From positions 106,270,001 through 106,334,000 of the forward strand of contig CM059431.1 of the NCBI GenBank assembly GCA_030390025.1: a stretch of 64,000 nt of DNA, written 5' to 3'. The first letter of the stretch is position 1. Each line of letters starts with the position of its first letter. The notes below the pieces were generated by a model. It had not been told where the DNA came from, did no database searches, and saw only the letters and a list, made by a program, of their open reading frames with translations. A program made the translations under genes and the position numbers. The stretch comes from Squalus acanthias (Eukaryota). This document shows positions 1 to 64,000 of this stretch, in pieces.

Positions 1-209
1 TTAAAATGCTCCATGATTACAACTGAGGCTCCAGCAGCAATCGTTTTTATGACCTCCCACAGCAGTGCATTCCCCTCAGCTTTCTGGGACAGCAACACAT
101 AGATCATGACTGTTGAGAGCAAATAAAATGTGAAACCCCACACGGAAGTCTTGGGCTGATTGGAGGAGGAAAGCCACCACCATGATAGTCTTGTGGGAGA
201 CCTGAAAGG

Positions 210-1694
210 TGTAAGATTCTCAAAATTCACAGATCCCCCAAAACTCGAAGACAAACCCTAAGGAAAAAGACTTTGGACTCTTTTCTAACTATTTCAGGGT
301 GGTGAAATGCATTGGGCCTAACCGAAGGACATTTTAGAGTAAAAACCAAGATTTGGTATTTTAAAAGACATGTCTGGACTTGTAAGGGAGAAAAGGATGT
401 GAAGGAAGGTGGGTTAAACCTCTGCAAAAACAGTTTGGGTATTGGAGCTAATGGAAACTGTCTGGGGAACCGCATGACCTCGCTGGGAGTTTAAATCGGC
501 CCCTATCAGACATTAACATCCTAACAATAAACCCGAGGAAAAACAGTCTCCACCCCAATTTACAGAGCCCATTAAAATATGCATAAAACAGATCACTTCG
601 GCTTACTCTATAGAAATCCTAGGCCCAGTCAAAAAAAAAAACATGAGGACAATCAAACTACGATTAAGTGGCAAATCGACAGGATGGGGCCATCCCGGAA
701 CCACTTCACACCTTAACAAACAAGTTACCATGAACGAGCCCGCCAAAATCTAACAAAGACCGGGGCCTGATTTGGCGCGCAGATAAGGGAGCTTCAATGG
801 GTATAATTGAGGGCCCGTTCTCAACCTGAAAAAGAAGAGGAAGGAAGAAGAAGAAGACATCCACGGAGGCATTCTCTGCAACACAGTTCTAAAACCAACA
901 CCGTTCTGCGTTCCGTGTCCAGCCAGGAGGTCGACAGCTCGAAGGCCAGACCATCCAACAAAGTAGGCCGACACGTGAAGAAACCAGAACGACCACCTCA
1001 GTGACCACCGGACACCTCGCGGCAACAAGGGCCTCACGAAACAACCAACCAAACACCAAGTATCAATATTTGGGCCACCGCAACCAAAGAAAACCAACTC
1101 GAAGAAAACCCGAAGACCCACAAAGTTTCCACTCTACAATCTACTCCTGACTTACCCCTGGGTAAGATTTTCCCTTAAAAAACTCTAAACCCTACTTCTA
1201 AGCCAAAGAAAAGTGGGTACTCACCTGATAAATCCAATACGCACCCTACCGCATCAGTGGACTCGCGAAGACTGACCAGATACGCAGTTGAAGTCCTCTA
1301 CCGCGTACGGGGTACGGCAGACACCAACTGACATATAGAGTGAACCCCAAAACCGCGAACTAACCTAACTGTCAAGGATTCTGGTGAGTATCATCCCTGG
1401 TCCTCTGGAGTCTAACCTAGCTAGTAAAGTGAGATTGGGAGGGGTGAAGTATTCTCCTAATGTTATTTCCCTCACTTGTACCGAAGTGTTCCCCACTTTT
1501 AGAGTGTTAAGAGTGTTTGTGTTGTGTTTTTACTTTCTTAAATAAAGATCAAAGTTCTTGCATCAAAACCAGTTGTCTGCTGCACTTTTTGTCACAACCC
1601 CCAAATAGTCCAAGGTCTAGAACCAAGGGAGTGGGAGCGATTTGAACCGCTCAGAAGTCAGAGGTGAAGCTGACACAAACCACCACCCCCTACA
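210..1694 (+). mobile_element. Solo LTR (Gypsy-like or ERV-like), 1485 bp
   Basis: Starts TGTAAG and ends CCTACA; flanked by 4-bp direct repeat AAGG (206-209, 1695-1698); TATA-like TATAAT near 803 and AATAAA at 1541; no internal gag/pol frame. Confidence 0.75.
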
Positions 1695-2751
1695 AAGGTC
1701 AGGCAGGGGGCAGTGCAGGAGCGTGAGGGTTCCTGGGATTATGCACGCACCAAGGCCCCGCTAAAAAATAGCAGGGATCCAGGGCTCGGTTGAACAATCC
1801 AATCTCCAGGAATGGAGCAGAAGAAAGTGCAAGATCCCTGAGAAAGGGGAGGCCTTTGCGACCAAAAGTAGTTGGAGGTAGTGGAAGACTTTATTGGTAA
1901 CTTTTGTGATTTTCTTTTTTCCACATTGGTGTCACATTTTATGTCCAGTACATGTCCATCACACACCAAACATCCCACTTTGTTGTAGATGACTAACAAT
2001 CTTAAAAGAAAGAGAAATAAACCCAATTATTGACCCGGAGCAAAATGCCTGAAGTTAACAAGCGCATTCAAATATACAATTCAACTCTAAATGACCACAT
2101 CCTGTATTCAATTAACAGCAATTAGACATCATGGCCTTAAAGGGACAGAGTTCCACTTGAACAGAAGAATAAAATATTGTTCATGTTCTTTTATAATAAC
2201 ACATTTTCTAACCGATCTACTGTGAAAAATACTGATAGGTCGGTAATAAATTTAAAATTCAAAGACAAAAGGTAATATGGGTGTGCGACCAAGATGGCGA
2301 CTGAAAGAAGTTTGTAAGAAAATTTTAAGGGCTGTGATTGGTTCTATTTATGTAATGGTCAATTTTGAGAGATTCTGAACTGAAATTTTCTTTTCACATT
2401 CACTAGTAAACAACCAACCAGCATGGTTAATGTCAAACTTTTGCTAATCAGCATGTTTTGTGTCTTACTGTTGCATAAAGGAGCTGATAATGTTATGGCC
2501 ACAGCCCAATCTGCATAGCTCCAATGGAGCCAACACCCCAGGGTTTATTTATATTAGGGGGGGGAGTCCCCATAATATGATTGACGTGCCTGATTGTTGC
2601 TCCAGTCACTAAGTGCCCATTTGAAATGGGCACCTCAGGAGAGGCCGGGCGGGGGGGGCGGGACGTTGGGGAGGGAAGGGTGGATGAGGCCTTCTCCCCA
2701 ATGTAGGGCCCAGTTGCTGCAAGCACAGAAATGATGGCGGCAACACTGTGG

Positions 2752-3162
2752 ACCTTAAACATTCACTCCCTCCACCACCGGCGCACCGTGGCTGCAGTGT
2801 GTACCCTCTACAAGATGCACTGCAGCAAATCACCAAGGCTCCTTCGGCAGCACCTCCCAAACCCGCCACCTCTACCACCTAGAAGGACAAGGGCAGCAGG
2901 CGCATGGGAACACCACCATCTCCAAGTTCCCCTCCAAGTCACACACCATCCTGACTTGGAAATATATCGCCGTTCTTTCATTGTCGCCGGGTCAAAATCC
3001 TGGAACTCCCTCCCTAACAGCACTGTGGGAGCACCTTCACCACACGGACTGCAGCGGTTCAAGAAGGCGGCTCACCACCACCTTCTCAAGGGCAACTAGT
3101 GATGGGCAATAAATGCTGGCCTTGCCAGCGACGCCCACATCCCGTGATTGAATTAAAAATAA
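2752..3162 (+). mobile_element. CR1-group LINE 3' fragment (non-amniote type, clade uncertain)
   Basis: ORF 2731-3099 LNIHSLHHRRTVAAVCTLYKM...WNSLP; 3' UTR and A-rich tail; close copies at 7112, 41398 and 43244. Confidence 0.75.
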
Positions 3163-3562
3163 AAGGTGCTACGCACTAGGAGTGGTTCTAAAATATTTAA
3201 CAAGCTGCCCATCGCGTTATCATGCCATGTCAGCTCAATTTGGGACAGATGTGCCCAGTGTTGGGTTGATTACTGTCTTCGCACCACTGTGCCAAGTATT
3301 TTTGGCCTCATTATGTCAAACACATTCCCATACACTACAGATATGCTGTCCCACGGATGTATTTCCCTACAGACATGGATCAAACGCTAAACCTTTCATT
3401 ATATATAAATAGATGTACAGGTGGAGTTTCATATTCATCATGGTAGCTGGAGATAGACAATAAGACCTTGGGACTGAACAATGTGAATTGCACGGAAGTT
3501 TTATTGGGTTGGGTATTATTGCACTCCACCTTACAGAGGTAATAGCTGCCCTAGTAAACATT

Positions 3563-3930
3563 AGAGAAAGGATGTCAAGGCCTTGGAGAGGGTGAATAAG
3601 GAGAAACTGTTTCCATTCGCAGGAGGGTCAGCAACCAGAAGACACAGATTTAAGACAATTGGCAAAAGAACTGGGAATGGCGATTGGTGGGTGGGGGTGG
3701 GTGGGGTATGGAGGAGAATTTTTCTTTTCACAAGAGTTATCATAATCTGCAATTCACTGCAAGGCCTGAAAGGGCGGTGGAAGCAGATTCAGTCACAACT
3801 TTCAAAAGGGATTTGGATATATACTCGAAAAGGAAAAAAATAGGAGGGAAAAGAGCCGGGGTGTGGGACTCTTTCAAAGAGCCGGCACAGGCACGATGGG
3901 CTGAATGGCCTCCTTCTGATGATTCTATGG
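3563..3930 (+). mobile_element. CR1 LINE 3' fragment, degraded
   Basis: EKLFPFAGGSATRRHRFK peptide and CR1-type 3' UTR ending GATTCTATG. Confidence 0.8.
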
Positions 3931-5227
3931 CTATTAGTGAAAGATGGATATACAGGAGTGATTACAAGGCAGAAATCTGAGCAAGTGTCAGGTAATGTCA
4001 GATGTTTGAAATGTGGGTAATTTATAATTGTCATGCAAACCCTAAAACGAGAATTGCCTTGCTATTATTCCCACATTGTCCTTAATATACGCTGTGGAGT
4101 TGGGGGGGGGGGCGCTAGATTGTAGATTGAGATTTGTGTTTGCTGACCGATGTCGGGGATGATGTTACCGGCCAGTGTGCTTTGCGCAGTTGATGTGTTA
4201 TTCTGCCTGTGGTAATGAATTAAAAACTGTGACGAGCAAAGCTAAGCTCATTTATTGATACCGATAACACAATCAATGCGTGCTATGAACGCCTGGTCTA
4301 TTTAAAGAGTGAACTAATGTTTGACTGTTGAAAATCTATTCCATTCAGAACATTGGATAGCTCCTCTGTAAGAAAATATTTCCATCTCGGTTTATGATGG
4401 CATCTGAACCTTCCCAGTGCATTACTGCTAAAATCACTGGGAGGTATCTGGTGTTATATAACTGGACAGCGAGTTTCCTGTTTTTTGTGTGGAAGTATTG
4501 TATTGATTGACAGCAATTGATAGTTTTTGTTATGCTCTTGGGTATGTAAGATTTCAGACCCATGAATTCTGTGCCGTATTCCCATATTATTTAGTATCGC
4601 AGATTTCAGAAAACCAATCACCTCGGCTGTTTTTGTAAAATTGATACGAAGCGTGTTGATGAATGGGGAAAGCAGATCTAACCTGGTAAACCGACTGTTA
4701 GAGGATCACTGGTGGCAAGGACTCAATCAAGTTGTGAATATCCAGCACAAGCACCTTCAGGCCCGTTATGTTTTTAAAGACAGTTTTCACTGGCAGGCTT
4801 CTTACGGAATCTTTTCCAGGACTAACAAGTCAGGAGGAAGTAACAACAGGAGAGTACAGAGACTACAAGACGTGATGAAACAAAGAGACTGCCCATCCAA
4901 GACTTGCAATATGATTTGGAAGAACATTGCTGATCAATAATACATTGCTGTAGGGGCTGGAATCAAAGGGAAAACTGTGAAACACAGACACCAATAAATC
5001 TCGTAAACACAGCCTGCCCAAAACTTGCAGTCGTTGAAATTGGCTGTTGAGAGGCCATATATCTCAAAGTTATTCCCTTATTTGAGGGGGGGAAAAAGCC
5101 TTCCCATAGTTGATAATTTATTAAACATCTTTCAGTATTACATTCACAATGTAACATTCTACGATATTTGAGGTCTGCTATCTTGCAACCAAAAAAGACT
5201 GGATTCTTGCAGAATGATACTGGTTAA

Positions 5228-5920
5228 AGGAACATAGGAACAGAAGTACACCATTTAGCCTGCTCTGCCATTCAATGAGATCATGGCTGATCTGTGATCT
5301 AACTCCATATACCCACCTTTGCCCCCTATCCCTATTACTTTTGGTTAATAACAATCTATCAATCTCAGATTTAAAATTAACAGTTGACCTAGCATCAACT
5401 GCCATTTGTGGAAGAGAGCTCCAATCTTCTACCAACCTTTGTGCGTAGAAGTGTTTCCGAACTTCACTCCTGAAAGGCCTGGCTCTAACTTTTAGGCTAT
5501 GTCCCCTAGTCCTAGACTCCCCAACCAGTGGAAATGAAATAGTTTCTCTTTATCAGTTCCCTTTAATATCTTGAAAACTTCGATCAGATCACCCCTTAAC
5601 CTTCTAAATTCCAGGGAATACAACCCTAGTTTGTGTAATCTCTCCTCGTAATTTAACCCTTGGAGTCCGGGTATCATTCTGGTAAACCTACGCAGCACTC
5701 CCTCCAAGGCCAATATATCCTTCCTGAGGTGTGATGCCCTGAACTGCTCCCAGTACTCCAGGTGTGGTCTAACCAGGGCTTTGTATAGCTGCAACATAGC
5801 TTCTACCCCCTTGTATTCTAGTCCTCTAGATATAAAGGCCAGCATCGCATTAGCCTTTTTGATTATTTTCTGCACCTGTCCATGACATTTTAATGATCTA
5901 TGTACCTGGACCCCCAAATC
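5228..5920 (-). mobile_element. CR1 LINE 3' fragment
   Basis: ORF 5492-5917 LYKALVRPHLEY...RRLRGDLIEVFKI; (GGAACATA)n tail on the + strand. Confidence 0.9.
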
Positions 5921-7111
5921 TCTTTAGAGTTACAGTTGCACATGAAGTCATTGTGTGCAAATAATGTAAGAAAAGTTTATCGAACACTTTGTTTTTTTCA
6001 AGAAAGCCCTTCCCCATTAAAGGTAACAGAAGGGCTGCCAGCCATATAACTAACCTTTGAGCAGGGCCTTACCAAATAAAGCAAACATTTTAGTTAATTA
6101 ACACTTGTTGTATTTAGCATAACTAATGTTGTGATTCTTTCATCGAGGAACTGTCAAGTAAAAAATAAACTATAAAATAGGCTAAGGTGGGGGAGAGATA
6201 GCCATGGCAGCTCTTTAAACACTTTGCTTTACATGAGCTCTCTCTTTATTGTGTGATGCTTAATTGTCGACTTTCTCAACTGCATAAGACATTCACTCCT
6301 GATTTTCTATATTAATGGAGGCCTACTTACTTGAATATTTCCATGCATGTCTTGTTTATTGCTGTTTTCCTTGTATGGTGTCATATATTCCATCACCCCC
6401 CCCCTCCTCTTTAATCAATTGGCACCCTCAGGAACATACAATAATGATTTTAATGAGAGTTAATTCAGCGTCAAAGCACTGAGTCCCTGTTCTCTCACCT
6501 GATATCTTAAAATACAATGCCATAATACAGATCACTTAACTTCAGTATGGCAGGCTGACCATGAAATCTGTGAGTCCCTCTTCATTTCACTGGTGAGTGC
6601 TTAATCAAGAGGCATTAATCACAGGTTCTGCAAACAGCTGGATGCACGACATGTATACTAATTTCAGAATGAAATAAAAACTGACCAAAAAGTGTCCGTC
6701 GCAAGCACAACCAAAGGCCAGTCTGTACATTCTTCACGTGCAATGCTCAATTCAGACCATTGCAAGGACCACATGCGACCCTTTCAATCATATTCTAACC
6801 TCCAACGTACAGACGAGCACCACACTTTTGCTCGAGGTGACTGAGTCAGAGATTTGTACGGTCAAAGTGAGCCCAAGGGTCTGGTACATATCTCAAAGCT
6901 AAAACTCAAATGGAGGGAAGATAGAGACTGCATTAAAATGTAAAGCTGAAAAAACTATTTTGCAAAAAGGTGCTGAACACTGAAAACTAATTTGCATCAA
7001 AATGTGAGATATGCAATCTGAATACAATATGCACTGCCAGAAATGAACTGAAAATATTATATTGGAGCGTAACTTTAGTATCGGTTGTGTGCTAACTAAT
7101 ATTTTACACAC

Positions 7112-7692
7112 TTTTTTTAATTCGTTTATGGGATGTGGGCGTTGCTGGCAAGGCCAGCATTTATTGCCCATCCCTAATTGCCTTTGAAAAGGTGGTGGTG
7201 GGCCGCCTTCTTGAACCGCTGCAGTCCATGTGGTGAAGGTGCTCCCACAGTGCTGTTAGGGAGTGAGCTCCAGGATTTTGACCCAGTGATGATGAAGGAT
7301 CGGCGATATACTTCCAAGTCAGGATGGTTTGTGACTTAGAGGGGAACTTGGAAGGTGGTGGTGTTCCCATGTGCCTGCTGCCCCTGTCCTTCTAAGTGGT
7401 AGAGGTTGTGGGTTTGGGAGGTGCTGCCGAAGGAGCCTTGGTGAGTTGCTGCAGTGCATCTTGTAGATGGTACACACTGCAGCCACGGTGTGCCAGTGGT
7501 GGAGGGAGTGAATGTTTAAGGTGGTGGATGGAGTGCTAATCAAGTGGGCTGCTTTGTCCTGGATGTTGTCGAGCTTCTTGAGTGTTGTTGGAGCTGCACT
7601 CATCCAGGCAAGTGGAGAGTATTTCATCACACTCCTGACTTGTGACTTGTAGATGGTGGAAAGGCTTTGGGGAGTCAGGAGGTGAGACACTG
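7112..7692 (-). mobile_element. CR1-group LINE 3' fragment (same family as 2752)
   Basis: ORF 7319-7690 IYKSQVRSVMKYSPLAW...LNIHSLHH. Confidence 0.8.
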
Positions 7693-7808
7693 CTTCTCTT
7701 GTGTTGTAGCGTAACAGAAGTTCACTTGTGTGATCTGTACCAATTATTATCTGATGCCCATTTTATTTGGGACTAATCCCATTTTAGAAAGCTGCCTTTT
7801 AAATAATC

Positions 7809-7901
7809 AAAAGTGAGAAGTCGCACAACACCAGGTTATAGTCCAACAGGTTTATTTGAAATCACAAGCTTTCGGAGCGGCTGCTCCTTCGTCAGGTGAA
7901 G
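7809..7901 (-). mobile_element. Penelope-like mini-insertion (family A), 93 bp
   Basis: Flanked by TSD TAAATAATC (7800-7808, 7902-7910); same sequence as the inserts at 27263 and 59097; carries a hammerhead motif. Confidence 0.75.
7862..7899 (-). ncRNA. Minimal type-I hammerhead ribozyme motif
   Basis: UCAC-CUGACGA-A-GGAGC agcc GCUCC-GAAA-GC-UU-GUGA: core boxes, stem I, stem II and palindromic AGCU in place of stem III. Confidence 0.75.
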
Positions 7902-8391
7902 TAAATAATCCCCAGTAATTTTAAGATTGAATTTAAAAGGAACTCAAAGATATCCTAGATCTACTTACTTCCATTACAGTATGAAATCTTTCCAGACTAA
8001 ATGTTAAAAAGAGGAGTCTTGAGTTCAAGGCTCCTTTTTGAAAACACAAAAATCGATGGTGGGATGTAATCTTAATGTCCTTTATTTCTTTTTGATTTCC
8101 TTCTTTTATTTCTTAAGTTCTCTGCCTGGCGCACGCCTTACTCCATCCAGTTCCCAAGAGTAGGGACAGGTCTCTGCTGATGGCCTTCTCTAAGGGGCTG
8201 CACGTGCCACCAGTCCAAGAGAACATAGTCAACACCCCAACATTCACCCACTGTGTGGGTGTCTGACCACTGTTGCCTTTCCCTAGTGGCATATGTCGGC
8301 CTAGATCTTCCAATCGGCCTTTACAGCAGCAGAAGTCCCTCCAATGTGTCCAGCATTGCTGGCTTGCAAACGACATAAAGTACGTTCTATG

Positions 8392-8800
8392 ACATAGAAT
8401 AATAGAAGCTTGCAGCACAAAAGGAGACCATTTGGACCATTGTGCCTGTGCCGGCTCTTTGAAAGAACTCTCCAATTAGTCCCACTCCCCTGCTCTTTCC
8501 CCATAGCCCTGCAAACATTCCCTTTTCAAGTATTTGAAAGTTATTATTGAATCTGCTTCCACCCTTTCAGGCAGTGCATTCCAGATCATAACAACCTGCT
8601 GCGTAAAATAAATTCTCCTCCTCTCCCCTCTGATTATTTTGCCAATTATCTTAAATCTGTGTCCTTTGGTTACCGACCCTCCTGCCAGTAGAAACAATTT
8701 CTTCTCATCAAAACTCCTCATAAATTTGAACACCTTTATTAAATCTCCCCTTAACCTTCTCTGCTGTAAGGAGCACAATCCCAGCTTCTCTAGTCTCTCC
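8392..8800 (-). mobile_element. CR1 LINE 3' fragment
   Basis: ORF 8476-8802 ERLEKLGL...RRLRGDLIKVFK...WNALPERV. Confidence 0.85.
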
Positions 8801-9102
8801 ACATAACCGACATATTATCATTCGCATAGCGATTGAATACACCTTACCATATTTGGGTGGCTGTATTCTATGCACACCAACCACCCCGCCACCCACCCAC
8901 CGAACTCAGCTTCAGCAGGGAATGCCGGAAATGGCGGAGACAAGTGGAGAGCTGGTGGAGCGGCTCCTGATGAATTGCGTGCTGCATTCCACTGGAATGA
9001 CTCAAAACCCTGGCGTAACTCCAGTGGAAAAGCTAGGCTGTATTGTTCGGATTCCAGAAACTCATCCAATTGGGAAAATCACAAGAATAAACCCAATATC
9101 CT

Positions 9103-9215
9103 ATCTTCCCACATTACAACAGTGACCCCACTTCAAAAGTACTTCATTGGCTGTAAAGCACTTTGAGACGTCCGGTGGTCGTGAAAGGCGCTATAGAAAT
9201 GCAAGTCTTTCTTCT
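9103..9215 (+). mobile_element. Deu-type SINE 3' fragment
   Basis: Matches the 3' end of the full copies (…GAAAGGCGCTATAGAAATGCAAGTCTTTCTT). Confidence 0.75.
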
Positions 9216-9394
9216 TACCGCCTACTGCCCCTTGGATGGAGAGCCAGAGACCAACATCCGCCCTTTCAACACTGACCCTACTTTTGTTTTGTTCTATGTC
9301 CTCCTGTAAACCAGGCCAGCTCGTTTGGGGGCAATTTTAATCTAACCTACCCGTCCTGAACCTGATAGGATCAGGAGCATCGCTGGTTTGTCTT

Positions 9395-9715
9395 CTCTTA
9401 CCCCATCTATCCTAAAGCTACTGACTCTTGCTGAAATACAGTTCCATGGGCGGAATAACTCATCTAAGTGACCATTTTTCAGGTGTTAGCCTGAATATTC
9501 AGTCTTCGCAGGCCCTTCAATACTGTGTGGCGGGGGGGGCGGGAGAGGAAAGAACCTACAGCTGAGCATAATTCACCATGCAGTCGAGTCAACGTACAGC
9601 AATTAAAGCGGGATGCCGGGGAGATTATCTCCTCATTTTCCCAGGATGCTGAGGCACCATTGCTGCCCTAGATGAAATCAGATACCACAGGCCAGAGTTT
9701 AAACCAGAATCCTTC
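9395..9715 (-). mobile_element. Old, diverged tRNA-SINE (resembles UCON3/AmnSINE2-type ancient SINEs; assignment from memory)
   Basis: Reverse complement aligns by eye to 23035-23190 and 24880-25012 (GGAACTGTA..CAGCA..GTCAGT.GC.TT.AGGA). Confidence 0.45.
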
Positions 9716-11276
9716 CAAGGTTCTGAGCCACTGCGGGGGGGGCGGGGGGGGGGGGGGATCTGCTTAGATTGTTTTTGATTTTCATTCGTTCAGGCGAGAT
9801 CATGGGGGCACCACACCAACAAACACAAGTAAAGCTGCCCCACAATGGGCAAGAAGGAGTCCGCTGTGTGTTCGCTTTCAGTAGTGCTGCTGTTATTGTG
9901 GTCAGGAAGTGAAGCCGGAAGTCACTTCTTATGGCTTTTAATTTCAGAAAACTATCTGAAAAATAAAAAGGGAAAATGTAGAAAAGCACGCCCTTTGTAA
10001 ATGTAAATGGGACCCAAATGATGCCAGTGTAAATAGAGCATAAAGTACCCAGTCTGTTCAGCCCAGTGGTTCTTATTTACCTCAGAACTGCTCATCGCAG
10101 AGTTCACTGATTTACATATCAAACAGCAACATATTTCTTCACAGTGCACCCTGCCTAGCCGCAAACAACGGGGCCGTTCTAATTTATGGAATTAATATTC
10201 AGTTCAGTTACTTCGCCAGCCACAAGAAGACAAAGATGAAAGATTAGCAGTGCAGCACCCCAGTTTGCTATGCCAACAGTGGACACGCTAGCCCTTCCGA
10301 CCGGACATCAGCACAGTTCTTGTTTTGAAGGGGCCACACTGGCCTGTCAGTGATGTTGTAATATTATGGTCTGCACTGACTCTGGGGGGGGGAGGGTCAC
10401 ATGAGGTGTAAATTTTGATCTCGCTCTCTCTCTCTCTTAAACCAACTCCTTGCTGGGATCCACGCCTGTTAAATCCTCTCAAGAGGAAAAACAGACTGCT
10501 TACTGTATCTCTCCGAGATTTGCATATAAATGAAACCAGGTCGCCCCACTGATTGTAATATTCTGTAAGTGGCTGACAATTGGAACAGTCCGCACGTCCA
10601 GTTCTGGTATTTCTTCTTAGAAACTGTTTCGTAAGTAATTGCCAAATAGAATTAGCCATCTATTTGCAGGATTATTAGCACTGATCAAAAATGCTACCTA
10701 CAATCTCTATGGATGCACGTCAAGCAATTCATTCGCGTCACGTCATGTAATACAGCAGAGATAGTTACAAATGGCAAAGATACGTCCCATGCCATGAAAG
10801 ATATCACATAGTCGGGGTCACTTTAATTTAAATTTAAAACTATAATAATCATTCAATGAAGCATGACAATATGTACAGAATAATGGATAGTATGCAGGCA
10901 TTTCACGGCAGCAATCTAATCATGGGCTTAGGATGCTATCATAAGCTTTGCGTACATCCTCTGAGCCCAGAGATTAGATTCCAGGCTTCCACTCACTTCT
11001 TGCTCTCATTATTTTTTAAAACATAATAGTCTGCGCAACAAGTTAGCACTCCCCCACACCGAGGCAGGTGAAATCCCTCCTGCTGATAATTTTAACCACA
11101 AAATTCGATGACCGCGCAAAGCAGGATTTTCTGTCCGGCACTTGTGATTTTCACAAGCAATTGTCGACAGGACCAAATTTCAACCCCAAATTTCCCCATT
11201 TCAAACGTGGCTCAGATGAGTTCCCCCCCGCATGGAGGCAAGCATACAGCTACCGTTTGCCTGTTGCAGAGTGAAC

Positions 11277-11743
11277 AGAAAGCCTTGCATTTGTATAGCG
11301 CCTTTCACGACCACCGGACGTCTCAAAGTACTTTTTAGCCAACGAAGTACTTTTGAAGTGGAGTCACTGTTGTAATGTAGGAAATGCGGCAGCCAATTTG
11401 CACACAGCAAGCTCCCACAAACAGCAATGTGATTGATAATGACCAAATAATCTGGTTTAGTGATGTTGATTGAAGGATAAATATTGGCCAGGACACCGGG
11501 GATAACTCCCCTGCTCTTCTTCAAAATAGTGCCACGGGATCTTTTACGTCCACCTGAGAGAGCAGACGGGGCCACGGTTGAACGTCTCATCTGAAAGACA
11601 GCACCTCCGACAGTGCAGCGCTCCCTCAGTACTGCACTGGGAGTGTCAGCCTAGATTTTTATGCTCAAGTCTCAGGAGTAGGACTTGAAACCCAGAACCT
11701 TCTGACTCAAAGGTGAGAGTGTAACCAACTGAGCCACAACTGA
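11277..11743 (-). mobile_element. Deu-domain tRNA SINE (SacSINE1/AmnSINE1-like), near full length
   Basis: tRNA-like head, Deu core GATGAGACGTT.AACCG.GG...AAAGATCCC.TGGCAC, L2-like tail. Confidence 0.85.
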
Positions 11744-12408
11744 GTAGGACTGATAGAGGCCCCTCATTAGTTGGGGGAAGGCTCCTTGGTACAGAGACAA
11801 AATGGAGAGAGAAGAAACACATTTCGAGAAAGGGAATATTGTCCTCTTAAAATAAAAACAACCACAAGGTAGACAACATTGTGTAGGGACGTTTTTATTT
11901 GCCTGAGGCGCTGTTCGTTCAGTCTATTTGAAAATAGTGTAGTATCATTCTCAAACAAGTTTTGTGTTTGTGGTGCTATTGCACATCACGATTAAGCTGA
12001 TTACAAGGAAATAGTTATGGTCGTTGTGTACAGAAACAATACCAGTAGGAAGTTGGTTAAACAAGATATTTATTCCACCAGCAAAGGAGACTACACAGCT
12101 TACAAGTTGAGACAATCTGCAAATTTTTCAAGAAATAATCGATAGTCCATTAGTAATATATAGTGTGATCATCTTATAAATGGTATTGCCCTGTTGTATG
12201 TGATGCAGTTTCCTTGTGTAATGGGCCCTGGCAAAATGGCTGATATTATCTGGGATATAACACTGAAGTCAAAGAATGCAGTGGCAGCAGCTGATTACTT
12301 CAGAGTTGCTTTGGGAGGGTTTTTTCTGCTCCATTGTTCCTGTGAGCTCAGCTGTTCATAACACACTTTACAATTATGATGCGGAGACAGTTTACAATTA
12401 AACAGTGA

Positions 12409-13497
12409 CTCCACCCCTGCCTCAGCTCATCTGCTGCTGAAACGCTCATCCATGCCTTTGTTCCCTTTACACTTGACTATTCCAAGCACTCCTGGCTGGC
12501 CTCCCACATTCTACCCTACGTAAACTTGAGGTCATCCAAAACTCTGCTGCCCGTGTCCTAACTCACACCAAGTCCCGTTCACCCATCACCCCTGTGCTTG
12601 CTGACCTACATTGGTTCCTGGTTAAGCAACGCCTTGATTTTAAAATTCTCATTCTTGTTTTCAAATCCCTCCATGGCCTCGCCCCTCCCTATCTCTGTAA
12701 CCTCCTCCAGCCCTACAACTTCCCCGAGATCTCTGCGCTCCTCCAATTCTGGCCTCTTGCGCATCCCTGATTATAATCGCTCAACCATTGGTGGCGGTGC
12801 CTTCAACTGCCAAGGCCCAAAGCTCTGGAATTCCCTCCCTAAACCCCTCCACCGCTCTACCTCTCTCTCCTCCTTTAAGATGCTCCTTAAAACCAAGTGT
12901 CAGCTGTGGCTCAGTTGGTAGCTCGCTCGCCTCTGAGTCAGAAGGTTGTGGGTTCACAGTCCCACTCCAGGGACTCGAGCACATAAAGCTAGGCTGACAC
13001 TCCAGTGCAGTACTGAGGGAGTGCTGCACTGTCGGAGGTGCTGTCTTTCAGATGAGACGTTAAACCGAGGCCCCGTCTGCTCTCTCGGGTGGATGTAAAA
13101 GATCCCATGGCACTATTTCGAAGAAGAGTAGGGGGAGTTCTCCCCGGTGTCCTGGCCAATATTTCTCCCTCAACCAACATAACAAAAACAGATTATCTGG
13201 TCATTTTCACATTGCTGTTTGTGGGAGCTTGCTGTGTGTAAATTGGCTGCCACATTTCCCACATTACAATAGTGACTCCACTTCAAAAGTACTTAATTGG
13301 CTGTGAAGCGCTTTGAGACGTCCGGTGGTCATGAAAGGCGCTATATAAATGCAAGTCTTTCTTTTACCTCTGTGACCAAGCTTGGTCACCTGTCCTAATA
13401 TCTCCTTCTGTGGCTCGGTGTCAAATTTTGTTTCATAACGCTCATGTGAAGCGCCTTGGGGCTTTTTATTACGTTAAAGGCGCTATATAAATGCAAG
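12409..13497 (+). mobile_element. L2 LINE 3' fragment interrupted by a Deu SINE
   Basis: Frameshifted L2 C-terminal motifs (AETLIHAFV, IQNSAARVLT, PITPVLADLHW); resumes at about 13366; tail GCGCTATATAAATGCAAG. Confidence 0.85.
12897..13365 (+). mobile_element. Deu-domain tRNA SINE, full length, nested in L2
   Basis: A box TGGCTCAGTTGG, B-box-like GGTTCACAGTCCC, Deu core, tail. Confidence 0.88.
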
Positions 13498-14270
13498 GTG
13501 AAAGTGATCAATTTGAGATGTTAGGATATTGGGGGAATTATATCAGGAAATGAATAGCTTCTTGTTTTAACTTTCTCTTCTCTGGGGAAAAGCTCTTGCA
13601 TTACATCATGTTCTTTTTTTTTTTAAAGGGTTTATTTACTCACAGAATATTTCCAGACAAGATCGCAGTGGTTTCTCTTCTAGTCACGGATGCCTGTTGT
13701 TTCTGTGTATTCACTATAGAAATGGGCTGGCAAAATTTGCTGATCAGCCGCACTTGCTTCTCATCACTGCAGAAACTCAGCACATTGAGCTCAACATGAG
13801 CTGCAGCTGATGGCACTTGTTGATAGGATTGCAAGCTTGCTGTCAGTGTCCTGCTGCTCGTCAAGAGTCAGTTATTCACTCTAGCATTTCTCTGCCTCTT
13901 TGCTGAGTTGCTGTCATTTCATGCATCTCAGCGTCAAGCAATAGGGTGATGGCTTCAGGTTACCAGTGTTGTTTATGCAACAGAAGTGTTGAACAATATG
14001 TAAGGTGTCATATAGTATTTCAAGCTCCTACTCCGCCCTGTTATGTACACAAACAGATCAAAGTTTCACTGGCACCTTTGACGCAACTGAAGAAGCTACA
14101 TTTGAGGAAGAAAAATCTATTTTTTTTCCACAATATTTTTGATATTCAGGTTTTTTTTGCTTCATAGGACACATATCCTCCCACCAAGGCAGCAGGATAA
14201 ATCAGTCATAACAACAGAAAAAGCTGGAAAAACTCATCAGGCCAGGCAGCATCCGTGGAGAGAGAAACAG

Positions 14271-14307
14271 AGTTAACGTTTCAGGTCGAAGACCTTTCGT
14301 CAGAACT
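14271..14307 (-). ncRNA. Minimal hammerhead ribozyme motif
   Basis: Exact reverse complement of 14478-14514. Confidence 0.75.
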
Positions 14308-14477
14308 GGAAAAAGGCAGGAAATGAAATAGATTTTAAAGCAAGTATAAAGCTGGGAAAAGGGGGAGGGGATGAAAGGACAAAAGGAGAGATTAAGACCT
14401 TTTGTTCTTTCATCCCCTCCCCCATTTCCCCAGCCTTATACCTGCTTTAAAATCTATTTCATTTCCTGCCTTTTTCC

Positions 14478-14514
14478 AGTTCTGACGAAAGGTCTTCGAC
14501 CTGAAACGTTAACT
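14478..14514 (+). ncRNA. Minimal hammerhead ribozyme motif
   Basis: AGUU-CUGACGA-A-AGGUC uuc GACCU-GAAA-CG-UU-AACU; GUU triplet; palindromic ACGU in place of stem III. Confidence 0.75.
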
Positions 14515-14725
14515 CTGTTTCTCTCTCCACGGATGCTGCCTGGCCTGATGAGTTTTTCCAGCGTTTTCTGTTGTTATTTCGGATTTCCAGCATCCGCAGT
14601 ATTTTGCTAGGATAAATCAGTCAGCTGACTTCTCCACAGTCACAGCCAGTGCTACCTCTTGACCGGTTGATAGCAGTTACAAATCAAACAGGGCAGGGCA
14701 GTAGAATTCCATGTTTTCCTCACGG

Positions 14726-15170
14726 GTGTCAGCTGTGGCTCAGTGGGCCAATGTTTATCCACTCTTGTCTCTCAATAAGAAGCTCATTGGTTCACAGTCC
14801 CACTCCAGAGACTTGAGCACAAAATCTAGGCTGACATTCCCAGTGCAGTGCTGAGGGAGTGCCGCACTGTCGGAGGTGCCGTCTTTCAGACGTAGACGTT
14901 AAACCGAGGCCCCGTCTGTCCTCTCAGGTGGATGTAAATGATCCCGTGGCACTATTTGGAAGAAGAGCAGGGGGAGTTCTCCCCAGTGTCCTGGGGCCAA
15001 TATTTATCCCTCAACCAACATCTGTTTGTGCAGCCCTGCTGTGTGCAAATTGGCAGCCGTGTTTCCTACATTACGACAGTGACTACACTTCAAAAAGTAC
15101 TTCATTGGCTGTAAAGCGCTTTGGGACGTCCTGAGGTTGTGAAAGGCGCTATAGAAATGCAAGTCTTTCT
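14726..15170 (+). mobile_element. Deu-domain tRNA SINE
   Basis: Same head, core and tail as 12897, with a small internal deletion. Confidence 0.85.
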
Positions 15171-15822
15171 TTTTTTCTCAAGACATAAATATCATGATTT
15201 TGCATGCCCCTCTGTCTATCGAGTAAATACCCACAGACAACAGCTTGATTGAAGTGACAGGCTTGAATTCACAACCTTCTGGTATTCCCATTGATTTGGG
15301 TTCCTCCATGTAATCCTGTATTCATCCATTTTAGCTGGAGCGGGGGTGGGGTGGGGTGGCGAGACAGGTGGTGGGGACCCACTTGAAGAGTATCTGCTTT
15401 TTAACTTTCCTTTCCCTGTCACCAGTATCATTAGAGACTGAGCAGAAAAATAAACAGCTGTTTTCTTTCTTCGGCCTGTGCTGAATATCTGCCTCACACT
15501 CCAAATGTTTCCTACGATAGACTGAACTAATGGGCTGGTCTCACTACAAACGCGTCTGTGCCAACAAATACACAAAACTGCTGCACATCCTGGTGAACCC
15601 AGGTGCACGGTTTATGGCACAGAGCTGCTTTCGGCCACCGTTGCGGTTTATAATGTGGGCAATCTCATCAGCAAGAGCAAGAGAGTGGCAGCCATTGCCA
15701 GTCCAACTGCTTCTAGCTCTCCTGCTCCTCTCTGTACTGGTGGGCTTGCCAGCACTTAATGCACTGGCGCATCCTCTGTAAGTGCTCCGAGGTTTTGGAG
15801 TCAGTGGTGTGGGAGAAACAAG

Positions 15823-16442
15823 GGGGGTAATTTTAACATGAAAAAAACAGGTGGGGTTGGAGGAATTTAAAGTTGTATAAATCTAAAACCCGACCCCCAG
15901 CCCGCCTCCAACCCACCCACTTTCACCTTTTACTCAGGCGGGACAGTGGGGGTGGGTGTAGGCAGCCAACCGATTGCCAGGAAACGGGTTGTCATTTAAA
16001 ATATGATAACAAGGCCTAGAGCCTCAGCTTCAGCCTGCTGTGCAGGTTTAACTGCAGCTGATCAGGGATCCCGGGCCTCGGGAGTCCCGGTAGCTGCAGC
16101 GAGGCGGGCACAGCCTCAGGGAGCAATCCTTGTAGGCCGAGAGGAGCAGGAGTGCTTCCTCCGGGCCTCCCCCAAGCTCACCCACCAGCAGTCCCCTGGG
16201 GATCGATCTCCCCACCCCCAGGCTTGGAACCGCCCCCCCGCCCACCGGACCCAGAACCTACCTTGTCCTGCGGTTTCCCTGGTCAGTGTTCCTCGCCCGA
16301 CTGGAAGCCAGGCTGGCTTCCATGGTCACATGCATGCTGTGGAAACTCTGGGTTTCCCATGGTCTACCGCCACCCCCACCGCCCCCCCCCCCCCACCAAA
16401 CCACTCCGCTCCGGGCAGGTGGGGAACGACAAAATCCAGCCC
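15823..16442. mobile_element. Non-autonomous TIR DNA transposon (PIF/Harbinger-like)
   Basis: GGGGGTAATTTT...AAAATCCAGCCC imperfect TIRs, 3-bp duplication AAG, GC-rich interior. Confidence 0.55.
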
Positions 16443-16459
16443 AAGGTATTTACAGCATG

Positions 16460-16918
16460 TAAACATAAGAACATAAGAAATAGGAGCAGGAGTAGGCCAT
16501 TTGGCCCTTCGAGCCTGTTCTGCCATTCAATAAGATCATGGCTGATCTTCTACCTCAACTCCACTTTCCTGAACTATCCCCATATCCCTTGATTCCCTTA
16601 TTATTCAAAAATCTATCGATCTCTGTCTTGAATATACTCAACGACTGAGCCTCCACAGCCCTCTGGGGTAGAGAATTCCAAAGATTCACCACCCTCTGAG
16701 TGAAGAAATTCCTCCTCATCTCAGTCCTAAATGCCCGACCCCTTATTCTGAGACTGTGACCCCTGGTTTTAGACTCCCCAGCCAGGGGAAACATCCTCCC
16801 TCCATCTACCCTGTCAAGCCCTGTAAGAATTTTGTATGTTTCAATGAGATCACCTCTCATTCTTCTAAACTCTAAAGAATATAGAGCGAGTCTACTTAAT
16901 CTCTCCTCATCGGACAAG
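16460..16918 (-). mobile_element. CR1 LINE 3' fragment
   Basis: ORF 16555-16917 EERLSRL...RRMRGDLIETYKIL...WNSLP; (AACATAAG)n tail. Confidence 0.9.
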
Positions 16919-18207
16919 CACTTTAGGAAGTCCTTAGGTTGTTAAAGGCACCATAGACATGCAAGTCTTTCTTTCCTGTTTCATCACTTAACAGTGGCAG
17001 TTCTTACCTGTACTCCTTATAGCAGTAACCTCTGTAACATCAGCGTGAAGTGACTCTATTTTTAGAGGATTCTACATTGATGCTTTGTTTGGTGGAGTAC
17101 TTGCCTAGTTAATTTGATGGCGGGTCATGTTAGACTGACATAAATGAATGTGACAACCTTAAAGGGATAGGGTCACTGCCGAGATCTGGCTTAGAGTCCA
17201 GAGGTGGTGGTGTATCAGAAATGCTAGCAAGCACTTCTGCCAGATTTTTCAATAACAGTTCAAGAGATGTAAATAATTACAGAAGAAGCTGTGCTGATCT
17301 GTTTTGACACTGCAAAAGCGTGTTGTGATAATAATAGTATTCTAAATAATCAAAGATACAACTTCCCGTGCATAATCCAGAGACAGATTTATAATGGAAA
17401 CATCACTTTTTATTTGGTGTTATTATTACTGCCGCCAGTTTTAATCAGTTTGGAGTTAAGGAAGACTGACAAGGAGGCCTCAGCGGAATCAGCTATGCTT
17501 TAGCAGATGAGCTAGCTGCGTTTCAACAGATGCTGGGAAAATGAGCTTTTTGCAAGATCCCGCCTTCATTTAGCAAAGCAAGGGCACTAATTCACTCCAG
17601 AGTGTTTCGGTGGCTGAGGGGCTCCGCTTCCTCTTTTTTTTTGCAGCGCAACACATGGCTCGCAAATCTGCCCTGAAAATTCTCCTGCCTTTTCCACCAG
17701 AATGACACTTCACCTGCTCACCACCACCACCACCACCACCCGATAGGACAAGCTGCCTTTGGGTAATTCGGCTAGTTTTTTTTTGTGCAGCTTTCGGATT
17801 TTTTTGACAACGCCATAATTATCAGGCGCTGCGATAAAATTCCCTCTGCTGCCAAAAGCTGAATCCAAAGTGCAAGCGTGAAGAAAGAGCCGCAGTACAT
17901 TGCTTACCTTTGATGCAGGAAGAGAGACCCACTGACCCAGTTTTACATCCACTGTGCACCGAAACCAGATATTACAGCACTCTACTTATTGCTATCTCGG
18001 TATCCAAATGGTGAGCATGTTTTTAAGTATAATTATCTGAATCTCTGCCATCTTGTGTAGCCTTCATAGACTGTCAATGAATACCTTCTTTGGGCTATTT
18101 TGAGATTGCTTTTCATTTGACAGATTCCGTGTGACATTCTTTGGGAAAAAAAAAATATAATATTGAATCTCATTGTTGGAAACAAACACACACATGCAAG
18201 GCAATTA

Positions 18208-18585
18208 TGGTCGAGCTCTTTAACATGATGAAGGGGTTCGATAGGGTAGACGTAGGAAAGATGTTTCCACTTGTGAGGGAGACCAAAACTAGAGGCCATC
18301 AATATAAGAGAGTCACTGATAAATCCAACAGGGAATTCAGAAGAAACTTCTTCACCCAGAGAGTGGTGAGAATGTGGAACTCGCTACCACAGGGAGTGGT
18401 TGGGGTGAATAGTATAGGTGCATTTAAGGGGAAGCTAGATAAGTGCAGGAGGGAGGAAGGAATAGAAGGATATGCTGATAGGGTGAGATGAAGAGGGGTG
18501 GGAGGAGGCTCGTGTGCAGCATAAACACCGGCACGGACCAGATGGGCCGAATGACCTGTTTCTGTGCTGTAAATTCCATGTAATC
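18208..18585 (+). mobile_element. CR1 LINE 3' fragment
   Basis: MFPLVRETKTRGHQY...FFTQRVVRMWNSLP. Confidence 0.85.
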
Positions 18586-19788
18586 TGAACTGAGGCAAAA
18601 ACAAAATCCTTATTTCCACACCTTACCCGTCTGCCTGGAGTGTAAGTTTATTGTTTTTTGTGCCACTGTGAAGTTTAGAGTAATAATCTGGTTTGCTCTA
18701 CTCTAGTGAATAAAATCAGTTAGAATGTCATCGGGAGCAGTAATTGAAGAAATCCCAGGGAAGCTTTTATAGCAGAGTAAATGGGCGCGTGTAATCTGCA
18801 GTAAGGGGTGCAGAAAGGACACTGTACATCCTCGGAGATAATTGCAACCACTTTACTACAATCTGCCTGTATAAGAACTGATCTGAGACATAAAAATTAG
18901 TTTGAAATCCAAATCAACCTTGACTCTATAGGTAGACAGTAAGTACTGCCAAGGCGCAGCTACGCTGCATTAAACAGACTGCGCTCCGCACGGGCAACTG
19001 GTGCGATGCTTTACTTCAGATTCAGGTCCGTTCGTGCACGTCACCTTTCAATGTAGCGGGAGACTCCAACTTTAATGTGGAAAGCAATTGGAAACATGCC
19101 TCTCGGATGATTACACGCAACGTTAATAAAGTAACATCGAGACCACCAGCCGGCAGCAGAGCTACAGAATACTGGCTCCGAGGAGGCAAAGCTTTTCAAG
19201 CATATTATAATCTGCAATATAGTTTAAAAAAAAATAATGTTGACTAAGCTCACTTTGCATTCCCTGTGGTTCGATATTCAAATCCCGAGATTGTCTAACT
19301 GTCCAATTTGCCAGACAGGATTGAGCTGAGTTTCATCACCACCTCCAGACTGAGCTGCTGCACACAACACCTCACAGAGCAGAGCATTCGACCTCAGGGA
19401 TATCGGCATGGCAAGTCATTGAGTTAACAATCCGCTCTCTCAAGAATGAACGGAGATCTCAAATTTATAGGCATCGCAAATAATTCAGTCAACAGGTCAA
19501 TTTCCTGTGGATAGGCGGGGTGCGGGGGAATGCGCCGATCTTGAAACTCTAAAGCAAAATGATGAACAAGTGAAGATGATCAAGAAGTTTGGAGATCACA
19601 TCAGCAACTTGTAGAGACTGAGATCCCTGCCTTGTAGGCAATGATGGCTTGTGACTTTGTACAAAGAGCTGAGACTTGAGCTCGGTAATGTCATTTACTG
19701 TAAATAAAATGTTCAAATTTAAAAAAAAAATAAAACTTAACAAATTCAAAAAAAAAAGCAAAATAAGTTAACATTCTCTTGTGAGTGA

Positions 19789-20080
19789 GACACCTGGGAA
19801 TCTCTGGCCCAAGACTGCACAAAGTGGAGGAGAAGCATCCGGGAAGGCGCTAAACACCTCGAGTCTCTTCGCCGGGAGCAAGCGGAAGCCAAGCACAGGC
19901 AGCGCAAGGAGCGCACGTCAACCCAAGCACCCCACCCACCCGCCCCTTCAACCACCGTCTGCCCCACCTGTGACAGAGACTGTAGGTCCCGCATTGGACT
20001 CATCAGTCACCTGCGAACTCATTGTTAATGTGGAAGCAAGTCATCCTCGGTTCCGAGGGACTGCCTAAGAAGAAGAGGAA
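19789..20080 (+). mobile_element. RTE-clade LINE 3' end
   Basis: A frame absent from the ORF track reads DTWESLAQDCTKWRRSIREG...VCPTCDRDCRSRIGLISHLRTHC* (C2H2 finger); short UTR and (AAG)n tail. Confidence 0.8.
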
Positions 20081-20696
20081 GCAAAGCGTTGTTGAGCTCA
20101 TAGCCCAATCTCCTGCCCTCCCGGCTGAAATAATCCCAGTGTTGTTAATCATTGAGGCGTTCGCAGCCTGCTCTCATGGGTGAAGGTAGTGCAGAAGTAT
20201 CTTGCTAGTGGATACCATAGCCATTCTGATACCTTCTAAGTAATGGAGTGTCAGTGCAGTTTGGACTTCATAATTGTCATCTTTAGTAGAATAAACAGTG
20301 CTGTCTGCTGATGCCTGTGTGTACACCATTTACCTTGTTTCCCCAAAGTGCTCCCTGTACGTTTTGAAAATGATAACAACTTTGGCTAATATCTTAGCAA
20401 TCTTGCTTGGGTTGAGGTGAGACCCCTGGATACCAGCAGTGGAAGTTCCTAAGCTCTCTTCTCTCTCATCCAAAAACAGTTTGGCATTAGAAACTGTTAG
20501 GAAGTTCAAAAAATTCTCTTCCATTCTCTGTGCCAAAAGAGTGGCAAAAAACACAATTAAGAACTCGGGTTCTTAATACTGGTTGGTCAATACTGGTTCT
20601 TAAGAGTTCTTTTTCTCTGACACTGTCTTAGTTCCTCCTTCAGTTTTTCACATATTTCTTTCTGCTCATTAGTTAGTTAAATGCACACTGCCATCT

Positions 20697-20990
20697 TGGG
20701 AACATAGGAACAGGAGGAGGCCATTCAGCCCCTCGAGCCTGTTCTGCCATTCATTCAGATCTTGGCTGATCTGTACCTTAACTCCATCTACCCGCCTTGG
20801 TTCCGTAACCCTTAATACCCTTGCCTCACAAAAATCTATCAATCTCAGTTTTGAAATTTTCAATTGACCCCCCAACCTCAACAGGTTTTTGGGAGAGAGA
20901 GTTCCAGATTTCCACTAGCCTTTGTACAAAGAAGTGCTTCCTGACATCACCCCTGAACGGCCTAGCTCTAATTTTAAGATTATGCCTCCC
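20697..20990 (-). mobile_element. CR1 LINE 3' fragment
   Basis: Same subfamily as 26303-26657; GGAACATAGGAACAGG tail. Confidence 0.85.
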
Positions 20991-21559
20991 TTATTCTTGT
21001 TAAAAGAACTGCTAAGTTGATGAACCATCTCTTAAAGGACAATCCCTTGACCCATTTTAGGAAGATTCTGAATTTGGCACAATATTGTGCACTAACAAAC
21101 CATTTCTACAATAAACTGATCTCCAAACAACAACTACAGTGGCTAAAATATGAATTATGTTTGGTATTTTTTTTGGAGAGCACAATGATTTTCACAAAGG
21201 CTATTGTTTTATTCCTCCCACTCCACTGCAATACCAATAGAATACGATAAACCAGCTTTGCTTTTTAACTGATATAATTGCTGGCTTTGTAAATTCCGCT
21301 GCTATGAAAATTCTTAAAGCCGCTCTAGCTTATAACTGTCACTTCTGCTTTTAAATCTTGCCTTTTAATTGGTTTCGCAATTACTCCTATGCTAACCAAA
21401 AGCCGCCGCGTTATTTGTGATGCTGTGCTCGTTCAGATATTCTATTTTATTTTAATATTGTTTTAGCAGTTTCTGGAACTCATTGTAAAAGGTGTTGGTG
21501 CAGCAAGAGAGCAATGCTGAGATCAATCAAAGAGCACTGTTTGACATTTGAAATACAGT

Positions 21560-22022
21560 AGGGAGAAATGGTTTGTGGATATAAGGGGAGAGAGGGAGAT
21601 AGTGGGGAGGAGAGAAGGAGGGGAAAAGAGAGATGAGGGAAAAGAGAGAGATGAGGGAGAGGGGGAAGAGGGAGGGGAGGGGGAGAGAGAGATGAGGGGA
21701 AAAGAGAGAGGTGAGGGAAAGAGAGGGAGGGGGAGAGAGAGATAGCGGGTGGAGGGGAAGGGAGAGATAGGGAGAGAGGGGAGGGTGAAGAGAGAGAGAT
21801 GGGGAGGAGAGGGGAGGGGAAGAGAGAGCGATGGGGAGAGAGAGATAGTGGGGGAGAGAGAGGGAGGAAGAGAGCTAGATGAGGGAGAGAGATTGGGTGG
21901 GGTGGGGGAAAGAGAGAGAGAGAGATGGGGCGAGGGATAGTGGGGGAGAGAGCGGGAGAGGGAGAGAGATATAATGGGCAGAGGGAGAAGAGAGAAAGAG
22001 GGAGAGGGAAAGAGAGAGAGAA
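21560..22022 (+). repeat. G/A-rich low-complexity tract
   Basis: Almost pure purine on the + strand, with degenerate GGGGAGAGAG units. Confidence 0.9.
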
Positions 22023-22599
22023 AGCCAAACTCACATCAAAATATGTTGTGGGTGGAAATAATTCTTTGTTTTGCCACTGTAAGTTGTCACACAACAATCA
22101 ACCAGTTAGATCACTCTATTCATCATCTTGATGGAACCTTATAATTGAGTGCATAGAAAAATTAGGCCTCATCTTCCTTGATACACTTCCTTTGTAGAGA
22201 TGTCACAATATCCCTAGTAACTATGCCAACTTCTTGATAGTTTGAATTCTTGGTGGGGGGGGAAATATCAGGGCCAGATTAAAATTAATGTTTTTTTTCT
22301 GCTTGAGAATAATATAAAAGAACCACAAGTGGAATATTCTCTTGATAAATATGGAGGGGAGGAACTCTAATCCATCAAGGTGAAAATGTAGGATAAGTTT
22401 TACTCTTAATAGATATTAGTGCTGTGTTATATAAGTGTAATCTGCTGTACAGGTCAGGAAGCAATGTTCATTATTTAGCCATACATATGATTAATACTAT
22501 GGGTTTGAAGAGGTCATTTGCAGTGAAACTGGATTCTTTTTAAAATTGTTGTTGCAATAATTTGCTCTCGAATTTTTGAACCCAGTTGTGGGTAGGATG

Positions 22600-22715
22600 T
22601 CTTTCCCGCATTGCAACAGTGACTCAACTCCAAAAGTACTTCATTGGCTGTAAAGTGCTTTGAGACGTCCGGTGGTTGTGAAAGGCGCTATAGAAATGTA
22701 AGTCTTTCTTTCTTT
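22600..22715 (+). mobile_element. Deu-type SINE 3' fragment
   Basis: Matches the SINE tail. Confidence 0.7.
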
Positions 22716-22818
22716 AAGGATGATGTGCCTTGTATCGCCTAGGCATCGCTAAACATTGGGAGTTATTCTGAGAGTTTTTGTTGATTTGAAGGAGTACTGA
22801 TAAAAAAAACTGAAACGT

Positions 22819-22964
22819 GGGAGCAATTTTAACCTAACCCCCCCGCCCGTCGGGAAACTCACGAGATCGGGTGTCATTGGCGAGTAATATTGGGCGGGCT
22901 GTAAAACCAGTGTGACTCCCAATCCCGTGGGTCTCCCGCCGGTGAGCCAGGTTAAAATGAACCC
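22819..22964. mobile_element. Small MITE (Harbinger-like)
   Basis: GGGAGCAATTTTAACCT ... AGGTTAAAATGAACCC imperfect TIRs; related ends near 9328 and 43508. Confidence 0.5.
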
Positions 22965-23034
22965 TACAGAGATTAAGATTTCAGCATATGCCGCTTAATC
23001 TGAGTTGCTGGGAATATGCGAACGTCAGTTGCTG

Positions 23035-23190
23035 GTCTGTGCCTCGGTAACTTAGCTCAGTTAGTGCAGCTGTAACAATGCACCCATAGGTTAGGGAAGA
23101 GGAAAATCAGCCAGGGTTTCCTGCCCCTGATCATTACTCATGCATGGACATCAGGTAAGGGCAGAATCAGGCTTGGCTTAAATATTGACC
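23035..23190 (+). mobile_element. Ancient tRNA-SINE fragment (UCON3/AmnSINE2-like)
   Basis: GGAAAATCAGCCAGGGTTTCCTGC motif shared with 61470 and, inverted, 60270. Confidence 0.55.
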
Positions 23191-23194
23191 GCTA

Positions 23195-23475
23195 CAACAA
23201 CAACAACTTGCATTTATATAGCACCTTTAGCATAGTAAAACATTCCAAGGCGCTTCACAGGAGTGATTATCAAACATAACTTGACACCAAGCCACATAAA
23301 GAGATATTAGGGCAGATGACCAAAAGCTTGGTCAAAGAGGTAGGTTTTGAGGAGCATCTTAAAGGAGGAGAGAGAGGTAGAGAGGCGGAGAGGCGGAGAG
23401 GTTTAGGGAGGGAATTCCATTGCTTCAGGCCTGGGCAGCTGAAGGCACGGCCACCAAAAGTGGAGCAATGGAAAA
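23195..23475 (-). mobile_element. L2 LINE 3' fragment
   Basis: (CAA)n tail then reverse complement of the L2 3' end seen at 45111-45543. Confidence 0.85.
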
Positions 23476-23847
23476 ACTGTCGATCCCTTCCCAGTCAATG
23501 AACTGACAGGGCCTGAATGTATCAAGCCTCCAAGAGAATTGCTAACTATAGACTGACAGTCCCATTGGGACATTCATGTTCCTGTGAAATTCTCCGCTTT
23601 GAAACCCTTTTTGTCTTCTGAATTTAAACTCTCCCTTATTCACTTTCAGTGTTGATTCTCGTCAAGAATCAGCAAATTATTTATTAGATCTGTCACTTTT
23701 CAAGCAGTCAAGATAGATTACCCATGGCTCCAGTAATCATAAAATCTTGCAGACTGAATTATAAGTTGCTGACCTGCTTGTAGTTTTTGTCTGAGGCAGC
23801 ACTGGGGAGATGGCAATGAGGATTGGAGCAGTAACTTATTGAAGAAC

Positions 23848-24410
23848 TACAACAACTTGCATTTATATAGTGTCTTTAATGTAGTAAAAGGTCCCAAGGA
23901 GCTTCACAGGAGCGATTATCAAACAAAATTTGACACCGAGCCACATAAGAAGATATTAGGACAGATGACCAAAAGCTTGGTCAAAGAGGTAGGTTTTAAG
24001 GAGCATCTTAAAGGAGGAGAGAGGTAGAGAGGTGGAGAGGTTTAGGGAGGGAATTCCAGAGCTTAGGGTCCAGGCAGCTGAAGGCACGGCCGCCAATGGT
24101 GGAGCGATTAAAATCGGGGATGCGCAGGAGGCCAGAATTGGAGGAGCGCAGAGATCTCGGGGAGGGGGGGGGGGTGGTTGTGGGGCTGCAGGAGGTTACA
24201 GAGAGAGGCAGGGGCGGGGCCATGGAGGGATTTGAAACCAAGGATGAGTATTTTAAAATCAAAGTATTGTCAGGAGTCAATGTAGGTCAGCGAGCAGAGA
24301 GGTGATGGGTAACAAGACTTGGTGCGAGGTAGGATAAGCGGAGCAGAGATTTGGATGTGCCCAAGTATACGGAGCATGCAAGGTGGGAGGCCTGCCAGGA
24401 GCGCATTAGA
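23848..24410 (-). mobile_element. L2 LINE 3' fragment
   Basis: ORF 24008-24280 RSLRSSNSGLLRIP...IGGRAFS...PKLWNSLP. Confidence 0.85.
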
Positions 24411-24412
24411 AT

Positions 24413-24869
24413 AGAAAGAAAGACTTGCATTTCTACAGCGCCTTTCACGACCACCAGACCTCTCAAAGTGCTTTACAGCCAATGAAGTACTTTTTGGAGT
24501 TGTAATGTAGGAAACGTGGCAGCCAATTTGCACACAGCAAGCTCCCACAAACAGCAATGTGATAATGACCAGATAATCTGTTTTTGATATGTTGATTGAG
24601 GGATAAATATTGGCCAGGACACCGGGGATAACTCCCCTGCTCTTCTTCGAAATAGCGCCATGGGATCTTATACATCACCTGAGAGAGCAGACGGGGCCTC
24701 GGTTTAACATCTCATCCGAAAGACGGCACCTTTGACAGGGCAGCACTCCCTCAGTACTGCACTGGAGTGTCAGCCTAGATTTTGTGCTCAAGTCTCTGGA
24801 GTGGGACTATGAATCCACAACCTTCTGACTCAGATGGGAGGGTGCTACCCACTGAGTCACAGCTGACAC
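24413..24869 (-). mobile_element. Deu-domain tRNA SINE, full length
   Basis: Reverse complement of the 12897 family. Confidence 0.88.
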
Positions 24870-24879
24870 TCAACTCGAG

Positions 24880-25012
24880 TCTAGTTGAATGGCCTGATGT
24901 CATTCACTATCTGGGCTAATCCATGAAGAATAGCTACTTGGGTATGGTACCAGTGAACAGCCAGTAGCCATGGAACTGTACCCCAGCATCAGTCAGTGCC
25001 TTCAGGAAAGAA
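24880..25012 (+). mobile_element. Ancient tRNA-SINE, 3' half
   Basis: CATGAAGAAT..CTACTTGGG...GGAACTGTACCCCAGCA..GTCAGTGCCTTCAGGA; homologous to the 9395 copy. Confidence 0.45.
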
Positions 25013-26302
25013 AGTTTTGAGAATTTGTTTTTTAGATGTCACTGGTCACGTCAGGTGAAAATGAATTGTCAGAAATTAAAAATTCTGGGAACCATTGGTG
25101 CAGTTGTGAACTGGAATAAAAGGCCAATAGGCAAATGTTAATGACTTTTTGCAATCAATGTTGATGACCTGTCGGAGATGCATCTCATATGGACAAGGAA
25201 GTATTTGTATAGACCAACAGTTCTGAAGTGGCATTTGTTTTCAGCTCCTTGTAGTCTCTGTGCATTTAACGACTCAGTCAGTGCGTAGGTGGAGGAGCTG
25301 TTTATTGATGTTTTTCTTCGTTTATCAAATGTACGTGAGTGTACTCTGAGATGTCTGTAATGGCCTTGAACCTGCTCATTACCATAAAAAACAATGCGGC
25401 TCAGAAGTGTTTAACATCAGCAAATGTAAGTTATCAATCACTTGACTGTTGGATGCGTAACAAAGGATTTCTTTGCTTCAGATCATTTCCAAGGTTATAC
25501 TGTCATTCCTGATATGCTTTGTATAACTTTCTCTTTAACCGATCGACAAATAAACTGTTCTAAATACAATTGTGGTACAGTTTTATGTCAGGCGTTCTGC
25601 TATTGAGGAGGGTGTAACTGTGACAGTTACATACCTCTTGACAATTATTTTCTTCAGTGAGCAAATGGGCTAGATTTTTTGTGCTTATCAGGCGCTAGTG
25701 AGTTTAGCATTAATGGTACAGCTGGTAATGTCTGCTGGCACTCATATTTTGCACTTTGCCCTCACAGAAAGGCCAGCGAAACAGGCAAACTGATTACTTT
25801 CTAAGTGGTAAGTCCATTATGATTTGTCTTGCTGTCTTTAGTACTAGGCTCCACCGCCAATTGCTGTCGAGCCTCCTGGTTAGAAACTTCAGTGGCATAG
25901 GATTCCCTGCTGTACATCTCATTGCCATCCCTTTCATACTAAATATCACATTACTGTTGGCTGCATGGAGCAGCCAGGAAGCATAAAATGGTTGTGTTTT
26001 AGGAAGAGGAACGTCTTCTGATGGACTTTTATACCAGCAACTCATCCTGAAAGGGTGGCGGAAACCGATTCAATCGTAACTTTCAAAAGGGAATTGGATA
26101 AATGCTGGGGGGCTAGTCAGTTCTCCCACTGACCTCTTTCCTTTTATGAATCATGAGAGAAAATCAGAAGCTCGAGAGGAGCTTATTGATCTATCTGTGA
26201 CTCTCAGGTCAAAGATCAAGTTACTGTTCCAAGTTACATCCAGTGGATGTTATATGATGGAACTACATTTTCATAAGTAGTAATTGAGTTGTTGAAGACG
26301 AT

Positions 26303-26657
26303 TAGAGGATTTGATAGGGTAGGTAGAGAGGAACTATTTCCGCTGGTGGGGAAGGGGGAGAACAAGGGGGCATAACCTTGAAATTAGAGCTAGGCCGTTC
26401 AGGGGTGATGTCAGGAAGCACTTCTTTACACAAAGGGTAGCGATAATTTAGAACTCTCTCCCCCAAAAAGCTGTTGACGCTGGGGGTCAAATGAAAATTT
26501 CAAAACCGAGATTGATAGATTTTTGTCAGGCAAGGGTATTGAGGGTTACGGACCCAAGGCAGATGGATGGAGTTAAGATACAGATCAGCCATGATCTAAA
26601 TGAATGAAAGTACAAGCTCGAGGGGCTGAATGGCCTCCTCCTGTTCCTATGTTCCTA
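26303..26657 (+). mobile_element. CR1 LINE 3' fragment
   Basis: RGHNLEIRARPF...RKHFFTQRV; tail CCTGTTCCTATGTTCCT. Confidence 0.85.
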
Positions 26658-27262
26658 AAAGTGCCTAACAATCATGTGAGGAACACAACCAACCAGCAAT
26701 TGGCAATCACAATCAGACTAATAAAAATCCCTTGAGACTATGTGCTTTTTCTGCTGGCTACTTAATTAAGTACAGCATTAGGATTCCTGGTAACAAGACA
26801 TGTGTACTCAGTCCTACCAGAAACACTTGGGAGGATATCATTAATTCTACGAGTGGGTCCACCTTGATTACTCACGAGTGACAAAATGGCAAATGAGTTA
26901 CAATCAGTGCTCGAGCAGGATATAAATTGCATCCCACTGCTCTTCACCTTATATCACACTTTATTTGAGTCACTACAATTGAAACGCTATCTGAATAAGC
27001 GTCAAAAAGAACCATTTTAGATCTGTACTGTATTACAGCATGGAAAGTAAATGCTTCAGATATACACTGTCTGGACAATGGACTTTTCCCACTGACGTCA
27101 CTGTGATGCTTGCTTTTTTTTACAAGCTAGGAGAAGGATTCAGGTGTTGTAATGTAGAACACCCCCAGAAAGAAGGGAGTAGAGTTTTTGCTTAGGGTGC
27201 AAATGGAGAGAGAACAGTCATAGAGAGAGAGAACAGTCAGACAGATAGAATAGTCAGAGAGA

Positions 27263-27351
27263 AAAATGAGAAGTCGCACAACACCAGGTTATAGTCCAAC
27301 AGTTTTATTTGAAATCACGAGCTTTCGGAGCGCTGCTCCTTCGTCAGGTAA
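27263..27351 (-). mobile_element. Penelope-like mini-insertion (family A), 89 bp, inside the satellite
   Basis: Near-identical to 7809-7901; flanked by AGTCAGAGAGA on both sides (could be satellite sequence rather than a true TSD). Confidence 0.75.
27315..27351 (-). ncRNA. Minimal hammerhead ribozyme motif
   Basis: UUAC-CUGACGA-A-GGAGC agc GCUCC-GAAA-GC-UC-GUGA; CUC triplet. Confidence 0.75.
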
Positions 27352-30300
27352 AGTCAGAGAGAGAGAGAGAACAGTCAGAGAGAAAGAGAACAGTCAGAGA
27401 GAGATAGAACAGTCAAAGAGAGAGAACGAAAAGTCAGAGAGAGAACAGACAGGGAGAGAGAACAGTCAGAGAGAGAGAGAACAGACAGAGAGAGAACAGT
27501 CAGAGAGAGAGAGAGAGAGAACAGTCAGCGAGAGAGAACAGTCAGAGAGAGAGAGACAACATTCAGAGAGAGAGAACAGTCAGAGAGAGAGAGAACAGTC
27601 AGAGAGAGAGACAACATTCAGAGAGAGAGAGAGAAACAGTCAGAGAGAGAGAACAGTCAAAGAGAGAGAGAGAGAACAGTCAGAGAGAGAGATAACAGTC
27701 AGAGAGAGAGAACAGTCAGAGAGAGAGAACAAACAGGCAGAGAGAGACAACATTCAGAGAGAGAGAGAGAACAGTCAGTGAGAGAAACAGTCAGAGAGAG
27801 AGAGAACAGTCAGAAAGACAGAACGAAAAGTCAGAGAGAGAGAACAGTCAGTGAGAGAGAGAGACAGAGAGAGACAGAGAACAGTCAGAGAGAGACAGAG
27901 AACAGTCAGAGAGAGATAGAGAACAGTCAGAGAGAGAGACAGAGAACAGTCAGAGAGAGAGAGAACAGTCAGAGAGAGACAGAGAACAGTCAGAGAGAGA
28001 GAGAGACAGAGAACAGCCAGATGAAAGAGAGAACAGTCAGAGAGAGAGAGAACAGTCAGGGAGAGAGAGAGAACAGTCAGGAGAGAGCAGAGAGACAGAG
28101 AAAAGTCAGAGAGAGAGAGAGAGACAGAGAACAGTCAGAGAGAGAGAGAACAGTCAGAGAGAGAGAGAGAACAGTCAGAGAGAGAGAGAGACAGAGAAAA
28201 GTCAGAGAGAGACAGAGAACAGTCAGAGAGAGAGAGAGACAGAGAACAGTCAGAGAGAGAGAGAACAGTCAGAGAGAGAGAGACAGAGAACAGTCAGAGA
28301 GAGAGAGAACAGTCAGAGAGAGAGAGAGACAGAGAACAGTCAGAGAGAGAGAGACAGAGAACAGCCAGAGAGAAACAGAGAACAGTCAGAGAGAGACAGA
28401 GAACAGCCAGAGAGACAGAGAACAGTCAGAGAGAGAGGGAACAGTCAGAGAGAGAGAGAACAGTCAGAGAGAGAGAGAGAGAACAGTCAGAGAGAGAGAA
28501 ACAGTCAGAGAGAGAGAGAGGGAACAGTCAGAGAGAGAGAGAGAGACAGTCAGAGAGAGAGAGAGAGAGAGAGAGAACAGTCAGAGAGCGAACAGTCAGA
28601 GAGAGAGAGAGAACAGTCAGAGAGAGAGAAACAGTCAGAGAGAGAGAACAGTCAGAGAGAGAGAGAACAGTCAGAGAGAAAGAACAGTCAGAGAGAGAGA
28701 GAGAGAGAACAGTCCAGAGAGAGAGAGAGAGAGAACAGTCAGAGAGAGAGGAACAGTCAGAGAGAGAGAGGAACAGTCAGAGAGAGAGACAGTCAGAGAG
28801 AGAGAGAGAACAGTCAGAGCGAGAGGGAACAGTCAGAGAGAGAGAGAGAACAGTCAGAGAGAGAGAGAGAGAGAGAGAGAACAGTCAGAGAGAGAGAGAA
28901 CAGTCAGAGAGAGAGAGAGAGAACAGTCAGAGAGAGAGAGGGAACAGTCAGAGAGAGAGAGAAACAGTCAGAGAGAGAGAGAACAGTCAGAGAGAGAGAG
29001 AGAACAGTCAGAGAGAGAGAGAGAGAACAGTCAGAGAGAGAGAACAGTCAGAGAGAGAAGTCAGAGAGAGAGAGAGAGAACAGTCAGAGAGAGAGAACAG
29101 TCAGAGAGAGAGAAAGAGAACAGTCAGAGAGAGAGAGAGAGAGAACAGTCAGAGAGAGAGAGAGAACAGTCAGAGAGAGAGAGAGAGAACAGTCAGAGAG
29201 AGAGACAACATTCAGAGAGAGAGAGAACAGTCAGAGAGAGAGAGAGAGAACAGTCAGAGAGAGAGAGAGAACAGTCAGAGAGAGAGAGAGAACAGTCAGA
29301 GAGAGAGAGAGAACATTCAGAGAGAGAGAGAGAACATTCAGAGAGAGAGAGAGAGAACAGTCAGTGAGAGAGAGAACAGTCAGAAAGACAGAACGAAAAG
29401 TCAGAGAGAGAGAACAGTCAGTGAGAGAGAGAGACAGAGAACAGTCAGAGAGAGAGAGAGACAGAGAACAGCCAGAGAGAGAGAGAGAACAGTCAGGGAG
29501 AGAGAGAACAGTCAGGGAGAGAGAGAGAACAGTCAGAGAGAGAGAAAGACAGAGAACAGTCAGAGAGAGAGAGAGAGAGAACAGCCAGAGAGAGAGAGAA
29601 CAGTCAGAGAGAGAGAAAGACAGAGAACAGTCAGAGAGAGAGAGAGACAGAGAACAGTCAGAGAGAGAGAGAGAGACAGAGAACAGCCAGAGAGAGAGAG
29701 AACAGTCAGAGAGAGACAGAGAACAGTCAGAGAGAGAGAGAGACAGAGAACAGTCAGAGAGAGACAGAGAACAGTCAGAGAGAGAGAGAGACAGAGAACA
29801 GTCAGAGAGAGAGAGAACAGTCAGAGAGAGAGAGACAGAGAACAGTCAGAGAGAGAGAGAACAGTCAGAGAGAGAGAGAGACAGAGAACAGTCAGAGAGA
29901 GAGAGACAGAGAACAGCCAAAGAGAAACAGAGAACAGTCAGAGAGAGACAGAGAACAGCCAGAGAGACAGAGAACAGTCAGAGAGAGAGGGAACAGTCAG
30001 AGAGAGAGAGAACAGTCAGAGAGAGAGAGAGAGAACAGTCAGAGAGAGAGAAACAGTCAGAGAGAGAGAGAGGGAACAGTCAGAGAGAGAGAGAGAGACA
30101 GTCAGAGAGAGAGAGAGAGAGAGAGAACAGTCAGAGAGCGAACAGTCAGAGAGAGAGAGAGAACAGTCAGAGAGAGAGAAACAGTCAGGGAGAGAGAGAA
30201 CAGTCAGAGAGAGAGAGAACAGTCAGAGAGAAAGAACAGTCAGAGAGAGAGAGAGAGAGAACAGCCAGAGAGAGAGAGAGAGAGAACAGTCAGAGAGAGA

Positions 30301-33300
30301 GGGAACAGTCAGAGAGAGAGGGAACAGTCAGAGAGAGAGACAGTCAGAGAGAGAGAGAGAACAGTCAGAGAGAGAGGGAACAGTCAGAGAGAGAGAGAGA
30401 ACAGTCAGAGAGAGAGAGAGAGAGAGAGAACAGTCAGAGAGAGAGAGAGAACAGTCAGAGAGAGAGAGAAACAGTCAGAGAGAGAGAGAACAGTCAGAGA
30501 GAGAGAGAGAGAACAGTCAGAGAGAGAGAGAGAGAACAGTCAGAGAGAGAGAACAGTCAGAGAGAGAAGTCAGAGAGAGAGAGAGAGAACAGTCAGAGAG
30601 AGAGAACAGTCAGAGAGAGAGAGAGAAACAGTCAGAGAGAGAGAGAGAGAGAACAGTCAGAGAGAGAGAGAGAACAGTCAGAGAGAGAGAGAGAGAACAG
30701 TCAGAGAGAGAGAGAGAACAGTCAGAGAGAGAGAGAACAGTCAGAGAGAGAGAACAGTCAGAGAGAGAGAGAACAGTCAGAGAGAGAGAGAACAGTCAGA
30801 GAGAGAGAGAACAGTCAGAGAGAGAGAGAGAACAGTCAGAGAGAGAGAGAGAACAGTCAGAGAGAGAGAGAGAACAGTCAGAGAGAGAGAGAGAACAGTC
30901 AGAGAGAGAGAGAGAACAGTCAGAGAGAGAGAGAAACAGTCAGAGAGAGAGAGAAACAGTCAGAGAGAGAGAGAGAACAGTCAGAGAGAGAGAGAGAGAA
31001 CAGTCAGAGAGAGAGAGGAAACAGTCAGAGAGAGAGAGAGAGAACAGTCAGAGAGAGAGAGAACAGTCAGAGAGAGAGAGAACAGTCAGAGAGAGAGAGA
31101 GAACAGTCAGAGAGAGAGAGAGAACAGTCAGAGAGAGAGAGAGAGAGAACAGTCAGAGAGAGAGAGAGAGACAGTCAGAGAGAGAGAACAGTCAGAGAGA
31201 GAGAGAGAACAGTCAGAGAGAGAGAACAGTCAGAGAGAGAGAGAGAACAGTCAGAGAGAGAGAGAGAATAGTCAGAGAGAGAGAGAGAACAGTCAGAGAG
31301 AGAGAGAACAGTCAGAGAGAGAGAGAGAGAACAGTCAGAGAGAGAGAGAGAACAGTCAGGAGAGAGAGAGAGAACAGTCAGAGAGAGAGAGAGATGAGAA
31401 CAGTCAGAGAGAGAGAAACAGTCAGAGAGAGAGAGAACAGTCAGAGAGAGAGAGAGAAACAGTCAGAGAGAGAACAGTCAGAGAGAGAGAGAGAACAGTC
31501 AGAGAGAGAGAGAGAAACAGTCAGAGAGAGAGAGAGAGAGAGAGAACAGTCAGAGAGAGAGGAACAGTCAGAGAGAGAGAGAGAAAGTCAGAGAGAGAGA
31601 GAGAGAGAGAGAACAGTCAGAGAGAGAGAACAGTCGAGAGAGAGAAAGTCAGAGAGATGAGAACAGTCAGAGAGAGAGAGAATAGTCAGAGAGAGAGAGA
31701 GAACAGTCAGAGAGAGAGAAAGAATAGTCAGAGAGAGAGAGAGAGAATAGTCAGAGAGAGAGAACAGTCAGAGAGAGAGGAGAATAGTCAGAGAGAGAGA
31801 GAGAACAGTCAGAGAGAGAGAGAATAGTCAGAGAGAGAGAGAGATGAGAACAGTCAGAGAGAAGAGAGAACAGTCAGGAGAGAGAGAGAGAGAAACAGTC
31901 AAGAGAGAGAGAGAGAACAGTAGAGAGAGAGAGAGAGACAGTCAGAGAGAGAGAGAACAGTCAGAGAGAGAGAGAGAACAGTCAGAGAGAGAGAGAGAGA
32001 GAACAGAGAGAGAGAGAACAGTCAGAGAGAGAGAGAGAACAGTCAGAGAGAGAGAGAGAACAGTCAGGAGAAGAGAGAGAGAAGAACAGTCAGAGAGAGA
32101 GAGAACAGTCAGAGGAATGGAGAGAACAGTCAGAGAGAGAGAGAGAATAGTCAGAGAGAGAGAGAGAGAACAGTCAGAGAGAGAGAGAACAGTCAGAGAG
32201 AGAGAACAGTCAGAGAGAGAGAGAGAACAGTCAGAGAGGGAGAGAGAGAACAGTCAGAGAGAGAAACAGTCAGAGAGAGAGAGAGAGAACAGTCAGAGAG
32301 AGAGAGAGAGAACAGTCAGAGAGAGAGAGAACAGTCAGAGAGAGAGAAACAGTCAGAGAGAGAGAACAGTCAGAGAGAGAGAGTGAGAACAGTCAGAGAG
32401 AGAGAGAACAGTCAGAGAGAGAGAGAGAGAACAGTCAAGAGAGAGAGAGAGAGAACAGTCAGAGAGAGAGAACAGTCAGAGAGAGAGAGAGAACAGTCAG
32501 AGGGAGAGAGAGAGAGAACAGTCAGAGAGAGAGAGAACAGTCAGAGAGAGAGAGAGAGAACAGTCAGAGAGAGAGAAACAGTCAGAGAGAGAGAGAGAGA
32601 ACAGTCAGAGAGAGAGAGAACAGTCAGAGAGAGAGAGAGAGAACAGTCAGAGAGAGAGAGAGAGAGAACAGTCAGAGAGAGAGAGAACAGTCAGAGAGAG
32701 AGAGAGAGAACAGTCAGAGAGAGAGAGAGAGAGAGAACAGTCAGAGAGAGAGAGAGAACAGTCAGAGAGAGAGAGAGAGAGAACAGTCAGAGAGAGAGAG
32801 AGAACAGTCAGAGAGAGAGAGAGAGAACAGTCAGAGAGAGAGAGAGAGAGAACAGTCAGAGAGAGAGAAACAGTCAGAGAGAGAGAAACAGTCAGAGAGA
32901 GAGAGAACAGTCAGAGAGAGAGAGAGAAACAGTCAGAGAGAGAACAGTCAGAGAGAGAGAGAGAACAGTCAGAGAGAGAGAGAGAAACAGTCAGAGAGAG
33001 AGAGAGAGAGAGAACAGTCAGAGAGAGAGGGAACAGTCAGAGAGAGAGAGAGAAAGTCAGAGAGAGAGAGAGAGAACAGTCAGAGAGAGAGAACAGTCAG
33101 AGAGAGAGAGAAAGTCAGAGAGAGAGAACAGTCAGAGAGAGAGAGAATAGTCAGAGAGAGAGAGAGAACAGTCAGAGAGAGAGAAAGAATAGTCAGAGAG
33201 AGAGAGAGAGAATAGTCAGAGAGAGAGAACAGTCAGAGAGAGAGAGAATAGTCAGAGAGAGAGAGAGAACAGTCAGAGAGAGAGAGAGAATAGTCAGAGA

Positions 33301-35744
33301 GAGAGAGAGAGAGAACAGTCAGAGAGAGAGAGAGAACAGTCAGAGAGAGAGAGAGAGAACAGTCAGAGAGAGAGAGAGAACAGTCAGAGAGAGAGAGAGA
33401 GAACAGTCAGAGAGAGAGAGAACAGTCAGAGAGAGAGAGAACAGTCAGAGAGAGAGAGAGAGAACAGTCAGAGAGAGAGAGAGAACAGTCAGAGAGAGAG
33501 AGAGAGAACAGTCAGAGAGAGAGAGAGAACAGTCAGAGAGAGAGAGAGAGAACAGTCAGAGAGAGAGAGAACAGTCAGAGAGAGAGAGAGAACAGTCAGA
33601 GAGAGAGAGAAACAGTCAGAGAGAGAGAGAACAGTCAGAGAGAGAGAGAGAAACAGTCAGAGAGAGAGAGAGAAACAGTCAGAGAGAGAGGGAACAGTCA
33701 GAGAGAGAGAGAGAGAACAGTCAGAGAGAGAGAGAACAGTCAGAGAGAGAGAGAGAATAGTCAGAGAGAGAGAGAGAACAGTCAGAGAGAGAGAGAACAG
33801 TCAGAGAGAGAGAACAGTCAGAGAGAGAGAACAGTCAGAGAGAGAGAGAGAGAGAACAGTCAGAGAGAAAAACAGTCAGAGAGAGAGAGAGAGAACAGTC
33901 AGAGAGAGAAACAGTCAGAGAGAGAGAGAGAGAACAGTCAGAGAGAGAGAGAGAACAGTCAGAGAGAGAGAAACAGTCAGAGAGAGAGAACAGTCAGAGA
34001 GAGAGAGAGAGAACAGTCAGAGAGAGAGAGAACAGTCAGAGAGAGAGAGAGAGAACAGTCAAGAGAGAGAGAGAGAGAACAGTCAGAGAGAGAGAACAGT
34101 CAGAGAGAGAGAGAACAGTCAGAGAGAGAGAGAGAGAGAGAACAGTCAGAGAGAGAGAGAACAGTCAGAGAGAGAGAGAGAGAACAGTCAGAGAGAGAGA
34201 AACAGTCAGAGAGAGAGAGAGAGAGAACAGTCAGAGAGAGAGAGAACAGTCAGAGAGAGAGAGAGAACAGTCAGAGAGAGAGAGAGAGAGAGAACAGTCA
34301 GAGAGAGAGAGAACAGTCAGAGAGAGAGAGAGAACAGTCAGAGAGAGAGAGAGAGAGAACAGTCAGAGAGAGAGAGAGAGAACAGTCAGAGAGAGAGAGA
34401 GAGAGAACAGTCAGAGAGAGAGAGCAGTCAGAGAGAGAGAGAGAGAACAGTCAGAGAGAGAGAGAGAACAGTCAGAGAGAGAGAGAGAGAGAGAACAGTC
34501 AGAGAGAGAGAGAGAGAGAACAGTCAGAGAGAGAGAGAGAGAGAACAGTCAGAGAGAGAGAGAGAGAACAGTCAGAGAGAGAGAGAGAGAGAACAGCCAC
34601 AGAGGGAGAGAACAGTCAGAGAGAGAGAGAGAGAGAACAGTCAGAGAGAGAGAGAGAGAACAGTCAGAGAGAGAGAGAAGAGAACAGTCAGAGAGAGAGA
34701 GAGAGAACAGTCAGAGAGAGAGAGAAGTGAACAGTCAGAGAGAGAGAGAGAGAGAACAGTCAGAGAGAGAGAGAGAACAGTCAGAGAGAGAGAGAGAGAG
34801 AACAGTCAGACAGAGAGCAAGTATGCTCAAAATTGTGCTGGTTTTCAGAAGTGGTTTTTTATCCCTCAATTTTCCGCTCAAGCTCATTTGCATATCGCCG
34901 AATGCAAAATCTTCCATGAACCCGCACAATCGGGCAACGTTTCAGAAGTCATTTTAATATTTTTTTTCCAATTCTTAAGCAAAAGTAGCTTTGCGATCCA
35001 AGAAGCCACTTTTGCCCATTAAGAGAAATGCCATTCCAAAGTGTTCCGGACCATTCTAACTCCTGGCCCACTGTATGTGTTACTATCCTCATAAGCAATG
35101 GAGGCGATTCTGTTATTTAATGAGCTCCTGTACGTTTGCTGTCTGTTCAGGTTTAAACGACACGTCATTTTGCATTCGCAAAGTCTCAGTCTGTAAATCT
35201 CCCCACACAGTGGCTGCTGGCTGTCATTTTGTAAAGGCTCTGCTAGCTTCTGCTATTAGATGATAATCCTGTAATGTTAGGTACAGCATTGCACTGATTA
35301 TACACAAATAACAACTGAACCATTAAAATGACTGATTTGTTGCAGTGAGTGAGAAATAATACAAGTGATATTTTCTAGCTTCATTGAATTCTGGCATCCA
35401 GCATCACAAATTTAAATAGCTACTGTACTTAATTAAGCATCACATATTTTAAAAAAAAACTCTGGCTATATCCTTGCCACTACTGCTAGGTGTATTGGTT
35501 AGCCAAAAGGAAAAGCTCTGTACATCTGAAACAAATTCACTAGGAGAAGGAAATTCCACAAACCGTGCCGAAAAATATTTCTAAAGTGATTAGTAACAAT
35601 TTGCATAGATTGTGTTGAGGTGGTAGATGGGAGAGTCTAATGTTAGCAGCAAAGAAGGAAAAAAAGAACTTGCATTTCTATAGCGCCTTTCACATTCTCA
35701 GGATCTCACGTCCCAAAGCGCTTTACAGCCAATTAAGTACTTAT

Positions 35745-36686
35745 CTTGTGCCTCCATAAACTTGAGCTCGTCCAAAGCTCGGCTGCCCGTGTCCTGACTC
35801 GCACCAAGTCCCGTTCAACCATCACCCCTGCGCTCGCTGACCTGCATTGGCTCCCAGTTAAGCAACGCCTCGATTATAAAATTTGCATCATAGAAACATA
35901 GAAACATAGAATCTAGGAGCAGGAGTAGGCCATTCGGCCCGTCGAGCCTGCTCCGCCATTCAATACGATCATGGCTGATCATCCAAATCCAGTACCCTGT
36001 CCCTGCATTTAATCCCCACAGTACTCATATCCCACCCTACCCCCGTAACCCCATGTATTTAATTCCCCCTAACATATCCCATCCTATCCCCATAACCCCA
36101 CATATTTAATCCCCCCTAACACTAAGGGTCAATTTATCATAGCCAAATCAACCTAACCCACACATTTTTGGACTGTGGGAGGAAACCGGAGCACCCGGAG
36201 GAAACCCACGCAGACACGGGGAGAATGTGCAAACTCCACACAGACAGTCACCCGAGGTCAGATTCGAACCCGGGTCTCTGGCGCTGTGAGGCTCCAGTGC
36301 TAACCACTATGCCACCGTGTTGCCCTTCAGTGTTTACAAATCCCTCCATGGCCTCTCCCCACCCTATCTTTGTAACCTCTTCCAACCCTCCGAGATCTCT
36401 GCGCTCTTCCAATTCTGGCCTCTTGACCATCCCTGATTTTAACCGCTCCACCATTGGCGGCCGTGCCTTCAGCTGCCGAGGCCCTAAGCTCTGGAATTCC
36501 CCTCCTAAACCTCTCCAACTCTCTACCTCTCTTTCTTCTTTTAAGACGCTCCTTAAAACCTACTTCTGCCTTACTATCCCCTTATGTGGCACTGGTGTCA
36601 AACTTTGTTGGATAAAGCTCCTGTAAAGCGCCTTGATACGTTTTACTATGTTAATGGTGTTACATAAATGCAAGTTGTTGTTGTTT
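35745..36686 (+). mobile_element. L2 LINE 3' fragment interrupted by a V-SINE
   Basis: ARVLTRTK...TITPALADLHWLPV before the insert; RSLRSSNSGLL...WNS after it; (GTT)n tail. Confidence 0.85.
35889..36325 (-). mobile_element. V-SINE (HE1-like) with CR1-derived tail
   Basis: tRNA head GGGCAACACGGTGGCATAGTGGTTAGC..GGTTCGAATC; V domain GTGTGGAGTTTGCACATTCTCCCCGTGTCTGCGTGGGTTTCCTCCGGGTGCTCCGG; internal tandem repeats 36005-36120; tail matches CR1 3' UTR. Confidence 0.88.
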
Positions 36687-36690
36687 CTGT

Positions 36691-37648
36691 TGATCTAGAC
36701 TTGAATATAGAGGGTATGATTAAGAAGTTTGCAGATGATACTAAAATCGGCTGTGTGGTTGATACTGAAGAAGGAAGCTGTAGACTGCAGGAAGATATCA
36801 ATACATTGGTCAGGTGGGCAGAACAGTGGCAAATGGAATTCAATCCAGAGAAGCGTGAGGTAATGCATTTGGGGAGGGCTAACAAGGAAAGGGAATACAC
36901 ATTAAATGGTAGGACACTGAGTAGTGTAGAGGAACAAAGGGACCTTGGAGTGCATGTCCACAGATCCCTGAAGATAGCAGGGCAGGTAGATAAAGTGGTT
37001 AAGAAGGCATACAGAATGCTTGCCTTTATTAGCCGTGGCATAGAATACAAGAGCAGGGGGTTATGCTTCAACTGTATAAAACACTAGTTAGGCCTCAGCT
37101 AGAGTACCCGTGCAGTTCTGGTCACCACATTACAGGAAAGACGTGATTGCACTAGAGAGGGTACAGAGGAGATTTACAAGGATGTTGCCGGGAGTAGAGA
37201 ATCTTAGCTATGAGGAAAGACTGGATAGGCTGGGTTTGTTTTCCTTGGAACAGACGAGGCTGAGGGGAGACCTTATTGAGGTGGATAAAATTATGAGGGG
37301 CCCAGATAAAGTGGATAGAAAGTACCTATTTCCCTTAGCAGAGGGGTCAAAAACCAGGGGGCACAGATTTAAAGTAATTGGTGGAAGGTTTAGAGGGGAT
37401 TTGAGGGGAAATTTCTTCACCCAGAGGGTTGTGGGGGTGTGGAACTCACTGCCTGAAAGGGTGGTAGAGGCAGGAACCCTAACCACATTTAAAAAGTACT
37501 CGGATGTGCACTTGGGATGCTGTAACCTGCAGGGCTACAGATCAAGAGCTGGGAAGTGAGATTAGGCTGGATAGCTCTTTGTTGGCCGGCGCGGACACGA
37601 TGGGCCGAAATGGCCTCCTTCTGTGTGATAACTTTCTATGATTCTATG
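36691..37648 (+). mobile_element. CR1 LINE, 5'-truncated, frameshifted RT
   Basis: KFADDTK motif in ORF 36668-37087; continues in ORF 37110-37559; TTCTATG tail. Confidence 0.92.
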
Positions 37649-37974
37649 TAATGTAGGAAACAGAGCGGCTTTTATACTACTGCTGTTTTGCTTCAATTTC
37701 TAGCACCCTAGCCTCCGTGAGGCAGCTGTTGGTGTTTTACATCTGGCTCCCTTCTCCCCAGCAGCAGACTTGTGGACCCACGAGAGAACTTGGTGTACGA
37801 TTCTGCTGCTGGAAGAAAAGAACTGGATTCAAAAGTTTAAAAGCTGGCTTCTGGACCCGTCTACCGACATCAACGAGCCGAGTGCCAGTGGCTGTACAGT
37901 CGTCGGTACTAAACAGCAAGCACTAGGAGTACCTGAGTCAGCCAAGTGGGCTTTCCAAGTGGGCTTTAAACATA

Positions 37975-38902
37975 GTGCAGAAATTCCGATCCCTACGGGT
38001 GTGTACGCGCTGTGTACTCACCCGTAGGGACATCGGAAATGCCGGTTTCAGGCATGCACAGCGCATGCGCTGGAAACCGGCATTTCCGATCTGTCAAGAA
38101 AGCTCTTGACAGATCCTCCACCTGCCCGGGAGCAGGGCCTCTGCGGGGGGAGAGTTCCGTTTTTTGGAGACCCTCCGCCCGCAGAAAACACTTACAATTC
38201 TCGCGCCTGGTAAAAGCAGGCGTAAGGCCTGCTTTTACCAGGATAAGAGTTGAAAAAAGTTTTTTTTTTAATTTCCACTGATTTATCATTTAAAAATACT
38301 TTAAAGAAAGGTAAGTTTATTTTTAGCCCCGCAAAAAACTTTAATTATTTTTTTCAAAAAATAAAATTTTTGTTTAAAATACTTCATTTATTGGAGAGAC
38401 TTATGAATCTTACACCCCCCCAAAATAACAGCTAAACCTCAATTAAATTTTAAAAAAAAAACATCACATTAATAAAATAAGTATAGTTAATTAAATTAAC
38501 CATTTTAAATAAAAAATTAAATTTTTGAAAAAATTTAAAATCTTTTAAAAAGTTATAAAAATAAACTTACCTGTCTTTAAAGTCTATAAAAAAGATATAC
38601 CTGTAAAAAAAAATTCCAAAAAATACTTAATTCACTACTTACCTTCTTAAAAGCGGGTCTTACTCCTCCTTTTTACATTTCCAAAATCTTCCCTACTTAC
38701 CTGCGCGTCCAAAGCATGAAGTGCACAGCGTGCGCGCAGCCTGTAGCGCGCACGCGATGCACTCAGGCCCCGCCCCCTTTTCGGAAGAGCAATTGCCGGT
38801 TTTCAGCGCATGCGCAGGGCATGCAGAAAACCGGCAATTGGAGTGGGAATACGCGAGAGTATGCAGTGCGTACTCTCGCGTCCCGGGATCAATTTTCGGC
38901 CC
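37975..38902. mobile_element. Hairpin-rich non-autonomous DNA transposon (Harbinger-like)
   Basis: Imperfect TIRs GTGCAGAAATT / AATTTTCGGCCC, GC-rich subterminal hairpins, AT-rich core. Confidence 0.6.
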
Positions 38903-38909
38903 ATTGTAA

Positions 38910-39520
38910 TTTAAAGTCATTTTAAAAATGTGATTTTTAAAAAAAATTTATTTGAAGTTTTACTATGTTTTGGGGGTGATCTCCATTCATATATTTGACA
39001 GGTCTTCCTGTCAAATGTATGAAGGAAGATTCCCTTCTCTGATTGGCTCCCCATGGCCCACGTGATCCCAGGGACGCTGCGAACCGCCTGCGCCTCTGGG
39101 ATACGTGGGCCCTGCGCACCGGCAGTTTGGAGAGGCCCGGCAGCGGAACTCTGCGCCTCCCGGGAGCCCTCCGGTCTTGGCGCAGATTTTTCCAGATTGC
39201 AGCCCTCTGCCCGCGGGAGGCCTGCGATCGGAATATCTGGGCCAATGAGGTCGAGTTTCCGCTTGTTTAATATCAGCACAATCTGGGCGGAATCGGCCTA
39301 GCGCAAAAGATCGGGGAATTTTAAACATGTGAGTTGCGCCCAAACCACTTACGCTCGTGTTTTCCGCGATCATTTACGCTGGTTCAAGCTTCAATTCGCA
39401 CGAACCAGGCCCCGCCCACAAAACTGGCCGCGCCCCCAGGTCGACGTTGCGAGATTCTACCGATTGAGCTGGTTCGGGAAGGCTCTTCAAATCGCGCTCA
39501 TTGTCTCAGGGGCACAGGGA
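38910..39520. mobile_element. GC-rich DNA transposon fragment related to 62252-63021
   Basis: Shares the hairpin region ending in ACGTGGGCC and a flanking CCAATCAG/CTGATTGG motif. Confidence 0.4.
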
Positions 39521-40239
39521 CCAGTCGGCACATTTTAAAAAGCTATTTCATATCAAAAGAGATTTAATTTACTAAGAAACGGACTAGTGTACACCAATTA
39601 AACTATTAAATGGTTCAGTATCGTTTTCTTTAAGTCATTTCCAGTGATTTTTAAATCAGGTTACTCAGAGGCGGAGGACTGGACAACCCTGATTAGAAAT
39701 GCTTATTTTTTTGGTGATAAACCCATTTCCAGCTGTGCTAATAAAACTGCACCAGGTTACCGCTCTTAAATACATCAAGGAATACTCTGTAATGGAAAGA
39801 AAACTAAAAGAAACCATTACGTTCCATTACACTGCCCGATTGCGCTGGTTCATGGAGGATTTTACGTTTGTGATTATGCAAATGAATTTTAGCGGAAACA
39901 TGACACCTAACCGAACCAACGCAATCTCGACGCAATTACCCGATTGAGCCCAAAGCGGAAACTTTACCTCATTATATTTAAAGTAACAGCTCGTTTACTG
40001 TATTTACTAATCAACTACAGTTTTATTTTTAAAGAGCTGTGTAAAGAAAGACAGGATTTAAAGGCAAGCGATTCGCAGAGGACCCTTACAACTGGCAGAA
40101 AGACGTCATTTTTTTCATTTCATTACTTCAGGCTGGATTCAAACCCAGCTCGCGGCGGGGGGGGGGAGAAATGAAATTGTGCTAACCTGCTGTGCCATCC
40201 AGTATCCAACTTTTCTCCATCCCTTGACCTTATGATCCC

Positions 40240-40586
40240 TTGACTCCAGTGCAGTACTGAAGGAGAGCTGCACTGTCGGAGGTGCCGTCTTTCGGATGAG
40301 ACGTTAAACTGAGGCCCTGTCTGCCCTCTCAGATCCCATGACACTATTTCAAAGAGGAGCGGGGAGTTATCCCCGGTCTCCTGGCCAATAATTACCTCTT
40401 AATCGACATCAGTAAAACAGATGATCTGCTCATTGTCACACTGCAGTGTGTGGGACGTTGCTGGCTGCCGCGTTTCCTACATTACAACAGTGACTACACT
40501 TCAAAAGTACTTAATTGACGGTAAAGTGCTTTGGGACACTGTGAGGTCGTGAAAGGGACTGTAGAAATGCAAGTCTTTCTTTCTTC
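40240..40586 (+). mobile_element. Deu-domain SINE, 5'-truncated
   Basis: Deu core CTTTCGGATGAGACGTTAAAC and tail. Confidence 0.82.
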
Positions 40587-41056
40587 GAATGAAGCACATA
40601 CGCAAGAAAATTCAAGAACATAATTTCAACTTTTGAAATTCAGTGCTTCATCTCAATCACAAATCCGCCTCCCCCCAGCCCCCGCACCCCCACCTCCTCA
40701 GCCCAACTATTTCTCGTAAGCTATTCTGGTCCCAGCATCTCTCAAGGTCAGAATCGGGAGTCAGACAGCTTTTGGCAACAACCAGATAATTATCCAGAGT
40801 TTAACCCATGCCAGCTAGGAGCAATAGAGGCCAAGAGTAAGGTGATATGTGGTATTGGATGTCTCCTAGCTAAATATCAACAGACCAATGTTATCCCAGA
40901 AATAATCACATCCAATTCCAGTGCGGCATTTTTCATAAATATTTAAGGTTCAAATTGATGCTGTACATTCAAATTTTGACCAGACTAACAATCAAAAGAG
41001 TCATAACATGCCTGCAAGCCTTGTGGATTCTGGATGTGCTGTGAGGGGGCACTATT

Positions 41057-41232
41057 CATAGAATTACATGGTATTTACAGCACAGTAACAGGCCATTCGG
41101 CCCAACTGGTCCGTGCCAGTGTTTATGCTCCACACGAGCCTCCTCCCACTTCTCTTCATCTCACCCCATCAGCATATCCTTCTATTCCTTTCTCTCTCAT
41201 GTGTTTATCTAACTTCCCCTTAAAGGCATCTA
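41057..41232 (-). mobile_element. CR1 3' fragment
   Basis: Reverse complement of the 18420-18585 sequence. Confidence 0.75.
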
Positions 41233-41397
41233 GGATGCTTTCATTTGGAAGCAATGGACAACCTCAAACATTGGCCACAGCGTTGTCCAAAATAATGGCG
41301 ACCTGCAGTTCCATTTTAAGTGTGATTTAGCTGCTACGTCTCCACAACTCAATGTAAATCTACAACTTTCCAACAGCCCACATCATCCCGACATTTC

Positions 41398-42085
41398 TTT
41401 TTTTATTATTCGTTTTTATGGGATGTGGACGTCACTGGCAAGGCCAGCATTTATTGCCCATCCCTAATTGCCCTTGAGAAGGTGATGGTGAGCCGCCTGC
41501 TTGAACCGCTGCAGTCCGTGTGGTGAAGGTACTCCCACAGTGCTGTTAGGGAGGGACTTCCAGGATTTTGACCCAGCGACGATGAAGGATCAGCGGTATA
41601 CTTCCAAGTCAGGATGGTGTGTGTGACTTGGAGGGGATCTTGGAGGTGGTGGTGTTCCCATGTGCCCTGCTACCCTTGTCCTTCTAGGTGGTAGAGGTCG
41701 CGGGTTTGGGAGGTGCTGCCGAAGAAGCCTTGGCGAGTTGCTGCAGTGCATCTTGTAGATGGTACACACTGCAGCCGCGGTACGCCGGTGGTGGAGGGAG
41801 TGAATGTTTAAGGTGGCGGATGGGGCGCCAATCAAGCGGGCTGCTTTGTCCTGGATGGTGTCGAGCTTCTTGAGTGTTGTTGGAGCTGCACTCATCCAGG
41901 CAAGTGGAGAGTATTCCATCACACTCCTGACTTGTGCCTTGTAGATGGTAGAAAGGCTTTGGGGAGTCAAGAGGTGAGACACTCGCCGCAGAATACCCAG
42001 CCTCTGACCTGCTCTTGTTGCCACAGTATTTATGTGGCTGATCCAGTTAAATTTCTGGTCAATGGTGACCCCCCAGGATGTTGAT
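41398..42085 (-). mobile_element. CR1-group LINE 3' fragment (same family as 2752)
   Basis: ORF 41590-42180 GVTIDQKFNWISHI...IYKAQVRSVMEYSPLAW. Confidence 0.85.
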
Positions 42086-42861
42086 ATTTTCTTACATTCT
42101 TGTGCCGGCAGTAAGGCAAAGGCTTGAAAGCGTTGCTTCAAAATCATAAACCTGTTCATTTTACTTGTGAAAGATGCCAAAAAGGGATCGATAAGTTGAG
42201 CGCCGCGTCCTGTTGTTTTAACCCGATTGGTTTAAAAGTTCATTGAGCTTCTATCTGAGATTGATTAATCTGGGCTCACACTTACAAGGAATGTCAGCAT
42301 GATTAAGGAGCTGCACAGGATCGGTGGTGAAAGGGTCATCCTGTGGCAAGCTGCAGCCAAGGCGATGACGTGTCAAATATAACATGCCAGAATTATTGCA
42401 CGGACCTTTTCTGGGGCATAATGTGCTCAGTAACGTTGGGTAAACAACCAAAGTGCATTTCCTAAAGGTCTACTGAGTAATTCAACTTGGCGATGCATGC
42501 AGAATATTGTACCTTCTGTGTATGGTTGGGGGAGTAAAGGTCAAAAAGTGTCCACTTAGACTATATCACTGATCCCCGAGCAGTCATCCAATTTTAAATC
42601 AGTGCTTCCGTTTTGCCATTTGAAGCACAATTAGTTCAGATAAAGGATTGAATACGACCAGGCCAGAGAACAGTGTGTCAGTATGTAACACAAACTGCTT
42701 GAGCACTCTCTGAGTAATTTACTGCTAGTGAATGGGTAACAGGAAAGAGGGAAAGAGAATTATTTCCACCTGCAACATTGCGAATCAGAAATGTTTCGAA
42801 CATCATTACATTTTCTCCCGCTCCACATAAGGAGGAAAACATAGGGCTCAAAAGTTCGTAA

Positions 42862-43100
42862 GTAGGGTTGCCGAACCTCCAGGGTTGCCCTGGAGTCTCC
42901 AGGAATTAAGGGTTAATCTCCAGGACACATGCTGCGGACAACCCAGGAGAAAAATCATCGGGAGCATTAAAATAATTGTGTTTTCAAATAGTTTCTTTGA
43001 ACACTTTTGTTGGTTAGTTATAAAAGTGTTGGAGTTGGGGAAATTAGATTGTTTGGCTTACTCAGAAGAATCATCCAATCGGGTAACGAAGAGTCCATTA
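42862..43100 (+). mobile_element. Possible hAT-type non-autonomous element end
   Basis: Begins TAGGGTTGCC, a terminus typical of some vertebrate hAT MITEs; matching other end not found. Confidence 0.35.
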
Positions 43101-43157
43101 AAATCAGGAGAGCAGGTTAAAATTGGGTCCAAAACGCAACTCATATATTTAGGGAAA

Positions 43158-43250
43158 TAAAAAAACAGAACATGTTGGAAATCCGCAGCAGGTCAGCCAG
43201 AATCGGTGGAGAGAGAAACAGAGTCAACGTTTCAGGTCGATGACCTTCAT
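43158..43250 (-). mobile_element. Penelope-like family B arm, decayed; hammerhead cut off
   Basis: Aligns to 14209-14300; ends at CCTTCATC. Confidence 0.65.
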
Positions 43251-43430
43251 CGTCGCTGGGTCAAAATCCTGGAACTCCCTCCCCAACAGCACTGTGGGAG
43301 TACCTTCACCGCACGGACTGCAGCGGTTCAAGAAGGCGGCTCACCACCACCTTCCCAAGGGCAATTAGGGATGGGCAATAAATGCCGGCCTTGCCAGCGA
43401 CGCCCAGATCCCATGAACAAATTAAAAAAA
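43244..43430 (+). mobile_element. CR1-group LINE 3' end (same family as 2752)
   Basis: Matches 2975-3160. Confidence 0.8.
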
Positions 43431-43511
43431 TTAGAACATCAGGTCATTTACCAGAAACAACTCTACTTGCTCAGCAGAAACCTGGCAGGTGGGCAGTTAA
43501 AATCGCCCTAC

Positions 43512-44000
43512 ATAACATAAGAACATAAGAAATAGGAGCAGGAGCAGGCCATTCTGCCCCTCGAGCCTGCTCCACCATTTAATGAGATCATGGCTGATCC
43601 GATTTTGGCCTCAACTCCACTTTCCTGCCCACTCCCCATAACCCTTGACTCCCCTGTTGCTCAAAAATCTATCTCAGCCTTGAATATATTCAATGACTCA
43701 GCTTCCACAGCTCTCTGGGGTAAAGAATTCCAAAGATTCACGACCCTCTGAGAGAAGAAATTCCTACTCATTTCCGTCTTAAATGGGCGACCCCTTATTC
43801 TGAGACTATGCCCCCTCGTTCTAAATTCCCCCACGAGGGGAAACATCCTCTCAGCATCTACCCTTTCCAACCCCCTCAGAATCTTATATGTTTCAATTAG
43901 ATCACCTCTCATTCTTTTAAACGCCAATGAGTATAGGCCCAACCTGCTCAACCTTTCCTCATAAGACAACCCTTCCATCCCAGGAATCAACCTCGTGAAC
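43512..44000 (-). mobile_element. CR1 LINE 3' fragment
   Basis: ORF 43661-43990; (AACATAAG)n tail. Confidence 0.9.
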
Positions 44001-44195
44001 TCTTATCTGTCCGAAAGCCACCATGATCGCAACATCCGCAATTTTATTCCTGAGCAGGCAGCAAGGACAGGCGCCCGGAGCCAACGGGGTCCTTCTTTAC
44101 ACATGCACGTTGCGGCCCGATGACATCATTGAGACCCGACTGTAATTTTAACTCGGGCCTGAGTGAGGAATCCACCTGGAGTTAAAATCGGGACC

Positions 44196-44305
44196 AACTC
44201 TCTCTCTCTCTCTCTCTCTCTCCACAGATGCTGCCTGACTGACTGAGGGTTTTCCAGCATTTTCTGTATTTATTTCAGATCTCCAGCAGCCGCAGTATTT
44301 TGCTC
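44196..44305 (+). mobile_element. Penelope-like family B arm, decayed
   Basis: Aligns to 14511-14608 (CTCTCCAC.GATGCTGCCTG...CCGCAGTATTTTGCT) with an expanded (CT)n. Confidence 0.65.
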
Positions 44306-45110
44306 TTTTTCCACATATTGAGGGAATTTGTTAGTCTTGAGCAAGTAAACATTGTGATGGCCTAATTTTAGTGTTTTATTTAGCAGTTGAAGTTCTTAGG
44401 GAAGCATGTTCATAATTAACCTTTTGTAGAATCAAGTCCCATGTAAACCATCGGAAACTAATGATGAGGCGCAAACAGTCATTTAAATCCTAGCGGAAGT
44501 AAAGATCATTTCAAGGAACTGAGGCCTAAAAACACACAGCAACTAAAATAGCTAATTGCATCTTTTAAAAATGATTTCTAATCAGGTGCAAAAATCTCAT
44601 CCCAGCCTTTGGCAGAAATGAAATACCATAACATCTCTCGTACAAACCACTGACAACGTAAAACTTGTAGTGGCAGAGAAAAAAGAATATACTACAGAAA
44701 TTCATGGGTTTCGCTACGAGGAAGGAAAAAACAAATGACAGGCAGTTTGTTGTACAACACAGGAAAATTGCTTTGTCTCCGCATTCTGCTGCCATGCAAA
44801 GTGTCCAATACAATTAGCAAGTTGTCCTTTATTTGCTTCACTTGATATAATTGGCTTGCAAATGCAAAGTTGCACGTGTGGCATGCTCTGCGGAACTTAG
44901 GATAATTGGATTTCAATTAAGAGGAACACATACAGTTTACAGTTACACGCGACGCGCTCTCCCTGGAGTTTCCACTAGTCTACCCCAGGGAGAAAACCCA
45001 CAGAGACTCTCACACAATGAGAGAGCTGTCTGACGCTGCACATCTAACCTCACTGGGCTTGTCAGACACAATGAAAGTGTGAGCAGAGAAGGCCAGAATC
45101 AAAACAATAA

Positions 45111-45543
45111 TGGCTCCCGGTTAAGCAACGCCTCGATTTTAAAATTCTCATCCTTGTTTTCAAATCCCTCCATGGCCTCGCCCCCCCCCCCCCGTCCCTA
45201 TCTCTGTAAACTCCTCCAGCTCCACAACCCTCCGAGATATCCGCGCTCCTCTAACTCTGGCCTCTTGACCATCCCCGATTTCAATTGTTCCACCATTGGC
45301 GGCCGTTCCTTCAGTTGCCTCGGCCCAAAGCTCTGGAATTCCTCCCTAAACATCTCCACCTCTCTTTCCTCCTTTAAGATGCTCCTTAAAACCTACCTCT
45401 TTGACCAAGCTTTTGGTAATCTGCCCTAATATCGCCTTATGTGGCTCGGTGTCAAATTTTGTCTTATAATGCTCCTGTGCAGCGCCGCGGGACATTTTAC
45501 TACGTTAAAAGTGCTGTATAAATACAAGTTGTTGTTGTTGTTG
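45111..45543 (+). mobile_element. L2 LINE 3' fragment
   Basis: ORF 45079-45429; (GTT)n tail. Confidence 0.88.
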
Positions 45544-45604
45544 CACAACAGGGTCACAAGATCATCAGCTGCAAATGGATGAATAAGGATACTTGAAAGT
45601 CTTT

Positions 45605-45875
45605 GGGGGAGAAATTGAGTCGTGCCCCCTTTAGGGCGCTAACTTCGCCGGGGCGCTACTTTTAGCTCCCCTGGAAGAATTAGCGCCCCCCGCGGCCAAA
45701 ATTGAGTGGTAGCGCCCCAAGAGGGAAGCGAGGCGCTACTGGAAGCGCCCCGCCTCCCTCTTGGGGCGCTGCGAGGGATTATCGCGGTGCTGCGGCACGT
45801 CGCGCCGCGGTATTGCAGGCCGTCCTCCCCTTCTTAAAGGGGGAGGGGCCTTGCACAGCGCGACCAGCTTCTCAG
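45605..45875. mobile_element. Truncated GC-rich TIR element (family of 46613 and 52598)
   Basis: GGGGGAGAAATTG..., repeated GGCGCTA/TAGCGCC motifs; reverse-complement match to 55500-55740. Confidence 0.65.
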
Positions 45876-46094
45876 GCACATTTTTCTGGACTTTTCATTG
45901 CAATTTTTTAAGCCTTTTTAATAAAAATGATGCTAATTTTCATCTGCTCAGTATTTTCTGTTTCTTTTAATGCATTTTCAAGGCATCAGTATAAGTCACA
46001 CTAAAAAAAGCTTCCCCGGCTGCAGGTTCTTAAACACGCTATTCCTGACATGCATGAACGATGGTGAAATGTGCTGAAACTTTCAATTTTAAAT

Positions 46095-46380
46095 CTCATA
46101 GTTATATATATTTACAGCACAGAAACAGGGCATTCGGCCCAACAGGTCCATGTTTATGCTCCACACGAGCCTCCTCCCACTCTTCTTCATCTCACCCTAT
46201 CAACATATCCGTCTATTCATTTCTCCCTCATGTGCTTATCTCGCTTCTCCTTAAATGCATCTATATTATTCGCCTCAACTACTCATCATGGTAGCGAGTT
46301 CCACATTCTAACCACTCTTTGGGTAAAGAAATTTCTCCTGAATTCATTAATGGATTTATGAGTGACTATCTTATATTTAT
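46095..46380 (-). mobile_element. CR1 3' fragment
   Basis: Reverse complement of the 18300-18570 subfamily. Confidence 0.8.
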
Positions 46381-47269
46381 GCTCATATATATAGTTCAAA
46401 GAAAAATATACTGTTGTGGGTATGGCGCTTCCTAAGGTCCCGATTATTTACCCTGATTTATGCCCAGTTTTAGTTCGGGCGTGTTTAATGAGATTGGGAA
46501 AATATTTGGCCGTAATTTGACATCGGCAAAATTGCACAATTTCAGGTGCAACATCCTGGTTGTGCCCATGGAGGAAACTCTAGTCCTATAAACCTTTGTC
46601 ACACTCTCCAAGGGGGCTTAATTCGGTTGATTTGCACCTCCCGTTAGAACATAAGAACATAAGAAATAGGAGCAGGAGTAGGCCATTCGGCCCTTCGAGC
46701 CTGCTCCGCCATTCAATGAGATCATGCCTCAACTCCATTCACTGGCCCTATCGTCATATCCCTTGATGCCCTAACTAGTCAGAAATCTATCGACTTCTGT
46801 TTTGAATATACCCAATGACTGAGCCTCCACAGCCCTCTGGGGTAGAGAATTCCAAAGGTTCACCACCCTCTGTGTGAAGAAATTTCTTCTCATCTCAGGC
46901 CTGAATGGCCTACCCTTTATCCTGAGGCTGTGGCCCCTGGTTCTAGACTCCCCAGCCAAGGGAAACATTCTCCCAGCATCCACCCTATCAAGCCCTGTAA
47001 TAATTTTGTATGCTTCAATGAGATCCCCTCTCATTCTTCTGAATTCAAGAGAATACATGCCTAGTTTACTCAATCTCTTCTCATACAACAGTCCCGCCAT
47101 CCCAGGAATCAATCTCGTGAACCTTCGTTGCACTCCCTCTATGGCAAGTATATCCTTCCTTAGGTAAGGAGACCAAAATTGTACACAGTACTCCAGGTGT
47201 GGTCTCACCAAGGCCCTATATAATTGGAGTAAGACTTCTTTACTCCTGTACTCAAATCCTCTTGTAATG

Positions 47270-50200
47270 GCCAGTGCTGGGACTAGTGTCCTGGCGAATC
47301 GAATAACTAGGGCTGTGGAGAGGGCTTTAAACTAATTAGTGGGGGGGAGGTTTCAAGAGAGCAAAAAATAAAAATGACAACAGAGAGGGTCATAGACATA
47401 GGTAGCAGTAGGGGAATCACAAATCAGAGCGTGGCAGGAAGGGACAGAGTGTGTGGAGTAAAAGGTAAACTGGTAAAAAGTGAAAAAGCAGGAACTAAGT
47501 GCCACAAAGCATATTTGAAAGTTCTCTATCTGAATGCACGTAGCATTCGTAACAAAATAGATGAGTTAATGGCACAAATAACTACATATGGTTATGATAT
47601 TGTGGCCATTACAGAAACATGGCTGCAGGGTGACAATGCCTGGGAATTAAACATACCAGGTTATTTAACGATCAGGAAGGACAGGCAGGAAGGAAGGGGA
47701 GGTGGGGTGGCTATGTTAATAAAGGAAGGAATCACTGTAATACAGAGTAATGATATTGGGTCAAAAAATCATGATAATGAAACAGTTTGGGTGGAGATAA
47801 GGAATAATAAGGGGAAAAAAACATTAGTGGGCGTAGTCTATAGGCCTCCGAACAGTTGCAACTCTATTGGACGGAGTATCAATCAGGAAATAGTTGAGGC
47901 ATGTAATAAGGGAACATCTATAATTATGGGGGATTTTAACTATCATATTAATTGGACAAATCAAATGGGGCAGGGCTGCCTTGAGGATGAGTTCATTGAG
48001 TGTATTAGGGATGGGTTTCTTGAGCAGTATGTAACTGAACCGACCAGGGGGCAAGCAACCTTAGATCTGGTCCTGTGTAACGAGACAGGATTAATTAAAA
48101 ATGTCCTAGTAAAGGATCCCCTTGGAATGAGTGACCATAACATGGTTGAATTCCATATTCAATTAGAGGGTGAGAAGGTTGGATCTCAAACAAGCGTGCT
48201 AAGCTTGAATAAAGGAGACTATGAAGGTATGCGAGCGGAATTGAGTAGAGTGGATTGGGAAAATAGATTAAAGGGTAAGACGACACATGATCAGTGGTGT
48301 ACATTCAAGGAGTTATTTTACAACTTCCAAAAAAAATATATTCCACTGAAAAGAAAAGGGTGTAAAAGAAAGGACAGTCATCCGTGGCTAAGTAAAGAAA
48401 TTAAGGATAGTATTCGACTAAAAACAAGGGCATATAAGGTAGCGAAATCTAGTGGGAGGACAGAGGATTGGGAAAACTTTAAAAGGCAGCAAAAAATAAC
48501 AAAAAGATTGATTAAGAAAGGGAAGATAGATTATGAAAGTAAATTAGGAAAAAATATAAAAACAGATAGTAAGAGTTTTTATAGTTATATAAAAAGAAAA
48601 AGGGTGGCTAAAGTAAATGTTGGTCCCTTAGAGGATGAGACCGGGAAATTAATGGTGGGAAATATGGAGATGGCAAAAACACTGAATGAATATTTTGTAT
48701 CAGTCTTTACAGTAGAGGACACTAAGAATATCCCAACACTGGACAAACAGGGGGCTATAGGGGGAGAGGAGCTAAACACGATCAAAATCACTAAGGAAGT
48801 GGTACTCGGTAAAATAATGGGACTCAAGGCGGATAAATCACCTGGACCTGATGGCTTACATCCTAGAGTCTTGAAGGAAGTGGCGGTAGGGATTGTAGAT
48901 GCATTGGTAATAATTTTTCAAAACTCCCTGGATTCCGCTAAGGTCCCGGCAGACTGGAAAACTGCTAATGTAACACCCTTATTTAAAAAGGGCAGTAGAC
49001 AGAAGGCTGGTAACTATAGACCGGTTAGCCTAACATCTGTGGTAGGTAAAATTTTGGAGTCCATTATTAAGGAAACAGTAACAGGACATTTGGATAATCA
49101 TAATTTAATAGGACAAAGTCAGCATGGTTTTACGAAGGGGAAGTCATGTTTGACAAATTTGCTGGAGTTCTTTGAGGAAGTAACATATAGAGTGGATAAA
49201 GGGGAACCAGTGGACGTAGTGTATTTAGACTTCCAAAAGGCATTTGACAAGGTGCCACACAAAAGATTATTGCTTAAGGTAAAAAATCACGGAATTGGGG
49301 GTAATATTCTGGCATGGATAGAGGATTGGCTATCTAACAGAAAGCAAAGAGTTGGGATAAATGGTTCATTCTCAGACTGGCAATCAGTAACTAGTGGTGT
49401 TCCACAGGGGTCAGTGCTGGGTCCCCAACTCTTCACAATCTATATTAACGATTTGGAGGAAGGGACCAAGTGTAACATATCAAAATTTGCAGATGATACA
49501 AAGATGGGAGGGAAAGTAGTGAATGAGGAGGACATAAAAAACCTGCAAGGGGACATAGACAGGCTAAGTAAGTGGGCAGAGATTTGGCAGATGGAATACA
49601 ACACTGGAAAGTGTGAGGTGATGCACTTTGGCAGGAAAAATCCTAGAGCAATTTATTATCTTAATGGCAAGAAACTGGAGAGTACTGAAGTGCAAAGGGA
49701 TCTGGGGGTCCTGGTGCACGAAACTCAAAAGGTTAGTATGCAGGTGCAGCAAGTGATTAAGAAGGCAAATGGAATGTTGGCTTTCATTGCTAGGGGGATA
49801 GAATATAAAAATAGGGAGGTATTGCTTCAGTTGTACAAGGTATTGGTGAGACCGCACCTGGAATACTGCATACAGTTTTGGTGTCCTTACTTAAGGAAAG
49901 ACATCCTTGCTCTCGAGGCAGTGCAAAAAAGGTTCATTCGGTTAATCCCGGGGATGAGGGGGTGGTCATATGAGGAGAGGTTGGGTAGATTGGGACTCTA
50001 CTCATTGGAGTTCAGAAGAATGAGAGGCGATCTTATTGAAACATATAAGATTGTGAAGGGGTTGGATCGGGTGGATGCGGGGAGGATGTTCCCGATGACG
50101 GGTGAGACGAGAACTAGGGGACATAGTCTTAGAATAAGGGGCTGCTCTTTCAAAACTGAGATGAGGAGGAACTACTTCACTCAGAGGGTGGTAGGTCCAT

Positions 50201-50562
50201 GGAATATGCTGCCACAAAAAGCTGTAGAAGCTACAACATTAATTAAATTTAAAACAGAAATAGACAGTTTCCTAGAAGTAAAGGGCATTAAGGGTTACGG
50301 GGAGCGGGCAGGAATTTGGACATGAGTCTAGGTTCGGATCGGTCATGGCCCTGTGGGTAGTGGAGCGGGCCCAGGGACTGTGTAGCCTGATTCTGCTCCT
50401 ATTTCGTGTGTGCAATTCTGTTAGATGCAGGAGATGGTTCTGTGATAGATAGTAGATTGGCGGTTAGGATCAGATCAGCCATGATCTTATTGAATGGCGG
50501 AGCAGGCTCGAGGGGCCGATTGGCCTACTCCTGCTCCTATTTCTTATGTTCTTATGTTCTTA
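47270..50562 (+). mobile_element. Young 5'-truncated CR1 LINE nested in the older CR1
   Basis: TSD TGTAATG (47263-47269, 50563-50569); starts in the last codons of ORF1 (GTSVLANRITRAVERALN*); (TTCTTATG)n tail. Confidence 0.95.
47374..50325 (+). CDS. CR1 ORF2: APE endonuclease plus reverse transcriptase, intact, 983 aa
   Basis: YLNARS, ITETW, VYRPP, MGDFN, SDH endonuclease motifs; SPGPDG, YRPVSL, DFQKAFD, GVPQGSVLGP, FADD RT motifs; no stop codons. Confidence 0.97.
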   Translation: MTTERVIDIGSSRGITNQSVAGRDRVCGVKGKLVKSEKAGTKCHKAYLKVLYLNARSIRNKIDELMAQITTYGYDIVAITETWLQGDNAWELNIPGYLTIRKDRQEGRGGGVAMLIKEGITVIQSNDIGSKNHDNETVWVEIRNNKGKKTLVGVVYRPPNSCNSIGRSINQEIVEACNKGTSIIMGDFNYHINWTNQMGQGCLEDEFIECIRDGFLEQYVTEPTRGQATLDLVLCNETGLIKNVLVKDPLGMSDHNMVEFHIQLEGEKVGSQTSVLSLNKGDYEGMRAELSRVDWENRLKGKTTHDQWCTFKELFYNFQKKYIPLKRKGCKRKDSHPWLSKEIKDSIRLKTRAYKVAKSSGRTEDWENFKRQQKITKRLIKKGKIDYESKLGKNIKTDSKSFYSYIKRKRVAKVNVGPLEDETGKLMVGNMEMAKTLNEYFVSVFTVEDTKNIPTLDKQGAIGGEELNTIKITKEVVLGKIMGLKADKSPGPDGLHPRVLKEVAVGIVDALVIIFQNSLDSAKVPADWKTANVTPLFKKGSRQKAGNYRPVSLTSVVGKILESIIKETVTGHLDNHNLIGQSQHGFTKGKSCLTNLLEFFEEVTYRVDKGEPVDVVYLDFQKAFDKVPHKRLLLKVKNHGIGGNILAWIEDWLSNRKQRVGINGSFSDWQSVTSGVPQGSVLGPQLFTIYINDLEEGTKCNISKFADDTKMGGKVVNEEDIKNLQGDIDRLSKWAEIWQMEYNTGKCEVMHFGRKNPRAIYYLNGKKLESTEVQRDLGVLVHETQKVSMQVQQVIKKANGMLAFIARGIEYKNREVLLQLYKVLVRPHLEYCIQFWCPYLRKDILALEAVQKRFIRLIPGMRGWSYEERLGRLGLYSLEFRRMRGDLIETYKIVKGLDRVDAGRMFPMTGETRTRGHSLRIRGCSFKTEMRRNYFTQRVVGPWNMLPQKAVEATTLIKFKTEIDSFLEVKGIKGYGERAGIWT

Positions 50563-52597
50563 TGTAATGAAGGCCAGCATACCATTTGCCTTCCTAATGG
50601 CTTGCTGCACCTGCACATTCACTTTCAGTGACTCATGTACACGGACATCCAGGTCCCTTTGAGCATCTGTATTCCCCAATCTTTCATCTTTAGGATATAC
50701 TCTGCCTTTCTGTTTTTTCTACCAAAGTGGATAACTTCACATTTATCCACATTATATTCCATCTGCCATGTTATCGTCCACTCACTGAGCCTGTCGAGAT
50801 CCCCTTGAAGCCTCTTCATATCCTCTTCACAACTGACACTGCCACCTAGCTTTGTATCATCAGCAAATTTGGAAATGTTACATTTAGTCCCCTCATCTAA
50901 ATCATTGATATCAGATTGTGAATAGCTGGGGCCCAAGCACTGATCCTTGCGGTACCCCACTAGTCACAACCTACCATCCTGAAAAAGACCTGTTTATCCC
51001 TATTCTTTGTTTTCTGTCTGTTAACCAATTCTCAATCCATGCTAGTATATTACCCCCAATTCCATGTGCCCTAATTTTGTTCACCAACCTCTTGTGTGGG
51101 ACCTTATCAAAGGCCTTCTGAAAATCCAAATACACCACATCAACCGGTTCCCCTTTGTCTACTCCAATAGTTACATCCTCAAAGAACTCCAATAGGTTTG
51201 TCAAACAGGATTTCCCTTTCATAAATCCATGTTGACTCTGCCCAATCTTACTATTAGTTTCTAAGTGCCCAGTTATTGCATCCTTAGATTCCAGCATTTT
51301 CCCAACTACTGATGTGAGGCTAATAGGTCTGTAGTTCCCCGTTTTCTCTCTCCCTCCTTTCTTAAATAGCGGGGTTACATTTGCTATCCTCCAATCTGCA
51401 GGAACCGTTCTGGAATCTATAGAATTTTGGAAGATGACAACCAATGCGTCCACTATCCCAATGGCCACCTCTTTCAAAACCCGAGGATGTAGGTCATCCG
51501 GTCCTTGGGATTTATCGACTTTTAGTCCCATTAATTTTGCTAGTACTGTTTTTTTACTAATAATAATCTCTTTAAGGTCCTCATTCTCGCCACACCCTTG
51601 GTTTTCTCATATTTCTGGGAGTTTTTTTTTGTCTTCCTCCGTGAAGACAGAAACAAAGTATTTATTTAATTCTTTGCCATTTCCTCATTCCCCATTATGA
51701 ATTCTCCCGTCTCTGACTGTAAAGGACCTACATTTACCTTCACCAGTCTTTTCCTTTTCACATACCTATAGAAGCTTTTACAATCCATTTTTATAATTTT
51801 TCGCTAGTTTGTGTTCATATTCCATTTTCCCTTTCTTTATCAATTTCTTGGTCCCCCTTTGCTGATTTCTAAAAAGATCCCAATCCTCAGGATGACCGCT
51901 TTTTCTGGCAACTTTATAAGCTTCTCCTTTGACTTAATACAAGCTTTAGTTGATTTTGTTAGCCATGGTTGGATCACTTTTCCTTTTGGGTTTTTATGCC
52001 CTAGAGGAATATATGTTTGTTGCAAATTATGCATTATTTCCTTGAATGCTAGCCATTGTATGTCCACCTTCATACCTTTTAGTGTAGTCTCCCAATCTAC
52101 CATGGCCAACTTGTTCCTCATACCCTTGTAGTTTCCTCTGTTTAAATTGAAGACCTTAGTTTCAGATTGGACGACATCACTCTCAAACTTAATGTAAAAT
52201 TCAATCATATTATGGTCACTTGTCCCTAAAGGCCCCTTTACCACAAGATTATTGATTAGGCCTTTCTCATTACACAGTACTAGATCTAGAATAGCCTGTT
52301 CCCTCCACATACTGATCCAGGAAACCATCTCGCACGCATTCCAAGAATTCGTCCTCCACACCATTAGTGGTAATTTGATTTGCCCAGTCAATATGTGGAT
52401 TAAAGTCCCCCATGATTACCGTATTGCCCTTGTTACATGCACTTCTAATTTCTTGATTGAAACTGTGCCCTACATTACCACTACTGTTTGGTGGCCTATA
52501 CACAACTCCCACCAATGTTTTCCGCCCTTTGCTGTTTCTTAGCTCCACCCAAACTGATTCCAGTTCCACATCACGATCTGCCGTGCCAAGATCTTTT

Positions 52598-53491
52598 GGG
52601 GGAAAAATTCAGTATCGCCCCATTTGGGGCGCAATTATCGGCCGGGCGCAAAGATTAGCGCCTGGCGCTAATTATCGCCTCCGACTGCAAACTTGACTTT
52701 ATCACCCCTGGAGGTGATTGGAGCGCTAAATCAGGTGCTTCACACCTGTCTTAAGGCGCAAAGGCCAAGGAGCGAGGCGCTAACTCAGAGCGCTGGCGAA
52801 GCTCATGTGATGTCAGTCAGCAATGGAACACAGACACAATGGCGCCGGCCAGTTCTTAAAGGGGAGGGTTGATCTTGCTTTCCATCCACATCCTGCTCAT
52901 TGCAGCCTTGAATCTCGGCCTGGAGAGACCTGCACATCAAATTTGCTGGAAAGAACAATGGAGAGGCCCAGGGAAAGAGCTCAGAGTGCAGCCCCCACAG
53001 TCTCTTCTAAATCGATACAAGGAAGGGCAAATCAAAATGAACCTGCAAAGTGCTGCTCAGTACCCAAAACTCCTTCACACAGCGTTGAATCTCTCCAGAA
53101 GTCTCTCTCTCTCTCTCTCTCAGAATGCATGGTTCAAAAATGTCACCAACAATAAAAAGCAGGAAGCGGTCGCCTTTAAATAGCACTCCGCCAGTCCCTT
53201 CCTGACTGCAAAACGCTCTCCTCAACCTGTCGTTGCTAGCGGCAGGTGGTAAGGCAGGGGGCGCCACTCAATATCCGCTCTGGGGCGCTACCGGGACGTT
53301 GCGCACTCGACTGACATCACGATCTGCCAGCGCAGGAGATCGTGGCGGTAGTGTTTAGCGCCGCCGCAAAATGTCTAGTTAATTTCGCGAACGGCGCAAA
53401 CATCGCCGCGCCCGGGCGCTAGTTGCTTTGCGCCCCATTAGCGCCCTCTTAAGGCGCTAACGGGAGGCGCAACAAACTGAATTTTCCCCCC
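52598..53491. mobile_element. GC-rich Harbinger-like MITE inserted in the endonuclease region of the old CR1
   Basis: TIRs GGGGGAAAAATTCAGT / ACTGAATTTTCCCCCC; 3-bp TSD TTT; CR1 sequence resumes on both sides. Confidence 0.75.
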
Positions 53492-53884
53492 TTTATCTCT
53501 ACCGTACCGATCTCATCCCTTATTAACAGCGTTACGCCACCTCCTTTTCCTTTTTGTCTGTGCTTCCGAAATGTTGAGTACCCTGGAACATTCAGTTCCC
53601 AGCTTTGGTGACCCTGCAACCATGTCTCTTTAATGGCAATTACATCATATCCATTTACCTTCTATTTGTGCCATTAATTCATCCACATTGTTGCAAATGC
53701 TACATGCATTCAGATAAAGTGCATTTAACTTTGCCTGTTTAATATTTTTCTGCACTTTGACCCTCTTTACTGTTGGCCTTTGTTTCTGCTCCCTACTAGT
53801 TTTGCTGACTACTTTTCGAACTTGCACTTCCAGTTTTGTTTCTCTCCTTTCTGGGCCCACACTTAGGTTCCCAGCCCTGACAAA

Positions 53885-54825
53885 CTAGTTTAAATCCTTC
53901 GCAACAGCAATAGCAAACCCCCCCCTGTGAGGATATTGGTCCCAGTTCTGCCGAGGTGTAATCTGTCCAACTTGTACAGGTCCCACCTTCTCCAATGCCT
54001 CAGGAATTTAAATCCCTCCCTCCTACATCATCTCTTCAGCCACGCATTCATCTGGTCTATTCTCCTATTTCTGCTCTTGCTAGCATGTGGCACTGGGAGT
54101 AATCCTGAGATTACTACTTTTGAGGTCCTGCTTTTTAATCTGTTACCTAGCTCCCTAAATTCTGCTTGCAGGACATCATCCCTCTTTCTACCTATGTTGT
54201 TGATACCAATATGGACCATGACCTCTGTCTGTTCACCCTCCCCGTTCAGAATGTCCTGCAGCCGCTCAGTGACATCCTTGACGCTGGCACCAGGGAGGTA
54301 ACATACCATCCTGGAGTCACGTCTGCGGCCACAGAAACGTCTATTTGTTCCCCTTACGATAGAATCCCCTATCACTATTGCTCTCCCACTCTTTTTCCTC
54401 CCATCCTGTGCAGCTGAGCCACTCGTAGTGCCACGGACTTGGCTCTTGCTGGATTCCCCTGAGAAACCATCTCCCCCAGCATTATCCAAAACGGAAAATC
54501 TGTTGGAGAGGGAGATGGACCCAGGGGACTCCTGCACTACCTTCCTAGTTCTTTTACTCTGTCTGGCGGTCACCCATTCCCTTTCTGCCTGTGCACTCTT
54601 TACCTGTGGTGTGACCACCTCGTTATACGTGCTATCCACATAGATCTCAGCCTCGCGGATGCTCCACAGTGACTCCAGCCGCAGCTCCAGATCCAAAACG
54701 CGGATTTTGAGTAGCTGCAGCTGGAGACACTTCCTGTACACATGTTCGCCCTGGACACCGAAAGTGTCCCTGACTTCCCACATAGCACAGGAGGAGCACT
54801 CCACGCTGCCGAGCTGCCCTGCCAT
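53885..54825 (-). pseudogene. CR1 ORF1 (zinc finger, leucine zipper, SGNH esterase), frameshifted near the C-terminus
   Basis: CSSC...KC, LELRLESL zipper, NRFSVL, VIGDSIVR, LPGA, VHIGINN in ORF 54028-54825. Confidence 0.88.
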
Positions 54826-56717
54826 GTCCTACCCTTAATTTACTCTCTTTACTTCCTCTAAATTAAAGAATATTAAATACACTAGGGACCTTACTTCACC
54901 TAACACACTACTTACTCTAAACTAGAGACCTTACTTTTCTTTAATAACTGGACTGTAGAAATACTCAGCAGGTCCTACTTACCAATCAGCTCCTTCCCTA
55001 GTTGTGACATCACTTTAGTGGTTTTGCAGTTGTTGTTGTTGTTTGACTGCTCCCTAAGAGGGCGCTAACAGGGCACAAATCAACTAGCGCCCAGGCACGG
55101 CGCCGCTAACGCCTCCCGCGAAATTCAGCGGGAGGTTAGTGGCGGCGCTAACCGTTAGTGCGGTGCAGTGCCGCCGCCGATTAAGTCATTGCCGTGCGCA
55201 GCGCCCCGCTCGTGCCCCGCCTGTAATATTGGGTGGCGCCCCCTGACTTACCGCCGGACGCTATGTCCGCCGGGGTCAGGGGGGCCTACCTGCGGCCGGG
55301 GCTGCGCTAGTTAAAGGGGAGGTAGCAGGTGGCCATTTTTGTTGCTGGGCCTGCCCCCGTTGCTGTCTGCGGCCCCCGTGAAGTCCCCCCGCGGGGTGCC
55401 GGCTGCTCTCTGTGAGCCCGGCACTCCTCTTGAGTGTCGGGCTCGTTTGCCGGCACTCCCGATCCCTGGTGGCCCAGCTGGGCGCCGGCATGCGCTGTGC
55501 CACGCCCCTCCCCTTTAATAAGGGGAGGAAGGTCTGAAATACCGCGGCGCGACGTGCCGCTGCGCGTGGCACTGCGGCATGTAGCGCCGCGATATTGGCT
55601 CGCAGTGCCCCAAGAGGGACGCGGGGTGCTTCCAGTCGCGCCCCTCCTCCCTCTCGGGGCGCTACCTGGGAAAATCGGCTGCGGGGGCGCTAACTTTTTC
55701 GGGGCGCTAAAATTAGGAGCGCTACCCAATTTTTACCCCCAAGTCTCTTGATTTTCTGTCGAGAAACCCATTTTAAGTCCGTGCTTTAAAAAAAAAAATT
55801 ATTCCTGAATAATTACCCTATTCTTTGATCAATAAACTTTCCCTGTGAAGGACACATGTTTCCCTGGTTTCCTTGACGATGGTCCTCTATTTTCACCCAA
55901 TGTACTCATGAAGGCGAACACATGAAAAAGCAATGAAATTGTTCTAGGTTCTAAGTAAAGAAATGTATCAGAATATGCCAGGTTGAGACTGATGTACCGC
56001 ATATTATAACCCATATTACATAAACATGTGCGTTGAAAGATGGCAAATAATCCCCTTCGTGACGCTCAATTACTTTCCTGTGAGGATGTAGATATTCTCC
56101 CTCCACACAGCATGTAATGTCCTCAGTTTATAAATCACTAAAACTTGTTTAAGGGTTTCTAATAAGACGCCTTTCTCTCTCATTTCATTTCTAGATTACC
56201 AGTCGTTTTTTTCTCTCCAAATTCCATTCTTTGTTAAAAATGAGGCACTATCTTAGATAGGAGAATGCAGGAGGGGAAAACAAAGAGATAAATTGTGAAT
56301 CTGCAGACATTTTTAAACATTGAGATTCAAAGGTGGCATGTGGTTATCTATCTGAGAAATGGAATGACATTTTTTTAATTATATTTAAATGTGGTGCCGG
56401 CCAACATTCGACCTCGCCACCATTTCTCAGCTTAGAAGATGGAGGGATGCTGTTCAATACAGTACGGCCACAGCAGGATAAATACCTGCTATTAACATCT
56501 TTGATGGGAACAAATGGCTTTATAGAATATTGACTTCTTGAGCAAATTAACCTTTCAGTTAAAATTCAGTCCATGCGAACAGGAGTATAAATTTCATTAA
56601 ACTATACGCTCGGCTTTTGGCCAGCATGTATTCCTTTGTGGTGAAGACATACTGTCTTATAATCTACCAAATTTTTATTTCTTTTCTTCATCCATCTGGC
56701 CTGACACATCTAATCAG

Positions 56718-57310
56718 GAGGCTAGAATACAAGGGGATCGAAGTTATGCTGCAGCTATCCAAGGCCCTGGTTAGACCACACCTGGAGTACTGGGAGCAGT
56801 TCTGGGCACCACACCTTAGGGAGGATATATTGGCCTTAGAGGGAGTGCAGCGTAGGCTTACCAGAATGATACCCGGACTCCAAGGGTTAAATTACGAGGA
56901 GAGATTGCACAAACTAGGGTTGTATTCCCTGGAATTTAAGGATTTATTTGATCGAAGTTTTCAAGATATTAAGGGGAACTGATAGGGTAGATAGAGAGAA
57001 ACTATTTCTGCTGTTTGGGGAGTCTAGGACTAGTAGGCATAGTCTAAAAATTAGAGCCAGACCTTTCAGGAGTGAAATTAGGAAACACTTCTACACACAA
57101 AGGGTGGTAGAAGTTTGGAACTCTCGTCCGCAAATGGCAATTGATGCTAGATCAATTGCTAATTTTAAATTTGAGATTGATAGATTTTTGATAACCAAAG
57201 GTATTGAGGGATATGGGCCAAAGGCAGGAGATGGTCACAGATCAGGCATGATCTCATTGAATGGTGGAACAGGCTTGAGGGGCTAAATGTCCTACGTTCC
57301 TATGTTCCTG
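56718..57310 (+). mobile_element. CR1 LINE 3' fragment
   Basis: ORFs 56617-56982 and 56948-57286; same subfamily as 5228. Confidence 0.9.
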
Positions 57311-57359
57311 TGTATGTATGTGTGCGCCATGCTCCCGACCATCAATCACTACATCGTTG

Positions 57360-57840
57360 GTGTCAGCTGTGGCTCAGTGGGTAGCACACTCGCCTCTGAG
57401 TCAGAAGGTTGTGGGTTCAAGTCCCACTCCAGGGACTTGAGCACAAAAATCTAGGCTGACACTCCACTCCAGTGCAGTGCTGAGGGAGCGCTGCACTGTC
57501 GGAGGTGCTGTCTTGCGGATGAGACGATAAACCCGAGGCTCCGTCTGCTCTCTCAGGTGGACGTAAAAGATCCCACAGCCACTATTGGAAGAAGAGCAGG
57601 GGAGTTTTCCCCGGTGTCCTGGCCAATATTTATCCCTCAACTAACATAACAAAAGAAAAAACAGATTATCTGGTCATTATCACATTGCTGTTTGTGGGAG
57701 CTTGCTGTGCGCAAATTGGCTGCCGCGTTTCCCACATTACAACAGTGACTACACTCCAAAAAAGTACTTCATTGGCTGTAAAGCGCTTTGGGACGTCCAG
57801 TGGCCGTGAAAGGCGCTATAGAAATGTAAGTCTTTCTTTC
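57360..57840 (+). mobile_element. Deu-domain tRNA SINE, full length
   Basis: A box TGGCTCAGTGG, B box GGTTCAAGTCC, Deu core, tail. Confidence 0.9.
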
Positions 57841-59096
57841 CTAGCAGAGGTTACATTTATAGCAGGGTGATCCAATCCTCTGTTTTGCCTCCCCTCAACA
57901 CGTAGCACTTTCATTGAAAAGAGGCCTAAACCTTTGCTCTGGCAGGCAAGCTTGAATGACAGACACTTCTGAGACTCGAGCTTGCGCCTAACTGGTTTAG
58001 ATGCAGGTGGTCCACAGCCTGTGCTGGCGGGCTCCCTCCGTTTATTATCCCTAGTTTCCCATATGTTTTCCTTTATTTTCCCGCGAAGGTCTCCACCGAT
58101 TCTCTTGCAGTCAGAATGTCCACTGTTAACAATCTGTTAGGACAGAAGCCACACTGTGAGGTGTTCTCTTCTGAGGAGGCATACTCCAGTCGCGTGGGGT
58201 GTCCCATCTGGGCTTAGCCGGAAAACCGGCAAAAGCCTGTCTCATGGTGCACAGCGAACAGATTGGAAGATATCAGGCAGTCCTGAGATTCAAGTCACTG
58301 ACCACAGGAACATAAAGCATGTGCTTTAACCATAGAATAACTATGAGATTCTCTCTGCTGCCTTACCTTTAAAAATGAGCAGAACCAGCTATCGCTGGAT
58401 TTATATAGAAACAGATATGGCAAAAGTAAGACTGATGCATTTTCATGAATTTAGGTTCAGACTCAAATTGGCACGGGGCAATGAGTATTTTGTTTTGGGA
58501 TATAGTTTTGCAGGCGCTGGGTGCCATCTGGTACATCTTACAAGTGGTCATTATGGCATGTGTGAGCAGGGACTGTGATTGTAATCCAGCTATTTGACCA
58601 AATAGGGCATCACATCTGAGCCCCAATCTTAGTCACAGTGAAATATTACACATGTACAGAGATCTTTAAAGAAAGACTTGCATTTCAATAGCGCCTTTTC
58701 ATGACCACCGGACATCCCAAAGCGCTTTACAGCCAATGAAGTACTTTTGAAGTGTAGTCACTGTTGTAATGTGGGAAACGCAGCAGCCAGGTTGCGTACA
58801 GCAAGCTCCCACAAACAGCAATGCGATAATGACCAGATAATTTGTTTTAGTGATGTTGATTGAGGGATAAATATTGGCCAGGACACTGGGGCTAACTCCC
58901 CTGCTCTTCTTCAAAATAGTGCCATAGGATCTTTTACGTCCACCTGAGAGGGCAGACGGGGCCTCAGTTTAACAGCTCATCCGAAAGACGGCACCTCTGA
59001 CAGTGCAGCACTCCCTCAGTATTGCACTGGAGTGTCAGCCTAGATTTTTGTGCTCAAGTCCCTGGAGTGGGAGCAAGGATGTCTTACTACAGTTAT

Positions 59097-59307
59097 GATG
59101 CGGAGATGCCGGTGTTGGACTGGGGTGGACAAAATTGAGAGGTCGCACAACACCAGGTTATAGTCCAACAGTTTTATTTTAAATCACAAGCTTTCGGAGT
59201 TACAACTCCTTCCTCACTTCACCCGACGAAGGAGTTGTAACTCCGAAAGCTTGTGATTTAAAATAAAACTGTTGGACTATAACCTGGTGTTGTGCGACCT
59301 CTCAATT
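59097..59307. mobile_element. Penelope-like fold-back insertion (family A), 211 bp
   Basis: 13-bp TSD TTACTACAGTTAT (59084-59096, 59308-59320); ~78-bp inverted arms; hammerhead with variant core CCGACGA at 59219-59256. Confidence 0.8.
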
Positions 59308-59547
59308 TTACTACAGTTATACAGGGCCTTGGTGAGACCACACCTGGAGTACTGTGTGCAGTTTTGGTCTCCTTACCTAAGAAAGGATATACTTGCCATA
59401 GAGGGAGTGCAGCGAAGGTTCACCAGACTGATTCCTGGGATGGCAGGACTGTCGTATGAGGAGAGATTAGGTCGACTAGGCCTGTATTCACTAGAGTTTA
59501 GAAGAATGAGAGGGGCATCTCATTGAAACGGATAAAATTCTGACAGG

Positions 59548-59852
59548 ATACGATAGCAAAATACTGCGGATGCTGGAAATCCGAAATAACAACAGAAAAC
59601 GCTGGAAAAACTCAGCAGGCCAGGCAGCATCCGTGGAGAGAGAAAGAGAGTTGACGTTTCAGGTCGATGACCTTTCATCAGAACTGGGAAGAGCTGGAAA
59701 TCAAATAGATTTAAGGCCAGGGTAAAGCTGGGAAAAGGGGGAGGGGATAAAGGAACAAAGGAGGAGATGAAGAGACATTAAGAGACATTAAGAGATATGC
59801 AAGGCTAGAGGTGGTGTTAATGTGACAGATTAAGGCTGAATGAAGTGTGAAA
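59548..59852 (-). mobile_element. Penelope-like insertion (family B), 305 bp
   Basis: TSD GACAGG (59542-59547, 59853-59858); aligns to the 14209-14608 arms. Confidence 0.78.
59649..59685 (-). ncRNA. Minimal hammerhead ribozyme motif with canonical GUC triplet
   Basis: AGUU-CUGAUGA-A-AGGUC auc GACCU-GAAA-CG-UC-AACU. Confidence 0.8.
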
Positions 59853-60269
59853 GACAGGGCTAGACAGACTGGATGCAGGGAGGATGTTTCCCCTGGCTGG
59901 GGGGGTCTAGAACGAGGAGTCACAGTCTCAGGATACGGGGTAGGACATTTAGGACTGAGATGAGGAGAAATTTCTTCACTCAGAGGGTGGTGAACCTGTT
60001 GAATTCTCTACCCCAGAAGGCTGTGGAGGCCAAGTCACTGAATATATTTATGAAGGAGATAGATAGATTTCTAGACACAAAAGGCATCAAGGGGTATGGG
60101 GAGAGAGCGGGAATATGGTATTGAGATAGAGGATCAGCCATGATCATATTGAATGGTGGAGCAGGCTCGAAGGGCCGAATGGCCGACTCCTGCTCCTATT
60201 TTTCTATGTTTCTATGAACCCACAACCTTCTGACTCAGAGGCGGGGGTGCTACCCACTGAGCCATGGCT

Positions 60270-60420
60270 GATAGCGATCAGGAACAGGAACCATGGCCAA
60301 TTTCCCTTTCCCTAACCTATGAGCACTAAGGCCCATTGCAGCAACCCAGTTTCTGTTGCCTCCACCTGAGCTCAGTTAACTCAACACAGACTAGGGATCA
60401 AACCCGGTGTTTTCTTGGTC
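60270..60420 (-). mobile_element. Ancient tRNA-SINE 5' part (UCON3/AmnSINE2-like)
   Basis: Reverse complement aligns to 23035-23135. Confidence 0.5.
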
Positions 60421-61366
60421 TGTACAGTTCACTTACTGGATACAGATGCTGACTTATCAGGGGAGCCGGCCGTTGAGTAGATTATCAATTAAATACAGGG
60501 AAACTCTCAGGTTCCTGGTTTATAATGAAACCCTTGTCGAGACTGATGCAAACACCAGATATTCAAATTATCTAACGAGAGTGAGATCCTACGAAATGCA
60601 TTATGTATTAACCCAGCATGCCAATGCTGTCGGGCAGGAATAGCAAGCAATTAAATAAACCTGTTCTGCCTGGAAATGTGAATGTCTGCCAGTGCACTTT
60701 CAAGCATTTCCCAAGAAAACAATGTCTTTTATTAAATTACGTTTGCTTTGCATATTGAGCAGACTACTCAAGCAGTACTGGAAGATATTTGTCTTGGATA
60801 ACAGCAGATTAATTGTTTTGGTCGCTTAATCATATTCAAAATGAAAATGGGTAAATTATACAAGGGGTGTGTTTCTCACAAAAAATCCTTGCATATTTTC
60901 TCTTTCCACCATCTCCCTGGATCCTCCCTGAAGCAACAGCCATGCTTAGTCAGTCAGAGTCGGGCATATTAATGTGTCGAGGACATCTTGAAGTGTTCTT
61001 CCTGTGGGCGTTGAATGACCTCTTTTTCTGGGAGCCCAGATTAAAGACCTCAATGCACACCATTAGATTATACCAACAACACAGTCTGAAATACTGGGGG
61101 GGGGGGGGGGGGAATTTGATGAGTTAATTTTCACTGAGATTGCTGGATGAAACCATACGGCCTCGGTGGAGCCGAGTTTGAACCAAGTGTGTAGCAGCAC
61201 TGCATTATTTTAAATTCAAGCCATTCTAAGCAACGGCTTGGAATGTCTGCAAGGTGAAACCTTTTGAGACCTGCGTAGCTAAGTTTGGAAACAGTGCACA
61301 ACTTTATCAAAATCAAGCAACATATTGAACTGCTGTTTCGAACCTCTGGAAGACTCTTACATGGCA

Positions 61367-61802
61367 GCAACAACAACAACAACAACTTGCATTTATAGAG
61401 CTTCCTTGACGTCCCAAGGCGCTTCACAGGAGCGTTACAAAACAAAACTTGACAGCAGGCAAGTAAAGGAAGGGAAAAATCAGCCAGGGTTTCCTGCTCC
61501 TGTTCATTATTCATGCATGGACATGAGGTAAGGGCAGAATCAGGCTTAGCTGTGCTACTGACCACTACAACCACAATTTGCATTTATACAGCGCCTTTAA
61601 CCATAGCAAAACGTCCCACAGCGCTTCACACGAGCGGTTATCAAACAAAATTTGACACCGAGCCACATAAGGAGATATTAGGGCAGTGAGAGATGGGTTT
61701 TAAGGAGCATCTTAAAGGAGGAAAGAGAGGTAGAGAGGGGGAGAGGTTTAGGGAGGGAATTCTAGAGCTTAGGGCCCAGGGGGGCCAGGCAGCTGAAGGC
61801 AT
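61367..61802 (-). mobile_element. Two L2 3' ends (61367-61460, 61565-61802) around an ancient-SINE fragment (61470-61560)
   Basis: (CAA)n tails with TTGCATTTATA; middle part matches 23100-23190. Confidence 0.75.
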
Positions 61803-61987
61803 GAATGCCTGTAACAACCGTAGCTAAAAGCTGTGGATCAAAAGTGAGAAACTTTGGGAGAAGCTCCCATATTACGCAGCGTTTTTATAACCTGTGCAGC
61901 TTTTTGTTTCTCGATGTAACAGCAACTGGCCCGAATGTGTCAAAGAGCAAAGAATGCTTCGAAGTGTGTTAAAATGTTATACCACTA

Positions 61988-62088
61988 AAGAAAGACTTGC
62001 ATTTATATAGCGCCTTCCATGACCTCAGGACGTCCCAAAGTGCTTTACAGGTAATGAAGTACTTTTGAAGTGTGGTCACTGTTGTAAT
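61988..62088 (-). mobile_element. Deu-type SINE 3' fragment
   Basis: AAAGAAAGACTTGCATTTATATAGCGCC tail. Confidence 0.75.
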
Positions 62089-62251
62089 CAAGGAGTCTCT
62101 GATAACATCCTAAATGCTGGAACAAAGTTTAAATAATTTATTATCAAGCTAAGGGCCGTTTTAACTGGGGGGGGGTTAAGGCATGTTTCCTCTTTTGGAA
62201 CCCAGTGCCAACATCAAGGCGAGTAAAGTTTCCCTACTGTGCCTTAACAAT

Positions 62252-63021
62252 GGCCCGGATTTTGCGGTCGGCGGCGTTACTGAGGATTACGACGCTGGCA
62301 TCCGAACCGAATGCACTCTTCCCTGCTGGGAACCCTCCTCCGAGAAGTTGCTGTCAGACGCTGTGCAGTAGAGGGCAGCGCAGCGGTCCACGGATCCCAG
62401 GGGCGCACCGTGTGCGTAAGCATACTTGGCAACACGTGGGCCAGTGCTCCAATCAGCAAACAGAAGGTCTCTCATTCACCCCCTGTCTCTCACTCACAAG
62501 CCAAGAGGGTATATTACTTTTCATGGACAATAAATATAACTATAATAATCCTGTGGGTCATGTGTAAAATGCTTGCAACATTCAAGTAAAATGCAGAAAC
62601 TTTCTCGTCGCATCCAAAAATAAAAATAGCGGATATATGCCAGGCAACAGTGGAATGGGCGAAAAAATCATATTCCACACTGTCTGTGCTTGTAGTTTAA
62701 GCTTTTCAAATTAGATATAAACTTGGATTTCCAAAAGGTATCCCGTGACGCTGTGCAAACAGGCTCCTGCGCCTGTTTGCACCAGTCGTAAAAATTTTCA
62801 TACGTAATTGCTGGGCAGTTGGTGGGCAATTAGCCCAATTTTGTGCCAGCAATTAGGATTATAATGTTGGAGCGGATGATCTGTCAAGTCAGAAATTGAC
62901 AGGTCGCAAGTTCAGGATTTAGGGCATGCACAAGCGCATCCCGAAATCCCGAACTTGCTGTCCACTTCAAAGGCGTGAAAAGTTTGAATTTTCAAAAAAT
63001 TTCAACCGGAAATTCTGCCCC
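62252..63021. mobile_element. Hairpin-bearing non-autonomous DNA transposon (Harbinger-like), diverged
   Basis: GGCCCGGATTTT ... AAATTCTGCCC imperfect TIRs; subterminal hairpins like those at 38032-38115. Confidence 0.5.
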
Positions 63022-64000
63022 ATTGTGTCTTTTCTGTAACCTCAGAAAAACAAGCCCAGCTACAGTATCATCCTGGATGATTTCATTTCCCACACCAGCA
63101 ATTCTTTAGTCCTCTCTGAAAGGGATTGCTGATTTAATGCCAATTTATATCTGCAGATATATTTGTTGGAAGTAGACAAGGAATTAACAAAAACAAGGGG
63201 TTGTAACATTAGATGATTAAACAGGGACCAGGTGCTCAGTGGGCTGGAACACTGCCCTTTTACAACATGGAATCTGGCTTTGAGGTTGATGGGATGAAAT
63301 TCTCCTCTCTCCGACTGGTACAAGGATCCGCTGTAAATGAAGCTGTGCAGTCACACCCCAACTTGAGTCAAATTGGCACTGAATTTCCTCACATCAAGCC
63401 TATAAAGGTGTCTAGAAGAAGTGAAAAATTCACAGTGGTGTAATAATTGGTGCTCTTCTGAAATCAGAGCTACGAAAATAAAGAAAGCAAGAGAAAGCTG
63501 ATAGGTGCTCACCCTACGGTACACATCAAAACGCTTCAGAATTTATTTTTTTTGTACGTTGGAGTATATTAGGGCTCTTGAAACCAAAGTTGATTTGACT
63601 TCTGAAGGAAAGAAAATATTATGGACGACGTATGGAACCCAGAAATCATTTTCAGAGATTATTCTACTGGCTCAGCACTGTGGCAAACAAATAAATGGAC
63701 TTCTGCCGGGCAAGTCGTGTTTTTACGTGGGATGCTGGCGTAACCAGGTGGCAGTCTAATTGGCTGCAGTCTCCCGACTTGTCGGCAATCGAACGGTTGC
63801 TGTGTAAGTGAATTGACCATCAGTGCCAAATTCCTATTGTTACTTCCAGTTTGTAAGAGTCGGATGCCTTGACAGTTATGAAGACTGAACCGTGCAGAAT
63901 GCCCTTGCATCAAATTTAATGTCTTCGCAAAATAGATGCAACATTACTCAGCCAACCTATAACAACATAATCGCTGAAAAATCAGCATCAAACTTAATCC

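Follow-up and report, generated by a model that had tools for sequence, protein, structure and literature searches.

The life cycle of Penelope-like elements (PLEs) is poorly known and the role of the hammerhead ribozyme that they carry is open. Among the closest described systems are the 5'-truncated units of endonuclease-positive PLEs, which share with the locus presented here a hammerhead end module, a tail on one arm, an inverted pair and duplications of 9-13 bp (PMC8557442, PMC3846280); the same sources place an optional tail of 30-40 bp at the 3' end. However, these units are described there as variably truncated, whereas three arms of the present locus share one 5' base. PAc, a Poseidon element of Anolis carolinensis, resembles the present inserts in its two classes of 3' end separated by the tail, in the uncleaved hammerhead of its copies and in its AT-rich targets (two of the three inserts here), and its two end classes, tailed and tail-less, correspond to two internal starts of reverse transcription (PMC11167929). 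The ORF of PAc starts in stem II (PMC11167929), and the portions of that account drawn on here report no preferred genomic 5' end, in contrast to the end shared by the window arms. The minimal hammerhead of metazoan PLEs (PMC4209133) displays, as here, a 4-bp helix I, a bulged base before helix II, a G10.1-C11.1 pair, a palindromic 1-bp helix III and a mostly solo occurrence, while helix II has 7-8 bp in the Schistosoma families as against 5 bp in the present copies, whose self-cleavage is predicted. Animal non-LTR retrozymes (PMC7229834; preprint 10.64898/2026.07.22.740005) are likewise non-coding, carry a type I hammerhead and are related to the pLTR; nevertheless, they are defined by hammerhead tandem repeats and circular RNA (PMC7229834), whereas the copies of the present locus are solo or inverted and bear the minimal motif. 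The supplements of the preprint list the retrozyme families of a chondrichthyan, which may include the family described here (10.64898/2026.07.22.740005).

The window, i.e. the whole 64-kb stretch of DNA that was analysed, is repeat-rich eukaryotic DNA with LINE-type reverse transcriptase fragments and no N. A BLAST search of three inserts (A, B and C, Table 1) against it yielded four arms, all of the same family, and none besides at E < 0.18. Three of these are full arms of 93-94 nt, each composed of a minimal type I hammerhead and a further 57 nt; their pairwise identities are 89/93, 84/94 and 83/93 (up to 11% apart), and several of the differences are common genome-wide in public contigs, so that no single master copy can be taken as their source. 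Four of the five tested features of a PLE end module are present, namely a minimal type I hammerhead of the terminal repeat (descriptor scan), the optional 30-40-bp tail (34 nt, on the left arm of C only), an adjacent inverted 5'-truncated copy (insert C, arms identical at 82/82 positions) and target-site duplications of 9 (A), 11 (B) and 12-13 bp (C). Judged by these sequence features, the inserts are very probably end modules of a PLE; read thus, the insertions of about 94 bases are short dead copies of its ribozyme-bearing end. The Penelope-like origin proposed in a preliminary description of this DNA is therefore borne out by the hammerhead, the 34-nt tail, the inverted copy and the duplications, and the coordinates and motifs given there for the three inserts hold.

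Table 1. Features of the three inserts, with positions in the window.
Feature	Positions	Strand	Remarks
Insert A, hammerhead and 57-nt 3' part, tail-less	7809..7901	-	7902 may belong too (1-nt microhomology)
Left target-site duplication of A, 9 bp	7800..7808		Empty site in organism B contig
Right target-site duplication of A, 9 bp	7902..7910
Minimal type I hammerhead in A	7862..7899	-	Stem I 7899-7896/7865-7862, core 7895-7889, bulged A, 5-bp stem II, GAAA 7873-7870, palindromic helix III, predicted cut 7866/7865
Insert B, hammerhead and 57-nt 3' part, C3 at 27347	27263..27351	-	Homology runs on to 27354 via 3-nt microhomology with the duplication
Left duplication of B, 11 bp, within minisatellite	27252..27262
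Right duplication of B, 11 bp	27352..27362
Left duplication of C, 12-13 bp, within LINE fragment	59085..59096
PLE tail on left arm of C, 34 nt (distal reverse-transcription start)	59097..59130	-
Left (inverted) arm of C, 5' cut within hammerhead core	59131..59212	-	82/82 nt identical to right arm
Right arm of C, full unit, tail-less, core variant U4C, one compensatory pair in stem II	59216..59309	+	Start possibly 1-2 nt earlier
Right duplication of C, overlapping terminal Ts of right arm	59310..59320

The sense-strand layout is the same in each full arm: stem I has 4 bp, the core reads CUGACGA and is followed by a single bulged A, stem II has 5 bp and is followed by GAAA, and helix III is a palindrome of one pair. 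The core is intact in A and B and carries U4C in C; any self-cleavage would probably proceed in a dimer or with the help of protein. A descriptor scan of the window recovered six hammerheads (three of this family and three of a second one, treated below) as against a mean of 0.1 in 30 shuffles, and in the six rows 58 of 60 cells were paired, with one compensatory pair, rows of this number being too few for significance. Rfam left the hammerhead unmatched both in the window and in 7780-7930, and its miRNA-like matches at 14.3-14.5 kb represent the fold-back of the second hammerhead family. On folding the unit of about 94 nt, stability did not exceed that of shuffles (z -0.05 to -0.87).

The sites of insertion differ in kind. 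The empty site of A is seen in a contig of the related organism B, in which 7799 and 7902 are joined, 9 letters being compatible with either side, and whose right flank shows 10 letter differences and 1 gap over 199 nt; the left flank of A has no contig cover in runs X1 and X5 (organism A), and the insert itself carries a private 1-nt insertion. Insert C (59097-59309) is a head-to-head pair, and its target is present once in paralogous LINE copies of the window, providing a second, independent empty site. Insert B lies in a GA-rich minisatellite with a unit of 17-21 bp. The minisatellite as a whole (27206-35000) extends over 8 kb with a 17-23-bp unit and extreme strand skew, and insert B stands near its left edge. 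The 5' variant of B was found again in the loose-end consensus of run X1, and the extended 5' match of this insert is thus not accidental. When the antisense frame of B, itself spurious, was used as a probe of predicted proteins, none of 8 candidates scored, and 2 further matches were discarded as unrelated repeat proteins.

At their 3' ends, the full arms terminate in CTCA(C/T/A)TTTT without a tail, and the left arm of C runs 34 nt beyond this point into the PLE tail. To view the ends beyond the window, contigs of public runs were aligned to window positions 7700-8100 (9727, 8999 and 1669 contigs in three DNA runs); the loose-end figures given here and below come from the best 24 of 263 rows, derived from 757, 547, 163 and 101 partly aligned contigs. 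A tailed class has its loose ends at 7808, with a consensus that equals the tail of the C left arm (79, 74 and 24 contigs in the three DNA runs), and a tail-less class ends at 7809 with long, unlike flanks (68, 46 and 20 contigs); minor classes among those listed (best 24 of 263) fall at 7806 (20 contigs), 7813-7814 (26 and 30) and 7816 (19). By analogy with the anole element, the shared 3' end would be the tail-less reverse-transcription start of PLEs, as already published (PMC11167929), and since this internal start is known both with and without the tail, no new unit is needed to explain the 3' end. What the preliminary description called the tail of a ribozyme-plus-tail insertion corresponds to the 57 nt that separate the cut site from the proximal start; the PLE tail proper occurs only on the left arm of C. 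As a side observation, in both families of the window the tail is able to fold back and pair with the body, which places the tail-less end inside a hairpin (59097-59170 on the minus strand, 14520-14610 on the plus strand and 59554-59645 on the minus strand), although the stability of these hairpins is not significant one by one (z -0.18 to -1.73).

The finding is mostly known biology, with the exception of the 5' boundary. In register, the agreement of A, B and the right arm of C extends to an A 7 nt upstream of core C3 and breaks off at the following base. With the duplications taken at maximal length, the 5' end of A lies 2 nt before stem I and that of B directly at it (0 nt); the right arm of C is ambiguous. 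If microhomology of 1-3 nt is admitted, a single base, located 3 nt ahead of stem I, accommodates the 5' ends of all three arms; the possible ranges relative to C3 are -6 to -7 in A, -4 to -7 in B and -7 to -9 in the right arm of C, and the microhomology with the duplication amounts to 1 base in A and three in B. The recurrence of boundaries noted earlier thus holds for three arms, but it concerns only three events, and the left arm of C, omitted from the earlier note, ends at G5-G8 of the core, 9-12 nt short of the boundary of the other arms. Under simulated exponential truncation (35 nt plus a mean of 50, 100 or 200 nt), three of four ends fell within 6 nt with p = 0.039, 0.011 and 0.003, respectively, in a post hoc simulation covering three insertion events, two of the four arms coming from one event (C). 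Since arms of the second family measure about 95-300 nt, the middle values of the simulated means are reasonable.

Public contigs inform on the same boundary. A single contig of run X1 (n = 1 among 9727) has a joint going back 94 nt, which by its span fits a head-to-tail repeat of the unit with the same boundary. The window holds no tandem, as compared with the two or more tandem units by which retrozymes are recognised. Among the best 24 of 263 rows, the largest class of loose ends on the 5' side lies at 7902 in all three DNA runs (45, 34 and 12 contigs), with a median overhang of 150 nt in organism B and of 18 and 32 nt in organism A. Its consensus agrees between runs for 10-15 nt, and shared sequence passes the 5' boundary by at least 10 nt in contigs of three DNA runs; the shared upstream consensus together with the short overhangs in organism A thus implies that the parent continues upstream, and many copies with it. 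As the reference ends at 7902, run-off copies and longer copies pile up together and this class gives no size for a spike of ends. Contigs of run X15 (putative RNA) pass the boundary too (3 at 7905), and the 7902 consensus resembles, by eye, the sequence upstream of the hammerhead in the marine-metagenome locus L002 (see below). Taken by the preliminary description as a sign of a defined minimal unit, the shared ends are non-random to the extent of the simulated p values (0.039-0.003) and of the one base that they fit; the unit itself is upheld only in part, as copies extend at least 10 nt upstream, one arm ends inside the core, the second family is scattered and the unit lacks both the tail and the signals further downstream on which priming depends in the studied PLE.

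The RNA of the element may begin at the left end that the arms share immediately ahead of the ribozyme. An initiator-like motif is defined as BBCA+1BW. In the upstream consensus of X1 and X5, the boundary base falls at +1 of such a motif, a post hoc match to a motif that occurs at 1.7% of window positions; TCACT, an initiator-like word, is described in the pLTRs of rotifers (PMC3846280). A splice acceptor at the 5' boundary of the A/B/C family was considered and rejected, no AG preceding the boundary in the loose-end consensus. In the literature searched, from which subscription papers were mostly absent, no description was found of a preferred 5' end or of a strong-stop-like insertion of PLEs, and the one work combining the terms "Penelope-like" and "strong-stop" concerns fungal Copia elements.

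The account of the inserts that we place first, and which as a whole falls slightly short of being probable, is that they are dead-on-arrival PLE copies, primed at the 5' pLTR site of uncleaved RNA and completed by run-off at a preferred RNA start. The staggered cut, which would be made by the GIY-YIG nuclease of an endonuclease-positive PLE, is shown by the duplications of 9-13 bp. Within the RNA, the reverse transcriptase would start at either of two sites separated by 34 nt, which would give the tail-less and the tailed 3' ends that both occur here. The template was RNA left uncut by the hammerhead, as the motif kept whole in the copies shows. A complete priming signal would lie close to the 5' end of the transcript, where the pLTR meets the ORF, and priming would occur there; the enzyme would then run off the preferred RNA start, some 7 nt upstream of core C3. 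The cDNA would finally be joined to the target via microhomology of 1-3 nt. The expected product is a "strong-stop"-like insert of about 94 nt (128 nt with the tail), longer copies arising by priming at the downstream pLTR or from RNAs starting further up. In vitro, the studied PLE primes internally on RNA of the pLTR-ORF junction, truncation of the template at its 5' end shortens the product, priming needs sequence downstream of the start sites and not ribozyme cleavage, and uncleaved RNA is the dominant substrate (PMC11167929). Run-off is supported by the fact that three arms of different variants fit the same 5' base and differ just upstream of it; against it stand the small number of events in the window (three only) and the left arm of C, which stops inside the core. 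Furthermore, the start site of Drosophila virilis lies 46 nt plus a 75-nt intron (PMC2377424) upstream of helix I (PMC4209133), which speaks against a start at helix I.

Extended to PLEs at large, the same account would hold that these elements routinely insert their own "strong-stop" cDNA, that the fixed run-off of 94 or 128 nt is their commonest product, since priming is internal and a full signal lies near the 5' end of the transcript, and that the very numerous solo minimal hammerheads of animal genomes form a fossil map of PLE transcription starts instead of random truncations; this generalisation is possible and is put forward tentatively. If true, it would explain why solo hammerhead motifs far outnumber full elements, and a fixed 5' end would allow the RNA start to be read from genome sequence alone. 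If a genome-wide spike of 5' ends is absent, the inserts are ordinary PLE debris.

The RNA may, on the other hand, have been longer, positions -4 to -9 acting as a pause or as a hot spot for joining by microhomology into AT-rich target, for example at a protein-bound or folded barrier on the RNA. This is unlikely, although it would accommodate the 1-3 nt of microhomology at all three junctions, the many copies that continue upstream and the endings of the C left arm and of two second-family arms within or beside the hammerhead. By -7, however, a polymerase moving 3' to 5' would already have opened both stem I and stem II; the stability of the region is unremarkable (z about -0.2 to -0.9), and one to three matching bases can be had at almost any position.

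Random 5' truncation by a poorly processive enzyme, with the clustering due to chance in a small sample and to a focus on intact ribozymes, is the more ordinary explanation, for high 5' truncation is typical of PLEs (PMC8557442) and most minimal hammerheads are single motifs ascribed to truncated PLEs (PMC4209133). The summed contig depth also declines steadily from the 3' part to the hammerhead, a trend confounded by edge effects, by the insertion in A and by stem II variants, and the second family is scattered. Nevertheless, BLAST recovers no copy of other length, whether longer or shorter, from the window for this family, and all four arms end within about 14 nt of one another; together with the simulated p of 0.04 to 0.003 for three of four ends within 6 nt and the 94-nt tandem joint, which fits the same boundary, this makes random truncation decidedly unlikely.

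The shared ends, the duplications and the abundance of the sequence (all the contigs aligned in the three DNA runs) could also suit a self-propagating, non-autonomous element of 94 nt, either as a mini-SINE or as a retrozyme monomer produced by one round of copying on a 94-nt circle; the one 94-nt tandem joint and the origin of animal retrozymes in pLTRs, their consensus lengths beginning at 51 bp (preprint 10.64898/2026.07.22.740005), point the same way. Yet the copies of the window are solo or head-to-head and never tandem, copies with a tail or with an upstream extension are common, the arms represent different variants and the core of C carries U4C. The unit moreover lacks the tail, whereas the PLE studied in vitro needs sequence downstream of its start sites (PMC11167929), and an independent element of this kind is quite improbable. 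Cleavage of the template RNA by the hammerhead, to which the second-family copy starting about at a predicted cut site (44196; weak) and one X5 contig with a joint from 7865 might be referred, is hardly tenable and is contradicted for these inserts by the whole core upstream of the cut kept in all three arms, by the lack of a 7865 class among the loose-end classes listed (best 24 of 263) and by the dispensability of cleavage in vitro (PMC11167929). The earlier view that the 5' end is not at the cleavage site and that the template was uncut is accordingly retained, and a constant 5' end immediately before a ribozyme that is still intact indicates that uncleaved RNA served as the template of insertion.

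A PLE parent with reverse transcriptase and GIY-YIG domains was not among the 8 of 53 long window frames scanned, which gave LINE-type reverse transcriptase/endonuclease, a GDSL-like match or nothing. Scans with exact patterns returned 0 matches in viral contigs, in metagenome contigs (pattern of the 3' part) and in prokaryote genomes; a degenerate hammerhead pattern recovered two marine-metagenome loci, L001 and L002, with the same hammerhead layout. As parents these were rejected, being distant relatives only. In the part downstream of the ribozyme, which lay outside the pattern, the marine-metagenome relative shows a weak alignment to the tailed left arm of C, at a score attained by 15 of 5000 shuffles, and to A, which has no tail, at a score attained by 186 of 5000. 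L001 carries a reverse transcriptase fragment (RVT_1, E 1.5e-05, below the curated cutoff); the nearest Atlas clusters of a frame in L002 are GIY-YIG (score 0.97; the family on 23-34% of members), by Atlas feature search only, and Pfam gave no match on this nuclease frame. In both loci, a near-identical hammerhead stands beside rearranged reverse transcriptase and GIY-YIG-like fragments. The nuclease frame of L002 has a Cys-rich segment upstream, as described for the linkers of Neptune and Nematis, and positions 1385-1470 of this locus fold into a hairpin similar to the tail-body hairpin of the window families.

A second hammerhead-bearing family of PLE type, with different stems and the palindrome ACGU, occupies 14199-14609, 59554-59852, 43154-43250 and 44196-44304, and includes a fold-back pair of which one arm is tailed, with a duplication of 14 bp recognised by eye. 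The 5' ends of this family scatter over positions of about -171, -94 and -81, a point within the core (joined there to another repeat) and the vicinity of the cut site, and a fixed 5' end is thus not a general rule. In this family, the 5' strand of stem I overlaps with a tract of pyrimidines that terminates in CAG (14465-14481 on the plus strand, 14304-14320 and 59682-59697 on the minus strand); the tract resembles a splice acceptor and echoes the end of the D. virilis intron at helix I, which by analogy suggests intron-retaining copies. The start of the copy at 44196 seems to coincide with the predicted cut site and precedes an expanded CT run, and no duplication was found for this copy; the position from which the X5 contig joins, 7865, is likewise the predicted cut position of the A/B/C family, and both could represent rare cleaved templates. 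Internally deleted variants are seen in contigs of X1 and X5 (7827-7894 and 7834-7880) with a 12-nt gap at a depth of 73-80, besides other skips of 42-45 nt with letters between, and such deleted subfamilies may themselves have spread. Apart from these hammerhead families, a 1004-codon open frame at 47311-50325 on the plus strand carries AP-endonuclease and reverse transcriptase domains and represents a fairly intact LINE ORF2. A frame at 54028-54828 on the minus strand has a weak GDSL-lipase/OSK match, as do esterase-type LINE ORF1 proteins.
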